Virus record (IMG/VR): IMGVR_UViG_3300010373_001364
Span: 48,116-112,115 of that record
Source of the DNA: a virus
Taxonomy: Duplodnaviria > Heunggongvirae > Uroviricota > Caudoviricetes
Direction: 5' to 3' (one strand)
DNA: 64,000 bases
The notes beneath the pieces were generated by a model. The model was not told the DNA's origin and did no database searches. It saw only the letters and a program-made list of their open reading frames with translations. Shown here one piece after another: positions 1-64,000 of this stretch. Position 1 is the first letter of the stretch. Every line of letters starts with the position of its first letter. Position numbers and translations under genes: made by a program.

Positions 1-7305: not shown

Positions 7306-8352
7306 TTATTCTATGCCGCCCAAGGCAGCACGAACATTGTTGGCGAACTCATCATCCACCAGAGGATCATCCTCTACATTCACATCCGGCAGCGCGGAAG
7401 TGACGGTCTGCGCCTTCGGGGCGTGGTGGGTCTGAGCAGGAGCAGAAGGCACATTAGCAGGGACGCTAACGCTAACACCATTACTGCTCTCTTCGGTCAA
7501 GAAAGAATCATCAAAGCTCTTGCGGGGGTCAACTTCATAACCCTCAAAGACACGGATGTGACGCTTCATCTCCTCGACAGCCAGGACAGTGCGGAGAGCA
7601 TGAACATCATTCAGGCTACCTAACCACTTCTGGATCAAGGCATCATCCTCGCTCACCGGACAAGGATCTTCCCATTCAGAGCCGCCGTACTCAGGGAACT
7701 GACCGCCCGGCTTCATCTCCTTAACAACCTTGAGGTTGCGACCGTTGATAGGGTGGAAGACGTTGCCTTTTGGTTTCTTGTTCATTTCCTTGTTACCTAG
7801 GACGGCTTCAAGGATACGGGTGTGAATCTGGACACCACAAGAGTAGATCAGCGGACCATCTTCAGGAGACTGACCCGTATGCGGGTGGCTATCAAGCACG
7901 ATGGCGTTGTAGTAATACTTCTCCTGGGGCTTGATAGCCTGAGCCTTCGCCTTCAACTGCTTGGCGAGATCCTCATTGCCCTCGGCGACCGCCTTATCCA
8001 TCAGGCGATACAGGTGATTGTAGTAGTCGCAGAAGAAGCAATCTCCGACGAACTTGCGACCCTGCAAAGTACGACCACAGTAAAGGTTGTTAGCCTTCTT
8101 CTGCTCACGATCTTCCATCGTTGCAAGGTTGTGAACACGGCAAGCTGCGTAGGGTAGCTTATGTCCAGAAAGAGGGGGGAGCAAGCGAAGAGTTACATAG
8201 CCGCTGGCTTTTGGCATCTTCACGAACTTGTCGAGAAAGCCGCCAGTCTTCTTTACAGCACCGGGCTTCTTGTCCACTGTAACGCGGGTGAACTCCTCTT
8301 GAAGCGCAGACATATCGAAATCGAAGTTGTTCATGTTTCCTCCAGTAATCAA
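7306..8352 (-). CDS. single-stranded DNA-binding protein, T4 gp32-like
   Basis: LRLLPP, C-x-x-C, KYYYNAIV, GRNLKVVK, acidic C-tail; next to recA. Confidence 0.75.
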   Translation of the reverse strand: MITGGNMNNFDFDMSALQEEFTRVTVDKKPGAVKKTGGFLDKFVKMPKASGYVTLRLLPPLSGHKLPYAACRVHNLATMEDREQKKANNLYCGRTLQGRKFVGDCFFCDYYNHLYRLMDKAVAEGNEDLAKQLKAKAQAIKPQEKYYYNAIVLDSHPHTGQSPEDGPLIYSCGVQIHTRILEAVLGNKEMNKKPKGNVFHPINGRNLKVVKEMKPGGQFPEYGGSEWEDPCPVSEDDALIQKWLGSLNDVHALRTVLAVEEMKRHIRVFEGYEVDPRKSFDDSFLTEESSNGVSVSVPANVPSAPAQTHHAPKAQTVTSALPDVNVEDDPLVDDEFANNVRAALGGIE

Positions 8353-8466
8353 AAGTTAGTCAAAAGTTACGCTGGTAGTTAACGGTTGTTGGCAACAGTT
8401 AGCATTCAGTTACACAAGTATATATGCGCTGTCACCTGTTTTGCAACTCGTACCTCGAAAAAATCT

Positions 8467-8811
8467 TCAAGGTGTTTTTGGGATAAAAGCAACATCGGCG
8501 CACGCCTTCAGCCCATGTGCCATCAAGTTGCCCCTGCCCGCCAGAACGCCTTTCAATCTTTCGAGTTCAGCCTTCACAGCGGCGTAGTCATCTTGCTTTC
8601 TCTCGGCAAGTTCTGCTTCTGTGGCGGCTAGTTTCCTCTTGGTTTCCTCCAGTTCCTTCTGAAGCTCTTGGTGTTGCTTATACAACACCCACTGACCTTG
8701 CTTGCCCCAGATAGGAACATTTGGGTCGGTGAAATCAACAATTGGATTGACTTCACCGTCCTTCACCATACATGCTGGGGGAAACTTCTCGCGGACATCA
8801 CTGCTGCTCAT
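8467..8811 (-). CDS. hypothetical coiled-coil protein
   Basis: Likely start MSSSDV at 8811 after SD GAAGGAGG. Confidence 0.65.
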   Translation of the reverse strand: MSSSDVREKFPPACMVKDGEVNPIVDFTDPNVPIWGKQGQWVLYKQHQELQKELEETKRKLAATEAELAERKQDDYAAVKAELERLKGVLAGRGNLMAHGLKACADVAFIPKTP

Positions 8812-9223
8812 CCTTCGCCTCCTTCTTCTGTTCTTCATTAGACGCTGGGTTCGGGATAAAAACAACATCTGCTGATGCACCAAGCTTGCCGCCGCTGTCC
8901 TCTGGACTTTCTTCAGGAACGCCCATCATATTCATCATCGGAGCATTTTTCTGCGCTTCCTCTAGCATCTCCTGTTCTTTCTGGAGCGCCTCTAGGATTT
9001 GATAGTTGTGTTCCAACTGGTTGATCACGTCCTGCTCGTCAACCTTCTGGTTTCGGATCGTCCTGCCCTCAAGCTTATTAGTCACACGCTGAATCTCCCG
9101 CTGTTCCTTTTCTTTGTCACGCTCCTCCTTGACCTTAGCGCGGAGCGCTGTGCGGCGGACCTCCAGCTTCTTTTTAACTTCCTTTTCTCGCTTTTTCTTC
9201 TTTTCAAATGACTTGGTACTCAT
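8798..9223 (-). CDS. hypothetical basic/coiled-coil protein
   Basis: Co-oriented; shares a C-terminal motif (A.ADV.FIP) with the neighbouring ORF 8467..8811. Confidence 0.7.
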   Translation of the reverse strand: MSTKSFEKKKKREKEVKKKLEVRRTALRAKVKEERDKEKEQREIQRVTNKLEGRTIRNQKVDEQDVINQLEHNYQILEALQKEQEMLEEAQKNAPMMNMMGVPEESPEDSGGKLGASADVVFIPNPASNEEQKKEAKDEQQ

Positions 9224-9224
9224 G

Positions 9225-9434
9225 TTACCTCGCTACAATCGGGAACGTATCTTGCTCATTAAAGACAACTCGATTCACAGTGAAAGTTTCCCCTGGTACG
9301 CCCAACCACTCAGGGGCAATTTGTCTCTTGACCTTGAGAACGGCGTCAGAGTTGTCAAAAGCATCCTTCACTAGGAAGTCCCTTTTTCCGGTCTGAAGCT
9401 TACTGCTTTTCCAAGTTACGACGTACAGTTCCAT
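9225..9434 (-). CDS. small hypothetical protein
   Basis: Tightly packed in operon. Confidence 0.65.
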   Translation of the reverse strand: MELYVVTWKSSKLQTGKRDFLVKDAFDNSDAVLKVKRQIAPEWLGVPGETFTVNRVVFNEQDTFPIVAR

Positions 9435-10375
9435 TACCTTCTCCTACCAAGGGTGTAGATGTCTGGGAGGTTCATAATCTTACCATTGACCTGAACCTGA
9501 TTGTCCTCAACCGCAACGCGGGTGATGTGATTCGGGCGAGCATCAGCATCGAAGTTGTTAGTCAGATTCTGAACTGGTACAAAGTGCTTGTCATTCAAAG
9601 CACGACGGTTGCCTTGGTCATCTTCGGTGACATAAATCATACCAAAGACAACACCACGTCTGTCCGGTTTTTCTTCGTAAATCGGATACCTCTTGCCAAT
9701 GGTAAACGGCAATCTCTTCTGGGCAGCAACTCTTGCCAGGTCTGGGTGTGGATCGTATGACTCCCAACGCAGCGGTGTACCTGCCGGTGGCAGGATGGGG
9801 CGCATACGTTCGCTTGGGTTAACAGGACGCTGTTGTTGTGCCTGAACCATGTGATGTTGACGAAGCTCTGCTTGAACCTCTGGAGGCAAGTGGGACAAAT
9901 CCTGTTGCGGTTGTTGTTGAATAGGCTGCGGCATTGGTTGTACAGCCTGGAGCGCACGCTGTTGTTGCTGGAGCAATTCGTGAGGCTCCAAAACATGACC
10001 ACCCTGGCTGATGACAGGTTGGGTAGGCAAAACCATTTGCTGCTGAGGCATCATCACTGGAATTTCAAATGCTTCATCGGAAGACTTAATAGCACCAGTA
10101 ATATCATAGCTGAACTTCCTGTTCTTGATAGAAATACCATCATCCTTCATCTTGAAGGACACCTTTTTCTTGGTGTATTCGTAGATTTCAGCATCTACGA
10201 TTAAGATATTTCTCTTAGCCATCTGACCGAAGACCGACTTGGCAACCTCGTCAAGGTCTACGTCGTCCCATTGCTTGCCGACAGCAACCTTCATCACTTC
10301 CGGCTCGCCCTCGGTATCGTAACCGAAACCTTCAGTTTTCTTCTTGTAATACTTGAAATGAACTTCAAATCCCAT
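9434..10375 (-). CDS. hypothetical protein with Q/P-rich linker
   Basis: 313 aa; two globular regions separated by a Gln/Pro-rich segment. Confidence 0.75.
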   Translation of the reverse strand: MGFEVHFKYYKKKTEGFGYDTEGEPEVMKVAVGKQWDDVDLDEVAKSVFGQMAKRNILIVDAEIYEYTKKKVSFKMKDDGISIKNRKFSYDITGAIKSSDEAFEIPVMMPQQQMVLPTQPVISQGGHVLEPHELLQQQQRALQAVQPMPQPIQQQPQQDLSHLPPEVQAELRQHHMVQAQQQRPVNPSERMRPILPPAGTPLRWESYDPHPDLARVAAQKRLPFTIGKRYPIYEEKPDRRGVVFGMIYVTEDDQGNRRALNDKHFVPVQNLTNNFDADARPNHITRVAVEDNQVQVNGKIMNLPDIYTLGRRR

Positions 10376-10397
10376 AATCGCCTCTGATCTAATCTAG

Positions 10398-11030
10398 TTA
10401 TCTTTGTAAGATTCCCGTCCCTCTGTAAGTATCAAATACAAAGGGTTCTCGGCTTTGCAACTTACAGAACAACTCATAAGCTGCCTTGGCGGGTGTTTCG
10501 CTCAAGTGATCTATGATAATCAATCCGCCGTGCATCATCTGATTCCACACTAAGTCTAGGTATGCACGGTAGGTCTGCTCTTTCTTGCCGCCATCGCAAA
10601 TGATCACACAGTCCCATTTGCGTAGAAGCACCATCTTGACGAACTCTGGGTCCGTTTCATCTCCGACCCACAGGTCGAATTTCTTGCGGAGGATGTTATG
10701 GATGTTAGAGACTCCCAGCCGTTTCGTGTAGTATTGGTTGTCTTTTTTACGGAACGCTAGAAGTGACTCGATCCCGCCACACCCGTCGATGAAACATCCA
10801 CTAGGCATACCAAGATCAAAACCGAACTCGATTAGGTTCTTTGCTCCTTTAAGGAGTCTACCAAGCTGGTAGTAAAAGGGCATGTAGGTGGGATCGCCGT
10901 GAACTGAGGATGGCAACCCCACCTTAAACTTGCTTTGCAATACTTTCGCAGGTAATGCACCTATTTCAAGCTTTCTATTGATCCTTCTTCTCAGGTCTTG
11001 CAATGCTATCATGGTTCGCAACTGGTTCAA
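10398..11030 (-). CDS. class I SAM-dependent methyltransferase-like protein
   Basis: LIEFGFDLG motif-I-like, WDCVIICD, GGLIIIDH, YRGTGI. Confidence 0.6.
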   Translation of the reverse strand: MNQLRTMIALQDLRRRINRKLEIGALPAKVLQSKFKVGLPSSVHGDPTYMPFYYQLGRLLKGAKNLIEFGFDLGMPSGCFIDGCGGIESLLAFRKKDNQYYTKRLGVSNIHNILRKKFDLWVGDETDPEFVKMVLLRKWDCVIICDGGKKEQTYRAYLDLVWNQMMHGGLIIIDHLSETPAKAAYELFCKLQSREPFVFDTYRGTGILQR

Positions 11031-12684
11031 TTGTCATCGTGTCTTGATTCTTGTACTCAATCGCCTCGGCAATCAAGTTTTCAAAGAGCGGATGGGGAAT
11101 ATCCAGCCGACTCTTGAATTCAGGATGAAACTGGCAACCGATAAAGAAAGGATGGATCTTACGATCCAGTTCCATGATCTCGATGAGATCACTACCGGGG
11201 TTGGTGCCGGAAACCAGCAGACCCCGGTCAGAAAAGGCGGACGCATACTTTCCATTCACTTCGTATCGGTGCCGGTGACGTTCACTTACGGACTTCTTCT
11301 TGTAGATATTGTGGGCAATACTATTTTTCACAAGTGAACATTCATAAGCACCAAGTCGAAGAGTCCCGCCTTTCCTGCGCACGTCCTTCTGACCTTCGAC
11401 GTAGTGAACTACCATGTCGCCAAAGTCCCGGTCGCCAGCGTTAGTAACAAACTCTTCACTATTTGCCTTGGTGATGTCACATACGTTCCTGGCGAACTCA
11501 ATGACAGCACACTGAAGTCCAAGACAGATACCCAGGAAGGGTATTTTTTTCTCGCGGACATACTGGATCGCTTTGATCTTCCCTTCGATACCGCGATTGT
11601 CAAATCCGCCAGGAACGATCACGCAATGTATGTTCTCAAAATACTTATTTAAGCCACGAAGGGTAGTGTATTCCTCCAGTTTCTCGGCTTCAATCCAGTG
11701 GATATTAACCTTGCTGGAATTGGCGACTCCAGCATGGTAGATCGCCTCTTTAAGACTCATGTAAGCATCTGGCATCTTAGCATATTTGCCAATAATACCG
11801 ATGTTGACCTCTGGCATATCCATGCCATCAACATATCTCTCCACCAACTCACGCCACTTGTGGATGCGGACACCGTTTCTCTTTAGTTTGAAGCGGTCAG
11901 CAATAAAGTCATCAATGTGTCGTTCAAAGAAGCACAACGGCACTTGATAGACGGATTGAACATCAGGAGCATCGAAGATGGCGTCCATAGAGACGCTGGT
12001 GAGATGACTTATTTTCTCCAGCATCTTCTTGGGGATTTCTCTATCGTTGTCGATGCGGCAGAGTAGCATGTCGGGCTGAAGCCCGAAACGCTGAAGCTCA
12101 CGAATACTATTTTGCAGGGGCTTGGTCTTCAATTCTTTGATCGTATCCATCCACAATACCGGGGCGACGTGGACGAGGAGAAAATTACTCTCACCAAGCT
12201 TCTGCTTGTATTGGCGAATTGCCTCATAGAAGTGACCGGACTCAAAGTCGCCCACCGTACCGCCGATCTCGGCGATCACGACATCGGCACTTTCGCCAAG
12301 TTCTGTTAGGCGATCTTGGATCTTATCGGTGACGTGTGGCACAATCTGGACGGTCTGCCCCATGAACTTGCCCTCAACTTCGTCGTTAAAGATGCCAGAG
12401 AAGAGAGAGCCGTTGGTGCAAATGTTTTTGTGAGAGACTTCAATACCAGTGATGCGTTCATAGTGTCCCAGGTCCAAATCAGTTTCACTCCCATCGTCAC
12501 ACAGGAACACCTCACCGTGTTGAAATGGGGATAGAAGCGAAGCAGAAAGGTTGAGATAAGGGTCAAACTTGATGACCTGTACCTTCTCTCCTCTCATCCT
12601 CATGAGAAGACCAATCGATGCCGCGCTGATGCCCTTCCCGATACCACTCACTACCCCGCCGCTCACAACAATATATTTGCACAT
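10975..12684 (-). CDS. pyrG: CTP synthase
   Basis: GGVVSGIGKG, KFDPYLN, HGEVF, GICLGLQ (Cys), RHRHRYE, QFHPEF. Confidence 0.97.
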   Translation of the reverse strand: MCKYIVVSGGVVSGIGKGISAASIGLLMRMRGEKVQVIKFDPYLNLSASLLSPFQHGEVFLCDDGSETDLDLGHYERITGIEVSHKNICTNGSLFSGIFNDEVEGKFMGQTVQIVPHVTDKIQDRLTELGESADVVIAEIGGTVGDFESGHFYEAIRQYKQKLGESNFLLVHVAPVLWMDTIKELKTKPLQNSIRELQRFGLQPDMLLCRIDNDREIPKKMLEKISHLTSVSMDAIFDAPDVQSVYQVPLCFFERHIDDFIADRFKLKRNGVRIHKWRELVERYVDGMDMPEVNIGIIGKYAKMPDAYMSLKEAIYHAGVANSSKVNIHWIEAEKLEEYTTLRGLNKYFENIHCVIVPGGFDNRGIEGKIKAIQYVREKKIPFLGICLGLQCAVIEFARNVCDITKANSEEFVTNAGDRDFGDMVVHYVEGQKDVRRKGGTLRLGAYECSLVKNSIAHNIYKKKSVSERHRHRYEVNGKYASAFSDRGLLVSGTNPGSDLIEIMELDRKIHPFFIGCQFHPEFKSRLDIPHPLFENLIAEAIEYKNQDTMTIEPVANHDSIARPEKKDQ

Positions 12685-12710
12685 CTACTCTTACCCTTGT
12701 AAACAAAGGG

Positions 12711-12728
12711 GGCGGCAGTTATGCCGCC
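12711..12728 (-). terminator. hairpin, possible terminator
   Basis: GGCGGCA-GTTA-TGCCGCC. Confidence 0.45.
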
Positions 12729-12738
12729 ACCCACCATC

Positions 12739-13026
12739 TCACAAACGATCCATGTTAATTCCGACGCTTGCAGCCATATTTCTTATGGTGGTGCTATTCC
12801 ATGCCTCTGATCCAGCAGAGCGGATCAAGTCCATGACCCTGCTGTACTCTTTTGGATCTACCTCTTCTTTAGCACCACTACCGCTGCTCAACTTCCTCTT
12901 GGCTCTGTTCCAAAAGAAGTCAGACCTCTCATTGGGTTTACCGGCTTCTTCCCACATGAGGTACGCCTCTAACTGGATATCCTCATCGGCGGGTTCATGT
13001 GGTCGCTTCTTGTAGTATCTAAACAT
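12739..13026 (-). CDS. DUF2934-like domain protein
   Basis: IQLEAYLMWEEAGKPNERSDFFWNRA. Confidence 0.7.
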   Translation of the reverse strand: MFRYYKKRPHEPADEDIQLEAYLMWEEAGKPNERSDFFWNRAKRKLSSGSGAKEEVDPKEYSRVMDLIRSAGSEAWNSTTIRNMAASVGINMDRL

Positions 13027-13035
13027 TGCTCCTCC

Positions 13036-14046
13036 TTAATCCCAATTCAAACCGCCAACTTGATACTCAGTGACCCGCGTTTCAAAGAAGTTCTTTTCCT
13101 TGATCAGGTCCACTGATTGACTCATCCAGGGGAAAGGGTTTTGTACGCCATAGTGCTTTGGCATACCAAGTCGCTCCAACCTCCTATCGGTGATGTATTC
13201 AACATAAGCGCAAAACTGTTCAGCATTGATGCCAAGAAGACCTTGAGGGCAAGCATCGTGGGCGTACTCACACTCTAAACAAACTGCATGAGAGATTAAG
13301 GTAGCAATCTCCTTCTCCAGTTCGGGAGTCCAAGCGCCCGGCTCCTCTTGGCGGATGGTGTTAATCAACTCCACACCAAAAGCAAGATGGATTGATTCGT
13401 CCCTCATGATGAACTCAAACTGTTCACCGGCACCAATCATCTTTTTCTGACGCTTAAGGGCAAGCATCATGGCAAATCCCGCATAGAAGAAGATGCCTTC
13501 CATGATAACGTAGTAACCAATCAAGTCTTTCAGGAATGAACGGACCTGTTCAGTACGCGCCTTGAAGCCTTCCGGTTGAATGCAAAAAGTGTGATCGAAG
13601 ATGGTCTTCGTAATATCAACCACAAAATCGTCTTTCGTCTTGATGGACGGGATGGTTTGATACATGGCATAAACACCATCAGGGTCCAAACCAAGGGTAT
13701 CACAGCAGTAGATGAAAGTGTCTGTGTGAATCGCCTCTTCATAAGCCTGCCGTAGCAAATACTGTCGGCAAGCAGGATCGGTGATGTGCCGGTAAATAGC
13801 CAACACAATGTTATTGGCAGTCAAGCTCTCAGCCGTGGAAAAGAAACCCAGATTCCATATAATGAGGCGGCGTTCTTCCTCTGTTAGGGCGTCGGGCGAT
13901 TTCCACATCTCCACGTCATCCTGCATGGCTACCTCTTCAGGCACCCAATTATTTGCAACACCAGCCTTGTAATACTCGCGTGCCCAAGGGTACTTGATCG
14001 GTAGAATCTTGTTGGGGTCAGTCTTACCCCCGCTCAGTAATCCCAT
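13036..14046 (-). CDS. nrdB: ribonucleotide reductase class I beta subunit (class Ic/R2c-like)
   Basis: FFSTAES, EEAIHTDTF, EGIFFYAGF, RDESIH, NFFETRVTEY. Confidence 0.95.
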   Translation of the reverse strand: MGLLSGGKTDPNKILPIKYPWAREYYKAGVANNWVPEEVAMQDDVEMWKSPDALTEEERRLIIWNLGFFSTAESLTANNIVLAIYRHITDPACRQYLLRQAYEEAIHTDTFIYCCDTLGLDPDGVYAMYQTIPSIKTKDDFVVDITKTIFDHTFCIQPEGFKARTEQVRSFLKDLIGYYVIMEGIFFYAGFAMMLALKRQKKMIGAGEQFEFIMRDESIHLAFGVELINTIRQEEPGAWTPELEKEIATLISHAVCLECEYAHDACPQGLLGINAEQFCAYVEYITDRRLERLGMPKHYGVQNPFPWMSQSVDLIKEKNFFETRVTEYQVGGLNWD

Positions 14047-14070
14047 TCCTCTCCTCCATTTGTTATAAAC

Positions 14071-14409
14071 TTACTCGCTCTGCTGCTCTGGTTGACGCCA
14101 TACATCCGAGTCCACCCGACGAGCCACCCTCATTGCTAACTTCTGCTGTGCCATGTGGATCGCATAATTGAACTCCGTCAGATCGTGGGGGATATGATTT
14201 TCCAACGCCACGAACTTCGCCCAAGCTTCCTTCAGATGATTAAGCACTTCTTTCTCCTCATCTGTCAAGCCCCGGTGCGGACCAGGGGCGTAGTAGTTGA
14301 AAGAAGACGGTAGGTGGGACGATATGTTTTCTAATGTCAATGGTGGACTTGGAAAGTTCCAATTAGGTTGCACATTGCAACCCATGCACGTTGGCTGTTC
14401 AGAACCCAT
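14071..14409 (-). CDS. hypothetical protein
   Basis: Between nrdA and nrdB; helical C-terminal half. Confidence 0.6.
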   Translation of the reverse strand: MGSEQPTCMGCNVQPNWNFPSPPLTLENISSHLPSSFNYYAPGPHRGLTDEEKEVLNHLKEAWAKFVALENHIPHDLTEFNYAIHMAQQKLAMRVARRVDSDVWRQPEQQSE

Positions 14410-14520
14410 AATAGATCAACCTCATGATTACAAAATAGGCGATAACCAAAGCACCAACCGGAACTCCGAGTATGATAAAACACACTAGGAATTCCAGGGT
14501 ACTTACATCATTTTTGTCTT

Positions 14521-17331
14521 TCACTGACAAGCCTCACAGTGAGGATCATCAATCCGGCACACCTTGACCGCAGGAATATCTTCTTCACGTTTCTGCGTCA
14601 AGCCGTACTTAGTGTCCAAGGTGGCTTTCTCAACACCAGATACACCCAGAGTACGCAAGTAGTAGGTAGTCTTTAGACCCTTCCTCCAAGCGTGCATATA
14701 AATCTCAGACAAAAGCTTGCCGCTGTTGTGGGCTACGAAGACGTTGTGAGACTGACTCTGGTCAATCCATTTGCTGCGCAGAGCCGTCAGGTCGATGGCA
14801 CGTTTCTGATCAATCTCCCAAACTTCCTTGTACTTGGCACGCAAGCGCAGCGGAATCTTATCGATCTTCTGGATGCTACCATTGTGGTACTTGATCAGGT
14901 CCAGCATTTCCTTGTTCCAAAGACCCTCTTTTTTCAAGTCTTCAACTAAGAACTCATTAACTACCGTGAATTCACCAGACATATTTGCCTTGGTGAAAAG
15001 ATTCTTGAAGGTGGCTTCACCATTAGGACCAAGAACGCAGGCGATGTTGCCAATGGTAGCGGTAGGCGCTACAGCCATTACGTTAGAGTTACGCATACCG
15101 TGAAGACTTACATGCGACTTTAGAAAATCCCAATCAAGGCGGCTTCTGCGATCAACCTCAACAGGAATGCCACGCTCCTTTTCCAGAAGATCAATTGTAT
15201 CTAACGGGAAAATGCCACGATCCCATTTAGATCCCTTGTAAGTCTCATAGCAACCACGTTCCTGAGCCAAAATAGATGAGGACCAGATAGCGTGGTAGGC
15301 GATGAACTCCTGAAGCTCGTCTACGAAGTCATCAGCCTCTTCATAGCGAATATCAGCAAGGAAGAGTGCATCTTGAAGACCCATAAAACCAAGACCCACA
15401 GGGCGATGGCGTAGATTAGAAGCTTTGGCTTCAGGAACCGGATAGAAGTTGATATCGATTACATTATCGAGCATCCTCATCGCCGTCTCGATGGTGGTCT
15501 TCAGCAAATCCCAATTCACTTCCCAGGTCCAATCGTCGGCATGGATACTGTGTTCCTTCATGAACATATGGCGATAGATGTTTAAGCTGCCCAAATTGCA
15601 CACTGCAATCTCGCCCAACTCTTTGACCGTCCGATCCTCATTCAGCTTCGTCGGGGTCGTATTAAGGGTGATCTCTGTGCAGAGATTGCTGTTATGGACA
15701 ACACCAACATGGTCTTGTGGGCTGCGGATATTGCAAGAGTCTTTGAAAGTCAACCACGGATGACCCGTCTCAAAAAGCATGGTCAACATCTTGCGCCACA
15801 ATTTCACCGCCTCCACAACCTTGTAACGGCGGATGTTGCCCGACTTCACCTGCTTCTCATAGTAGGTGTAGCGCTCCTCAAATTTCTTGCCGTAGATGTG
15901 ATGCAAATCCGGCACCTCATCTGGAGAAAATAGAGTCCAAACCCCGTCCTCAGAAACTCGCTTCATGAACAGGTCGGGAATCCAGTTTGCTGTGTTCATG
16001 TCAGCAGTACGACGGCGCTCATCGCCCGTGTTCTTCCTCAAGTCGAGAAAGTCCTCAATGTCGAGGTGCCAGGTTTCAAGATAGGCTACAGTGGCACCGC
16101 GCCGCTTACCACTACGGTTAATAGCTACCGTAGTATCATTGGCGATCTTAAGGAACGGAATAACCCCTTGGCTTTCAACCTGGGTGGTCTTGATGGTAGC
16201 GCCCGTGGAACGGACATTTGTCCAGTCGTTGCCAATACCGCCAGACCATTTCGACATCTGGGCATTATCGTCAAACGTCCTGAAGATATGCTTTAGATCA
16301 TCATCGACACTGGACAGATAGCAGGAAGACAACTGCGGACTGGACAAGCCGCTATGGAACAGAGTGGGCGTGGAAGGAATATAAAGAAGTTGCGACATTA
16401 CGTCGTAGAACTCACACGCCTTAGCATTTTTGTCGGCTTCACGAAGGGCTAGACCCATCGCCACTCGCATCCAAAACACCTGGGGCATTTCGATACGGTT
16501 GTTGCCTATCTTGGCAAGGTATCTTTCTTGGAGAGTATGAATGCTGATGTACTTGAGTAGTTCATCACGGTCGAGAACCATGTAATCGGCAAGGTGATCC
16601 AAGTCAAATTCAACCAACTTGGGATCGTAGACACCTGCCCCAACGCCGGCTGAAATGGCTGCACGCAAGGAGTTGCGGTATGCCTTTTGGTATTCCACAG
16701 AGCCACCTTCGGTGGACCTACCGAAAATCTCTTTGCCAAGGCGCTGACGGAAAAACCTGGCGGCAAGCTGGGAATACGCCGGCTCCTGCTCGATAAGCGC
16801 AGTGGCGCTTAAAACAAGAGCCTTATCGATGTCCTCGGACTTCATGTTGTTATAGACGTTTTTGACCGTCTCTTGAAACACCAAGCCCTGATCGACAGGT
16901 AAACCTTTGGCATGTCTTTTGATGTTGTCCTTCAATTTCTTTGGATTAAAAGAAACAACATCACCGTTCTTCTTCTTGACTGTCAAAGTCTTAAGGAAGG
17001 ACAACTTCTTTCGATCTTCGCTTTCCTTTTGTCGCTTCTGAGCGCGATAAAGAATGTAGGACTTGGCGGCATCGAAGAGATTACTCTTCATGAGGTTCTT
17101 CTCAACGAGATCGTGGATGTTCTCCACGTTGAGAAGGATGTCACTGTCCACGAATCTGAGAGCGATCTCCTCTTCAATGGCATTTACTACCTTGGTGACT
17201 TCTTCTTTGTCTATGCCATAGACGGACACCTTGCCAATAGCAATGAACGCCTTTTCGATGGCGTCCTCGATCTTCTTCCTGTTGTACTTGACGACCTCTC
17301 CATCCCTCTTGACAACTTCAATATCAAGCAT
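14521..17331 (-). CDS. nrdA: ribonucleotide reductase class I alpha subunit with two ATP-cones
   Basis: VVKRDG and VKKKNG cone starts, PSTPTL, QLSSC, SNLCTEI, VAPTATI, KTTYYLR; start 17331 after SD AGGAGAGG. Confidence 0.97.
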   Translation of the reverse strand: MLDIEVVKRDGEVVKYNRKKIEDAIEKAFIAIGKVSVYGIDKEEVTKVVNAIEEEIALRFVDSDILLNVENIHDLVEKNLMKSNLFDAAKSYILYRAQKRQKESEDRKKLSFLKTLTVKKKNGDVVSFNPKKLKDNIKRHAKGLPVDQGLVFQETVKNVYNNMKSEDIDKALVLSATALIEQEPAYSQLAARFFRQRLGKEIFGRSTEGGSVEYQKAYRNSLRAAISAGVGAGVYDPKLVEFDLDHLADYMVLDRDELLKYISIHTLQERYLAKIGNNRIEMPQVFWMRVAMGLALREADKNAKACEFYDVMSQLLYIPSTPTLFHSGLSSPQLSSCYLSSVDDDLKHIFRTFDDNAQMSKWSGGIGNDWTNVRSTGATIKTTQVESQGVIPFLKIANDTTVAINRSGKRRGATVAYLETWHLDIEDFLDLRKNTGDERRRTADMNTANWIPDLFMKRVSEDGVWTLFSPDEVPDLHHIYGKKFEERYTYYEKQVKSGNIRRYKVVEAVKLWRKMLTMLFETGHPWLTFKDSCNIRSPQDHVGVVHNSNLCTEITLNTTPTKLNEDRTVKELGEIAVCNLGSLNIYRHMFMKEHSIHADDWTWEVNWDLLKTTIETAMRMLDNVIDINFYPVPEAKASNLRHRPVGLGFMGLQDALFLADIRYEEADDFVDELQEFIAYHAIWSSSILAQERGCYETYKGSKWDRGIFPLDTIDLLEKERGIPVEVDRRSRLDWDFLKSHVSLHGMRNSNVMAVAPTATIGNIACVLGPNGEATFKNLFTKANMSGEFTVVNEFLVEDLKKEGLWNKEMLDLIKYHNGSIQKIDKIPLRLRAKYKEVWEIDQKRAIDLTALRSKWIDQSQSHNVFVAHNSGKLLSEIYMHAWRKGLKTTYYLRTLGVSGVEKATLDTKYGLTQKREEDIPAVKVCRIDDPHCEACQ

Positions 17332-17460
17332 TATTGCACCTCTCCTGTCACTTACACTTTTGGGTGCAGGTATTGTAGACACAAGTAACTCCATTTTACC
17401 CATGAAAGCGTACTGACACCACCCCAACGTCGTAAATAGATGTGGGGAGGCAAGTTAGCT

Positions 17461-18024
17461 TTACAAGCTGATCGGGGTTTTTACACCAGCGCTTGAACTG
17501 AACACCACTTTATCAACTGTGACGGTGATGCCTTTGAATTTGTCGCTGCCAACGAGGGACTCAGCCTTTCCTTTCTGAAGATAGGCTATGGTCACATGAG
17601 GCTTGTACTCTGGAAAAGACTCGGTGACTTCTAGTTTATCGCGGAGAAGATCATGTAGATCATGCAAGTCTGGACTCGTAACACCCACCTTGAGAACATC
17701 AAACTTCTCTGGCGTAGTAAACGCCGTGACCTTACCTAGTTTTATCTCAAAAGGCTTAACCTCTTTCAGCACCTGTCGCGCCGCAACCGATCTCTTATCA
17801 TGTATACCATAGATGACCGTACAATGCATCTCGTCTTCTCTGCCGAAGGTGGGGTCTTCAGGATTGTGAAAAAGGTCTTTGTCCTTGACATTTTGTAAGC
17901 CCCATTGGTGTATCTTCTTTGCCACCTTTTCAGGCAACAAATAAATCACTGAGGAGTAGTCATAAGTCTTGGTAGAGGGCTTCTTACCTTCTTTCGCCTC
18001 GAAAAACTGCATGAATGTTTGCAT
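17461..18024 (-). CDS. 2H phosphoesterase, T4 gp57B/Acb1-like
   Basis: Two HxT motifs (HCTVIYG; YKPHVTIAY); N-terminus MQTFMQFFE. Confidence 0.8.
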   Translation of the reverse strand: MQTFMQFFEAKEGKKPSTKTYDYSSVIYLLPEKVAKKIHQWGLQNVKDKDLFHNPEDPTFGREDEMHCTVIYGIHDKRSVAARQVLKEVKPFEIKLGKVTAFTTPEKFDVLKVGVTSPDLHDLHDLLRDKLEVTESFPEYKPHVTIAYLQKGKAESLVGSDKFKGITVTVDKVVFSSSAGVKTPISL

Positions 18025-18050
18025 GTCTTATCTAGAGCGAGATGCAAAAG

Positions 18051-18074
18051 AAAAGGGCGGCTTTGCCGCCCTTT
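18051..18074. terminator. bidirectional intrinsic terminator
   Basis: AAAAGGGCGGC-TTT-GCCGCCCTTT. Confidence 0.75.
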
Positions 18075-18077
18075 AGT

Positions 18078-18289
18078 TGCCGGGGGAGGGGTCGAACCTC
18101 CAATCTCCGCAAAATAACACTGGTGTGCTGCTGTACACTATGCCACTAGGAATCGAACCTAGAACAGCCGTCTGAGTCACCTCAGAACTCGCCCCGTGTC
18201 AGAAGGCATCAAGCTGTCGCCATCGATGGTCGGGAGTTGAACCCGCTCCTCCAGTGGACCTTCGGTGTGTAACCCTTACACCGCCCGGC
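18078..18289 (-). ncRNA. tRNA-related RNA with three T-arms inside one terminal stem
   Basis: Minus strand: 5' GCCGGG pairs with 3' CCCGGC+A; T-arms CGGG-TTCAACT-CCCG, CTAGG-TTCGATT-CCTAG, GGAGG-TTCGACC-CCTCC. Confidence 0.6.
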
Positions 18290-18300
18290 TTTTCCAATAG

Positions 18301-18335
18301 AAAAAGGGAGCCGCCTTTTGTCAAGCTCCCTTTTT
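18301..18335. terminator. bidirectional hairpin terminator
   Basis: AAAAAGGGAGC...GCTCCCTTTTT. Confidence 0.6.
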
Positions 18336-18352
18336 GTGGTATAATTATAGGG

Positions 18353-19228
18353 TTAGTGTCCTCTTGAGATCATTTGCTGGCGGCGCTGACCTGTATTCAT
18401 CCTAACTAGGTCACGCGAGCCGGGAGGGACGTATCCCGCCTGGTCGGCGCGCCTAATTCTTCGAGAAGGCGGTGTCTGGGAAAAGCCGCCCAACTCAGGT
18501 GGTGTGAAGTGCTGCGACTTCTTACCATGTAGAGCAGCAACATCTGCTACAGAGGCGTCAAACTCGGCTGGTGGCGGTTCATTGAAGAACTTATGCCAAA
18601 CTTCTTTGATTACGCCCCAGGTGGCAGCAATAACAGTTGTGATGACATGACCGGATTGCCCGAATACCCGCTCTGCATCCTGGGCAAGTGCCTTTGGATT
18701 CAAAGATTGAGGTGTGTGACTTCTGAACGCACCTATGAGTTTATGTACAACCAAGTTGAACCACTCTCTCAGAGAATTGGAGCTACGCTTCAAAAAAGCG
18801 GTCATCTTAGCATCTAGCTCATAAAGTTTCTTCGTCAATTTTTCGGCAACATAATGGGCTAGTTCATCAATTCCTGGGATTCCTCCTTCCTTCTCAGGCT
18901 GTTCAGGCTCGTTTTCAGAGGGCGTATTAACACCCATGTGTCCACCCAAGCCTCTAGCCATGCCGCCCAAATCGGCTTGTCTACTCATAGGAGAAGCAGG
19001 TTCCATTTCTGGCATCTCAGGGATGGCAGAACGAACACCGCCAATCGCCAGTGGCAACGCCATTGCAGTGTTTAGAGCCGGCGTTTTAAGACTCTTCAAA
19101 CCACGACCAAGAGACTTTATAGGGTGACGGAGGATTTGACCCCAATCGACCTCGTTTTGAATCGCCTGAGAGAGATCAACATCTCTCGTTTCCAGCCATT
19201 CGGAAAATGATATTACGGTTCTTCCCAT
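18353..19228 (-). CDS. hypothetical protein, possibly virion-packaged
   Basis: N-terminus ISFSEWLE; TATATA 5 nt upstream of ATG. Confidence 0.75.
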   Translation of the reverse strand: MGRTVISFSEWLETRDVDLSQAIQNEVDWGQILRHPIKSLGRGLKSLKTPALNTAMALPLAIGGVRSAIPEMPEMEPASPMSRQADLGGMARGLGGHMGVNTPSENEPEQPEKEGGIPGIDELAHYVAEKLTKKLYELDAKMTAFLKRSSNSLREWFNLVVHKLIGAFRSHTPQSLNPKALAQDAERVFGQSGHVITTVIAATWGVIKEVWHKFFNEPPPAEFDASVADVAALHGKKSQHFTPPELGGFSQTPPSRRIRRADQAGYVPPGSRDLVRMNTGQRRQQMISRGH

Positions 19229-19296
19229 GACCGTATATATCTTTTGAGGGATATTTTCGTTACCTCAGAAAAGCAATTCTTGAGGTATATAAGGGC

Positions 19297-19875
19297 ATGG
19301 ATAGCTTCAAAAACTTCGTGAGGGTTAGTGACATGCTCCGTGAGGTTCTAAACCCAGACGATCTAGCTGACACCGATCTACAGATCCAATGGACTCCCCC
19401 TTTGGATGGCAGTGCTAACGAGAAAGAGTACACAGCTAGATTTCAAGTTGATGGAGACGACTACTTCGTAGGGTTTGATAGGCGGAAGAAAGATGACAGT
19501 GTGTCGGACTACTACCTTGTATGGGACATGGACAGATCCACGCAGGGCTGGTGGTGGACTATCAAGGGGTGGTTTAATGGGCAAGTGGTCCCAGGAACCA
19601 GAACCACAAAGTTCAAGGAGAAGGGGATAGGGTACACTCTGAAGGTTTTCAAAGGTGTATTCTCGGCTATCCGAGAATTTGTAGAAAGAAAACATCCGTC
19701 CATTGTCGAATATGAACCCGGCGACAAGGATCTCAACAAGTTCTACAGCATGGTAGCCAAGAGGCTTGCCCCTAAGTTTGGCTACATTCCTTTCGTAAAC
19801 ATGATTGTCAGCAAAGACGGATTACGAAGACCAGCAGTCAGGAAAATCGTTCAATACGCTAAGTCGCTGATGTAA
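19297..19875 (+). CDS. hypothetical protein, possibly virion-packaged
   Basis: N-terminus MDSFKNFV; TATATA 5 nt upstream of ATG. Confidence 0.75.
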   Translation: MDSFKNFVRVSDMLREVLNPDDLADTDLQIQWTPPLDGSANEKEYTARFQVDGDDYFVGFDRRKKDDSVSDYYLVWDMDRSTQGWWWTIKGWFNGQVVPGTRTTKFKEKGIGYTLKVFKGVFSAIREFVERKHPSIVEYEPGDKDLNKFYSMVAKRLAPKFGYIPFVNMIVSKDGLRRPAVRKIVQYAKSLM

Positions 19876-19877
19876 AG

Positions 19878-19907
19878 AAAAAGGAGGGAGTTAGTCCCTC
19901 CTTTTTT
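19878..19907. terminator. bidirectional intrinsic terminator
   Basis: AAAAAGGAGGGA-GTTAG-TCCCTCCTTTTTT between convergent genes. Confidence 0.75.
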
Positions 19908-21883
19908 CATGCCGCCTTCCGGGTTTCCAGTTCCGTGAAGCCGTCTTTCTTGATGACTGTCAGTACATCACAGGAATGCAGGAGATCATTAAGGTTGGGA
20001 TCATGCGTGGTGACTAACACCTGCCTATCCTTTGCCAACTCACAGATCATCTTGTAGATGCCATGCACCCCTGGTACATCTACGTTCAATGCCACTTCAT
20101 CCAGAGAAATAATGCTTGGACAGGTGCCTGATGAGAGCATCATGACGTGAGCGAACGCCTGAGAGATAGCTAGGTTAATTCTACGTCTCTCACCACCAGA
20201 AGTAGCATTATAGACAAAAGGATCGCCATCGGGCGGGTTCCTCTCGATGGTTGCCTCAAACTTGTTGTCGAAGCTCAAGGTGATCTTATTGTCGATGAGG
20301 AACTGAAGCCAATAGTTGATCCTGGCATTAAGAGCCGGAAGAAGCTCATCAATGATAAAGGCGCGGATGCCATCGTCGCCAAAGCCTTCGATCCAGAACT
20401 CATAATAGGGAACTTGGGCATCCGCCTCATCAATCGCCTTCTTGTATTCGGCGATCTTCTCATCCAGATTGTTCTTTTCAACAACGGTCTGAGTGATTAT
20501 TTCCACATAAGGATCTTGGGTATCAAGCTCTACTTGCTTGGCTTCGATCCTCTTTGTCAACTCAAGTATTTGCTCTTTGAGTAGCAGTTCCTTGGCACCA
20601 ACTTTCGGTTCCTTTATCTGAGAATCTTTCTGGATGGCGCTGACCAGGGAACTCAACTTCATGGAGATAGCAGAGTTCTTCTCCTCAACACCCTTCTTCA
20701 TCTCTAGCATCTTGCTCAATTGTGCGGTGACTTCCTTTGCCCTGTTAGCCAAAGAGGTCTTCTCAACATCAATAGCCAACTTCTCTTCCTTGAGGGCAGC
20801 TAGTAGAGTATTGTTGTGGTCAAGTAGATGCTGATAGTTCTTCTTGTCCACGGTGCCAAAACACGCAGAACACTTAACCCCCGGTGTTAGATTGGTCAAA
20901 GCCTTGATTTGTCCCTCAATAACCCTGATCTCTGAGTCCTTGGCAGAGGCTTCACTTTGGATTCTCACATTAAGAACCGTAACCGAAGTCTTCGTCTCTT
21001 GAAGCTTTTCACTTTTATCTCTGATCTGCTCAAGAAGGGTGGAGACTTCGGTTCGCTTCACTTCTAGCTTCACCATCTCGTCTTTAGCTGTCTTGATACG
21101 TTCTTGAGCCTGGACATAGAGCAGGGAGGCAGCGCCATCATCCGTCTTATTGAGTTCCTGAGCCTTAGCAGCCAGACTCAACCTTAGTTGCTCAAGTTCT
21201 TTTTCTTTGACAGCAATCCATGCCTTTTGCTTGACGGTTAGTTGAGAGATGCGTTGAATACAACCGTCACGCTGCTCAGTATTTGTTTCATACTTCTTGT
21301 TGAGAATAGCAAGCTTTTCCTTGATTTCTTTTAGACTGTCCTTGGCGACCTTACAATACTTGAGATACTTCTCAAGTCCAAGGAGGTTTTCAACAATGGA
21401 TCGCTTGGTTTCTGCATTACAGGCGAGGAAGGCATGGTTGTTGTGTTCACCAAAGCAGACGATATTGATGAAGGACTCGTAGTTAAGTTTGATGGCAGCT
21501 TCAATGCCCTTCTGGGTATCTGGCATACCACCGAGGGTTTCCTTTACGCCATTCTTCCAAAGCAAGAGATCATCTGGCTTTCTCTTGCGATGGATTTTGT
21601 ACTCAACGCCATTGAGTTCAAAGCACAACTCGATCTCAAGACCCTTCTTGGTCTTCTTGTTGATGGCTTCCTTGTGCGGCAGACCTTTGATAAGTTTGCC
21701 AAAAAGACCATACACCAAACATTCGATCAGTGTACTTTTGCCGGCACCATTACTGCTTTCGGGTGACACATCGAGGTTCTTGCCTTTAACGACGACGATG
21801 TTGCCCAACTTATCGAAAGCAATATGGATGCCATCCTTACCGATAGAGAGAAAGTTCTTCGCTTTCATCCATTTGAATATCAT
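19907..21883 (-). CDS. SbcC/Rad50/gp46-like SMC ATPase
   Basis: NFLSIG, Walker A NGAGKST, coiled coil with C-x-x-C hook (CSAC), signature SGGE, Walker B ISLDE, THD. Confidence 0.92.
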   Translation of the reverse strand: MIFKWMKAKNFLSIGKDGIHIAFDKLGNIVVVKGKNLDVSPESSNGAGKSTLIECLVYGLFGKLIKGLPHKEAINKKTKKGLEIELCFELNGVEYKIHRKRKPDDLLLWKNGVKETLGGMPDTQKGIEAAIKLNYESFINIVCFGEHNNHAFLACNAETKRSIVENLLGLEKYLKYCKVAKDSLKEIKEKLAILNKKYETNTEQRDGCIQRISQLTVKQKAWIAVKEKELEQLRLSLAAKAQELNKTDDGAASLLYVQAQERIKTAKDEMVKLEVKRTEVSTLLEQIRDKSEKLQETKTSVTVLNVRIQSEASAKDSEIRVIEGQIKALTNLTPGVKCSACFGTVDKKNYQHLLDHNNTLLAALKEEKLAIDVEKTSLANRAKEVTAQLSKMLEMKKGVEEKNSAISMKLSSLVSAIQKDSQIKEPKVGAKELLLKEQILELTKRIEAKQVELDTQDPYVEIITQTVVEKNNLDEKIAEYKKAIDEADAQVPYYEFWIEGFGDDGIRAFIIDELLPALNARINYWLQFLIDNKITLSFDNKFEATIERNPPDGDPFVYNATSGGERRRINLAISQAFAHVMMLSSGTCPSIISLDEVALNVDVPGVHGIYKMICELAKDRQVLVTTHDPNLNDLLHSCDVLTVIKKDGFTELETRKAA

Positions 21884-22277
21884 CCCCCCTCCACGTTTCG
21901 CTGTTATCTAGTTCTACAACATCGAGGTACTTGGCTCCAGCATAATAACCAACATATACCTTGCCAACCATAAAATCATCCCCTAACTGGTCCCAGGCAT
22001 CATCCGGTAAATCTCTGAAGATGATAATGCCCAAATCCTTCCAGCCTAGGGTTCCCTCAAGAAAGGATTTTACTTCCCTGATGCGCGATCTAGGTTGAAT
22101 GACGGTGATGTAGGGAACTGACCTCTTTTTACCATGACCGCAGCAGCTTGCTACGGTGGTGAATTCTTCATCGTTGTTGATGTGAGAGATCACACCAACC
22201 AAACAATGATCGGCGTGATCTCCAAAGAACGAGTTGTGATACTTTGCCTTGATCGGACTACTTTTCCGCTGGCACAT
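21837..22277 (-). CDS. hypothetical protein
   Basis: Co-oriented; TVASCCGHG motif. Confidence 0.6.
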   Translation of the reverse strand: MCQRKSSPIKAKYHNSFFGDHADHCLVGVISHINNDEEFTTVASCCGHGKKRSVPYITVIQPRSRIREVKSFLEGTLGWKDLGIIIFRDLPDDAWDQLGDDFMVGKVYVGYYAGAKYLDVVELDNSETWRGDDIQMDESEELSLYR

Positions 22278-22764
22278 TATTCAAGATCCCCAAGAGCTTA
22301 TTGACCAGAACTTTGAATTCATCACGATTTAACCTAATCTGCCCAGGACCGGGCTTGAAGTCCTTGACATAAGTCTGTTCGTAGATGTTTCTGATGGCTT
22401 CTGCCACCGTCAAACCACTTTCCAGCTTCCACACCTCAGAGAACTGCTTGAGAACTTGCATCTCTCTGGGGGTAAAGCTGATGCCGAAGTTTTCAGACAA
22501 GTATTGTCTCCCTTTGACATTGATCGTGAGCCAACCCCTGCATGTAGAAGCGGCGACGCTCATCATGGGGCAGGCGATAGTGCCCATGTCCCAGATGATA
22601 ACATCGGAAAAACCAATGAGGTGATTGTTTTCCTCCAACTTGGCTACCGCGTTAATAACGGCAATCAAGTCATCGCCTCTAGTTATCTCACGAAGTCCCT
22701 TGACCGCAATGTATCTTACGGGTTTATTAGCCTCGCCCAGAAGCGACGAATCCTCTCCATCCAC
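22258..22764 (-). CDS. hypothetical protein (start uncertain)
   Basis: Co-oriented ORF in operon. Confidence 0.6.
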   Translation of the reverse strand: MDGEDSSLLGEANKPVRYIAVKGLREITRGDDLIAVINAVAKLEENNHLIGFSDVIIWDMGTIACPMMSVAASTCRGWLTINVKGRQYLSENFGISFTPREMQVLKQFSEVWKLESGLTVAEAIRNIYEQTYVKDFKPGPGQIRLNRDEFKVLVNKLLGILNNVPAEK

Positions 22765-23096
22765 GGCAGGTTTTCGTCGTCCCGTATCTCTGGGAAAGGC
22801 ATCGGAGGGCGGATTTCTTTCTCCGTTACCTTGATGAGGGGAGTGGGTTTTGTTGCCTCTTTGGGTTTTTCCTTCTTGGTTTTAGGCTGAAAACAAGCAG
22901 TAGGATTATTTAGCTTGTTGTATTCCTTCTCTGCCGCAAGCCAGAACTTAGACCCATCACCATGAGGAGATCCCGCTGCCTGCCACTTGAAGTAGGCAAT
23001 ACGGGAAATCTCCTCATGACGACGGTTTTCAACATTCCGCTTGGCAGCAGCCACGGTTTCTTCATCCCACGGAACATAGTTTGGTGGCTCTGCCAT
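22716..23096 (-). CDS. DUF2934-like domain protein
   Basis: EISRIAYFKWQAAGSPHGDGSKFWLAAEKEY; SD AGGAGG. Confidence 0.75.
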   Translation of the reverse strand: MAEPPNYVPWDEETVAAAKRNVENRRHEEISRIAYFKWQAAGSPHGDGSKFWLAAEKEYNKLNNPTACFQPKTKKEKPKEATKPTPLIKVTEKEIRPPMPFPEIRDDENLPWMERIRRFWARLINP

Positions 23097-23105
23097 CTTT
23101 CCTCC

Positions 23106-23459
23106 TTACAACTTGGTCTTTACCTCAACTTTGGTGGCGTTATCGGTGCCGGGAGTAACCGTGACGCGACAGTTCTTACTATCGCCTTTCACAACTCCTG
23201 GCAATTTCGTCGCCTTGGCACCATCCACCTCATAGACGGTCTTGTCGTTGACCGCAAAAGTCTTCACATGACCGTTTTTAGGATTCCTCAGCGTGACCGC
23301 CTTGTCGGTGAATCCATCAAGATGACCGACATACTGCGTTCTTTCACTGGTCTTAACAGCGGTGGTGCCGCTACCACTATTGCAACCAATAAGAGTAAAG
23401 ACGCCAAGAGAAAGAACCGAAACAACCAACATCTTCTTCAGCATGGAAAAAGTCTCCAT
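23106..23459 (-). CDS. putative lipoprotein
   Basis: Basic N-terminus, hydrophobic core and LIGC lipobox; beta-rich body. Confidence 0.65.
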   Translation of the reverse strand: METFSMLKKMLVVSVLSLGVFTLIGCNSGSGTTAVKTSERTQYVGHLDGFTDKAVTLRNPKNGHVKTFAVNDKTVYEVDGAKATKLPGVVKGDSKNCRVTVTPGTDNATKVEVKTKL

Positions 23460-23473
23460 TAGGGTTACAGAAG

Positions 23474-24550
23474 TTACGCTCTCCTAATGATATCCTGACC
23501 GATGGCGATGAGTTTGTCAAACTCCATATCGCCATGTCCCTTAGCCTTCACCCATTTTTCAAGAATATCGCCCCCGGCGATGTCAAGTTTCTCCTTCATT
23601 TCCTTCTTCTCCTCTTCGGTGAGGTTCGCTCTCTTATGGGGCTTTTCCTTGAATTCGATAGTGCTGTAACCGCGATCTTTGACACTCTTCTTCATGTCGA
23701 TAATGTCAGTAGATGTGATGTCGTCAACGATAACCTGTACAAAGTTACCTTCAAGGTTGTGCTTATCGATTTCGCTCTCTTTGATGATTAGATGTTTAGG
23801 AGAAAAATCGTTGATCACATACTCTGCATCAAGTGTATTGGTGTCCAGAATGATGAGGTGTTTCTGTTGAAATGCTTCACCAAAGTTTAGTTCTAAGGGA
23901 GAGCCAATGTACTCCACCACATCGTTCAGCTTTTGGGAACAGTGGTAGTGACCTAGAAAGACGCGCTTCCAGCCTGTGAAGGTATCCACCCCTACCTTTA
24001 CCATGTCACCTTCGTATTCTACGGAAATCTCAGCCTTTGTGTTGTAGAAGCTGTTGAGCTTGGCACCATCTACTGAACAGTGGGACACCAAGATGTCGTT
24101 TTTCTTCGGGAAGTAGGTTTTTACATCTCCGACCGGGTTTTTGGTATAGGGTAGGAAATCGATGGTGCAATCATTCGTCACAGCTATTGAACAAGGTCGG
24201 TCTATGACACGCACATTCTCGACAGCCATCAGCGGTCCTACAGAGGAGACATCCCATTTGTCACTAAACCACATATCGTGGTTCCCCACAAGGAGATAAA
24301 GCATAATGCTTGGCTTCTTGTCGAGCCAGCCGCAGTATTCCTGAATCACACGAAAGGTTTTTTCGTAGGAAATCACATGAATCTTCTGACGATCCTGAAA
24401 GAGGTCGCCAGCGAAGACGATGGTGTCAATACCGCGTGACTTCGCTGTCTCGAAAACCCACCTCAACACCTGCAAGCAATCTTCCAATCTTGAAAGTTGA
24501 TTTTTGTGCATATGAATGTGGGCATCGCTGAAGAGAAGTATCTTGCTCAT
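23474..24550 (-). CDS. SbcD/Mre11/gp47-like metallophosphoesterase nuclease
   Basis: SDAH, AGDLF, GNHD, SHC, LGHYH, YIGSP; upstream of the SbcC-like gene. Confidence 0.92.
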   Translation of the reverse strand: MSKILLFSDAHIHMHKNQLSRLEDCLQVLRWVFETAKSRGIDTIVFAGDLFQDRQKIHVISYEKTFRVIQEYCGWLDKKPSIMLYLLVGNHDMWFSDKWDVSSVGPLMAVENVRVIDRPCSIAVTNDCTIDFLPYTKNPVGDVKTYFPKKNDILVSHCSVDGAKLNSFYNTKAEISVEYEGDMVKVGVDTFTGWKRVFLGHYHCSQKLNDVVEYIGSPLELNFGEAFQQKHLIILDTNTLDAEYVINDFSPKHLIIKESEIDKHNLEGNFVQVIVDDITSTDIIDMKKSVKDRGYSTIEFKEKPHKRANLTEEEKKEMKEKLDIAGGDILEKWVKAKGHGDMEFDKLIAIGQDIIRRA

Positions 24551-24665
24551 AAAGATACCTTAGACCAGCCAAAGACCCAAGTCAATGTCTACGGCTTTTT
24601 CTTGCCAAATGGCACAGAACAGGGTAGATTGAGGCAAGCCCAAACACATAAAGGAGAACTCATAC

Positions 24666-24947
24666 ATGAATCGTCCCAAAGATTTTAACAACTGGCGGGC
24701 GGTTGCCCATGCTTACTATGGAGTCCAGCACTTCCTCTACATGGGGATTTCGATGGAGCAGGTCAGAAAGAATTACCCTGGTGCCTTTTATGAGATCCTT
24801 CAGGTCAACGAACAGTTGTCGATCAGCAGAATCACTTTGGAGAAGTGGAGTGGTGTGCCTGAGTCTGGGCGTTGGATCGTCACTGACACCCTGAAGGTGC
24901 CTCGCGTTCACAAACGCCAAGTAGAGCAGATTGAAGAAGTGGCTTGA
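24666..24947 (+). CDS. hypothetical protein
   Basis: SD AAAGGAG; followed by terminator. Confidence 0.7.
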   Translation: MNRPKDFNNWRAVAHAYYGVQHFLYMGISMEQVRKNYPGAFYEILQVNEQLSISRITLEKWSGVPESGRWIVTDTLKVPRVHKRQVEQIEEVA

Positions 24948-24950
24948 ATG

Positions 24951-24980
24951 AAAAAAGGCGTCTCGAAAGAGACGCCTTTT
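24951..24980. terminator. bidirectional intrinsic terminator
   Basis: AAAAAAGGCGTCTC-GAAA-GAGACGCCTTTT. Confidence 0.85.
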
Positions 24981-24983
24981 GCT

Positions 24984-25466
24984 TTAGGCTGCTGCCGGGA
25001 CTGCTGATGGGGCACCTGTGGTTGGTGCTGCGCCTTGACCAGCCTTCATTTGACCACCAGCCAACTTATTCAGCGAGGTTGACATACTACCTAAACTCTG
25101 TAGCCACTTCTCCAGGGTGGCATATGCTGACGATTGTCCACCATAGACCTTATCATATGCTTTAATCTGTTGATACACCTGAGTGAGGTTCTTCATGGTT
25201 GCCTGAATGCTTTGTGCGGCGGCTGTTGCTACTTTGGTCAAGTTAGCCTTGGCTTGGTTTCTATCAAACGACTGGACCGCTTGTTGTTTGCCCGACTGTA
25301 CTGCTGCTTGTCGTTTGTTTTGCGCACGCTGATCAAATTCTTGCCCAGACTTTCTACCTCCGCGCCAACCAGTATAGGCTCTCCTAAGCCCGGTAAAGAG
25401 TTCATCCACTCTTTCTTGGTCTTCTGCCTGGGTTTTGACTTCCACAAATTGCTTAAATGTCATCAT
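24984..25466 (-). CDS. hypothetical Gln/Ala-rich protein, possibly virion-packaged (start 25466 or 25484)
   Basis: MMTFKQFVE; TATATA 7 nt upstream of the 25484 ATG. Confidence 0.7.
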   Translation of the reverse strand: MMTFKQFVEVKTQAEDQERVDELFTGLRRAYTGWRGGRKSGQEFDQRAQNKRQAAVQSGKQQAVQSFDRNQAKANLTKVATAAAQSIQATMKNLTQVYQQIKAYDKVYGGQSSAYATLEKWLQSLGSMSTSLNKLAGGQMKAGQGAAPTTGAPSAVPAAA

Positions 25467-25527
25467 TGTTTCCCCTCTCGCCATGTGTGGGTATATAGCC
25501 CCTAATCTGAAAAATCAAACAAACCGC

Positions 25528-26349
25528 TTAATAAGTCTTCAAGGCAGTGATAATTGATTCAACAATCTCACGCTTACCCTGCGTGGGCATGAATAGTTCG
25601 TTGAAGTCGGCTGTTTGAAGATGCCACGACACACCTTCACTCTCGGTATTCACCACGTTGATGATCGCCTTGATCAGACCTGTGTATTTGTTCCTGCTCA
25701 GGTTGACACATACTTCCAATATCGTACTCGTATTTCTTGAGCCAAAGTAGGTACTTGAACCTTGACCTCTCAGGTAGTAGTACAAAATATACTCATCGTC
25801 CGTTATCTTCTTGATTGTGGGTGTAGGAATCAAGGTAGCACTTTCTAGTGTGCCCAGCTTACCTTGCAGCGTCTCCACCAGTTCCTTGATGTTGATATTC
25901 TTCTTGGGTGCATCAAGTTGTTCGTCATTGATGTTTCGGACTTGATCGAATATCTCGTAGGCTACTACATCTTCCTTGCCGGCAAAATTGACATCATCAA
26001 TGAAAAAATACTTCTTCATGATCCAAGTAGGGTTCCCCTCAAGGTCATTACTCAGTCTTTGAATCTTTACATTAATCTTGGGTGTGATAACGGCACGAAT
26101 GGCACCAGGGCGTTCTCCCCATTGGCATTCGTTGAAGAAACGGATTTTGCCCCTTTTAATGCCTAGATCATTCTTGGCAAGTTCCTCGATCACTCTCTGG
26201 ACATTCAATCTCTCTATGGGAAGGTCTTGTGGTCCCTTGAGTGGAACTTTACCGGGGCGGTAAGGTAAATCGGCTACATAGTCATCTTCATCAAAACCGA
26301 AGATGTTCTTCTTTTCAAGCCAGAGACGGAAGTTCATGTCGGGCGTCAT
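25528..26349 (-). CDS. hypothetical protein
   Basis: Likely start MTPDMNFRLWLE with TAGATA 5 nt upstream. Confidence 0.75.
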   Translation of the reverse strand: MTPDMNFRLWLEKKNIFGFDEDDYVADLPYRPGKVPLKGPQDLPIERLNVQRVIEELAKNDLGIKRGKIRFFNECQWGERPGAIRAVITPKINVKIQRLSNDLEGNPTWIMKKYFFIDDVNFAGKEDVVAYEIFDQVRNINDEQLDAPKKNINIKELVETLQGKLGTLESATLIPTPTIKKITDDEYILYYYLRGQGSSTYFGSRNTSTILEVCVNLSRNKYTGLIKAIINVVNTESEGVSWHLQTADFNELFMPTQGKREIVESIITALKTY

Positions 26350-26404
26350 CGAAGTATCTATTATGGCACCTAGCATTTCACAGTGTTAAGCATAGATATC
26401 TCGT

Positions 26405-26761
26405 ATGATGAGCTTCTATGAATTTGTAATGAGACTTGAGGCGGGTGAAGCACCTCCACCACCTCCACCAGATGCGGGCGGTGGTGCGGGCGGTGCTGAT
26501 CCTCTTGCTGCCCTAGGCGGCGCTGGCGGTGGTCCTGGTGGACCTCCCGCACCGCCAGGTGGTGCGGATATGGGTATGGGCGGTGCAGGAGGTGGCGCAC
26601 AGCAGCCAAGGCATTCTATTCATGTGACTACCTGGGAAGATGCATTGAAGATGGCTCTTGGTCACGCGGCACATAGACCAGTTGGTCAACAGCCTCATCA
26701 GCGACCTCAACCACAACAGCCGGGCAGCAAGGAGAAAAAGCCCAGGAGCTTGATGCAATGA
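26405..26761 (+). CDS. Gly/Pro-rich low-complexity protein
   Basis: MMSFYEFVMRLE; TAGATA 6 nt upstream. Confidence 0.7.
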   Translation: MMSFYEFVMRLEAGEAPPPPPPDAGGGAGGADPLAALGGAGGGPGGPPAPPGGADMGMGGAGGGAQQPRHSIHVTTWEDALKMALGHAAHRPVGQQPHQRPQPQQPGSKEKKPRSLMQ

Positions 26762-27282
26762 TTAGTTTTCTTGAGTATTCACATAACTTAGAGCAAATAT
26801 CTTCGTCCTTCGATAAGATGGTTAAGGACAGAGGGGCACATAGCGCTGGGAGCCAATTGAGTTTTATTCTCGATGCGGTGCCCCCTGACTTTATGGACAA
26901 GCTACCAGACGGGTCGCGAGCAAATGCTGCCCTTGTTCTAAGAAACATCTTGCTTCACAAGACGGAAGCCTGGGATGAATTAGGGAAATTTGTTGAAGTC
27001 CTCTGGGACCAACCTGTCCCTGGTCCCGGTCAAACTTTGGGAAGGGATCTTCTCAATTGGGTATCTGCTAAGGTCATGGAGGATACTCAATCAGAGTTCT
27101 TCATCTCCTATTCTGGTAAGTTGTCCAAGAGCGGAGCATATCACTATACCAAGAAACACATGCGCGTCTTTGTTGGTAATCATAACTATCGTTGGGGACC
27201 ATACCGTAAGGTACTGAACACCATACAAGGTGACTACGCGCAACACTTCACCAACTATCGGCAGAAGCAGATGGAGCGTTAA
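26758..27282 (+). CDS. hypothetical protein
   Basis: MISFLEY; ATGA overlap with the upstream gene. Confidence 0.7.
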   Translation: MISFLEYSHNLEQISSSFDKMVKDRGAHSAGSQLSFILDAVPPDFMDKLPDGSRANAALVLRNILLHKTEAWDELGKFVEVLWDQPVPGPGQTLGRDLLNWVSAKVMEDTQSEFFISYSGKLSKSGAYHYTKKHMRVFVGNHNYRWGPYRKVLNTIQGDYAQHFTNYRQKQMER

Positions 27283-27506
27283 TCTTCTCTAGGATCTGGT
27301 GAACAGCAATCGCAGTAGTTCCTACCTGCCCAATCAAAGCTTTCAAGGGGAACAGCACAAGACCTACAGAACTTCTCTAGCACTTTCTTCCTGCGCTCAT
27401 CAGATAACAGGGAAAGAGCTTCAAGAGCCATTTTAGCAGCTTCATCATGTACAGCATTAAGTCGTCTCTCCAAATCAGGTGGAAGAGGAGTGTCTTCATT
27501 CATCAT
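27279..27506 (-). CDS. small Cys-containing hypothetical protein
   Basis: SD AGGAG; C-x-x-C ... C-x-C-C. Confidence 0.65.
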   Translation of the reverse strand: MMNEDTPLPPDLERRLNAVHDEAAKMALEALSLLSDERRKKVLEKFCRSCAVPLESFDWAGRNYCDCCSPDPRED

Positions 27507-27509
27507 CTT

Positions 27510-28117
27510 TCTCCTAAGCGCTTAGACTTTCTTAGACTTGCGTACTAAGAAAAGGCAAATTAGCGAATTTTCGGCTTTAATAAAGTAGCGCTATTCTGCG
27601 CTAGTTTTACTAAACTCAGCGCTACTTATCACTAGCAGGTTCAGCACTTCTGAAGCAGGCGCACCCACCCCTTACGGGATGGGTGTTGAAGGGACTTCCT
27701 CGCAGTTCGTCCCTCCCAGGTGGTGTGTTTTTGTTATCGAAGCCCTCCCAGGATCAACCCCTAGCTCCGTCCCTAGCCTTGCTTCAGTTCCATCGTGGTA
27801 GATGGTAACGAGTTACCTAAATAACATTTGCAAGACCTACATGCAGTGTGTGGTCGCGCACATGCCGTACCTGCCTATAACCCCCCTTGCGGATAGGGCA
27901 GCACCGATACGTTTGCGGGAATCTGTTTCAGAAGTATCGTTGTTACGCCGTTCAGTTTTCTAGGGAGTCTTAGTCCACTCGTACTGTCCGCACGGCATTT
28001 ACGCGGTCGCCCAACCTGGGGCTATGTTATCAAGGACTCTAATCCGGCGCAAGGTGTTTTGCAACCCCACCTGCTCCGAGATTTTTCTACCAAAAGGTAC
28101 GAGTTGCAAAAGCGGGA
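27510..28117 (-). ncRNA. candidate large structured ncRNA (about 600 nt)
   Basis: No credible protein-coding frame; hairpins with GNRA loops on the minus strand (GTAA 27662-27685, GCAA 27529-27551 and 27881-27897); 9-bp stem 27584-27592/27618-27626; TAGATA box at 28127-28122 pointing into it. Confidence 0.5.
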
Positions 28118-28137
28118 AGGATATCTATGCTTGTGAT

Positions 28138-29574
28138 ATGGCACCGAACACGACGCTCAAGATCGAGAACACATTCTCGCAACTGTTTACCGAAGACCAG
28201 CGAGTGAAGGACATCCTTTGGGGCGCAATGCGCTTTCGTGAAAGGAATTACTTCCATAACGTCCGTTACAAGATGAAGATGTGGGATGGCTACATCGACT
28301 TCTTCAAGAGAGAAAGCGGACGCTTCTTGACGGGACTTCTGCCCGAAGTACGGTTGGCACTCAAGCAGATGGGCGTCGAGTATGCTGTCATTGACAAGCG
28401 TAATGCCGTCAAATTTACTCAGGAAAAGGTAGATGAGCAATGGCTTATGAAATATCTCCAGCCGGGGATGAAGCCTGTTGAGTTGCGTGACTACCAAGTA
28501 GACTACATCAATCAGTCCTTCCGTAACCTGCGTGGTATCGTCTATGCCCCTACGAGCGCCGGTAAGACAAACATCCTGATCGGCACTTTGCTCGCTTTGC
28601 CGCCTGATACCCCTACCTTGGTTCTGGCAAACCGTAAGTCCCTGGTGGATCAGAACTATGAAGAAATACGCATGTGGGGCATCAAGGACGTGGGGCGATT
28701 CTACGGCGACCATAAGGAAGTTAGAAGCATCACCTGCGCCACGGTTCAGTCCGCGCATCTTTTGAAAGCACACTTCCCGAAAGTGAAATGCCTTTTCGTG
28801 GATGAGATCCACGAAATGATGTCCAAGAAGCCGCGAGCGGTTTATAATGCCTGCCGGAACGCATCAGTGCGCATCGGCATGTCTGCGACACCATTCAAAT
28901 TTGGCGAAAAGGATAAGGTTCAGAAGTACGAGGTGAAAGGTTACATCGGTCCCGTTTTTGTGGCGAGCAACACTGAAACGGGGCGATTGTCCACCAAGGA
29001 TCTCCAGGCTCGCGAGATTCTTGCCTCTGCGGATTGCGTCTTTTACCCAATCCATGAGCCGAAGCTGCCTTACCACATTTACCTTGATGCGGTAACAGAT
29101 GGCATCGCTCACAACATGGTTCTCCATGAGATGACCCGCCGCCTGGTTGAGAAACTGGACGGCAGGGTACTTATCATCGTGGAGCGTATCTCTCACGGCG
29201 ACCTTCTCCATGATCTGATCCCAGGCAGTCTTTGGGTGCGTGGTCAGGATACGATAGAAATTCGCAAAGACATCATTAAGAAACTCAAAGAAAATACCAA
29301 CAAAACTGTGGCAATCGCTACCAGTGGTATTTTCAATACAGGCATCAACGTATTTGTTCACAGTTTGATCAACTGTGCTGGTGGTCAGGCAGAACACCAG
29401 ATTGTTCAACGCTTCGGTCGCGGTTTGCGTGTTGCAGATGATAAGAAGCACCTGAAGTATTACGACTGGATCTTTACCAATAACGACTATCTGGAGAAGC
29501 ACTCTTGGAAAAGAGTGGATATTCTTCAGAAAGAAGGTCACAAGGTCACGATTATGGAGGAGTTCGATTTATGA
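28138..29574 (+). CDS. superfamily 2 helicase, UvsW-like
   Basis: LRDYQ, APTSAGKT, VDEIH, GMSATP, QRFGRGLR. Confidence 0.9.
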   Translation: MAPNTTLKIENTFSQLFTEDQRVKDILWGAMRFRERNYFHNVRYKMKMWDGYIDFFKRESGRFLTGLLPEVRLALKQMGVEYAVIDKRNAVKFTQEKVDEQWLMKYLQPGMKPVELRDYQVDYINQSFRNLRGIVYAPTSAGKTNILIGTLLALPPDTPTLVLANRKSLVDQNYEEIRMWGIKDVGRFYGDHKEVRSITCATVQSAHLLKAHFPKVKCLFVDEIHEMMSKKPRAVYNACRNASVRIGMSATPFKFGEKDKVQKYEVKGYIGPVFVASNTETGRLSTKDLQAREILASADCVFYPIHEPKLPYHIYLDAVTDGIAHNMVLHEMTRRLVEKLDGRVLIIVERISHGDLLHDLIPGSLWVRGQDTIEIRKDIIKKLKENTNKTVAIATSGIFNTGINVFVHSLINCAGGQAEHQIVQRFGRGLRVADDKKHLKYYDWIFTNNDYLEKHSWKRVDILQKEGHKVTIMEEFDL

Positions 29575-30035
29575 GGACGATGATTATGCTGCTGCTGGGT
29601 GTAGTTGGATGTAGTTCGGCGCAAACGCCTCGTATTGTTCCCGATGCTCCTGATAGGCAGCTTTCCCCTCTCGCCAAAGAAATCTGCCGGCGTGCCCAGA
29701 AAGTGAAAAGTTGGAAAGAGGGGAAGACAACATCTGGTATTGACGAATCTGGTTTACATAACTGGTACGTCACCACACACTTTACAGATGGTAAAGTAGA
29801 AGTCTGGAAGTGCCGCGAGAGATGGAGTACAGGTTACGGCTTTCATGTGAATGGTAAGCCTCTTTGTCTATTCCTTGATGTAGCGGAAAATGAATATATG
29901 CGAGGAGTGGCAAAGGCTCTCTTTCTGCGATTGGATCAAGAGATAAGTGAACCAAGAAGGCAGAAGGAGGGAAAGATAGCTGATGAGAAGAGACAGAGAG
30001 AAGCGGACGGGGTATTACGGGAGATTTTGAAATGA
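29571..30035 (+). CDS. putative lipoprotein
   Basis: MRTMIMLLLGVVGC lipobox-like; ATGA overlap. Confidence 0.6.
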   Translation: MRTMIMLLLGVVGCSSAQTPRIVPDAPDRQLSPLAKEICRRAQKVKSWKEGKTTSGIDESGLHNWYVTTHFTDGKVEVWKCRERWSTGYGFHVNGKPLCLFLDVAENEYMRGVAKALFLRLDQEISEPRRQKEGKIADEKRQREADGVLREILK

Positions 30036-30409
30036 AGTATACGGTGCAAAGCAACTGGAGTCTCCCTCGCCGTGACGATGGCTGGAAGACCTTTGGTCTT
30101 GATCCAAATAAGAGATTTGATGACCTAGATCAGGCGATCAACAACCTTGTTTACAATTCCAACCTTGCCAGAATTGTTTGCGATATTCGCGTCATCGATG
30201 AGGATGGTAAGGTCTATGCCCGCTACGTCCCTGATCATGATACCCGACTGCCGGGATGTCGTTGGCAGTTGATACAGAACGCAGCGTATCTTTTGTGGGA
30301 GAGGGCAGGAAGACCAGAAGGACGCTCTGATGATTTCTGGCTCCAGGCAGAGCAAGGTTTAGGGGAATGTAAGGGAGTTTTCATTGGGGAAGAACTAAAT
30401 ATGGTGTGA
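30032..30409 (+). CDS. protein with C-terminal DUF2934-like domain
   Basis: LIQNAAYLLWERAGRPEGRSDDFWLQAEQ. Confidence 0.75.
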   Translation: MKYTVQSNWSLPRRDDGWKTFGLDPNKRFDDLDQAINNLVYNSNLARIVCDIRVIDEDGKVYARYVPDHDTRLPGCRWQLIQNAAYLLWERAGRPEGRSDDFWLQAEQGLGECKGVFIGEELNMV

Positions 30410-30831
30410 CCACAACAAAAGGAGTTGTCATGCCACTTAGCCAGTTCGATATCGTCCAGCCTGAAATCAACCAAGAGGCTTTGACTCTTGGTGTCACCGT
30501 TACTCCACAGGACATAAACCCCCAACCGCCAAACTTGGCTCCCAATCAGTACGATGCCGACAGTTATTCAACACCGCCTTTGCCGACCGAGAACGTGGTC
30601 AGTCAGGGCTTGATCATTGATCAGAGCGACAATTCTCAAATACGAGGACAACCGGAGTTTAATAAACCCTGGAAGCCGCAGTTCAACAGCGGTTGTTGCT
30701 CGACCTGTAAGAATCCGATTCCAACGCCGACTTGCACCACCAGAGTGCAAGCCTTCACTCGCTATAGCCAAGACTCGTCCCTGGCAACTACAATTGTTAC
30801 CAGCGGCGATTGTCCATGTCAAAACAATTGA
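30406..30831 (+). CDS. hypothetical Pro/Gln/Cys-rich protein
   Basis: GTGA overlap; TAAATA 4 nt upstream. Confidence 0.6.
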   Translation: MTTTKGVVMPLSQFDIVQPEINQEALTLGVTVTPQDINPQPPNLAPNQYDADSYSTPPLPTENVVSQGLIIDQSDNSQIRGQPEFNKPWKPQFNSGCCSTCKNPIPTPTCTTRVQAFTRYSQDSSLATTIVTSGDCPCQNN

Positions 30832-30849
30832 CTATAGCTCTATTACCAC

Positions 30850-31686
30850 ATGATAAAGAACTCATTGAGAGACGTGACCATGCCGGATCGTTTAGACGAA
30901 TCCGGCATTGGTCTAAGTGTTCTCATTTGCACCGCCTACAAGCATCATTTCAACTGGATGACCTATTCCAACTGGTATTCAGTGTACAAAAACCTCCCTA
31001 ACGCTAAGGTTGCAATCACCTGCCCCCGTTCGCCTAAAATAGATAACTACTTCTATCATTGGGTGTACAAGTGCGGCGATCTCCGTTACAACCTCCATAA
31101 GAATGTTGGTGAAAAGATGGGGTTGCCCTATCTCAACAAACTTTACGGGGTCTACCTGGCGTTAAAGGAAGGTTTGGTGAAGCAACCCTTGGTGGTGCTG
31201 GATGCAGATATGGTAGCTTTACGGGATTTATCGAAAGCTACGGTGGACAAGTTCAATGAGGTTGAGTTCGCAACTGTTCGATGCCCATACCAATTGGAAT
31301 TTTCCGGCAAGCCGGTGGGTCCGATTTGGTTCTTTAATCGAGTTCCTCTGGAAAAGGTGGCACAGGCAATAAATACCTTGAGAACACTGAAGGGGAAGGA
31401 ACACCTTGATTTACTAGCCCTTTCCAAAGTTTTCGGAGACAGCGTGAATGTCTTAGAAGAACTTGGTTGTGAGGCTGGTGAGAACGAGGTTGCTACTTTT
31501 GCCCACTACGGCAACGGCTGTGGTAGCTTCACGAAAAAGGATTGGGAGAAGGGAAGAACTGTACCTCCTTTCAATGTCGCCTACGCCCTTCAGTCCACCA
31601 ATATGTCTCTCAACGAGAGAAAAGTCTTAGCCCTGTGGGGTCAGATGGGCACTCTCTGGGAGGCTGTCAACCAGATCAGAATTTAA
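30850..31686 (+). CDS. putative glycosyltransferase-like (GT-A) protein
   Basis: LSVLICT N-terminal strand and VVLDADMV DxD motif. Confidence 0.45.
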   Translation: MIKNSLRDVTMPDRLDESGIGLSVLICTAYKHHFNWMTYSNWYSVYKNLPNAKVAITCPRSPKIDNYFYHWVYKCGDLRYNLHKNVGEKMGLPYLNKLYGVYLALKEGLVKQPLVVLDADMVALRDLSKATVDKFNEVEFATVRCPYQLEFSGKPVGPIWFFNRVPLEKVAQAINTLRTLKGKEHLDLLALSKVFGDSVNVLEELGCEAGENEVATFAHYGNGCGSFTKKDWEKGRTVPPFNVAYALQSTNMSLNERKVLALWGQMGTLWEAVNQIRI

Positions 31687-31695
31687 GGAGCCATC

Positions 31696-31953
31696 ATGGA
31701 GTACATCGACAGTTTTGATCAGGACGACGATGATTTCGATGAAGCTGAGGCGGAAATGATGGCAGACGCAATTGCACAATCCAACAAGAATCATGAGGAG
31801 CAACTCAAGCTCGCTAATAGGCAGATGAGCCACGATCTCCTTGACAAAGCCATTTTCATCTCGAAAGGTTGGTTCTGGGGTTTGATACCACATTCGGTGA
31901 AGTTACTCAGAGTGGCAGATGCCTATGAAACTCTCAAAAAACTTATCGATTGA
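31696..31953 (+). CDS. hypothetical acidic protein
   Basis: SD AAGGAG. Confidence 0.7.
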   Translation: MEYIDSFDQDDDDFDEAEAEMMADAIAQSNKNHEEQLKLANRQMSHDLLDKAIFISKGWFWGLIPHSVKLLRVADAYETLKKLID

Positions 31954-31991
31954 TATGGATTTTCAAGATGTGATCATCCTATCATGATAAT

Positions 31992-32519
31992 ATGGAAATT
32001 GATATTGTCACGGGTCCACCGCTTGATGTAGTTACCGAACCCCCGATAGACCAGACGACGAAGATCGGCACTCCCGACTTCATTAAAGACCTTCTGATTG
32101 AACTCAATAAGAAGAAGGTCTGGCGCAGTTTATCCTCTCTCGCCACTATCTTACACGTCGATCCCAAGGCGCTGAGCGAGTGGCTGGACCGCTCTCCTCA
32201 ATTTATCCGTCGCGCCGGCAAGGAAAAGGGCATCCTCTACTACGCCCTTTCTTCGCGTATTGAGTCTGAAACCACCTCTAAGAAGAAAACTCCTTTGGAT
32301 CGTATGTCCAAAGAGGAGGAAAACTACTCCTTGGGCATGTTGCATTTGATCTATTTCCAGTTGTACAAGGTCTTGAAGACCTATGGTTTGGAGATCAGTC
32401 AGTGTGACTCTGAGGCTTTTTCAAACTTTACAACTTCTTTAGACAAATTGGAGTCTGGGTTACTTCTCTTTAGTAAGAAAACCAAGGCATCAATGGAGAG
32501 GTTGCCAAAATTTAATTGA
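31992..32519 (+). CDS. hypothetical protein, possible winged HTH
   Basis: WRSLSSLATILHVDPKALSEWL. Confidence 0.65.
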   Translation: MEIDIVTGPPLDVVTEPPIDQTTKIGTPDFIKDLLIELNKKKVWRSLSSLATILHVDPKALSEWLDRSPQFIRRAGKEKGILYYALSSRIESETTSKKKTPLDRMSKEEENYSLGMLHLIYFQLYKVLKTYGLEISQCDSEAFSNFTTSLDKLESGLLLFSKKTKASMERLPKFN

Positions 32520-32526
32520 GGTAAAG

Positions 32527-32826
32527 ATGCAAGTGCAAACAGATTTCTCGAAAAGTGAAGACCTGAAGATGGAAGTTAACTTCAGTAATGGTGCAGTTGA
32601 GATTGTAATTAAAGACGCCAAAGACAAGGTGAATGTACAGTTGAGTCACACAGACTTTGCAGCACTTCAGAGATTCATTGGCATCAGGAAGGATCAGGAA
32701 AGAGAGCGCCGACTGAAGATTATGATCGAGAATCCCGATGATTTCAAGAATTGCGGCTTCCGTCCCGGTTCCTTGGATGAAAAGCTGTTCAATTACGCGG
32801 AAAGGGAGTGGGCTATCGATTTGTAA
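32527..32826 (+). CDS. hypothetical protein
   Basis: SD GAGG; co-oriented. Confidence 0.7.
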   Translation: MQVQTDFSKSEDLKMEVNFSNGAVEIVIKDAKDKVNVQLSHTDFAALQRFIGIRKDQERERRLKIMIENPDDFKNCGFRPGSLDEKLFNYAEREWAIDL

Positions 32827-32837
32827 GAAGGAGAAAG

Positions 32838-33005
32838 ATGTTTGTGTACTGTGATAAGTGTGGATACGATTCTGGTGACGAGAGCAGCAATACCGAGCTT
32901 GCCAAGAAGGTCTTGGAGGACGGAGGCTTGATGTTCGACACCCAGCAAGGTTGGTACATCGAATGTCCTCAAGGTCACAATAGGGATGAGATCCACATGG
33001 ATTAG
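32838..33005 (+). CDS. small zinc-ribbon protein
   Basis: CDKCG ... ECPQGH; SD AAGGAG. Confidence 0.7.
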   Translation: MFVYCDKCGYDSGDESSNTELAKKVLEDGGLMFDTQQGWYIECPQGHNRDEIHMD

Positions 33006-33012
33006 GAGGAAT

Positions 33013-33351
33013 ATGCCTGAATACAGTTTCCGCTGCACTAAGAAGAAGTGTCAGCATGAGTTTAATGCCCTTTGCTCTTTCGATGATTTCGATGAAGGCT
33101 TCTCTGGCATTAAGTGTCCGGCTTGTGGTAAGAAGAAACCTGAGCATATCTTTGCTTTGAATCGCGTTCATTTTGTTGGCAGCACTGACAAAATGAACAA
33201 CTTTGAGTATGCTGCTGAGAAGAACTTTGAGAAAGCACAGATAGAGAGTTCTACCGCCAGAGAAGAAGCGGCGAAGAAGGGAATCACCAGTCCTTATGCG
33301 AATTTGCCAGACTTCACCGACAATGGCAACAGAATGAATTTCGTTGATTGA
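33013..33351 (+). CDS. FmdB-family zinc-ribbon protein
   Basis: MPEYSFRC..C.HEF ... CPACG; SD AGGAGG. Confidence 0.75.
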   Translation: MPEYSFRCTKKKCQHEFNALCSFDDFDEGFSGIKCPACGKKKPEHIFALNRVHFVGSTDKMNNFEYAAEKNFEKAQIESSTAREEAAKKGITSPYANLPDFTDNGNRMNFVD

Positions 33352-33416
33352 TTAGTATTGATGTTTTTGTCACTAAAAGGTAGACTACCAATACACCCTG
33401 GATTGGAGAGATATAC

Positions 33417-35504
33417 ATGCATGTCAAGAATCGATTGAATAACTTGGCTCATCTGTGGGACAGGCGAGCTTACGAAAAACTCCACAAGGAGATGTCGGTA
33501 GACGATTATGTCGATTTTGTTTTCGACAAGCCTTCACTTCTTAGATCGGCATACCAGCGTCTCTACGACTGTATTTTGGCAGGAGGAACAACCACTTCCG
33601 AGCGCTACCGCAAGACGATAGTTCGTTACAACTTCTTTGACAAGGTTGGCGATGATTTAGCCATCTATGGTCTTGAAGAGAACTTGATGGAACTCGTTAA
33701 AAACATTCGCGGTGCCGCTGGTTGGTTTGGACCTGACCGTCGTCTCTTGCTGCTTCACGGTCCAGTGGGTAGTGCCAAGTCTACCATTTGCCGATGTTTC
33801 AAGCGTGGTCTGGAGCAATACTCCAAGACCGATGCCGGCGAGATGTATACCTTCAAGTGGGTTGGATTGCCCGGTGACATCTATGTGCGTCCAGAAATCG
33901 TGGACCCGATGCACACCGACCCTATCAAGCTCCTGCCTTGGGAGATTCGCTCTCAGGTCGAGAAGGACATCAATACCCTTCTCCTTGATCGCGTTCCCGA
34001 CCATGAGAAGGCAAATGTCAACCGGGTGAAGCTGAAGGGTAATCTAAACCCCTTCTCCCGCTTCGTCTGGGATGAGTTGATGGTGAAGTATAATGGCGAC
34101 TGGCGTAGGATTCTTGCCGAACACATCAAAGTCGTTCGCTTCGTTATTGACGAGGACAAGCGTGTTGGTATTGGTACGTTCCAGCCCAAGGACGAGAAGA
34201 ACCAAGACTCCACCGAGTTGACAGGTGATATCAATTACGCCCTGTTGGGTCAGTATGGTATTGACTCTGATCCTCGCGCCTTCTCCTTCGACGGCGAGCT
34301 TCAGCGTGCCAATCGTGGTGTCATGGAATTCATGGAAGTCTTAAAGCTCGCCAGGGAATTTTTGTACGATCTCTTAGGTGCCTGTCAGGAAAAGCAGATC
34401 AAGCCCAAGAAATTCAGCCAAATTGACATCGACTTGGTGTTGGTTGGTCATACCAACCTGCCCGATTACAAGCGAGTCGAGGCGGATGAGACAATGGAGG
34501 CTTTGAAGGATCGCACTATCCGCGTTGATGTTCCTTACCTTCGCAAGTGGGGTGATGAAGTCAAGGTTCTTGAGCAAGACTTCAACCCAGAGAGCGTCTA
34601 CCGCCACATCGCCCCTCACACCATCAAGATCGCGGCTCTTGTGACTACCTTGAGTCGTCTGAAGCAGCCTAAGAAGGGCAACATGAACTTGGTGGACAAG
34701 GCGAAGTTGTATAATGGCGGCACCATTGAGGGCTTCAACGAGGATTCTGTCAAGGAGTTAATGGACGAGTACCCCGATGAGGGTCTAAGTGGACTATCTG
34801 CCCGTTATGCGCAGAACAAGTTTTCCAACTGCGTCGCCAGCATGAAGCACAAGTATATCAACGGCTTCATGGTCCTTAAGGAAATGGAAGATGGTTTGAA
34901 AACTCATGCTCTCATTGAGAACGCGGAGCAGCTAAAGCAGTTCCATCAATGCATTGACGCTGCTAAGGAGGAATACGAGGAACTCCTCAAGGGTGATGTA
35001 CAGGACGCCTTGGTGCTTGATGACAATGCTATGAATCGCTTGCTGGCAAATTACCTTGATAACGTGGATGCCTATATCAACAAGGCTAAGGTCTTCGATG
35101 AATATACCAATCGCGAGGTTGAGCCTGATGAGCGACTGATGAGAAGCATCGAGGCTAAAGCAGAAATCCGCGAGGAGATGGCTCCCGATTTCCGTCGTAC
35201 CATCGCCGCCCAGATTGGCTCCTTGCACCGAAGGGGTCAGGAGTTCGATGTCAAGTCTAACCCGAAGCTGGAAGAAGCTCTCCGCATGAAGCTGTTTGAG
35301 GATGTTCGCGATACTATCAAGCTGAGTGCCTTGGGTCATGGCGCTTCTGTGGTTGAGCCTCATGTGCGTGAAAAGATTGATGCTGTTAAGCAGCGTTTGA
35401 TCAAGCACTACAGCTATAACGAAGAATCTGCCACCGATACCCTTAATTTCGTTGCCAGCATCTTTGCTCGTAGCGATCTCAAAAAGAAGAAGAAGGCTGA
35501 CTAA
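33417..35504 (+). CDS. prkA: PrkA/YeaG family AAA+ serine kinase
   Basis: LLLHGPVGSAKST, FQPKDEKNQD, FDGELQRANRG, EALKDR. Confidence 0.92.
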   Translation: MHVKNRLNNLAHLWDRRAYEKLHKEMSVDDYVDFVFDKPSLLRSAYQRLYDCILAGGTTTSERYRKTIVRYNFFDKVGDDLAIYGLEENLMELVKNIRGAAGWFGPDRRLLLLHGPVGSAKSTICRCFKRGLEQYSKTDAGEMYTFKWVGLPGDIYVRPEIVDPMHTDPIKLLPWEIRSQVEKDINTLLLDRVPDHEKANVNRVKLKGNLNPFSRFVWDELMVKYNGDWRRILAEHIKVVRFVIDEDKRVGIGTFQPKDEKNQDSTELTGDINYALLGQYGIDSDPRAFSFDGELQRANRGVMEFMEVLKLAREFLYDLLGACQEKQIKPKKFSQIDIDLVLVGHTNLPDYKRVEADETMEALKDRTIRVDVPYLRKWGDEVKVLEQDFNPESVYRHIAPHTIKIAALVTTLSRLKQPKKGNMNLVDKAKLYNGGTIEGFNEDSVKELMDEYPDEGLSGLSARYAQNKFSNCVASMKHKYINGFMVLKEMEDGLKTHALIENAEQLKQFHQCIDAAKEEYEELLKGDVQDALVLDDNAMNRLLANYLDNVDAYINKAKVFDEYTNREVEPDERLMRSIEAKAEIREEMAPDFRRTIAAQIGSLHRRGQEFDVKSNPKLEEALRMKLFEDVRDTIKLSALGHGASVVEPHVREKIDAVKQRLIKHYSYNEESATDTLNFVASIFARSDLKKKKKAD

Positions 35505-35510
35505 CAGGGG

Positions 35511-35540
35511 AACCGGACCTCTTAGGAGGTCCGGTTTTTT
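35511..35540 (+). terminator. intrinsic terminator after prkA
   Basis: AACCGGACCTC-TTAG-GAGGTCCGGTTTTTT. Confidence 0.85.
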
Positions 35541-35551
35541 CTAGGAGGGCT

Positions 35552-35983
35552 ATGCCAGGGTATCCTAAGCTTCAACTAAAGTTCATAAAGAGTTATTTCA
35601 GAGAGTATGGTTGTACTTTGCTAGAGAGCGAGTACACCTGCAACAAATCACCGTTGAAGTATAGGTGCAAGTGTGGGAAAGTGAGGGTGACTTGCTGGAA
35701 TAACTTTTCGCGTGGTTTCAGATGTCGCCTTTGCTACCTTAACCGTTTCAAAGGGAGCAGAGAGAAGAGGTTGAAAATGCTGAAGCTTAGGGAAAAGTTA
35801 TACACCCTTTCGGATGTAGCTAGGATGTTTGATTCTAGCCCGACCGAATTCTGGAATGCAGTTTACGTCAAAAAGATTATCTTCCCACCTGCCAGGCAGG
35901 TAGGTGATCGTCCACGCAAGTATTACACTGAAAAGGATGTCAAAGCCATCGGCAAGTTGCTGGAAACCACAAAGAGGGGATAA
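35552..35983 (+). CDS. Zn-binding plus HTH protein inserted in the prkA operon
   Basis: GCTLLESEY..NKSPLKYRCKCG...CRLC (motif seen in phage homing-endonuclease-associated domains); C-terminal MerR-like YTLSDVARMF...RKYYTEKDV. Confidence 0.6.
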   Translation: MPGYPKLQLKFIKSYFREYGCTLLESEYTCNKSPLKYRCKCGKVRVTCWNNFSRGFRCRLCYLNRFKGSREKRLKMLKLREKLYTLSDVARMFDSSPTEFWNAVYVKKIIFPPARQVGDRPRKYYTEKDVKAIGKLLETTKRG

Positions 35984-37254
35984 TGTCTACCAAGAAGATC
36001 AGGGGCGACCATGCAAGGTTCCGCAAGATCATCAACGGCAAGTTGAATGAACGGTTGAAGAAGTTCATCAAGACAGGACACATCCTTAAGATGCGTCCTG
36101 ATGGTAAGGGTAAGGTGTCTGTTCCCCTTCCGCAGATCGATCAACCGCAGTTCAGATTTGGTAAGCCAGACAGGGGGATATCTCGCGGTCCTGGCAAGCC
36201 GGGCGATACTATTGATAAAGAGTATGAGCCTGGATATGGACCCAATGCTGGAGAGAAGGGTGAGGGTAAAGGTATATTAGTGGACGTTGATATGGAAGAT
36301 GTCATCGCCGCTATGGAGGAGGATCTTCGCCTTCCCAGGATGAAACCGAAGAATTCCAATACTTATGACTGCCTGGAAACACACTACAATGACATCTCCA
36401 GAAATGGTCCGCGTTCCTTAGTTCACCGCCGTAGGACCATTAAACAGGCGATGAAGCGAAGTATCGCTCAAGGCACTTGGAATCAGAAAGTGCTTCTTCC
36501 TGGCTATACTGTTCCTATTCCAATGCTGAGTATTGATGATAGGGACTTCCTTTTCCGGCAATGGAATCAAGTTCGCGTTCCCAGCGCTAACGCTTTGATT
36601 GTGTTCGCCAGGGACGGTTCTGGCAGCATGGATGACTTCAAATGCAACATTGTTTCTGATTTGGCATTCTGGATCGAGACTTGGATTAAGAGAGACTACG
36701 ACAGGACTGAAACTCTCTATCTCTGGCACGACACTGTAGCTAAGGAAGTCAGCCAATATGACTTCTATCATGAACGTCATGGCGGTGGCACACTCTGTTC
36801 GTCCGTATTGCGGCTTTTGAGAAAACTGATCAGACTCAAGTACCCACCGCAAAAGTGGAACATCTACCTTGTCTACTTCGGCGATGGCGATAACCTCAAG
36901 AAAGACAATGCTCAATTCTTGGATCTACTTCTGGAACTTGAGGACAGCCTTAACATGGCTGGCATTGTTCAAATTTTAGCTACGGAGTGGGAAGACAGTC
37001 TGCGGCAGCATATTGATGATAATGTCGAGAAGTTCAAGAGTACCGACTTTATTCGCACCACTTCCGTAGGAGGGCACAAGGGTGAAGACGACGGTGATGG
37101 TGATGATGGTACTTATTACGGCAGCATGGGCTACACAGGCGATACAGAACGGGATGCACGCTTGGATGAAGAGATGAGGAGAGCCATTGTTGACATCTTA
37201 GGCGTCAGAGACGATGATGATGCAGAAGAATATGCGATGGGGGCTGCTATATGA
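35983..37254 (+). CDS. yeaH: YeaH/YhbH (DUF444) VWA protein
   Basis: RGDHARF, PRMKPK, RDGSGSM, GGGT, WNIY...GDGDN. Confidence 0.9.
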   Translation: MSTKKIRGDHARFRKIINGKLNERLKKFIKTGHILKMRPDGKGKVSVPLPQIDQPQFRFGKPDRGISRGPGKPGDTIDKEYEPGYGPNAGEKGEGKGILVDVDMEDVIAAMEEDLRLPRMKPKNSNTYDCLETHYNDISRNGPRSLVHRRRTIKQAMKRSIAQGTWNQKVLLPGYTVPIPMLSIDDRDFLFRQWNQVRVPSANALIVFARDGSGSMDDFKCNIVSDLAFWIETWIKRDYDRTETLYLWHDTVAKEVSQYDFYHERHGGGTLCSSVLRLLRKLIRLKYPPQKWNIYLVYFGDGDNLKKDNAQFLDLLLELEDSLNMAGIVQILATEWEDSLRQHIDDNVEKFKSTDFIRTTSVGGHKGEDDGDGDDGTYYGSMGYTGDTERDARLDEEMRRAIVDILGVRDDDDAEEYAMGAAI

Positions 37255-38870
37255 GAAAGAAGAGTGACTGGAGTGCAACAACACTGCTTTTTAACACCCC
37301 TATTCTCATGGGGGATAACACAATTCCTGGGTTGAAGATCCCCAAGGAATTGCAAGATGTCATCCCCGTTATTTTCAGGGCGGCAGATGAATTCGGCTTA
37401 GACTACTACGAAACCATCATCGAGTATATGGCTTACGACGGTATATCTGAGATAGCCGCGTATGATGGTTTCCCCCAAAGATATCCTCACTGGCGGTTTG
37501 GTATGTCTTATGAGGAACTATCGAAGGGGTACGAGTTCGGTATGCACCGCATCTTTGAGATGGTGATCAATAACCGACCTTGCGTGATGTATCTTCTTAA
37601 CAGCAACACCTACACCGATAATGTGACGGTAATTGGTCATGCTCTTGGTCACAATGACTTCTTCAAGAACAATACGTTCTACGCTAGGACGAACACCAAG
37701 ATGATGAATGAGTTCGGCAATAACCGAATTCGCATTCTTCAAATCATGTCTCGCTGGGGGGAAGAGACTGTAGAGGCTTTCATTGATGACTGTCTCGCCA
37801 TTGAGAATCTGATTGACCCGGCGAGTGCCTGGAAGAAGACGGAGTATAGCGACCCCCTTCTTTATGATGAGAGGGAGTATCAATTCCCTCGTCGCCTCAA
37901 GGTTCCAGAGGGTCATGATTACATGGAGGACTGGATCAATCCGAGGGAATGGATTGATGAAGAATGGAAGCGAATCAAAAAGGAGGAGAAGAAAAGGGAT
38001 CTTGGCATCATCGAAATGTACGACAAGGACATTGTGAAGTTTCTTCTCGAAAATGCTCCGCTGAAACCTTGGGAACAACAAGTCCTCGGCATCATTTACG
38101 ATGAGGCACTCTACTTTGCCCCACAAGGTATGACGCAGGTAGCTAATGAAGGCTGGGCGTCGTTCGTGGACTTCAACTTAATGGCTCGCGTTGGTATGCC
38201 TAATTGCAGCATCTGGGCATACGCCGATCACAAGGCTAGGGTATTAGGTGGTAAGTGGTCTGAGAACCCTTACAAACTCGGCTTGGAGTTGTTTTTTGAC
38301 ATCGAGGAACGCTGGAATAAGGGTCGTTTTGGAAGAGAATACGAAAAGTGCGAAGACAACCAGCGCAAGGAGAATTGGGATTTACAGCTTGGTTTGGGAC
38401 ACCAGAAGGTGTTTGAAGTTCGCGAGAGGTACAATGATGTCACCATGATCGCGGAATTCTTCACAGAGGATTTCTGTCGAAAACATGATTTCTACAATTG
38501 GGAGCGCCGCGTCAGTGGTGAACCAGGGGTCGAGGCGGAATACAAGCTGGTGGACCGCGACTGGAAGAAGACGAGGAATATGCTGATTCAGCGACGCCTA
38601 AACAGAGGCTTGCCAGAGATCAGACTTGTGGACCCCAACGGTAAAGGAAAAAACATTTTGGTCGTCCAGCACACTTGGGATGGTCGCACCATGCACCCTA
38701 AATACACTCGCGAGGCACTTCGTTCCCTGGCGAGGATTTGGAGGAATCCTGTTGCGCTTCTAACAAAGAACGAGGAGGAGGAGGACAGCATCTACTACTG
38801 CTCCCCAGACCTCAACATCGTCAAGGAGTTGAAGAGGAACGAGTGGCTACAAAAATGGTCACAATTGTGA
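37251..38870 (+). CDS. spoVR: SpoVR/YcgB family protein
   Basis: RYPHWRFG, IFEMVIN, VIGHALGHNDFFKNN, ANEGWAS, NPYKLG. Confidence 0.92.
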   Translation: MRKKSDWSATTLLFNTPILMGDNTIPGLKIPKELQDVIPVIFRAADEFGLDYYETIIEYMAYDGISEIAAYDGFPQRYPHWRFGMSYEELSKGYEFGMHRIFEMVINNRPCVMYLLNSNTYTDNVTVIGHALGHNDFFKNNTFYARTNTKMMNEFGNNRIRILQIMSRWGEETVEAFIDDCLAIENLIDPASAWKKTEYSDPLLYDEREYQFPRRLKVPEGHDYMEDWINPREWIDEEWKRIKKEEKKRDLGIIEMYDKDIVKFLLENAPLKPWEQQVLGIIYDEALYFAPQGMTQVANEGWASFVDFNLMARVGMPNCSIWAYADHKARVLGGKWSENPYKLGLELFFDIEERWNKGRFGREYEKCEDNQRKENWDLQLGLGHQKVFEVRERYNDVTMIAEFFTEDFCRKHDFYNWERRVSGEPGVEAEYKLVDRDWKKTRNMLIQRRLNRGLPEIRLVDPNGKGKNILVVQHTWDGRTMHPKYTREALRSLARIWRNPVALLTKNEEEEDSIYYCSPDLNIVKELKRNEWLQKWSQL

Positions 38871-38890
38871 TTTGACATCTGAGGATATTT

Positions 38891-39301
38891 ATGGCAAAAA
38901 AGATTGAGTTGAGTGATCCAAAGGTCAGAGGTAACATCAAGGACTTCGTTCTCCTGATGCTTGGGGCACCAGTAGTAAAGATAGAACTTGACGAAAACCA
39001 AGTGGCATTGTGTGTTGACCGTACTTGTGACATGATGGAAACGTCTTCGAGAGTTACTAAGTGGAGTGACTCCTTGAAGTTGTTAGTTGCTCAAGACGGT
39101 GCTTTAGCACAAGCCAAGTTGATCCTTGGTCGCGTTCGTGCGAAATACGGATTCATCGACACAAAGGGGGTGAAATCCAAGTCGAAATCCACCACGAACA
39201 GTTTTGTCCCGTTGGACGGGCACCAGTTGCTTCAGGAAGGGGAGAGGCAATACCAATCTTGGCAACTGAAGGTGTTTGGTAAGGTCAATGATGAAGACTG
39301 A
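38891..39301 (+). CDS. short protein resembling T4 gp13 neck protein
   Basis: IKDFVLLMLGAPVVKIELDENQV ... LDGHQLLQEG. Confidence 0.55.
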   Translation: MAKKIELSDPKVRGNIKDFVLLMLGAPVVKIELDENQVALCVDRTCDMMETSSRVTKWSDSLKLLVAQDGALAQAKLILGRVRAKYGFIDTKGVKSKSKSTTNSFVPLDGHQLLQEGERQYQSWQLKVFGKVNDED

Positions 39302-39381
39302 TTCATCGCCCTTACCAAACACCACACATAGCGATGACTTTTAGTCATTCTTTTCCGCGTTGTTTCTTTCGAGGTTTCACA

Positions 39382-40446
39382 ATGAAGAAGTTTATCGGTG
39401 CGCTCCTTTGCAGCGCCCTAGTGGCGCTGAGTTTGGGTTTCGCTGGGGCGTCTGATGCCCCCAAGACTGACAATAAGCCCGCTGCTCAGCAGAAGGCTCC
39501 CACCAGCAAGGGTGATTGCTGCAAAGCGGAGAAGAAGGGAACTCCGCAGGTTATCGATCCGAAGTACAGGAACCTGCCCAAGAAGGATGATGTCGCGCAG
39601 CACCTTCAGGACATCTCCGTCACCATCCGTGCTGGTAGTGCTGAAGGTTCCGGTGTTATCACCAATGTGAATGGTGTCAATTACGTCTGGACCGCCGGTC
39701 ATGTTGTTGCCCATCTCCGCAACACTCGTACCATCATCGACGGTAGCGGCAGCCCGAAGGTGGTTGTCGAGTTCGATGATGCTGAAGTCGTCAAGGTTTT
39801 GGTTGAGGACGGTCGTACCGTGGGTCAGATGCGTTTCAACGCCGAGGTGATTCGTTACAGTGATGCCGACCACGGCGAGGACTTGGCTCTACTCCGCGTC
39901 CGCAAAAAGAACCTGTCTGCCGAGCGCGTCCACTTCTATCTAGACAAGAAGATTCCGGCTATCGGAACCCCGCTGTTTCATGTTGGTAGCTTGCTAGGTC
40001 AGGGTGGTAGCAACAGCATGACTGCTGGTATCGTCAGCCAGCAAGGTCGTGTGTATCAGGGTACGATCTATGATCAGACTACCTGCCCCGCCTTTCCTGG
40101 TAGCTCCGGTGGTGGCGTTTACCTTCAGGACGGTCGCTATATGGCGATGTTGGTTCGCGGTGCCGGTGAGACGTTCAACTTGGTTGTTCCCATCCGCCGT
40201 ATGTACAAGTGGGCGAAGAAGGTTGGTGTGGATTTCACACTTGATCCCAGCGTCAATGCGCCGGATGACGACACCCTGAAGGCTCGCTCCATCGAGGACA
40301 CCCCGAAGGGAGGAAGCCATGCAGCAGCAGCCCGTATTGGTCGCGGTGATTACAACAGCACGCAGTTCAACTTCATGATCAGGGACACTGCCCCTGCCGC
40401 GAAGGAGAAGAAGGGCGGTCTAACCATCAAGATCGGTGGCGAATAA
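39382..40446 (+). CDS. secreted trypsin-like serine protease
   Basis: Signal peptide; triad WTAGHV, EDLALL, FPGSSGGG. Confidence 0.88.
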   Translation: MKKFIGALLCSALVALSLGFAGASDAPKTDNKPAAQQKAPTSKGDCCKAEKKGTPQVIDPKYRNLPKKDDVAQHLQDISVTIRAGSAEGSGVITNVNGVNYVWTAGHVVAHLRNTRTIIDGSGSPKVVVEFDDAEVVKVLVEDGRTVGQMRFNAEVIRYSDADHGEDLALLRVRKKNLSAERVHFYLDKKIPAIGTPLFHVGSLLGQGGSNSMTAGIVSQQGRVYQGTIYDQTTCPAFPGSSGGGVYLQDGRYMAMLVRGAGETFNLVVPIRRMYKWAKKVGVDFTLDPSVNAPDDDTLKARSIEDTPKGGSHAAAARIGRGDYNSTQFNFMIRDTAPAAKEKKGGLTIKIGGE

Positions 40447-40463
40447 GCTCAAAAAGCAAACCG

Positions 40464-40504
40464 ACAAACCCCGGTAGTCAACCAACTACCGGGGTTTGTT
40501 TTTT
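40464..40504 (+). terminator. intrinsic terminator
   Basis: ACAAACCCCGGTAGT-CAACCA-ACTACCGGGGTTTGT followed by T run. Confidence 0.85.
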
Positions 40505-40513
40505 GGAGGCATC

Positions 40514-40816
40514 ATGCTTACGTTACTTTCTGTTGCTTATGCACTTTTGAATGTTGCTGACTTGGTGATTACTCTTCTTCTCATTGATCATTTTAAGTCT
40601 AACATTGAAGGCAATCCTATTGCTTGTCTTTGTTATCAGCAAGGAGGGGCTTTGGGCATGGTGGCTCTCAAGGTTTTGATGACCACTTTCGTGATTGGCG
40701 CTGTTTACCACGTCTACAAACGAAAGCCTCATTACTCCTTCTTTGTGATCGGTTTGGGTTGTGTCATCATGGCGTTCACGCTAGGATATAGCCTGCACTT
40801 AGGATTCCTTTTGTAA
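40514..40816 (+). CDS. DUF5658-like membrane protein
   Basis: LNVADLVIT...EGNP plus hydrophobic helices. Confidence 0.65.
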   Translation: MLTLLSVAYALLNVADLVITLLLIDHFKSNIEGNPIACLCYQQGGALGMVALKVLMTTFVIGAVYHVYKRKPHYSFFVIGLGCVIMAFTLGYSLHLGFLL

Positions 40817-40825
40817 CAAACAGCC

Positions 40826-41461
40826 ATGATTGATCCAACCAAAATCACCAACTTCGCTCTGAACAAATATCAGCTTCAGGAAATGGCAGTCTTCTGGGTT
40901 CTGGTAGCCGGCAAGACTGCCAGAACCACAGCGCGTTTGTTGGAGAACATGCTCCAGCGCCTCCACAAAGAATACGACATACCACAACTGCGTCCCTTTG
41001 ACGTAATCAGGATGTACGATGAGGACAATCCAGACGGCGGTTTGGAGAGCCTCATGAAGAGTTGTGGCTTTGGCTGTCATAGAGCCAAAGCGCGTGGTCT
41101 GCGTGACTTGATCTCCAAGAGACTTGATCTCAAAACTTGCAGCGTCGAGCAACTTGAGTCGGTTCACTGTATCGGTCCCAAGACTGCACGTTGTTTTGTG
41201 ATGCATACCAGACCCAATGTAAGGCACGCCGGTCTGGACACCCACCTTCTCAAGTGGCTTAAGAGCCTGGGTTACAAGGTTCCAGCCAGTACCCCAACCG
41301 GCAAAGTATACAAGAGACTTGAAAGTGTGTTTCTGGCAATTGCTGATGCCCTTGAGATGTCGGCGGCTGAACTTGATTTAGCCATCTGGAACGCCTACAG
41401 TACAGGTGGAGAATACAAGATAGATACACCTAACATCAAACTGCCAAAGCAGGAGGTATAA
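40826..41461 (+). CDS. HhH-GPD DNA glycosylase, 8-oxoguanine glycosylase-like
   Basis: HhH motif LESVHCIGPKTAR; LDTHLLKWL; ELDLAIW. Confidence 0.75.
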   Translation: MIDPTKITNFALNKYQLQEMAVFWVLVAGKTARTTARLLENMLQRLHKEYDIPQLRPFDVIRMYDEDNPDGGLESLMKSCGFGCHRAKARGLRDLISKRLDLKTCSVEQLESVHCIGPKTARCFVMHTRPNVRHAGLDTHLLKWLKSLGYKVPASTPTGKVYKRLESVFLAIADALEMSAAELDLAIWNAYSTGGEYKIDTPNIKLPKQEV

Positions 41462-41685
41462 TGGGCGCAACAAGTGTCACTGGAGTGGGTCCGGGTTCAG
41501 GTGGTTCGGCGCATCACACCCTTGGGGTAAATCATCTTATCGGTCCCAGGTGGACCGAAGAGAAGGAGCAAGAGTTTGCCAAGTTGAAGAAGTCAGTAGC
41601 TCGTCTTTGGTTACTGAACCTCATTGCTAACATTGGTTTCTTCTTCATGGCGCTTGCCTACTATCTCTACTCTCTTTCAAGGTGA
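41461..41685 (+). CDS. small membrane protein
   Basis: C-terminal hydrophobic helix; SD AGGAGG. Confidence 0.65.
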   Translation: MGATSVTGVGPGSGGSAHHTLGVNHLIGPRWTEEKEQEFAKLKKSVARLWLLNLIANIGFFFMALAYYLYSLSR

Positions 41686-41687
41686 TC

Positions 41688-41822
41688 ATGTGCCTAAGAC
41701 TTTATAGTTCTGATGACATACCTGACATCAGGAAACCGAATTACCTGAAGTGGATTGTAGTTCTAATGGCTCTCCAGCTTCTTGTATCATCAATTCATTT
41801 GGTTGTTTATTTGGTGAGGTAA
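41688..41822 (+). CDS. small membrane protein, 44 aa (not in ORF track)
   Basis: MCLRLYSSDDIPDIRKPNYLKWIVVLMALQLLVSSIHLVVYLVR fills the gap before dnaE-N. Confidence 0.5.
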   Translation: MCLRLYSSDDIPDIRKPNYLKWIVVLMALQLLVSSIHLVVYLVR

Positions 41823-41823
41823 T

Positions 41824-43170
41824 ATGCAGAGAGAAGTGGGCTTTGAACATCTTCATTTACACACCGATTTCTCATTGCTGGACGGCTATGGTCAGGTTGA
41901 GGAGTACGCTGATCGTGCCCCGCAGATCAACCAGAAGTTTCTTTGTGTGACAGACCACGGCATGATGGGGGCTATCCCTCGTCAGATCCGTGCCTGCGAG
42001 GTGGTGGGCATCTCACCGATATTCGGTTGTGAGTTGTACTTGAACGACAAGCATGTGCCGAAGTCGGAAATGGCACAGTTGTCAGACTCAGAAAAAGAAG
42101 AGGCTGGGAGAAATTACCATCTTCTCGCCATCTCTTATACTAACGAGGGTTATTCTAACCTCGTCCAACTTAGTTCAAAGGCTTGGCAGCAGTTTTACAA
42201 GAAGCCGAGGGTTAAGTACGACCAGATCGACCAACACAAGGAAGGTATCATCTTTACTTCCTCATGTTACATCGGCGAGATTGGTCAAACCTTTGATCGT
42301 TTTGGTCCCGACGCAGCAGAAGACGTGTTGAGGAGGTATATTGATTGGTTCTCTCCTGATTTCTATCTGGAGATGATGCTCCTCGATTTTGTGAAACAGG
42401 CTCCGTATGATGCATGGCTTGTCAAGATGCATGATAAGTACCATGTGCCCATGATCGTTACCGGAGATTGCCATTACTGCCGTAAACAGGATTCTCAACA
42501 GCAGCGACGTATGTTGATGATTCGCGGTAAGAAAACCGAGAAGGATTTTGAGAACATCGAAGACGGTAAAGATTACTTTGAGCTTCAGGATAGCAATTTG
42601 TGGATGAAGTCGGAGGAAGAACTCGATGAGATGTGGCGACTGAAATACTCAAATATCATCCCCGCCGACATCTATACTCAAGCGAAGCGGAACACAGTTG
42701 AGATCGCTCGCAAGGCGTCAGGCGTTGAGATTGACCGTTCTATCAAGCTTCCGCAAATTCCTGATGCAGATCACCGCTTCAAGGAGGCGGTAATGGCGGG
42801 CTATAAGTGGCGTGGCTTGGGGATGAAGAACAAATACATCAACCGCCTCACAGAAGAAGTTAATCTCATCTGCAAGAAAGGATTCGCCGCTTACTTCCTT
42901 ATTCAACAGGAGATCATCAGAGAGGCTCGCAGGGTTTGTCCTCAACTTCTTGGCTGGGGAAAGGGTGATGAAGCTGTTGGTCCTGGGCGTGGTTCTTGTG
43001 TGGGTTCTCTTGTTTGTTACTGTCTTGGTATTACTGACGTAGACCCGTTGAAACACGACTTGTTGTTCAGCCGTTTCCTAAGTGAGGCGCGCGGCGGCAG
43101 GGAGATGAAGACGCGATTTAGTGGTGTTCCGATCCCTGAACCGATAGAGGATTGTGAAGATGCTGCTTAA
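41824..43170 (+). CDS. dnaE: DNA polymerase III alpha, N-terminal part (PHP domain to GRGS motif)
   Basis: HLHLHTDFSLLDG, TDHG, GCELY, DCHY, GPGRGSCVGSLVCYCLGITDVDPLKHDLLFSRFL, then stop. Confidence 0.92.
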   Translation: MQREVGFEHLHLHTDFSLLDGYGQVEEYADRAPQINQKFLCVTDHGMMGAIPRQIRACEVVGISPIFGCELYLNDKHVPKSEMAQLSDSEKEEAGRNYHLLAISYTNEGYSNLVQLSSKAWQQFYKKPRVKYDQIDQHKEGIIFTSSCYIGEIGQTFDRFGPDAAEDVLRRYIDWFSPDFYLEMMLLDFVKQAPYDAWLVKMHDKYHVPMIVTGDCHYCRKQDSQQQRRMLMIRGKKTEKDFENIEDGKDYFELQDSNLWMKSEEELDEMWRLKYSNIIPADIYTQAKRNTVEIARKASGVEIDRSIKLPQIPDADHRFKEAVMAGYKWRGLGMKNKYINRLTEEVNLICKKGFAAYFLIQQEIIREARRVCPQLLGWGKGDEAVGPGRGSCVGSLVCYCLGITDVDPLKHDLLFSRFLSEARGGREMKTRFSGVPIPEPIEDCEDAA

Positions 43171-43336
43171 CGACACGCAGAGGGGGTGGTTGGTTGACTT
43201 TGTGCGTGATACGGGGAGAACAGATCAGGAAAAATCCACTTCATGCTCAATTTCTTAATGACGAAGAATATGTTGTCTTCGTTCATTGATCATATTGGCA
43301 GCAATTACGGTTTCCGATTACCAAAAGAGGAGAAAG

Positions 43337-43684
43337 ATGGAAAAGATTCAACACAAGAAGGGGAAGCGCGGGTCGCAGGGTCTGACACGCCGACAGAAGT
43401 TAGACAAGAGGAAGGGCAGGATGGGTCACGGCTGGGGTAAGGCTCGCAGAGATGACAATGGCTCTCCTCGTTACAGCAAACCCAGCCCTCACATCTTTGC
43501 AACTGAGAGATGGGTAGTCACTCCCCCAGCCAACATCAAGCAGAGGGTGATGGCTTTCTTGTCTGAGAAGAGGGCTACTGAGGTGGCTATTGGGATCGCC
43601 AACAATCACGATATGGGCGTCGAGATTGATCATCAGGTTATGAATGAGAATGGTGAGTGGGTAAGCGCACCAGATGAGGAGTAA
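43337..43684 (+). CDS. basic hypothetical protein
   Basis: SD GAGGAG; K/R-rich N-terminus. Confidence 0.6.
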   Translation: MEKIQHKKGKRGSQGLTRRQKLDKRKGRMGHGWGKARRDDNGSPRYSKPSPHIFATERWVVTPPANIKQRVMAFLSEKRATEVAIGIANNHDMGVEIDHQVMNENGEWVSAPDEE

Positions 43685-43685
43685 A

Positions 43686-44018
43686 ATGTCTTCAGTAGTA
43701 GAGGAAATGCCGGCAACTCTTGATGTACCAGAGGAGGGTGTAAATACCGACACCAAGTCAGGTATTTTACCTCCTTATAATGTCATTATCAAGAATGACG
43801 ATTTTCATACAATGGCTTTTGTCATTCTTGTTTTGATGGAGGTGTTTGGCTACGACAAGACGAAATCCTTCAAGCTTATGGCTTTAATCCACACTGAAGG
43901 GGAGACTATTGTCTGGACGGGTCAAAAAGAAGTCGCTGAACTAAAGGCAGAGCAAGTATCTTCCCGACGCGAAGGCGATCTTGGACCTCTTGATGTTCGC
44001 ATTGCGCCCGCTAGGTAA
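43686..44018 (+). CDS. clpS: ClpS N-end-rule adaptor
   Basis: PPYNVIIKNDDFHTMAFVILVLMEVF...MALIHTEG. Confidence 0.88.
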   Translation: MSSVVEEMPATLDVPEEGVNTDTKSGILPPYNVIIKNDDFHTMAFVILVLMEVFGYDKTKSFKLMALIHTEGETIVWTGQKEVAELKAEQVSSRREGDLGPLDVRIAPAR

Positions 44019-44080
44019 TTCAAGCCATTACTGCTGTTTGTTGCAATTTAAGAAAATGCGAGGAACTTCCATAAACGAAA

Positions 44081-44104
44081 AGAGCCTCCTAAAAAGGAGG
44101 CTCT
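44081..44104. terminator. hairpin between convergent genes
   Basis: AGAGCCTCCT-AAAA-AGGAGGCTCT. Confidence 0.6.
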
Positions 44105-44122
44105 CGTCGTTTGGTGTCAGGG

Positions 44123-45466
44123 TTACTGCATCCCCATACCGCCCATGCCACCCATTCCACCCATTCCCATACCACCTGCGGGACCGTCCATGCCCATGCC
44201 GGTGTCGCCGACACCTTGATGATCATCATCCTCTTCGTCGTCGTCGTCATCATTCTCGCCGTCGTCGTCATCCTCATCGTCGGCTAGGTCATCGTCATCA
44301 TCGTCATCGTCGTCGTCGTCATCCTCGTCCTCGCCTTCATCATCATCGCCGGCTAGGTCATCTAGTTCGTCGTCTTCGTGATGGTGGTCTTCATCGCCTT
44401 CTTCGGGTTCCATATCGCCACCAGCGTCATCCATGCCGGTGCCACCACCGCCCGTACCACCGCCCATGCCGCCCATCATGTCGTCCTCGCCCATGCCCTG
44501 CATACCACCGGCACCCGTTGCAGCAGCACCACCAGCACCGCTGCCGCCGTTAACTGGAGGCATACCACCACCATTGTCCATTCCGCCGCTCATGCCCGGC
44601 TGAGGCATACCTTGCGCTCCCTGAAGTGCGCCGCCTCCACCGAAAGCACCGCCTTGTGGTGCGCCGCCGCCCTGCTGTTGCTGGGATGGAGAGCCTGCAC
44701 TGGCTGGACCTGGGCTACCTTCTCCAACTCTGGAGGGGCTAACACCTTCAAAGAACATAACGATTTTGCGCTCGATCATCTTGCCAAAATCGCCGCGTGC
44801 TGCCTCATTCAGGTGTTCGTAGGTTTCTGGGTGAGTCAAGACCTCAGCGACAAGGAGATGAAAACCATCATTCCTCTTGAGTTCACGAACCATGCGGCGC
44901 ATCATATTCTCATTGGTGAGCATGAGGTGTGCCACATACTTCATGGTCTGTGCTGGTTCTGGGACGTACTCGCGACCGTAAAGATCACGCACCGCAGGAG
45001 TTGGAACCTTCTTTACGTCCTCAAGGAGATGTTTGGTGAACTGAACATCACTCATGCTTCTGGTTTTGTCCAGAAACTGTTCCACCTTCATGCCCTTTTT
45101 CATGCCCTTCTTCTTGGGCATCTTCTTGGGCATCTTCTTCGTCTTGACGCCGACCTTTTTGGTCTTGTCAGTCGGCTTCTGCCCCAAAGGTGCAGAGTTC
45201 TTTGGAGTCAAGCCGCCGCTGGACAAGTCGCCAAGTGGTTTGCCGCGATCTTTTGGGGTATCAGCGGTCATCAAGCCTGGATTTTTCTCACGGTTAGACC
45301 CAGAATAGTATTCTTCAGGCTGGAGACGCTGCTGCGTCGGCGTGGTGCCAATAGAGAGATCACCCTTGTAGTCCCTGTTGGCGAAACCATTGTCGTCACT
45401 CACAACGCCGTTGGAATAAACCTGGGATCGCTCAGCAAGGTAGTCTTTGAAGTTTTTGAAACTCAT
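44123..45466 (-). CDS. low-complexity Gly/Met/Asp-rich protein
   Basis: SD GGAGG; MSFKNFKDYLAE; G/M/Q-rich region and long poly-Asp tract. Confidence 0.8.
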   Translation of the reverse strand: MSFKNFKDYLAERSQVYSNGVVSDDNGFANRDYKGDLSIGTTPTQQRLQPEEYYSGSNREKNPGLMTADTPKDRGKPLGDLSSGGLTPKNSAPLGQKPTDKTKKVGVKTKKMPKKMPKKKGMKKGMKVEQFLDKTRSMSDVQFTKHLLEDVKKVPTPAVRDLYGREYVPEPAQTMKYVAHLMLTNENMMRRMVRELKRNDGFHLLVAEVLTHPETYEHLNEAARGDFGKMIERKIVMFFEGVSPSRVGEGSPGPASAGSPSQQQQGGGAPQGGAFGGGGALQGAQGMPQPGMSGGMDNGGGMPPVNGGSGAGGAAATGAGGMQGMGEDDMMGGMGGGTGGGGTGMDDAGGDMEPEEGDEDHHHEDDELDDLAGDDDEGEDEDDDDDDDDDDDDLADDEDDDDGENDDDDDEEDDDHQGVGDTGMGMDGPAGGMGMGGMGGMGGMGMQ

Positions 45467-45540
45467 AGCCTTCGTTCCTCCGTTTGGAGATATATAGCCG
45501 CGTCGGATTTTTTCTTCCTCGTACCGCTAGGGTATATAGC

Positions 45541-45966
45541 ATGAACAAACAGATTTACATCGCCAGCAGCCTCAAGAACTACCAACGTGTTCTTGATCTG
45601 AGGAACGAGTTATCAGAGTATGGGATCTCGTTAACTTACGATTGGGCTGAGGAATACAAAAAGAATTTCGAGAAGGCGGCTGAAACCGGCATCCCGGTTA
45701 AGGAGGACTTGAAAGAGATCGCCAAAAAGGAATACCAGGCGGTACTGGACTGTCACCTATTGTTCTTCGTAACGCCTGTAGGCAGGGGCGGTCATTTTGA
45801 GTTGGGTGTTGCTTATGCCAAGAACAAGCCCGTTGTTCTCCTGCACGACCCTTTGCCTTTTGTAGGAGCTTCCAATGACACGATTGCTTTCTACACCCTC
45901 CCTGAAATCGAGTGTTTCAACATAAGGAAGAAGGCTATTGAGAGGATATTGGAAGTTGTGTCATGA
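45541..45966 (+). CDS. nucleoside 2-deoxyribosyltransferase-like protein
   Basis: IYIASS, TYDW, AVLDCH, GRGGHFELGVAYAKNKPV. Confidence 0.7.
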   Translation: MNKQIYIASSLKNYQRVLDLRNELSEYGISLTYDWAEEYKKNFEKAAETGIPVKEDLKEIAKKEYQAVLDCHLLFFVTPVGRGGHFELGVAYAKNKPVVLLHDPLPFVGASNDTIAFYTLPEIECFNIRKKAIERILEVVS

Positions 45967-46154
45967 TGAGAGATTGTGATCTTGACTTCATGGATAATCG
46001 CGAGAAGCGTATTGCTTTCGCGTTTATGACAATTGAACAAAGGAAAGATCGTCTAAGGCACTTTCGGCGCAAGACCCCCCTGCGCCGTAAGTTCTTATTT
46101 GTCATATCCCTAGCACTTTTTCTTATCCTATTGTTCTGTCTCGCCGTAAGGTGA
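45963..46154 (+). CDS. small membrane protein
   Basis: C-terminal hydrophobic helix; overlapping stops/starts. Confidence 0.6.
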   Translation: MMRDCDLDFMDNREKRIAFAFMTIEQRKDRLRHFRRKTPLRRKFLFVISLALFLILLFCLAVR

Positions 46155-49105
46155 CTCTGGTTTTATGGCTAAAGGCTAACTATCATTGGGTCATGACCGA
46201 TCACGAAAAACTGGTAAAAATCTGTTACAGAAATCTCGACGGCATGGCGAAGCAGGACGAAATTGGTCCTGCTCAGTTTGGTGAAGCCGGTGAGGTTTAC
46301 GAAGATCAACTTCCAACTTCCTATGAAGAATGCAAGAATCGCCTCGATCTTGAACTTGATGAGATTAAAAAGAAGGAAGAGGCGTGGATGTTCCTGCGCT
46401 TCTACCGGGCAGTAAAACACAAGAAGATCGAGTCTATCGAGAAGAACGAACACAATCTTTTCACTTGGTATGTCCTGGGTGTCTGCCCCAATGTCAATAT
46501 CAATAAGGGTCCAGCTTACACAGAAGCAGAACTCCCCGATATTGACGTAGACTACCACCCGGTAGTCCGCGAGTACCTTAAGGACGACTTCAGCTTTCGT
46601 CAATACGGTAAGCAACACGTCTGTAACATTGGTAGTTACCAGACCTACGATGTCCGCTCGTCTTTGATTGATATGGCGCGGGTCATGGATTATGACCGCG
46701 ATGAGATCAACTTCATTACGAAGCGAATGGGTATGAAAGATGATGACAGCAATGATGTCACCTTCAAGGGGCTGGAAGAAACCTTTGAGAAGATCGAACA
46801 GAAGCAGAAAGAAAAGAAGCAACTCACCAAGTACGAACAGATAGCCAAGGAGCTTGCTGAGTACGCCAAGGAACATGATAGAGTTTGGGAAGCAGCGAGT
46901 CAGTTGGTGTCTTCGCCTATTGACTGGAAGAAGTTCGGATACGGTAAACCGCCTCGTCGCAAAAAGAGCATGGGACAACACGCCAGTGGTCTAATCATCG
47001 CTGGTGTTGATTTGCCCAAGTTCGTGCCGCTAGTTGTACCGCCCGGTTCTCGCGACCAAGGACTTCAAGCTACCGCCTGGGTAGAAGGTTTAGCTGATAC
47101 CGACTGCTCTAGCGTGGGCTTGGTCAAGTTCGACTATCTGAGCCTGGAAGCTAACGCCAAGGTAGCTGAGTGCAACCGCCTCATTATGCAGAGGTATGGT
47201 TTAGACTCCATCTGTGCCTTGCCGGGACTGTCTAATTGGTCTGATACCAGTTATCTTAATGACCTCAAGGCAATTGAGATGGCTAACGCTGGCGATCTCA
47301 AGGGTATTTTCCAGTTTGACTCCAATGGTATTCGTAAGCTCGCCAAGAAGGGTGGTGTCACTTCTTTTGAAGACTTGGTAGCTTATTCTGCTCTCTACCG
47401 CCCCGGTCCTATGGACGAGGGGATGCATGATGAATACTGCGACCGTAAGAACGGTAAGAAGGAATACGAGATACACCCGCTTCTAGTTTCTTTTTTAGGG
47501 AGGACTTTCGGAGTTCTTGTGTATCAAGAGCAAGTTATGCGCGCCCTGAACGTGGTGGGTGATATTCCGCTTAGTGCTTGCGAAGCGGCACGCAAGGCTA
47601 TCTCTAAGAAGAAAAAGGATAAGATTGATAAGCTCAAGGAGCAGTTCATTGATATTGGCAGGAAGAAGCTGAATGTTTCTGTGGAGTGGCTGGAAGAATT
47701 CTTTGCTCAGATCGTTGCGTTCGCTGGTTATGGTTTCAACCTCAGCCACGCGGTTGCTTACACCTACATCTCTGCACGACAGTTATGGCAGAAGGCTCAC
47801 TATCCCCTGGAGTTCTATACCGCCGCCTTGAGAAGTCTTAAGACGGCTGATGATCGTATCTCCGTCTACATTCAGGATGCCAGAAAGCGTGGCATTCCTG
47901 TTAACCGCTTGGATCTTAACAAGTCGAGGTTTGACTTCGAGATCGCAGACGATAATGAGATTTACTATGGCTTCAACAAGATAAAGGGTGTTGGTCATGA
48001 TGTAGCTACTCGGATCGTTCAATTGCAACCTTATCGTGGCTTCCAAGATTTCTTGGAGAGATTCGGCACAGAGGCAAAGGTAGTACAACCTCTTATCAGC
48101 TTACAGGTATTCAAGGAGAAAGACCCCCACGCCTTGTACCTTTACTATGAGGCATACAAGAAGGCAGTCAAAGCCGAGAAGGATCGCTGCCAGAGGAACA
48201 AGAACTCTGTGCAGCGATACATGAAAGACCTCGCCGCCCTGGTGGGACCAGATCGAGTTTGGGAGCATGGTTTTGATGACAACTACTTTGGTAAGCTGCG
48301 TAGCTGGCTAGAGGACGATGCCTGGATTAAACTCTGCACCCTGAAGAAGAAGTACGACAAATGTGTTGAAACTTTTGCAGAAAAGAGCAAAGGCAAGGAA
48401 GACATCAGTATGATTCTTTCCTTGGATAAGTTCGTACCACCATCGCCGTCAAACAAAACCCTGACCTTGGGCAAGTCGGCATTCAAGACCTACAAGACGT
48501 TGAAACCGATTCTAAAAGACCCGGAGGGGCTTGAGGCTGAGGTTGCTTTTTATGGCTTCCCCTGGAAGAACGATTTCGAGCAATGTCCCAACTACAAGGG
48601 TTTCACTTTCGATGACTATGAAATTGATATCCTACGAGCGCACCCCGGTACAGCGCTGCCCGTAGAGGTTAAGATCATGTCCAAGGAGCATGTCACTTCT
48701 CGAAGTGGCAAGATGCAGTATTGGAAGATCAGGGTGTGTGATGCTTTGGAGCCGGATGTTTTGCGTTCGGTAACTGTGTGGGAGCATGACTATGATAGAT
48801 TCGAGGCAACACTCCAGCCTGGGAATATCGTTAGGATGAGACTATATCCTCCTGAGCATCCGTATCCCAACTACAGCTTGGAGAGTGTGAAACCTTGGGA
48901 GATGCGCGGCAAGAACCCTTATGGAGAAGATCCGAAGTGGGATCTCCGTGTGGTGCTTTTGACCAAGGGTATCAAGAAGAAGAAGTTCATTGATGACGAG
49001 GACGACAGCTATCTGTTGAGTCCAGGCAGGAAGAAGAAGTTGATGGAGTCCATGTCTGATGAGTTTCGTGAGAGCATTGACGATGGAGATAATGATGATG
49101 AGTGA
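46151..49105 (+). CDS. dnaE: DNA polymerase III alpha, C-terminal part (catalytic palm, fingers, HhH, OB)
   Basis: LPDIDVDY, GQHASG, GLVKFDYLSL, GIFQF, ALYRPGP, LVYQEQVM, YGFNLSHAVAY, YPLEFY, KIKGVG. Confidence 0.92.
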   Translation: MTLVLWLKANYHWVMTDHEKLVKICYRNLDGMAKQDEIGPAQFGEAGEVYEDQLPTSYEECKNRLDLELDEIKKKEEAWMFLRFYRAVKHKKIESIEKNEHNLFTWYVLGVCPNVNINKGPAYTEAELPDIDVDYHPVVREYLKDDFSFRQYGKQHVCNIGSYQTYDVRSSLIDMARVMDYDRDEINFITKRMGMKDDDSNDVTFKGLEETFEKIEQKQKEKKQLTKYEQIAKELAEYAKEHDRVWEAASQLVSSPIDWKKFGYGKPPRRKKSMGQHASGLIIAGVDLPKFVPLVVPPGSRDQGLQATAWVEGLADTDCSSVGLVKFDYLSLEANAKVAECNRLIMQRYGLDSICALPGLSNWSDTSYLNDLKAIEMANAGDLKGIFQFDSNGIRKLAKKGGVTSFEDLVAYSALYRPGPMDEGMHDEYCDRKNGKKEYEIHPLLVSFLGRTFGVLVYQEQVMRALNVVGDIPLSACEAARKAISKKKKDKIDKLKEQFIDIGRKKLNVSVEWLEEFFAQIVAFAGYGFNLSHAVAYTYISARQLWQKAHYPLEFYTAALRSLKTADDRISVYIQDARKRGIPVNRLDLNKSRFDFEIADDNEIYYGFNKIKGVGHDVATRIVQLQPYRGFQDFLERFGTEAKVVQPLISLQVFKEKDPHALYLYYEAYKKAVKAEKDRCQRNKNSVQRYMKDLAALVGPDRVWEHGFDDNYFGKLRSWLEDDAWIKLCTLKKKYDKCVETFAEKSKGKEDISMILSLDKFVPPSPSNKTLTLGKSAFKTYKTLKPILKDPEGLEAEVAFYGFPWKNDFEQCPNYKGFTFDDYEIDILRAHPGTALPVEVKIMSKEHVTSRSGKMQYWKIRVCDALEPDVLRSVTVWEHDYDRFEATLQPGNIVRMRLYPPEHPYPNYSLESVKPWEMRGKNPYGEDPKWDLRVVLLTKGIKKKKFIDDEDDSYLLSPGRKKKLMESMSDEFRESIDDGDNDDE

Positions 49106-49547
49106 AGAACACAACGACTTAGGTGATAACCTTGTAATCGATGCCAGCAACTTCTCTAACTACTTCTTCGACGTGAAGAAATGTGGTCCGAAACCAGGAC
49201 AGGTGATGGCTAGATATATGTCGAAGGCAGAGTTGATCGCTGGTGAGGAGAAAGGTTATTTGATTGATCTCCTTATCACAAACCCTATGGGTGCCGAGAT
49301 GGGTGTGCAAATAGCGAGGAACGCCTTTGCCGCCCAGGAGGTTGAAGCAATTAAGCTCTGCAAGGCTATTACCAAGGATCTCTTGGGCGGTATGAACCGA
49401 CAGCAGGTTTTGGAAAAACCCTACAGTTACACCCTGGAGAAGTTTTTCTGGACGCAAGAGAAGTATGTTCCGAAGAATGATCCCCACTGGACGGTGATCA
49501 AGATCAGCATACTGAAAGACCCTGAAAAAAACGAGGAAGAGGAATAG
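49092..49547 (+). CDS. hypothetical protein
   Basis: Overlaps the dnaE-C stop; co-oriented. Confidence 0.7.
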   Translation: MMMSEEHNDLGDNLVIDASNFSNYFFDVKKCGPKPGQVMARYMSKAELIAGEEKGYLIDLLITNPMGAEMGVQIARNAFAAQEVEAIKLCKAITKDLLGGMNRQQVLEKPYSYTLEKFFWTQEKYVPKNDPHWTVIKISILKDPEKNEEEE

Positions 49548-49555
49548 ATACCGAT

Positions 49556-50296
49556 ATGAAAAATGTTCGCGATGAGATTGGTGAGTACATGGCACTGTGG
49601 GATCAGGCACAAAAGCAGTTTCCTCAAGAAAAGAAGAAACCAGCCAGACAAGCTCCGTCTTACTTCGGTATGCAGAACATCAATGCTCAGGACATCAGCG
49701 AAGATGAAGAGGAGCATTGGAGAGACATTTATTACCGCTCTCTGGAGATCGACCCAGATGAAATTAGTGGTGGTGCCGAAGAAGGTCTTCTAAGCGAGGA
49801 TGAGATTGATCAGCAGTGTCTCGCTGGTATGATGGACATTCGCGAAGCCAAGGAAGCCAAAAGAAAGGCGGCTGAGGCACGTTCCAAGCCGAAGAAGAAG
49901 TCTTCTTCCAAGTCAAAAAAAAAGAGGGTAGAGGCTGATCCAAGAAAGCCGAGAGATGGTGATGAAGTCCCAGATTGGGATGAAGATGAAGACGGCTTCG
50001 GCAAGGACTTGGCAAAGAAGCTTGGCGATGCAGAGTTTTATCCTAATCCTGTTCACTTTGCCTCCATCGGCGCTGACAATGATCTGCGTGTCACGCCAAA
50101 CTTCACGGATGGAGACAACTTGCGTCAATTGGCACGTCTAAAGGCTCTCCTCTATGATCTTGAAAGCGAGATGCTTGGCACCGACGTGCGCGGCGGTGAT
50201 CCTGAACCGATCCGCGTTAAGATGATAAAGGTGCGTAAGCAGTGCGAATCCTTGAGCCAGAGATTGATTCCTGATCCACGCAAGGACGTAAGCTAA
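49556..50296 (+). CDS. hypothetical acidic/basic low-complexity protein
   Basis: SD GAGGA; co-oriented. Confidence 0.7.
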   Translation: MKNVRDEIGEYMALWDQAQKQFPQEKKKPARQAPSYFGMQNINAQDISEDEEEHWRDIYYRSLEIDPDEISGGAEEGLLSEDEIDQQCLAGMMDIREAKEAKRKAAEARSKPKKKSSSKSKKKRVEADPRKPRDGDEVPDWDEDEDGFGKDLAKKLGDAEFYPNPVHFASIGADNDLRVTPNFTDGDNLRQLARLKALLYDLESEMLGTDVRGGDPEPIRVKMIKVRKQCESLSQRLIPDPRKDVS

Positions 50297-50311
50297 GTGC
50301 CTAGATAAGGC

Positions 50312-51292
50312 ATGAGGAGTTTCCAGGGGTTATCACAGTTTCTTAATGAGATGTTCGTCAACCGCGAGAAGGGCGGCGACACTGTAATTGCATTTCGTCA
50401 GTGGTTATGGGTGGTTAAATACAATAGTGACAAGGGTGAGGAGATTGCCGACAAGATTGCTGAAGCCCATCCCAAAGGCAAAGAACTTCTAACTCACCTT
50501 CGTGAGAAAACTATCTCAGGCGTATCAGAATGGGTCAAGGACTATATTCCTGACGCCCTTGTTGCTAACTGGTCATCTGACAAGAAAATTCTTTGGTTAC
50601 ATAGTAGTAGCATGACATCTGCAACCACCTCTCCATTGGTTCGTAAGGTGGCTATTGAACTCCGTGCCAAAAGCGTTCAATACGAAGCTCTCGATGGTAA
50701 TGAAAGGGATTACACTGTAACCAGAAGACGAGGACAGCTTCGCGGCAATTGGGATAGTGTTTGGTATCATGGCACCAGCACCAAGTACCTAGAGGACATT
50801 TTAAGGCTTGGTTTGAAACCCGGTGAAAGTGACAGTAATTACGCTGATCAAGATATTCACCACGAAGAGTTAATCTTCTTGACCGCTAAGATAGAGGAAG
50901 CTCAGTACCACGGTTGGCATACAGCCAGAAAAGTTGGCGGACTACCGATGGTGGTTCAGATCAATCACATTCCAGACAAGGCACGCCTGGAGCCTGACTA
51001 CGACGTAGACAAAATAGCAAGTCGTAATACCTACAATAGTCCTGAACCCAAGGACTACGATCCGGTATTTTCTGTTGATAGCATGAGAGCCAGTAAGCAC
51101 GCTGGTCTTGTGGGCTACCGTGGCAGAATTCCAGCGAATCGCATCGACGCCATATTAGTTTATAGTGAAAACAGGGGTAATTGGGTTCGCATTCGTGACT
51201 TAGCACGTTTAAGGAATGTGTTGTCCAGATACGGCGATGACTTCTGGTACAGGTATGGCGAACCCGCTCTACCAAATCGTAGGCGATATTGA
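50312..51292 (+). CDS. protein with C-terminal ADP-ribosyltransferase-fold (Tpt1/PARP-like) domain
   Basis: WYHGTS...ILRLGLKP, IFLT, GRIPANRI; N-terminus MRSFQGLSQFLNE; TAGATA 4 nt upstream. Confidence 0.6.
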   Translation: MRSFQGLSQFLNEMFVNREKGGDTVIAFRQWLWVVKYNSDKGEEIADKIAEAHPKGKELLTHLREKTISGVSEWVKDYIPDALVANWSSDKKILWLHSSSMTSATTSPLVRKVAIELRAKSVQYEALDGNERDYTVTRRRGQLRGNWDSVWYHGTSTKYLEDILRLGLKPGESDSNYADQDIHHEELIFLTAKIEEAQYHGWHTARKVGGLPMVVQINHIPDKARLEPDYDVDKIASRNTYNSPEPKDYDPVFSVDSMRASKHAGLVGYRGRIPANRIDAILVYSENRGNWVRIRDLARLRNVLSRYGDDFWYRYGEPALPNRRRY

Positions 51293-51372
51293 CTTTCGTC
51301 AGATATTTCTTTTACACTTAGATAGTCGTGTTTGGTTCTCATGCTTTTAGTGTGTAAGGAGTATTAGAAAAA

Positions 51373-52029
51373 ATGGTTCCTCCTTGGGCGGCTGACAGTT
51401 CAGTTGTCGAAATCTTCAATAACGTCAAAAAGAAACACCACCTTCCTCGTCTTGAAGAGGCTGAGATTGCGGTGGCGTTCGTTGACAACAAACCATTCAA
51501 CAAAGGTCGATTCAATTGGGGCAAGGTCCGGCGTTTTCAGCCGGTTGATAAACTTTGGCACCCCGATCATAAGCGTTATGACTTCTTGATTATGCTTTGC
51601 TCCGATGCCTGGAATTGTGTCCTTAGCGGCACCCAGCGTGAAGCTCTTGCCGATCTTCACCTCGCCCGTTGCTCTGTGGAATACGAGCCGGTGAAGGAAG
51701 AGATGACGGTGAAGGGCATCGTGAAGCACAAGATCGTCAAGGACGAGTGGGGTCGTATAGAATACACCCAGGAGATCAAGCGAGATAAAGACACCGGGGA
51801 GCCAAAGTGGAAGATCCTACCTCTGGATCTTCACGTCTTTGCTGAGAACGTGCAGAGATATGGCGTCTGGTGTGAGGAACTCCTGAACTTCAAGGAAGCT
51901 CTTGAAGAAGAGGGTGGCGAAGAACTTTCCGCTATGGAAGTGGTTGCTACAATCACCCAACAGGAAGAAATTGGTAAACTGGTGGAAGCAGGTGCAGTGG
52001 AGATTTTAACGGAGGAGGAAAATGCGTAA
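51373..52029 (+). CDS. phage metallopeptidase-like protein with degenerate HExxH
   Basis: AEIAVAF..GKVRR..YDFLIML..DAW..QREALADLHLARC..WKILP.D...F...V.RYG.W. Confidence 0.6.
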   Translation: MVPPWAADSSVVEIFNNVKKKHHLPRLEEAEIAVAFVDNKPFNKGRFNWGKVRRFQPVDKLWHPDHKRYDFLIMLCSDAWNCVLSGTQREALADLHLARCSVEYEPVKEEMTVKGIVKHKIVKDEWGRIEYTQEIKRDKDTGEPKWKILPLDLHVFAENVQRYGVWCEELLNFKEALEEEGGEELSAMEVVATITQQEEIGKLVEAGAVEILTEEENA

Positions 52030-53092
52030 ACTTGGCATTTTCTTGGCTACCTTCTTGATCATTACCGGCACGCTGGTGATATCAAGTCGAGTTAATCAAC
52101 CGCCACAACCGTCGATTATCAATCCCGTCCCACCGGGACAGTTGCCGAGGATCAACCCGGCTATCACTATTCAAGACGCTTTGGCAACTATCGACCAGGG
52201 CGAACTGAAGAAGACCCTGTACTGGCTTGCATCCCCGGAACTGGAAGGAAGAATGTCGGGCAAGAAGGGGAATGACACCACCAGGGATTATTTGGAGAGA
52301 TACTACCGCAGCCTGGGCTATGAGGTACAGACCCAGGAGTTCACCATTCAGAACTTGAACAACTTCAAGGAGCAGGGTTCGGGCAGGACTGCCAATGTAA
52401 TTGCCACCATGCCCGGCAATGATCCTGCTTTGATGAATGAGGCGGTAGTGATTGGTGCCCACTTTGATCACATCGGCTACGGACCTAGTATGTCCCGTGC
52501 GCCCCAGCGACGAGAGATCCACCCCGGTGCCGATGACAATGCATCAGGCACCACGGCTCTCTTGGGAGCCGCTAAAGTCCTTGCAAAGATGAAGGGGAAA
52601 AACAAGCGGCGAATTGTCATCATCTCTTTTTCCGCTGAGGAGATGGGCTTGATCGGTTCCAAGTATTACGTCAACCACCCACTGTACCCCAACATGGTGT
52701 TTATGCTGAACATGGACATGGTTGGCAGATACAATAACAAAGGGAAGATTGATGCTTATGGTGCCGGCAGTTCATCAGAAGTTAAAAGTGTTGTAGGCGG
52801 TCTTACTGGCTATCCCTTCCGCCCCAATATCACCAGTGGCTCTGGAGGTGGTTCAGATCATGCACCATTTTATCAAAGAAGCATCCCCATCTGTTTCCTG
52901 CACACAGGGATGCACAATGACTACCACACTCCTGATGACACCGCTGACAAGATTGACTATGATGGTTTGACATGGGTGTCCAAGTATTCCGCCCACATCC
53001 TTTGGGAGGTCTGTCAACTCCCCAGGAAGCCTAATTTTCAGGGCGAGGTCAGCGGCGAGGTCGAATTTGTCGATCATGACTGGAATAAGTAA
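52022..53092 (+). CDS. secreted M28 family aminopeptidase
   Basis: Signal anchor; IGAHFDH, GADDNASG, FSAEEMGL, LNMDMVG, SDH, DYHTPDD. Confidence 0.92.
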   Translation: MRKLGIFLATFLIITGTLVISSRVNQPPQPSIINPVPPGQLPRINPAITIQDALATIDQGELKKTLYWLASPELEGRMSGKKGNDTTRDYLERYYRSLGYEVQTQEFTIQNLNNFKEQGSGRTANVIATMPGNDPALMNEAVVIGAHFDHIGYGPSMSRAPQRREIHPGADDNASGTTALLGAAKVLAKMKGKNKRRIVIISFSAEEMGLIGSKYYVNHPLYPNMVFMLNMDMVGRYNNKGKIDAYGAGSSSEVKSVVGGLTGYPFRPNITSGSGGGSDHAPFYQRSIPICFLHTGMHNDYHTPDDTADKIDYDGLTWVSKYSAHILWEVCQLPRKPNFQGEVSGEVEFVDHDWNK

Positions 53093-53093
53093 C

Positions 53094-53567
53094 ATGAGCA
53101 AGTACATCGAGATGGCGAGGAATGTTGCCAACGAACGCGCTGCTCGCGAGCGAGAAGAAATTGAGCGCCGCGAAGCTGAACGTAGGCACAAGGGCGAGAT
53201 CATCAAAGAAACCATGAAGCTCCTCAAGAAGGAACTGAAGCAGTGGGACGATGTGAATGGTTTCTTTTATAAGGATGAGGGGGAACATACCCACGTCCCT
53301 TGTGCCTCTCTGGGTAGGCTGGGAGACAAGATCCTGACGTTTCAGTGTTGGTGGGATACCTGGGTGGAAGAAGCTCACGATGAGTATTCCAACTCTGGTT
53401 CTGCTGATGGACCGGCTATCAAAATTGTTTACTGTAAGGATTACGCAGACTATAGCCGCAGTTACCGTAAGCTGAAGGAACACACATGCCGCTCCTCTCA
53501 TAATCCGACGACCCTGGTGGATGAGTGTATGAAGTTGGTGGCTCAGTACCTTTCCAGATTCTTCTGA
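53094..53567 (+). CDS. hypothetical protein
   Basis: Directly after M28 stop. Confidence 0.7.
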   Translation: MSKYIEMARNVANERAAREREEIERREAERRHKGEIIKETMKLLKKELKQWDDVNGFFYKDEGEHTHVPCASLGRLGDKILTFQCWWDTWVEEAHDEYSNSGSADGPAIKIVYCKDYADYSRSYRKLKEHTCRSSHNPTTLVDECMKLVAQYLSRFF

Positions 53568-53586
53568 AAAGAAGCTATCTAAAGGT

Positions 53587-53790
53587 ATGGAAAGACAGAA
53601 GTTGGTCAGAAAGTTGTGGTATAAGTGTCAAGGTCGCGGCTGCAACTTCCAGAGACTAGGAAAGAACATCCTTGAGTTTGAGGATTTAACCCTCTTTAAG
53701 GACTGCGCGAACTGCGGTGGACACTTCAAGTTGAAGTGTCCACAGTGCGGTACGATTAACAAAACTAAGTGGCTGGAGGTCACAGAATGA
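53587..53790 (+). CDS. double zinc-ribbon protein
   Basis: CQGRGC, CANCG, CPQCG. Confidence 0.7.
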   Translation: MERQKLVRKLWYKCQGRGCNFQRLGKNILEFEDLTLFKDCANCGGHFKLKCPQCGTINKTKWLEVTE

Positions 53791-54002
53791 ACCATAAACA
53801 CTGGACCTTTCAGTTGGTAGACCGCACTCCCAGAGAAAATCTCCCCAAGGGCGGTCCCTATGTGCTTGGTATGCATCTTAAGGCACGGATGTTTTACTAC
53901 ATCGCCCAGAACAAGATGCAGTGTGAAATGAGTGGCGACGAGCAAGAGTACATCAACATGCTGGCTGAGGAGTACGCACCAAATGAAGCGGTTATTAGGT
54001 AG
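53787..54002 (+). CDS. hypothetical protein
   Basis: ATGA overlap; SD GGAGG. Confidence 0.65.
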   Translation: MNHKHWTFQLVDRTPRENLPKGGPYVLGMHLKARMFYYIAQNKMQCEMSGDEQEYINMLAEEYAPNEAVIR

Positions 54003-54483
54003 TGTTTTGCTGCTGGCTTCAGGTTTTGGTTTTGGCTTTTGGCTTGGTTTTTCATATAAACCCACGCCGAAGCTTGACTATGTTGATAATGCCAATGCCG
54101 AGGTTTTTTCTACTTACGTTTGGGTGAAAAACGTCACCGATGATAACATTTACCTAGATGGCGCAACGCTTAACGTCACCAGTCTTGGGCAACGCGCTCC
54201 ACAAAAATATGCATTTCAGGCTGATCGTGATACTACTCAACGTCAGATTCTTCTCAGAGAGGCGGATAACCCCCACAAAAACGGGAAGGACTTGAAGTTC
54301 TTTACAAGAGATGGTATGACTATTCAGCCCGGCGTGAGAGCTAAGATTAGGGTCAGGATTCAAAACAGAGACTTCCCAGGCATTAACGTCATTGGGAATC
54401 TTCTGCTGAGCTACAGTAATGATAGAGGCGGGAAGGGAAGTTTAGAGATCAGGGGTGTTAGTATCAACATCGAGTCATGGTGA
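53983..54483 (+). CDS. signal-anchored/secreted beta-rich protein
   Basis: MKRLLGSVLLLASGFGFGFWLG. Confidence 0.65.
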   Translation: MKRLLGSVLLLASGFGFGFWLGFSYKPTPKLDYVDNANAEVFSTYVWVKNVTDDNIYLDGATLNVTSLGQRAPQKYAFQADRDTTQRQILLREADNPHKNGKDLKFFTRDGMTIQPGVRAKIRVRIQNRDFPGINVIGNLLLSYSNDRGGKGSLEIRGVSINIESW

Positions 54484-54486
54484 CAC

Positions 54487-54744
54487 ATGGGGTATCATTT
54501 AGCAGAGATTCCGCACGGCAAGTTTGGCGAAATCTCTAAGATCGAAGAAGAACTGAATGAACTGAAAGATGCTGAAAGCCAAGGCAATCGGATCATGGAA
54601 CTGGTAGAATTATCAGACCTGATGGGTGCTATTCGGGGGTATTTGTACAACTACCACCCTAACTTTACCCTCACTGATCTCATTGTCATGGCTGATGCGA
54701 CAGAAAGGGCTTTCAAAGATGGCGCAAGAAAAGCCAGGAATTGA
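54487..54744 (+). CDS. MazG-like all-alpha NTP pyrophosphohydrolase domain
   Basis: KIEEELNELKDA...LVELSDL acidic pattern. Confidence 0.5.
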   Translation: MGYHLAEIPHGKFGEISKIEEELNELKDAESQGNRIMELVELSDLMGAIRGYLYNYHPNFTLTDLIVMADATERAFKDGARKARN

Positions 54745-55279
54745 CTACAGAAAGATTGTAGATGCAATTCACAACTACCAGTGGCTAGGTTATGAGTACC
54801 TTGAAGTCCCTTGGTTCATCTCCCGCCAGGCGATGCAGGTGACTGCGCCGCCTGACCGTCGTTTCTGCACCAGCTTTATTGGAGATTTGGTGGCTTCTGG
54901 TGAGCAATCCTTCATCCAAATGTGGATGGATGGCAAACTGAAGCCGGGTAAATGGCAGTGCGCCACTCCTTGTTTCCGTGATGAGCCGAACGTCGATGAG
55001 ACTCACCTGAACTATTTCTTTAAGGTGGAATTGATTGAGATCAGCCCTGCCGATGTGGAGAAGTCCATAGATCGGATGATCGATGATGCGTTGAAGTTCT
55101 TTAACTCCTACCTTGATAATTGGATGGTAGTCGATACTTCCATAGGTAAAGACATAGTTTCTGCCTGTGGTGTGGAACTTGGCTCTTACGGCTACCGGGA
55201 GCATGGTGACTTCAAGTGGGTCTATGGCACTGGCGTTGCCGAACCCCGCCTCTCCTATGTGGAGGCTAATGGGCTATGA
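54719..55279 (+). CDS. stand-alone class II aminoacyl-tRNA synthetase-like catalytic domain
   Basis: Motif-2-like TPCFRDE...HLNYFFKVEL; GVELGSYG; motif-3-like WVYGTGVAEPRL; no anticodon-binding domain (186 aa). Confidence 0.6.
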   Translation: MAQEKPGIDYRKIVDAIHNYQWLGYEYLEVPWFISRQAMQVTAPPDRRFCTSFIGDLVASGEQSFIQMWMDGKLKPGKWQCATPCFRDEPNVDETHLNYFFKVELIEISPADVEKSIDRMIDDALKFFNSYLDNWMVVDTSIGKDIVSACGVELGSYGYREHGDFKWVYGTGVAEPRLSYVEANGL

Positions 55280-55518
55280 TGACTCAAGAACAAAAGGAGT
55301 CGATCTTAGGTTTGAGCAAAAAGTTTCGAGTTGGTGCCTGGATCGCTTACCATGCCCTGTTGTTTTGGGAGTGGGATGTTGGATTAGCTGAAGATTTCAT
55401 GGTGGAGGATAACTTAGAGGAGTGTTTTTCCACCTTTGACTTCCCGCGATGGGCATTGCCCCCAAAGAAGGCTAGGGTTCTAGATGAGATTGATCCGCCA
55501 AATAGGAGAATAAGATGA
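55276..55518 (+). CDS. hypothetical protein
   Basis: ATGA overlap. Confidence 0.65.
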   Translation: MMTQEQKESILGLSKKFRVGAWIAYHALLFWEWDVGLAEDFMVEDNLEECFSTFDFPRWALPPKKARVLDEIDPPNRRIR

Positions 55519-55763
55519 CTCTGATAGGATATAGAAACCCGTACCGACATCCGCCGAACTGTCCACGTCACCCATTGCATAGTGAACCTTGTCCGATATG
55601 TGATGATGAGGACAGAGACTTCAATAAGCTGATGAAAGAACTTTTGGCGAGGAAAGATGCACTGGAAGTCAGACCTGAAGCTGGGGAAGATTCTCAAACC
55701 GAGAACGTACACCTACGGGACTCTGAAGGAGGCAGAGAAGGAGAACCTCCTCGACAAGGTTGA
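55515..55763 (+). CDS. hypothetical protein
   Basis: ATGA overlap and SD AGGAG; long overlap with the next gene lowers confidence. Confidence 0.45.
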   Translation: MTLIGYRNPYRHPPNCPRHPLHSEPCPICDDEDRDFNKLMKELLARKDALEVRPEAGEDSQTENVHLRDSEGGREGEPPRQG

Positions 55764-56790
55764 TTTCAAGGTTCACAAATACAACATCCGCCCACGTCCT
55801 AAGAACAAGAATCACGTTGTTGTGTTCTCCTGCTTTTCGGAGTTCGGTTCGGAATTGGTGGGGAGTTTGTATTGTATCCCAGGAATGCTTCAAAGTCAGT
55901 TTTTGGGGTACTATGTGGTTGTAATGGGGTGGCATGGTCGCGAGTATCTTTATCGGCATCTTGTGGATGAGTTCTGGGAGTTGAAACCAGAGTATCACTG
56001 GCTGCGTGAGTATTGTCGTGCTTATCACCATGCCTCTAGGAATCTCCGCAGGGTGGAGAAGGCAGTTGGTAGAAATTTAGGCAGAGTAATTGATGCCAAC
56101 TATTTTAGTGTCATCACCCTGCAACAGATTTATCCCAACATTGATGCGTTCAAAAAGATAGCTTGCTGGATACCAACGCCCGGTACAGAGGCTTACGCTG
56201 CGGTGGAAAAGTTCCTGAAACCAAACTCGGTTGGTGTCACTGCACGGTACAGGAAGTGCTATGGGAGGAATCTCCAGATTGATTTCTACAAGCGTCTTCT
56301 AGATATGTTACAGGAGATGGGTTACGATCCGGTTTGGATCGGAGAACCGGGCACCACCTATGAATGCCCCTACTCACACATCACCAACTTCCGAGACTCT
56401 GTGGAGGCGAGCGATCTAGAAAAGACGCTTGCTCTCGTTTCCAAGCTCCAATTCACCATCCAGTTTTGGACTGCTAGTACCCGCTTGGCGGGATTGATGG
56501 GTACGCCCTTCATCATCTTTGAATCACCCGACCAGATATACGGCATGGGTCATGAAGGATTGAGACTAAGACTTTGTACTCGCGGCAAGAAGAAGTTGGT
56601 TATTTCCCACTTCTATAACGTCTACAATGATAATGATGGCGGTTTGAGATTGGTAGAGAGAGCCATCTCCGAGATGCGCGAGAACAATTGGAATGACATC
56701 GTTGGTATGGTGGACGACCAACAGGTTGTCCAAGGTTTGCGTTCTGACAACTTGGTTCGTGTTTGTGGATTGTTAGAAAACGGGAGGTAG
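55657..56790 (+). CDS. GT-B glycosyltransferase-like protein (GT9/heptosyltransferase-like)
   Basis: VVVFSCFSEFGSEL; C-terminal LEKTLALVSKLQFTIQFWTASTRLAGLMGTPFI. Confidence 0.55.
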   Translation: MHWKSDLKLGKILKPRTYTYGTLKEAEKENLLDKVDFKVHKYNIRPRPKNKNHVVVFSCFSEFGSELVGSLYCIPGMLQSQFLGYYVVVMGWHGREYLYRHLVDEFWELKPEYHWLREYCRAYHHASRNLRRVEKAVGRNLGRVIDANYFSVITLQQIYPNIDAFKKIACWIPTPGTEAYAAVEKFLKPNSVGVTARYRKCYGRNLQIDFYKRLLDMLQEMGYDPVWIGEPGTTYECPYSHITNFRDSVEASDLEKTLALVSKLQFTIQFWTASTRLAGLMGTPFIIFESPDQIYGMGHEGLRLRLCTRGKKKLVISHFYNVYNDNDGGLRLVERAISEMRENNWNDIVGMVDDQQVVQGLRSDNLVRVCGLLENGR

Positions 56791-56792
56791 TC

Positions 56793-56909
56793 ATGAGCGA
56801 GTTTGGTAGCATGTACGCTGATATGTTCAAGCTGATGGGTTGCGGCTTTTTGGTGTTGCTCATCATTGTCCTCATCATGGGAATTGTTATTGGTTATGGT
56901 ATAAGGTAA
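56793..56909 (+). CDS. small membrane protein, 38 aa (not in ORF track)
   Basis: MSEFGSMYADMFKLMGCGFLVLLIIVLIMGIVIGYGIR; SD GGAGG. Confidence 0.55.
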   Translation: MSEFGSMYADMFKLMGCGFLVLLIIVLIMGIVIGYGIR

Positions 56910-56912
56910 GGT

Positions 56913-58058
56913 ATGGTTGAATTTCCAAATGTAGCAAACTTTGTCGCCAGAGCCGCATTAGAGTGCGGCTTTGAACGTGAAAGGTTTATTGATAACAAGT
57001 TGCCATCGGATTTCGACAAGATTGTTGTTATTCTGTTCCTTGGCGATATGCGGTCATTATCAATCTTGTCGATGTTGTTGCTTAAGCCGTTCCGTGATAC
57101 TATTCTGAAAGACAAGTATGTCATCTTCTGCTCGTTCCCCGGCATGGGTTGTTTATTCCCAGGAGCAGATGAGTATTGGTCAGTGTCCGATGGCTTGGCG
57201 ATCAACAGTCTAATGGCAGGTGCGCTAGGTTTTGGAAACACCGATAAGAAAGTTGATTCCTTGGGCATTCAACTTCGGAGGCGGTTCTACACTGTCCTCA
57301 CCCATGAAGATTTCCTTGCCTACTACAACAATGGTTTGACCACCGCCTTCTTTGAGAGGTTCAAGAAGGTGGAGAGATTTTTCCCGCAAATCCCACATTG
57401 GCGCGGCGGTGAGTTCGCGATGTCTTTGTCTCGGAAAGGCGGTAATGGCATCTTCATCTACCCTAACCTGGAAGGAAAGTGCTGGGGCAGAGGCAAGGAA
57501 GTGTCCTTGAAGTTGCCCAAGGATTTCTGGATAAAACTAACGGAGAGGTTGCTGGAGGAGAAATACCTTCCAGTAGTATATCAGAACCAGGCAAGTCACG
57601 ACATCTCGCCGCACTTTGGAGAGCGATGTTTTTATTGCACTGACAGGAACTTCTTGGCGGTGCTTTCTGCTATGCGTGCTACGGGTTGCGTACTCGATGT
57701 CTTCTCTGGTATATCTAGATTGGCGATTGTCGCAAGGTGTCCGTTCTTGGTGATGGATGAGAGACAGCGGTACATAAAGTCCAAGGAATTCGAGATCAAT
57801 GATCTTTGCATTACCGGGATGTATCCTTACCGCTACATATTCTCATTCCCAACTGTGATAGGCAGTGGCAATCACACTGAACTCATTGATCAGGTGATCA
57901 ATGTTGCGAAAGAGTTTACCCCAAGGGCGGTGAAGGCGGATTTGCCGCCCTTGTCAGAGTCCTGTGAAGAAGTGCCTTACGAAGTTGTGCGGCAGCACAA
58001 AGCGAAGAAACTAGGCATCCATTTCATTAAAGTGGAAAGGTTGGTGATTCCATCATGA
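56913..58058 (+). CDS. second GT-B/GT9-like protein
   Basis: VVILFLGDM; LSAMRATGCVLDVFSGISRLAIVARCPFLV. Confidence 0.5.
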   Translation: MVEFPNVANFVARAALECGFERERFIDNKLPSDFDKIVVILFLGDMRSLSILSMLLLKPFRDTILKDKYVIFCSFPGMGCLFPGADEYWSVSDGLAINSLMAGALGFGNTDKKVDSLGIQLRRRFYTVLTHEDFLAYYNNGLTTAFFERFKKVERFFPQIPHWRGGEFAMSLSRKGGNGIFIYPNLEGKCWGRGKEVSLKLPKDFWIKLTERLLEEKYLPVVYQNQASHDISPHFGERCFYCTDRNFLAVLSAMRATGCVLDVFSGISRLAIVARCPFLVMDERQRYIKSKEFEINDLCITGMYPYRYIFSFPTVIGSGNHTELIDQVINVAKEFTPRAVKADLPPLSESCEEVPYEVVRQHKAKKLGIHFIKVERLVIPS

Positions 58059-58360
58059 AGCACCGTCGAGATAATGGTTCCGGTAGGATTGCCCGCGTAA
58101 GGGTTTCCTTTGATATGCTTCCCAAGGGCGTTCAGCGCGCTGGGCGCGACAAGCAGCTTGATGTCATGAAGAAGATTTTCAAGCGTGCGTGCAACTCCTA
58201 TGGTATTTTTCATGAGATGAAGGAGCGTGAACACTACGTTAAGCCTGGGGAGAAGAAGCGTAAGGCAGAGCGCCTTAAGAAGGCTGCTGCTCGCGGCGAG
58301 ATCAAGGATCACAAGGATTACGACCGCGAACCAAGGTTCTTCGATGAATACGCCCAATGA
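58055..58360 (+). CDS. rpsU: ribosomal protein bS21 homolog
   Basis: LDVMKKIFKRACNSYGIFHEMKEREHYVKPGEKKRKAERLKKAAAR. Confidence 0.8.
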   Translation: MKHRRDNGSGRIARVRVSFDMLPKGVQRAGRDKQLDVMKKIFKRACNSYGIFHEMKEREHYVKPGEKKRKAERLKKAAARGEIKDHKDYDREPRFFDEYAQ

Positions 58361-58559
58361 AGATCAACTGAAAGAGGCGAACGTCATCATCCATGAGATG
58401 ATGTGGGCGCTTCATGCCCTCCCTTGCTCCAGCCGAGATTTCCTTGGCGAGGATCTCTGGTGTAGGATCAATCGTTATTTTTATGGGGTTGACGACCCCG
58501 ACGCTGAAGAGGAGGAAGATGTCGAAACCGAAGAAGAGTTTAGTGAACCTGAGTCTTGA
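58344..58559 (+). CDS. hypothetical protein
   Basis: Likely start MNTPNE; acidic tail. Confidence 0.6.
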   Translation: MNTPNEDQLKEANVIIHEMMWALHALPCSSRDFLGEDLWCRINRYFYGVDDPDAEEEEDVETEEEFSEPES

Positions 58560-58785
58560 TTCAGATTTCGTTGAGGTTCTCAAGGAGCAGTCGAAAGCTC
58601 GCGGCTTTGAGAAGTTGTCTGAGTATGTTCAGGATTGGTTGAAGAAGCTCAGCCTGGAGAAGAACAACGTCAAACGCATCATCTTGCAAGTGCCGGAAAC
58701 AGCCTTCGTGAACAAGCAAACGCTTGAGCGTTGGTTGACGAACCGCAATGCAGAGATCGTTGAACATTACTTCAAAGAGGATTGA
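58519..58785 (+). CDS. ribbon-helix-helix (CopG-like) DNA-binding protein
   Basis: SLVNLSLDSDFVEVLKEQSKARG..LSEYVQDWL; SD GAGGAGG. Confidence 0.6.
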   Translation: MSKPKKSLVNLSLDSDFVEVLKEQSKARGFEKLSEYVQDWLKKLSLEKNNVKRIILQVPETAFVNKQTLERWLTNRNAEIVEHYFKED

Positions 58786-58786
58786 T

Positions 58787-59068
58787 ATGCTGAGCAAGAA
58801 ACAGGCAGAAGACGTATGCCTAGTGTATGTAGGACACAAGACGTGCCGGTACATGATCTACGACCAGAAGACAGGAAAGCATCTTTGCTGTAAGAAGGTG
58901 CAAGGTCTTAAGGACGAGATCGATAACAGGGTGGACGAGTACACTGCCAAAGCAAAGAAGAACGGGCAAGACCTCGCCATGATGGGTAGACCAATAGGCG
59001 ACAACTGCCCAGGATATCTTTACCTCAAGAACACGTCGCAGGGTTACGACATACCAGGGAGCGCGTAA
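58787..59068 (+). CDS. Cys-rich hypothetical protein
   Basis: SD GAGG; CRY..CCK..NC. Confidence 0.65.
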   Translation: MLSKKQAEDVCLVYVGHKTCRYMIYDQKTGKHLCCKKVQGLKDEIDNRVDEYTAKAKKNGQDLAMMGRPIGDNCPGYLYLKNTSQGYDIPGSA

Positions 59069-59394
59069 TGTATAAATTGGTATTACCACTGTCCGCCCTT
59101 GCCTTGTTGTTGTGTCTTCTTCTCGGTTATAGCGTCAACAAGGTCGATAAAGCCATCAACGCGAAGATAGCGGAAGTTCAAGCTTTTCTTGACGAAAACA
59201 AGGGCGTTGTAAAAATCTCGTCGGCAGTGTGGACAAGGGACAAGGGCTGGGAATATAAAGTAAGTGGCTTTCTAGGCGGAAAAGAGTTCGTAGCCTTCCC
59301 CGCACCTAACACCAGCCCCAACCCAGGCGATTTCTGGAAAGGCAGAGCCAGCTACAACGGCGTCGTCCTGACTGAAAAAACTAAATGCCCTTGA
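59068..59394 (+). CDS. signal-anchored protein
   Basis: Hydrophobic N-terminus. Confidence 0.65.
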   Translation: MYKLVLPLSALALLLCLLLGYSVNKVDKAINAKIAEVQAFLDENKGVVKISSAVWTRDKGWEYKVSGFLGGKEFVAFPAPNTSPNPGDFWKGRASYNGVVLTEKTKCP

Positions 59395-59427
59395 GAGGGC
59401 GATTGACAAGGCTCCGGTCGGAGCTTA

Positions 59428-59943
59428 TCATGGGGTTTTAGACGGTTCTTCCGCAGGCGACTCTTCACCATCCTTGGGCTTTGTGCCAAGTTTCTTCTTT
59501 TGAATGAGGGAGTGTACCTTCTTCTCGACATCGGTGTATTCAGCAGCCTTGAGGACGTTGGACTCCAGAATTTCGTCTTGATGTCTAACGATCTGTTCTG
59601 CTAGAATCTCAGAAGTTTTCCTCTCGCCCTCTGCTGTCTTGTAGAAGTAGTACACTACAAGGAAAACCGTGATTGAACCAAACAACAAGAACAGCCCACC
59701 TTCACCCTGGAAGATTTCCACGCCGTTGTTGTTGTTTTCTTTGTTGATTAACGAGAGATGGTCAATCTCTGCCCGAATGGAGTTCTGATTGTTCTCTAGC
59801 TTCTGCACCCTGCCTTGAATGTCCTGTTGAAGGCGTGGGTTCAGATTGTCGTGCGGGTTCATATTATCCCGTGGCGATAAATTTCCACAGCCAGAAAGAA
59901 ACAGACAAGCCAGCAATCCAATACAAGCCAGTAACTTCTTCAT
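59428..59943 (-). CDS. lipoprotein with coiled coil and internal TM helix
   Basis: LFLSGC lipobox; TATATA 5 nt upstream. Confidence 0.7.
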   Translation of the reverse strand: MKKLLACIGLLACLFLSGCGNLSPRDNMNPHDNLNPRLQQDIQGRVQKLENNQNSIRAEIDHLSLINKENNNNGVEIFQGEGGLFLLFGSITVFLVVYYFYKTAEGERKTSEILAEQIVRHQDEILESNVLKAAEYTDVEKKVHSLIQKKKLGTKPKDGEESPAEEPSKTP

Positions 59944-60018
59944 GTGGTTATATATTGGACTGACGCTCGTCTTTTGCTATAAATAGGGACAGGATCAGAC
60001 TGAAAGGGTTCCGCTGCT

Positions 60019-60591
60019 ATGCCTCCTATTTTTGACGAAGACGAGGAAGGTCTTGACCAGTACATCCGTGGCGATGATGACATTGACACAAGCTACGACT
60101 TAAGTAAGTCGAAGCATGTGGATAAGATCCGCAGAGTTGCGGTCGAGTGCATGGATCACTTCTTCTGCGACAAGTGCTATTGGGCTGGTGGAAAGATTCC
60201 AAAAAGTAAGCTCTACAGGGAAGAACACATCCGGGTGGTCATGGAAATGAATGTCATGGATGCCTTTGCCCTGGCTTACTATTGTCTGGAACACAACCAG
60301 CCTGACACTACAAACACCAAGGAAAAGGGTTGGGAAGTGAGCCTCTGCTATGAGGCTCATGAGCAGTGCCGCAATCGCTGGATTCCTAAATGTCACCGTG
60401 GTGGCATCATCTTGGTTTATCTTTCGGTTTGTCATGGTGTTGATTTCCTGCCCACCCTCAAGAAGTTGGCTGAGATCAAGGCAATGATCGCCAAGCGCGA
60501 AAAGGAGGCGGAAATCAGGCTGCTCATGAAGGAACAAGAAAAGGACGACGAGAGCCAGTGTGTTAAACAGGAATGGGAGAGTCTATATTAG
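60019..60591 (+). CDS. hypothetical protein
   Basis: 190 aa ORF; ends TAG. Confidence 0.7.
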   Translation: MPPIFDEDEEGLDQYIRGDDDIDTSYDLSKSKHVDKIRRVAVECMDHFFCDKCYWAGGKIPKSKLYREEHIRVVMEMNVMDAFALAYYCLEHNQPDTTNTKEKGWEVSLCYEAHEQCRNRWIPKCHRGGIILVYLSVCHGVDFLPTLKKLAEIKAMIAKREKEAEIRLLMKEQEKDDESQCVKQEWESLY

Positions 60592-60594
60592 GTC

Positions 60595-60915
60595 ATGGAC
60601 CTAGATTTCGTTGCGGGTAATTTTTTACACGGCGACCTACCTCCCGGCAAGGAATACCTGCTGCATTACTTCAGGGGTGAAGCGGAGAAGGCTTTCCTGA
60701 GCTACTACTTCCTGTTTTCGCAACTGTATGTGGAAGGTCAGTTTATCACTTTCTACAACAACTTCTGTGATCACACAGGGATTTGCTGCTCTACTAGATG
60801 GGTGCGCAAACTGCTGGTGCGGGTCGTCAAGATCGAAGCGGCACTTGTCGTAGCCGACAAGAGTTTCGATCCGGTTCGCGTAGGTGAGATTAAATCTGGC
60901 AGCGCTTTATTTTGA
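60595..60915 (+). CDS. hypothetical protein
   Basis: In frame with the upstream ORF across TAG GTC ATG. Confidence 0.65.
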   Translation: MDLDFVAGNFLHGDLPPGKEYLLHYFRGEAEKAFLSYYFLFSQLYVEGQFITFYNNFCDHTGICCSTRWVRKLLVRVVKIEAALVVADKSFDPVRVGEIKSGSALF

Positions 60916-61446
60916 CTCAGGAAGCTCGAAAGCATCTCCCTTTGTTTCAAAGCCTTGCATGATGTAGGCACAGTCGTCTTCACGCTCAATGAGGATATTT
61001 CCTAGGCGAGCAGACAACGACACGAACTCGCAAATAGACACTTCTTGCGGCTCCTCTGACGAGTCGTTATCAGCCCTCTCCCTTGTTAGTCCATAAATAG
61101 CGCCTGTATCTGATGGGTGGTAGACGAAAGCTTTGCCATCTTCGCGGATAACTATTTTATGGCGGAAATCATCATCCTCGTTCAAGAATTTGTATCCCTC
61201 GTCTTCAAGGTCAGCGGTGTTGCCCTCATCGACTAGCTGGTAGACAAAGCACTTTTCGTCAGATTCAAAGTTGTGCGCCACCAAATAGAACTCGTCCATT
61301 TCCACGACTACCATTTCGGCATCGTCTGAGGAATAGACTCGTACTCTGGTCACGGTCAACTCCTCACCCTCAAAGAAGTCTATGACTTGATCATCAGTGA
61401 AGGTGATGGTATCTTCAGGTTGTAGGTTTTTGAGTTCTTCGATCAT
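60907..61446 (-). CDS. acidic hypothetical protein
   Basis: TAGATA 8 nt upstream. Confidence 0.7.
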   Translation of the reverse strand: MIEELKNLQPEDTITFTDDQVIDFFEGEELTVTRVRVYSSDDAEMVVVEMDEFYLVAHNFESDEKCFVYQLVDEGNTADLEDEGYKFLNEDDDFRHKIVIREDGKAFVYHPSDTGAIYGLTRERADNDSSEEPQEVSICEFVSLSARLGNILIEREDDCAYIMQGFETKGDAFELPESK

Positions 61447-61508
61447 GATCGCTTTATCTATAGTGAAGCGTATTGTTTTTTTACTTGATAACGGGTAAAG
61501 TGCAAGAA

Positions 61509-61766
61509 ATGAAACTCTGTCACAAAAATACCGACACCAGTCACCACGTCTTTTTAGGACATCCTCACCAAAGTGAGGTGTGTGGCGTTATCAAGAAGTT
61601 GGAAAAGGGATGGTGGGAATGGCAGGTGCGCCATCGCCGGGGGGCGTTTGATGTCCCTAACAGTCGCTATCGCCCAGCACTGATTCGTTACGGCTATGCG
61701 CGTCATCGAGAACAAGCACTCAGGAAAGTGATCGACTACATCGAATCAGGAGAATGGAATGGCTAA
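61509..61766 (+). CDS. hypothetical protein
   Basis: Co-oriented with downstream genes. Confidence 0.55.
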   Translation: MKLCHKNTDTSHHVFLGHPHQSEVCGVIKKLEKGWWEWQVRHRRGAFDVPNSRYRPALIRYGYARHREQALRKVIDYIESGEWNG

Positions 61767-62571
61767 CAAATATCCTCATGAAATTGCGGAACACACCCCG
61801 CCTATGGGTAAGGAAGAGTACGAGAAGAAACTGCAACAGAAAAGGACGTATGAGAAGATGCAGGAAGTTAAGATGATGCAAGAAGCCAAAGAGCAGGAGG
61901 CTAAAACCTATTCCAATTTAGGGATGGGCATGGTTTCAAAATTTGCCTCCAAGAAAGAGTTGAAGAGGTCAGCCGTGGGCAATAGTCGATGTAAGACGCC
62001 TCCGGTTGAAGAGGACACCTATCCCGAAACCTATGCCTGCGAGGGCGAGGATTTGGCAATTGATGGAGAAGCGGCACCTATTGCCTCACTGAACAATAGT
62101 GGCAGCTTCACCGATAAACCCAAGTTCCAACTCAAAGACCGTCCGATTATGGCTGACACCACCCCTACTTTACCAGCCTTGCCGGAAGATATTGATCTCT
62201 TGAGAAAAGAGGTTTGCTTTGAGCGCGTGAATGAGAAGATATGTGTTGTCATGGTGGCTATTGACCGTAAACACCACGATAAGAACAAGATCGAATCCAT
62301 CAAGGCAAACGGAGATCCTTTGGGTGGCTATGCCTATACTGCTGAGAGTGATAACTATTTGATCAATTGTTGTGGATTTGCCCATCTGGGTATTGTGCCT
62401 ATGGCGTTCAGGCTGTCGGTGCCCGGCTGTGCCGGAAAGCAGTTGTTGCCTCTCACCGAGTCCCTGGTTCAAAAGCACGCATCACCGCCCCAGAGGAAGA
62501 TGATAAGGCACTTTAAGGAGAAGTATCCTGAGTGTGATGTTCACTTTGTTCAGTCGTTGAGCAGGAGTTAG
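61759..62571 (+). CDS. hypothetical protein
   Basis: SD AGGAG; 270 aa. Confidence 0.7.
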   Translation: MANKYPHEIAEHTPPMGKEEYEKKLQQKRTYEKMQEVKMMQEAKEQEAKTYSNLGMGMVSKFASKKELKRSAVGNSRCKTPPVEEDTYPETYACEGEDLAIDGEAAPIASLNNSGSFTDKPKFQLKDRPIMADTTPTLPALPEDIDLLRKEVCFERVNEKICVVMVAIDRKHHDKNKIESIKANGDPLGGYAYTAESDNYLINCCGFAHLGIVPMAFRLSVPGCAGKQLLPLTESLVQKHASPPQRKMIRHFKEKYPECDVHFVQSLSRS

Positions 62572-62572
62572 G

Positions 62573-63097
62573 ATGGCTGTGAAGAAGTCGCCGCCTAGAG
62601 TTGTTCCTTCTTGGGACGATTACTACATGGCTCTGACCTACATCATCGCGTCCCGGTCGAAAGACCCCTCGACCCAGGTGGGGGCAGTGATTGTCGATGG
62701 GACCAATCGCCCCTTGGGGATCGGTTACAACGGTGCGCCACAGGGTATCGCCGACAAGGAGATTAACTGGAAGCGCCCCGACAAGTACATCTACATCGAC
62801 CACGCCGAGATTAACGCGATGGATCATGCATCCCACGGAGTACATTCCCTCCAAGGCAGCACCATCTACGTCAGCGCAATGCCTTGCCCTAGTTGTATGC
62901 GGCGAATTGTTGCGAAGCGGTTGAAGAGAGTGGTCTATGGAAAAACAGCCGTCAACATGCTGGCAGAAGACGTAATAGCTCAGACTCGCGAGATGGCGAG
63001 ATTGGGCAATATCCAATTCGAGCCGCATCGGGGCAACATTAACTGGCTCAGGGACCGTTTGGATTGGATTGAATCCAACATACCAGAAGCGTTTTAG
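62573..63097 (+). CDS. dCMP deaminase
   Basis: RSKDPSTQVGA, GYNG, HAEIN, PCPSC. Confidence 0.92.
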   Translation: MAVKKSPPRVVPSWDDYYMALTYIIASRSKDPSTQVGAVIVDGTNRPLGIGYNGAPQGIADKEINWKRPDKYIYIDHAEINAMDHASHGVHSLQGSTIYVSAMPCPSCMRRIVAKRLKRVVYGKTAVNMLAEDVIAQTREMARLGNIQFEPHRGNINWLRDRLDWIESNIPEAF

Positions 63098-63309
63098 GAC
63101 GCAACTTCATTCTCATCCATGCCGTTGAGGAGGTCACAGAACTCCTTGAGGGTCATGGTTTTTAGAAAGAAATCCTTGGGGAAGGTTTCAAATTCCCATA
63201 CTCCGGGGAAAAAGAAATGCCCTTTTGGTGCAAAATACTGGCGCACGATGTCGCCTTTGTTGTCTTTGAGGTAAGCAACCTCAAGTTGTGCAATTAGATG
63301 GAACTTCAT
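63094..63309 (-). CDS. small hypothetical protein
   Basis: TATATA 5 nt upstream of ATG. Confidence 0.6.
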   Translation of the reverse strand: MKFHLIAQLEVAYLKDNKGDIVRQYFAPKGHFFFPGVWEFETFPKDFFLKTMTLKEFCDLLNGMDENEVAS

Positions 63310-63416
63310 AGTGATATATAATGGAGTTATGATGCTTCAAGAGGTGTGAAGTTATCTAGTCCGCACACATCAGTTTTCCATTTCTGGGTTTTGGGGTAGC
63401 GCGAATAGATACCTGC

Positions 63417-64000: not shown

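What the first reader, a model, noticed from the sequence alone, without database searches (positions are those of the whole stretch)
18078..18289. 212-nt RNA with three T-arms nested inside one acceptor-like stem
Seen on the minus strand: 5' GCCGGG pairs with 3' CCCGGC-A directly after a canonical T-arm. Two further T-arms lie inside (CGGG-TTCAACT-CCCG and CTAGG-TTCGATT-CCTAG), the second within a sub-unit closed by ATGCC/GGCAT that has a TCTGAG-GTGA-CTCAGA hairpin. There is also a CCATCGATGG palindrome. No complete canonical tRNA can be built, and the element sits between two terminators as its own unit. Inference: a tRNA-within-tRNA mimic, for example a decoy for anticodon nucleases or tRNA-sensing defences, or a T-loop-module scaffold RNA. 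A decayed tRNA array would not be expected to keep the outer stem.
Basis: partly seen in the sequence, partly recalled or inferred. Interest (0 to 1): 0.7.

Follow-up and report, generated by a model that had tools for sequence, protein, structure and literature searches.

The report
tRNA-framed phage RNA with three T-arms
This is a real, conserved gene for a small non-coding RNA of an uncultured giant soil phage: the top half of a tRNA carries, where the anticodon loop should be, a folded 139-base module with two more tRNA-type hairpins. It matches no catalogued RNA family, and its job is unknown.

Summary
On the minus strand, 18077-18290 has three canonical T-arm hairpins inside an acceptor-type stem, between two terminators. 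ARAGORN and Rfam 15 call nothing there.

Using homologues of the neighbouring 2H phosphoesterase gene, I found three relatives at the same locus.
- One (L023) keeps the whole design, with compensatory changes in the acceptor stem, the third T-arm and the closing helix P1.
- Two (L026, L029) keep only the inner 139-152-nt module, without the tRNA frame.
- Seven other syntenic loci lack the element, and one more (L028) may hold a relic.

The module is a five-way junction: P1, T-arm 1, a P3 domain holding P4 and P5, T-arm 2, and P6. Across four sequences 96.8% of cells pair, and 11 pairs change on both sides. A model built from three sequences finds the fourth at E 5e-18. The module is 67-76% identical between relatives, against 35-56% at third codon positions.

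The two framed copies share no anticodon loop. So this is not a decoding tRNA, not an intron-bearing tRNA, not a decayed tRNA array, and not tmRNA or YrlA.

Best reading: a stable tRNA-framed RNA whose module acts as a tRNA mimic. That function is inferred, not shown. This scan has noted "tRNA-framed" phage RNAs on other DNA before; this cargo is new.

The parts
18296..18330 (-). Terminator hairpin of the upstream gene (GGGAGC 18325-18330 pairs with GCTCCC 18306-18311, then a T-run). Its loop holds TTGACA (18319-18324). Seventeen nt further on lies a weak -10-like TCTATT (18296-18301), about 6-7 nt before the RNA start. This is a candidate promoter of the RNA.
   Evidence: Read from the sequence. 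The same TTGACA-N17-T(C/T)TA(T/A)T-N7 layout stands before the element in L023 and L029. The promoter role is inferred: the consensus scan did not call it.
18284..18290 (-). 5' strand of the acceptor-type stem (A1 + GCCGGG).
   Evidence: It pairs with 18078-18084. Six pairs are Watson-Crick and 1:72 is an A.A mismatch. L023 has G.A at 1:72 and U3-A70 in place of C3-G70.
18267..18281 (-). D-arm: GUGU stem, 7-nt loop AAGGGUU with the GG, then ACAC.
   Evidence: Four pairs in both framed copies. One pair is U-A here and U.G in L023.
18259..18265 (-). 5' strand (CCGAAGG) of the 7-bp stalk that stands where the anticodon stem would be.
   Evidence: It is identical in this window and in L023, while the partner strand differs at 5 of 7 positions yet still pairs. 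It resembles the Rsr-contact motif GNCGAAN0-1G of YrlA (PMC4201824). That is a lead only.
18118..18256 (-). The conserved 139-nt module: a five-way junction closed by P1 (18251-18256 pairs with 18118-18123).
   Evidence: Alignments A3 and A4, covariation counts, and model R1. The module is present without the tRNA frame in L026 and L029.
18231..18245 (-). T-arm 1: CGGG, 7-nt loop UUCAACU, CCCG.
   Evidence: The stem is invariant in all 4 sequences. The loop is UU(C/A)(A/G)ACU.
18164..18217 (-). P3 domain: helix ACAGC/GCUGU encloses the P4 hairpin (18190-18208; 4 bp plus the 11-nt loop UUNNNACAYRK) and the variable P5 hairpin (18171-18186).
   Evidence: P4 has 3 of 4 pairs changed on both sides. 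P3 has one such pair. P5 varies in length from 3 to 8 bp. RNAalifold on the hand-made alignment recovers P3, P4 and P5.
18146..18162 (-). T-arm 2: CUAGG, 7-nt loop UUCGAUU, CCUAG.
   Evidence: The stem is invariant in all 4 sequences. The loop is UUC(G/A)A(U/C)U.
18125..18138 (-). P6 hairpin GUGU-ACAGCA-GCAC, one nt before the 3' strand of P1.
   Evidence: The stem is invariant. The loop is ACAGYA in three sequences and CGUA in L026.
18102..18117 (-). 3' side of the stalk: internal-loop side UUAU (18114-18117), stalk 3' strand UUUGCGG (18107-18113), and the 5-nt variable loop AGAUU (18102-18106).
   Evidence: Both framed copies have the same geometry: a 2 x 4 internal loop, a 7-bp stalk and AGAUU.
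18085..18101 (-). T-arm 3 of the frame: GGAGG, loop UUCGACC, CCUCC.
   Evidence: L023 has GUAGG/CCUAC, a compensatory G-C to U-A change. Together with the acceptor 3' strand it is identical over 24 nt to a phage tRNA-Asn(GUU) in L002.
18077..18084 (-). 3' strand of the acceptor-type stem (CCCGGCA) plus the discriminator A (18077). No CCA is encoded.
18052..18074 (-). Intrinsic terminator of the RNA: a 10-bp stem with a 3-nt loop, then a T-run.

Best explanation
Window 18077-18290 (minus strand) is a gene for a stable, non-decoding, tRNA-framed small RNA of about 214 nt.

Shown:
1. The frame is the top half of a tRNA. It has an acceptor-type stem, a D-arm with GG, a 5-nt variable loop, a canonical T-arm and discriminator A. 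Its T-arm and acceptor are identical to those of a phage tRNA-Asn gene.
2. Where a tRNA has its anticodon loop, the helix simply runs on. A 7-bp stalk, a 2 x 4 internal loop and the 6-bp helix P1 lead into a 139-nt five-way junction. That junction has two more canonical T-arm hairpins, a P3/P4/P5 domain and the P6 hairpin.
3. The module is conserved under purifying selection. It is supported by compensatory changes, and it also exists without the frame in two related phages.
4. No anticodon loop is shared by the two framed copies.

Inferred:
- The RNA is made as its own transcript. A weak sigma-70-like promoter sits in the upstream terminator, and the RNA has its own terminator.
- The frame serves as a handle that lets host tRNA enzymes (RNase P, 3' trimming, CCA addition, T-loop modification) finish and stabilise the ends.
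- The module is the working part. By displaying extra T-arm or elbow surfaces it binds, titrates or recruits a protein that recognises that part of tRNAs. It would thus be a tRNA mimic or decoy, or the RNA partner of an RNP, possibly tied to RNA damage and repair, given the 2H phosphoesterase gene 53 nt downstream.
For: Homologues:
- They were reached through relatives of the 2H protein and their contigs.
- L023 has frame plus module. L026 and L029 have the module only.

Frame:
- C3-G70 becomes U3-A70, and G50-C64 becomes U50-A64.
- The D-stem and the stalk geometry are kept.

Module:
- 96.8% of 124 cells pair.
- 11 pairs change on both sides, against 5.5 +/- 1.4 in shuffles and at most 2 after sliding the partners.
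- With three sequences the figures are 9, against 3.0.
- P1 changes on both sides at 5 of 6 pairs.

Other tests:
- Model R1, built without L026, finds L026 at 93.8 bits, E 5e-18.
- Module identity is 67-76%, against 35-56% at third codon positions of the adjacent gene.
- G.U pairs in P1, P3, P4, P6 and the stalk fit only the minus strand.
- No ORF of 50 aa or more overlaps the element.
- The T-arm density is far above chance.
- The 24-nt 3' end is identical to tRNA-Asn(GUU) of L002.
- With the insert cut out by hand, ARAGORN accepts the frame as a tRNA for 2 of 294 cut pairs, at 100 and 103.
- The neighbouring gene is a 2H phosphoesterase / Acb1-like protein.
Against: - Only four sequences are known, and only two of them carry the frame. 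Both T-arm stems and P6 never vary, so they add no covariation.
- P3 has one compensatory pair plus end mismatches. P2 is only 2-3 bp and competes with an extension of T1.
- The comparative fold is 9-21 kcal/mol above the MFE of each module. The whole RNA is no more stable than shuffles (z = -0.44).
- There is no expression data, and the promoter is weak and inferred.
- The element is missing from 7 of 12 syntenic loci, so it is dispensable.
- No partner protein was identified. TROVE, DUF2828, vWA, RtcB, RNA ligase and CCA-adding enzyme are all absent from the 176 kb held, which is about 35% of the genome.
- Position 8 is C rather than U, and pair 1:72 is mismatched. So even tRNA-type processing is unproven.
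Confidence: 0.5

Rival explanations
1. It is an interrupted tRNA-Asn gene. The 139-nt module would be a tRNA-shaped intron in the anticodon loop, removed by host tRNA-end enzymes or a nuclease. A ligase would then rejoin the halves, with the neighbouring 2H phosphoesterase healing the ends. This is the kind of intron suspected in Lak megaphages.
For: - The frame's T-arm and acceptor equal those of a phage tRNA-Asn.
- The insert sits exactly at the anticodon-loop position.
- One hand-made splice gives ARAGORN tRNA-Asn(GTT) at 103.
- The module also lives on its own in relatives, as a mobile insert might.
- A 2H enzyme is encoded next door.
- Lak phages have tRNA introns that may themselves fold as tRNAs (PMC6784885).
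Against: - The two framed copies share no anticodon loop. Cutting at P1 leaves 6-nt loops, UC+UUAU here and AG+UCCA in L023. There is no U33 and no common anticodon.
- The 'stem' is 7 bp with a mismatch.
- ARAGORN's intron mode finds nothing at its default threshold.
- No group I intron or other ribozyme match.
- No RtcB or RNA ligase in the 176 kb held.
- No relative carries an uninterrupted tRNA at this locus.
Confidence: 0.1
2. It is a Y-RNA-like RNA. The stalk carrying CCGAAGG would bind a Ro60/Rsr-type ring protein of the phage or its host. The T-arm module would be the tRNA-like effector domain, as in YrlA, here capped by a tRNA top.
For: - CCGAAGG is invariant on the 5' strand of the stalk, while the 3' strand changed at 5 of 7 positions.
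- In L023 the context GCCGAAG fits the Rsr-contact motif GNCGAAN0-1G, and Ro60 mainly reads the 5' strand (PMC4201824).
- YrlA also pairs a protein-binding stem with a T-arm-bearing tRNA mimic and sits next to RNA-repair genes.
- L026 has a 7-bp outer stalk plus an internal loop plus P1, without the tRNA top.
Against: - The Rfam YrlA model does not hit the element. Its only weak hits are in the tRNA cluster.
- No TROVE, DUF2828 or vWA protein in the 176 kb held.
- The motif is missing from the two module-only relatives, and its first G is A in this window.
- Seven conserved bases between two close relatives are expected by chance in about one case in five.
- The RNA ends lie in the acceptor stem, not in the stalk.
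Confidence: 0.1
3. It acts in cis. It would be a tRNA-like processing or punctuation signal, or a leader, for the 2H phosphoesterase and ribonucleotide reductase genes downstream, rather than a trans-acting RNA.
For: - In all four cases it lies directly upstream of the 2H gene, in the same orientation.
- tRNA-like 't-elements' mark transcript ends in plant mitochondria (PMC1920247, seen only as a title and abstract).
Against: - It has its own terminator before the 2H gene. The same terminator and the same upstream motif CTAGATAAG stand before the 2H gene where the element is absent or present.
- I saw no alternative pairing with the terminator that is conserved in all four.
- A punctuation signal would not need a conserved five-way junction.
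- It is absent from 7 of 12 syntenic loci.
Confidence: 0.08
4. It is a decayed tRNA array or pseudogene cluster with no function. The outer stem would be a leftover of one broken tRNA.
For: - The T-arm spacing of 68-77 nt is like that of tandem tRNAs.
- Pattern scans and model R1 pick up tandem tRNAs weakly.
- Presence at the locus is patchy.
Against: - The conserved and covarying helices P1, P3 and P4 are not tRNA helices.
- Identity is far above that of third codon positions.
- There are compensatory changes in the frame.
- No inner cloverleaf can be drawn in any of the four sequences.
Confidence: 0.03
5. It is a short tmRNA-like RNA that is charged and enters stalled ribosomes.
For: It has an acceptor stem plus T-arm with a long helix in place of the anticodon arm, and discriminator A, as in the tRNA-like domain of tmRNA.
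Against: - There is no G3.U70: the pair is C-G here and U-A in L023.
- No conserved open frame or resume codon. The only AUG frame here is 4 codons long and is absent in L023.
- ARAGORN's tmRNA mode and the Rfam tmRNA families find nothing.
- Two relatives lack the tRNA-like domain altogether.
Confidence: 0.02

Closest known systems
Phage T4 species 1 and species 2 RNAs (rnaC 139 nt, rnaD 119 nt)
   Same: - They are small, stable, non-decoding phage RNAs of unknown function.
- rnaC has a canonical T-arm near its 3' end (record annotation and sequence).
- They mix tRNA-type end features with a non-tRNA body.
   Different: - There is no sequence or structure homology. Model R1 gives 13.6 bits, on the T-arm only.
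- The T4 RNAs lie in the tRNA cluster and are co-transcribed with tRNAs. This RNA is a separate unit about 16 kb from the phage's tRNA cluster.
- It has three T-arms and a full D-arm.
YrlA / bacterial and mycobacteriophage Y RNAs with Ro60 (Rsr) (Rfam RF02553; Chen et al. 2014, PMC4201824)
   Same: - A tRNA mimic with a canonical T-arm and D-arm is joined to a stem that carries a short conserved purine-rich motif. Here the motif is CCGAAGG; in YrlA it is GNCGAAN0-1G.
- Both are encoded next to RNA-repair-type genes.
   Different: - In YrlA the RNA ends lie in the protein-binding stem and the acceptor is loop-closed. Here the ends are in the acceptor and the stem is closed by a large module.
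- There is no RF02553 match and no Ro60-like gene in the DNA held.
- This RNA has two extra T-arm hairpins.
tRNA genes with tRNA-like introns in Lak megaphages (Devoto et al. 2019, PMC6784885)
   Same: - Both occur in huge phages.
- An insert in the anticodon region of a tRNA-type gene itself carries tRNA-like hairpins.
   Different: - The Lak cases are called tRNAs with an identifiable anticodon once the insert is removed.
- Here no anticodon loop is conserved. The insert is 139 nt with its own covarying fold, and it occurs free-standing in relatives.
tmRNA (SsrA) tRNA-like domain
   Same: An acceptor stem and T-arm frame a long helix that leads to a large inserted domain.
   Different: - There is no G3.U70, no tag reading frame and no pseudoknot series.
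- A normal D-arm is present.
- It is not detected by ARAGORN or Rfam.
Engineered 'tRNA scaffold' for recombinant RNA (for example PMC3753655)
   Same: The design is the same: cargo RNA replaces the anticodon loop of a tRNA, so that the cell processes and protects it like a tRNA.
   Different: That is a laboratory construct. Here the arrangement is natural and conserved in two phages, and the scaffolding role is only inferred.

Membership tests
tRNA (Rfam RF00005) | Detected by tRNA finders, with a score at or above the gathering threshold (29 bits) | tested here: not met
   ARAGORN finds nothing, even with introns allowed. Rfam gives a 13.6-bit partial match.
tRNA (Rfam RF00005) | Acceptor stem, D-arm with GG, and a T-arm with a UUCRANN loop, in canonical order and spacing | tested here: met
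   Exceptions: pair 1:72 is mismatched and position 8 is C.
tRNA (Rfam RF00005) | A 5-bp anticodon stem with a 7-nt loop, U33 and an anticodon | tested here: not met
   A 7-bp stalk runs on into a 2 x 4 internal loop and P1. The two framed copies share no loop sequence.
Intron-bearing tRNA (group I intron, or a Lak-phage-type insert) | Removal of the insert restores a canonical tRNA in every homologue | tested here: not met
   Only 2 of 294 hand-made splices of this copy pass ARAGORN, and they use a weak 6-bp stem. L023 gives no canonical loop.
Intron-bearing tRNA (group I intron, or a Lak-phage-type insert) | A recognisable self-splicing or self-cleaving ribozyme in the insert | tested here: not met
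   No Rfam intron or ribozyme family at E up to 10 here, or up to 5 in the homologous loci. At 139 nt the insert is below the size of known group I introns (own knowledge).
tmRNA | G3.U70 in the acceptor stem (alanine identity) | tested here: not met
   The pair is C3-G70 here and U3-A70 in L023.
tmRNA | A conserved tag reading frame with a stop codon | tested here: not met
   No frame is shared between the four sequences (alignment). ARAGORN's tmRNA mode is negative.
YrlA / Y RNA | A match to the YrlA covariance model (69 bits) | tested here: not met
   There is no hit at the element. The weak hits (at most 22.6 bits) lie only in the tRNA cluster.
YrlA / Y RNA | A Ro60/TROVE gene in the same genome or locus | tested here: inconclusive
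   There is no TROVE, DUF2828 or vWA hit in the 176 kb held. That is only about 35% of the genome, and the host is unknown.
YrlA / Y RNA | The 5'-strand motif GNCGAAN0-1G in the terminal stem | tested here: inconclusive
   GCCGAAG is present in L023 and ACCGAAG here, on the 5' strand of the stalk. It is absent in the two module-only relatives, and the stem is internal, not terminal.
T4 species 1 RNA (rnaC) | Homology to rnaC | tested here: not met
   Model R1 scores 13.6 bits, on the T-arm only. There is no BLAST match to any phage record.

The most novel reading that the evidence does not exclude
Giant soil phages may use a natural 'tRNA scaffold'. A self-contained T-loop-rich RNA module can live on its own or be mounted in the anticodon position of a disarmed tRNA-Asn. 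In that case the cell's tRNA machinery would mature and protect it. The three-elbow RNA would then act as a multivalent tRNA mimic. It could soak up a tRNA-targeting defence or tRNA-binding enzyme. Alternatively it could dock, through the CCGAAGG stalk, onto a Ro60-like ring protein as a new permuted kind of Y RNA.
Probability: 0.2. Interest if true: 0.8.

Novelty: new variant of a known kind. Interest (0 to 1): 0.58.

Why it matters
Phage small RNAs that look like tRNAs but do not decode have been known since the T4 species 1 and 2 RNAs. They have never been explained.

This case adds three things:
- It gives a clean natural example of modular design: the same folded cargo occurs with and without a tRNA frame, at the same locus in related phages.
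- It defines a cargo with two further canonical T-arms, which points to a partner that reads the T-arm or elbow of tRNAs.
- It lies beside a 2H phosphoesterase gene, in a phage that also carries suppressor tRNAs.

If the mimic or decoy reading is right, it would be a new RNA-based move in the contest over tRNAs between phages and bacteria. If the scaffold reading is right, nature anticipated a trick that RNA engineers use.

The family is small and function is unproven, so the finding is a well-founded lead, not a result.

Tried and rejected
Searches that found nothing:
- BLAST of the region against 50,697 phage records gave no match.
- Exact 21-24-nt probes of the inner T-arms in IMG/VR gave none. 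The outer T-arm probe hit only an ordinary tRNA-Asn in L002.
- Synteny through 15 IMG/VR relatives of the 2H protein showed no element upstream of any.
- The upstream 291-aa protein has no relatives in IMG/VR.
- The nearest complete huge phage, LR756511.1, has no element next to its 2H gene or anywhere else.
- A two-T-arm pattern scan of IMG/VR and of 241 million metagenome records returned 26 loci. All were ordinary tandem tRNAs.
- Two other motif patterns, run in IMG/VR and in the GTDB genomes, gave no match.
- Model R1 on 15 further phage records gave only weak hits, of which the best (23 bits) fall in records with tandem tRNA arrays.
- Rfam at a permissive threshold, on this locus and on the three homologous loci, gave nothing relevant.

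Readings considered and dropped:
- Group I intron: no match, and the insert is too small.
- BHB intron: there is no bulge-helix-bulge, and the internal loop is 2 x 4.
- attP/attB remnant of integration into tRNA-Asn: relatives share the locus, and the fold is conserved.
- T-box-like binding of a tRNA 3' end: the U of UGGN is not conserved.
- The 'stem plus ACAGCA handle' family noted elsewhere in this scan: here ACAGCA sits in a hairpin loop on the 3' side and is not kept in L026.

Inconclusive or not possible:
- A tree of the 2H proteins was too poorly resolved to tell loss of the element from gain.
- The contigs behind L023, L026 and L029 could not be searched whole.
Full report
**What is there**

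Read on the minus strand, 18077-18290 lies between two intrinsic-terminator hairpins.
- The upstream one is 18306-18330 plus a T-run. The downstream one is 18052-18074 plus a T-run.
- No ORF of 50 aa or more overlaps the stretch.
- The genes on either side run the same way. A 291-aa ORF with no Pfam match lies upstream. A 2H phosphoesterase (2_5_RNA_ligase2 E 7.5e-12; Acb1 E 2e-9) starts 53 nt after the RNA's end, followed by ribonucleotide reductase.
- The record is a 176-kb piece, about 35% complete, of an uncultured huge phage. Its nearest catalogued relative is the 595-kb LR756511.1.

**Checking the observation**

All the listed features are present.
- Hairpins of the type 'stem of at least 4 pairs closed by G-C plus a TTCRANN loop' occur 8 times in the window, against 0.7 in shuffles.
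  - Four lie in the tRNA cluster at 268-2188 and three lie in this element.
  - One is a chance hit inside a long ORF.
- ARAGORN finds no tRNA or tmRNA, even with introns allowed.
- Rfam 15 gives nothing beyond a 13.6-bit partial tRNA match and terminator look-alikes.
- The whole RNA is not unusually stable: z = -0.44.

**The outer part is a tRNA top**

With the A at 18290 as position 1, the sequence gives the following:
- a 7-position acceptor stem, with six Watson-Crick pairs and a mismatched 1:72;
- two linker bases, then a 4-bp D-stem with a 7-nt loop holding GG, then one more linker;
- a 7-bp helix, CCGAAGG with UUUGCGG;
- a 5-nt variable loop, AGAUU;
- a canonical T-arm and discriminator A.

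The last 24 nt are identical to a bona fide tRNA-Asn(GUU) of another phage contig. So the frame very probably descends from a phage tRNA-Asn gene.

When I cut the middle out by hand, ARAGORN accepted 2 of 294 cut pairs as tRNAs, at scores 100 and 103 and with a poor anticodon stem.

**Relatives**

DNA searches and IMG/VR synteny found nothing. The big protein database held many close relatives of the 2H protein, at 55-77% identity. I fetched their contigs.

Gene order is conserved: SbcC/SMC-like gene, small genes, 2H, then ribonucleotide reductase. Among 12 distinct syntenic loci with DNA:
- This window and L023 (2715-2936) carry frame plus insert.
- L026 (1060-1211) and L029 (1290-1437) carry only the insert, closed by its own helix and followed directly by a terminator.
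- L028 may hold a relic: 15.7 bits, E 0.24.
- Seven loci have a spacer too short to hold the element.
- None has an ordinary tRNA there.

**The frame is kept by selection**

Between this window and L023:
- C3-G70 becomes U3-A70, and G50-C64 in the T-stem becomes U50-A64.
- One D-stem pair goes from U-A to U.G.
- The stalk keeps 7 positions with one mismatch in each copy, although its 3' strand differs at 5 of 7 bases.
- The internal loop is 2 x 4 nt in both.

The loop letters differ: UC and UUAU here, AG and UCCA in L023. No U33 or common anticodon can be placed. So the RNA cannot be a decoding tRNA, spliced or not.

**The inner module**

A segment-wise alignment of the four sequences gives these parts:
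- P1, 6-7 bp. Examples are CACUGG/CCAGUG, UGUAGA/UCUGCA and UCACAGA/UCUGUGA. In L026 it is UUAUGG/CUAUAA, inside a further 7-bp helix.
- T-arm 1, with an invariant stem.
- P3, ACAGC/GCUGU, which is GUAGC/GCUAU in L023.
- P4, which sits inside P3. It has 4 bp (UGCC/GGCG, CGCU/AGCG, CACC/GGUG, AGCC/GGCU) and an 11-nt loop, UUNNNACAYRK.
- P5, also inside P3, of variable length.
- T-arm 2, also with an invariant stem.
- P6, one base before the 3' strand of P1.
- A tentative 2-bp contact between the base after T-arm 1 and the base after T-arm 2. It covaries (CA/UG, UG/CA, GG/CC) but competes with an extension of T-arm 1.

The counts support this fold.
- With three sequences, 97.8% of cells pair and 9 pairs change on both sides, against 3.0 +/- 1.4 in shuffles and at most 1 when the partners are slid.
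- With four sequences aligned to the model, 96.8% pair and 11 pairs (17 cells) change on both sides, against 5.5 +/- 1.4 in shuffles and at most 2 when slid.
- That second alignment was fitted to the model, which favours it.
- Model R1, built without L026, finds L026 at 93.8 bits, E 5e-18.
- RNAalifold on the hand-made alignment recovers P1, T1, P3 with P4 and P5, T2 and P6.
- Module identity between relatives is 67-76%. Third codon positions of the adjacent gene are only 35-56% identical.
- Several conserved G.U pairs fix the strand as minus.

Weak points:
- The T-arm stems and P6 never vary.
- P3 rests on one compensatory pair.
- The comparative fold lies 9-21 kcal/mol above each MFE.

**How common it is**

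- There is one copy in the 176 kb held.
- There is none in LR756511.1 or in 14 other phage records.
- There is none in IMG/VR, the JGI metagenome records or the GTDB genomes by three motif patterns. The two-T-arm pattern returned only tandem tRNAs.
- The family is rare, or confined to data reachable only through the protein route.

**What it is not**

| Reading | Why it fails |
|---|---|
| Decayed tRNA array | The conserved helices are not tRNA helices, and the sequence is under selection |
| tmRNA | No G3.U70, no shared reading frame, and two members lack the tRNA-like domain |
| Group I or other ribozyme intron | No Rfam match |
| Protein-dependent intron | Splicing would give no usable anticodon loop; no RtcB or RNA ligase in the DNA held |
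| YrlA member | No model hit; no TROVE, DUF2828 or vWA gene in the DNA held |

One YrlA-related lead remains. The invariant 5' strand of the stalk (GCCGAAG in L023, ACCGAAG here) resembles the Rsr-contact motif GNCGAAN0-1G. Ro60 reads mainly the 5' strand (PMC4201824). With two close sequences this is weak, and the motif is absent from the module-only forms.

**How it most likely works**

Shown: a conserved, structured, non-coding unit with a tRNA top and a T-arm-rich cargo, and a cargo that is separable from its frame.

Inferred:
- It is transcribed from its own weak promoter. TTGACA sits in the loop of the upstream terminator, then 17 nt, then T(C/T)TA(T/A)T, then 7 nt to the first base. This layout is shared by the window, L023 and L029. 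Transcription ends at the terminator.
- The frame gives tRNA-type end maturation and stability. No CCA is encoded, so it would have to be added.
- The module binds something that recognises T-arms or tRNA elbows.
- Because no arm shows a conserved anticodon-type loop, a decoy for anticodon nucleases is unlikely. Targets that read the T-loop, elbow or acceptor remain possible, as does an RNP role with an RNA-repair flavour, given the 2H enzyme next door.

I put about 0.85 on 'a real, selected, non-decoding tRNA-framed RNA'. I put about 0.25-0.3 on the mimic or decoy mechanism.

**Comparison with what is known**

- The nearest published analogues are the T4 species 1 and 2 RNAs, which are annotated as small stable RNAs. 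rnaC has a T-arm near its 3' end, but there is no homology to R1.
- Other analogues are YrlA, the tmRNA tRNA-like domain, and the tRNA-like introns of Lak megaphages.
- The arrangement copies the engineered 'tRNA scaffold' idea.
- Earlier notes of this scan describe 'tRNA-framed structured RNAs' in other phages. One is a fold that is either mounted on a tRNA frame or free (e1-3437064). Others are e1-1689172, e1-1611808 and e1-1876267.
- So the kind has been seen before in this scan on other DNA. Neither a look-up by sequence among earlier notes nor one among related stretches returned this cargo.

**Verdict**

This is a new variant of a known kind (phage tRNA-like small RNAs), of moderate to good interest, limited by the small family and the lack of any functional evidence.

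Noticed in passing
window 18318-18345 (+ strand): A near-perfect extended -10 sigma-70 promoter lies on the opposite strand: TTGTCA, 16 nt, TGGTATAAT (11 of 12 matches). It shares the loop of the upstream terminator and points away from the RNA, antisense to the 291-aa ORF. Its two boxes (ATTATACCA and TTGACAA on the minus strand) are conserved in L023, L029 and, slightly altered, in L024, which has no element.
   Followed up: partly
window 1827-1975 (+ strand): This is a second tRNA-framed RNA in the same phage, at the edge of the tRNA cluster. It has the acceptor GGGGUG/CACCCC, a canonical T-arm and discriminator A, with about 100 nt of unrelated cargo where the D and anticodon arms would be. 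Model R1 does not match it, so the cargo is different.
   Followed up: partly
window 18025-18040 (-), and the same place in L023 and L026: The motif CTAGATAAG (CTAGATAGG in L023) lies 2-3 nt before the ATG of the 2H gene, which has no Shine-Dalgarno sequence. It is conserved across relatives. It may be a phage-specific promoter or a start signal.
   Followed up: no
L024/L025, L030, L031, L058 (relatives): The ribonucleotide reductase genes next to the 2H gene carry inteins in several relatives. Pfam Intein_splicing hits occur in the alpha or beta subunit. In L031 the SMC/SbcC-like gene carries Hint/LAGLIDADG domains. The copies in this window appear intein-free (968 and 336 aa).
   Followed up: no
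L028:1400-1470: At the same locus, one relative has a different short element with a single T-arm-like hairpin (CAGG-TTCGATT-CCTG) after a CAACC/GGTTG hairpin. Model R1 scores it at 15.7 bits (E 0.24). It may be a relic of the module or an unrelated small RNA.
   Followed up: partly
window 268-561 and 1980-2188 (+): The tRNA cluster holds two CUA (amber-reading) tRNAs, a tRNA-Val(AAC), and one tRNA whose anticodon ARAGORN cannot assign. Earlier notes of the scan cover the amber-gated genes beside them.
   Followed up: no
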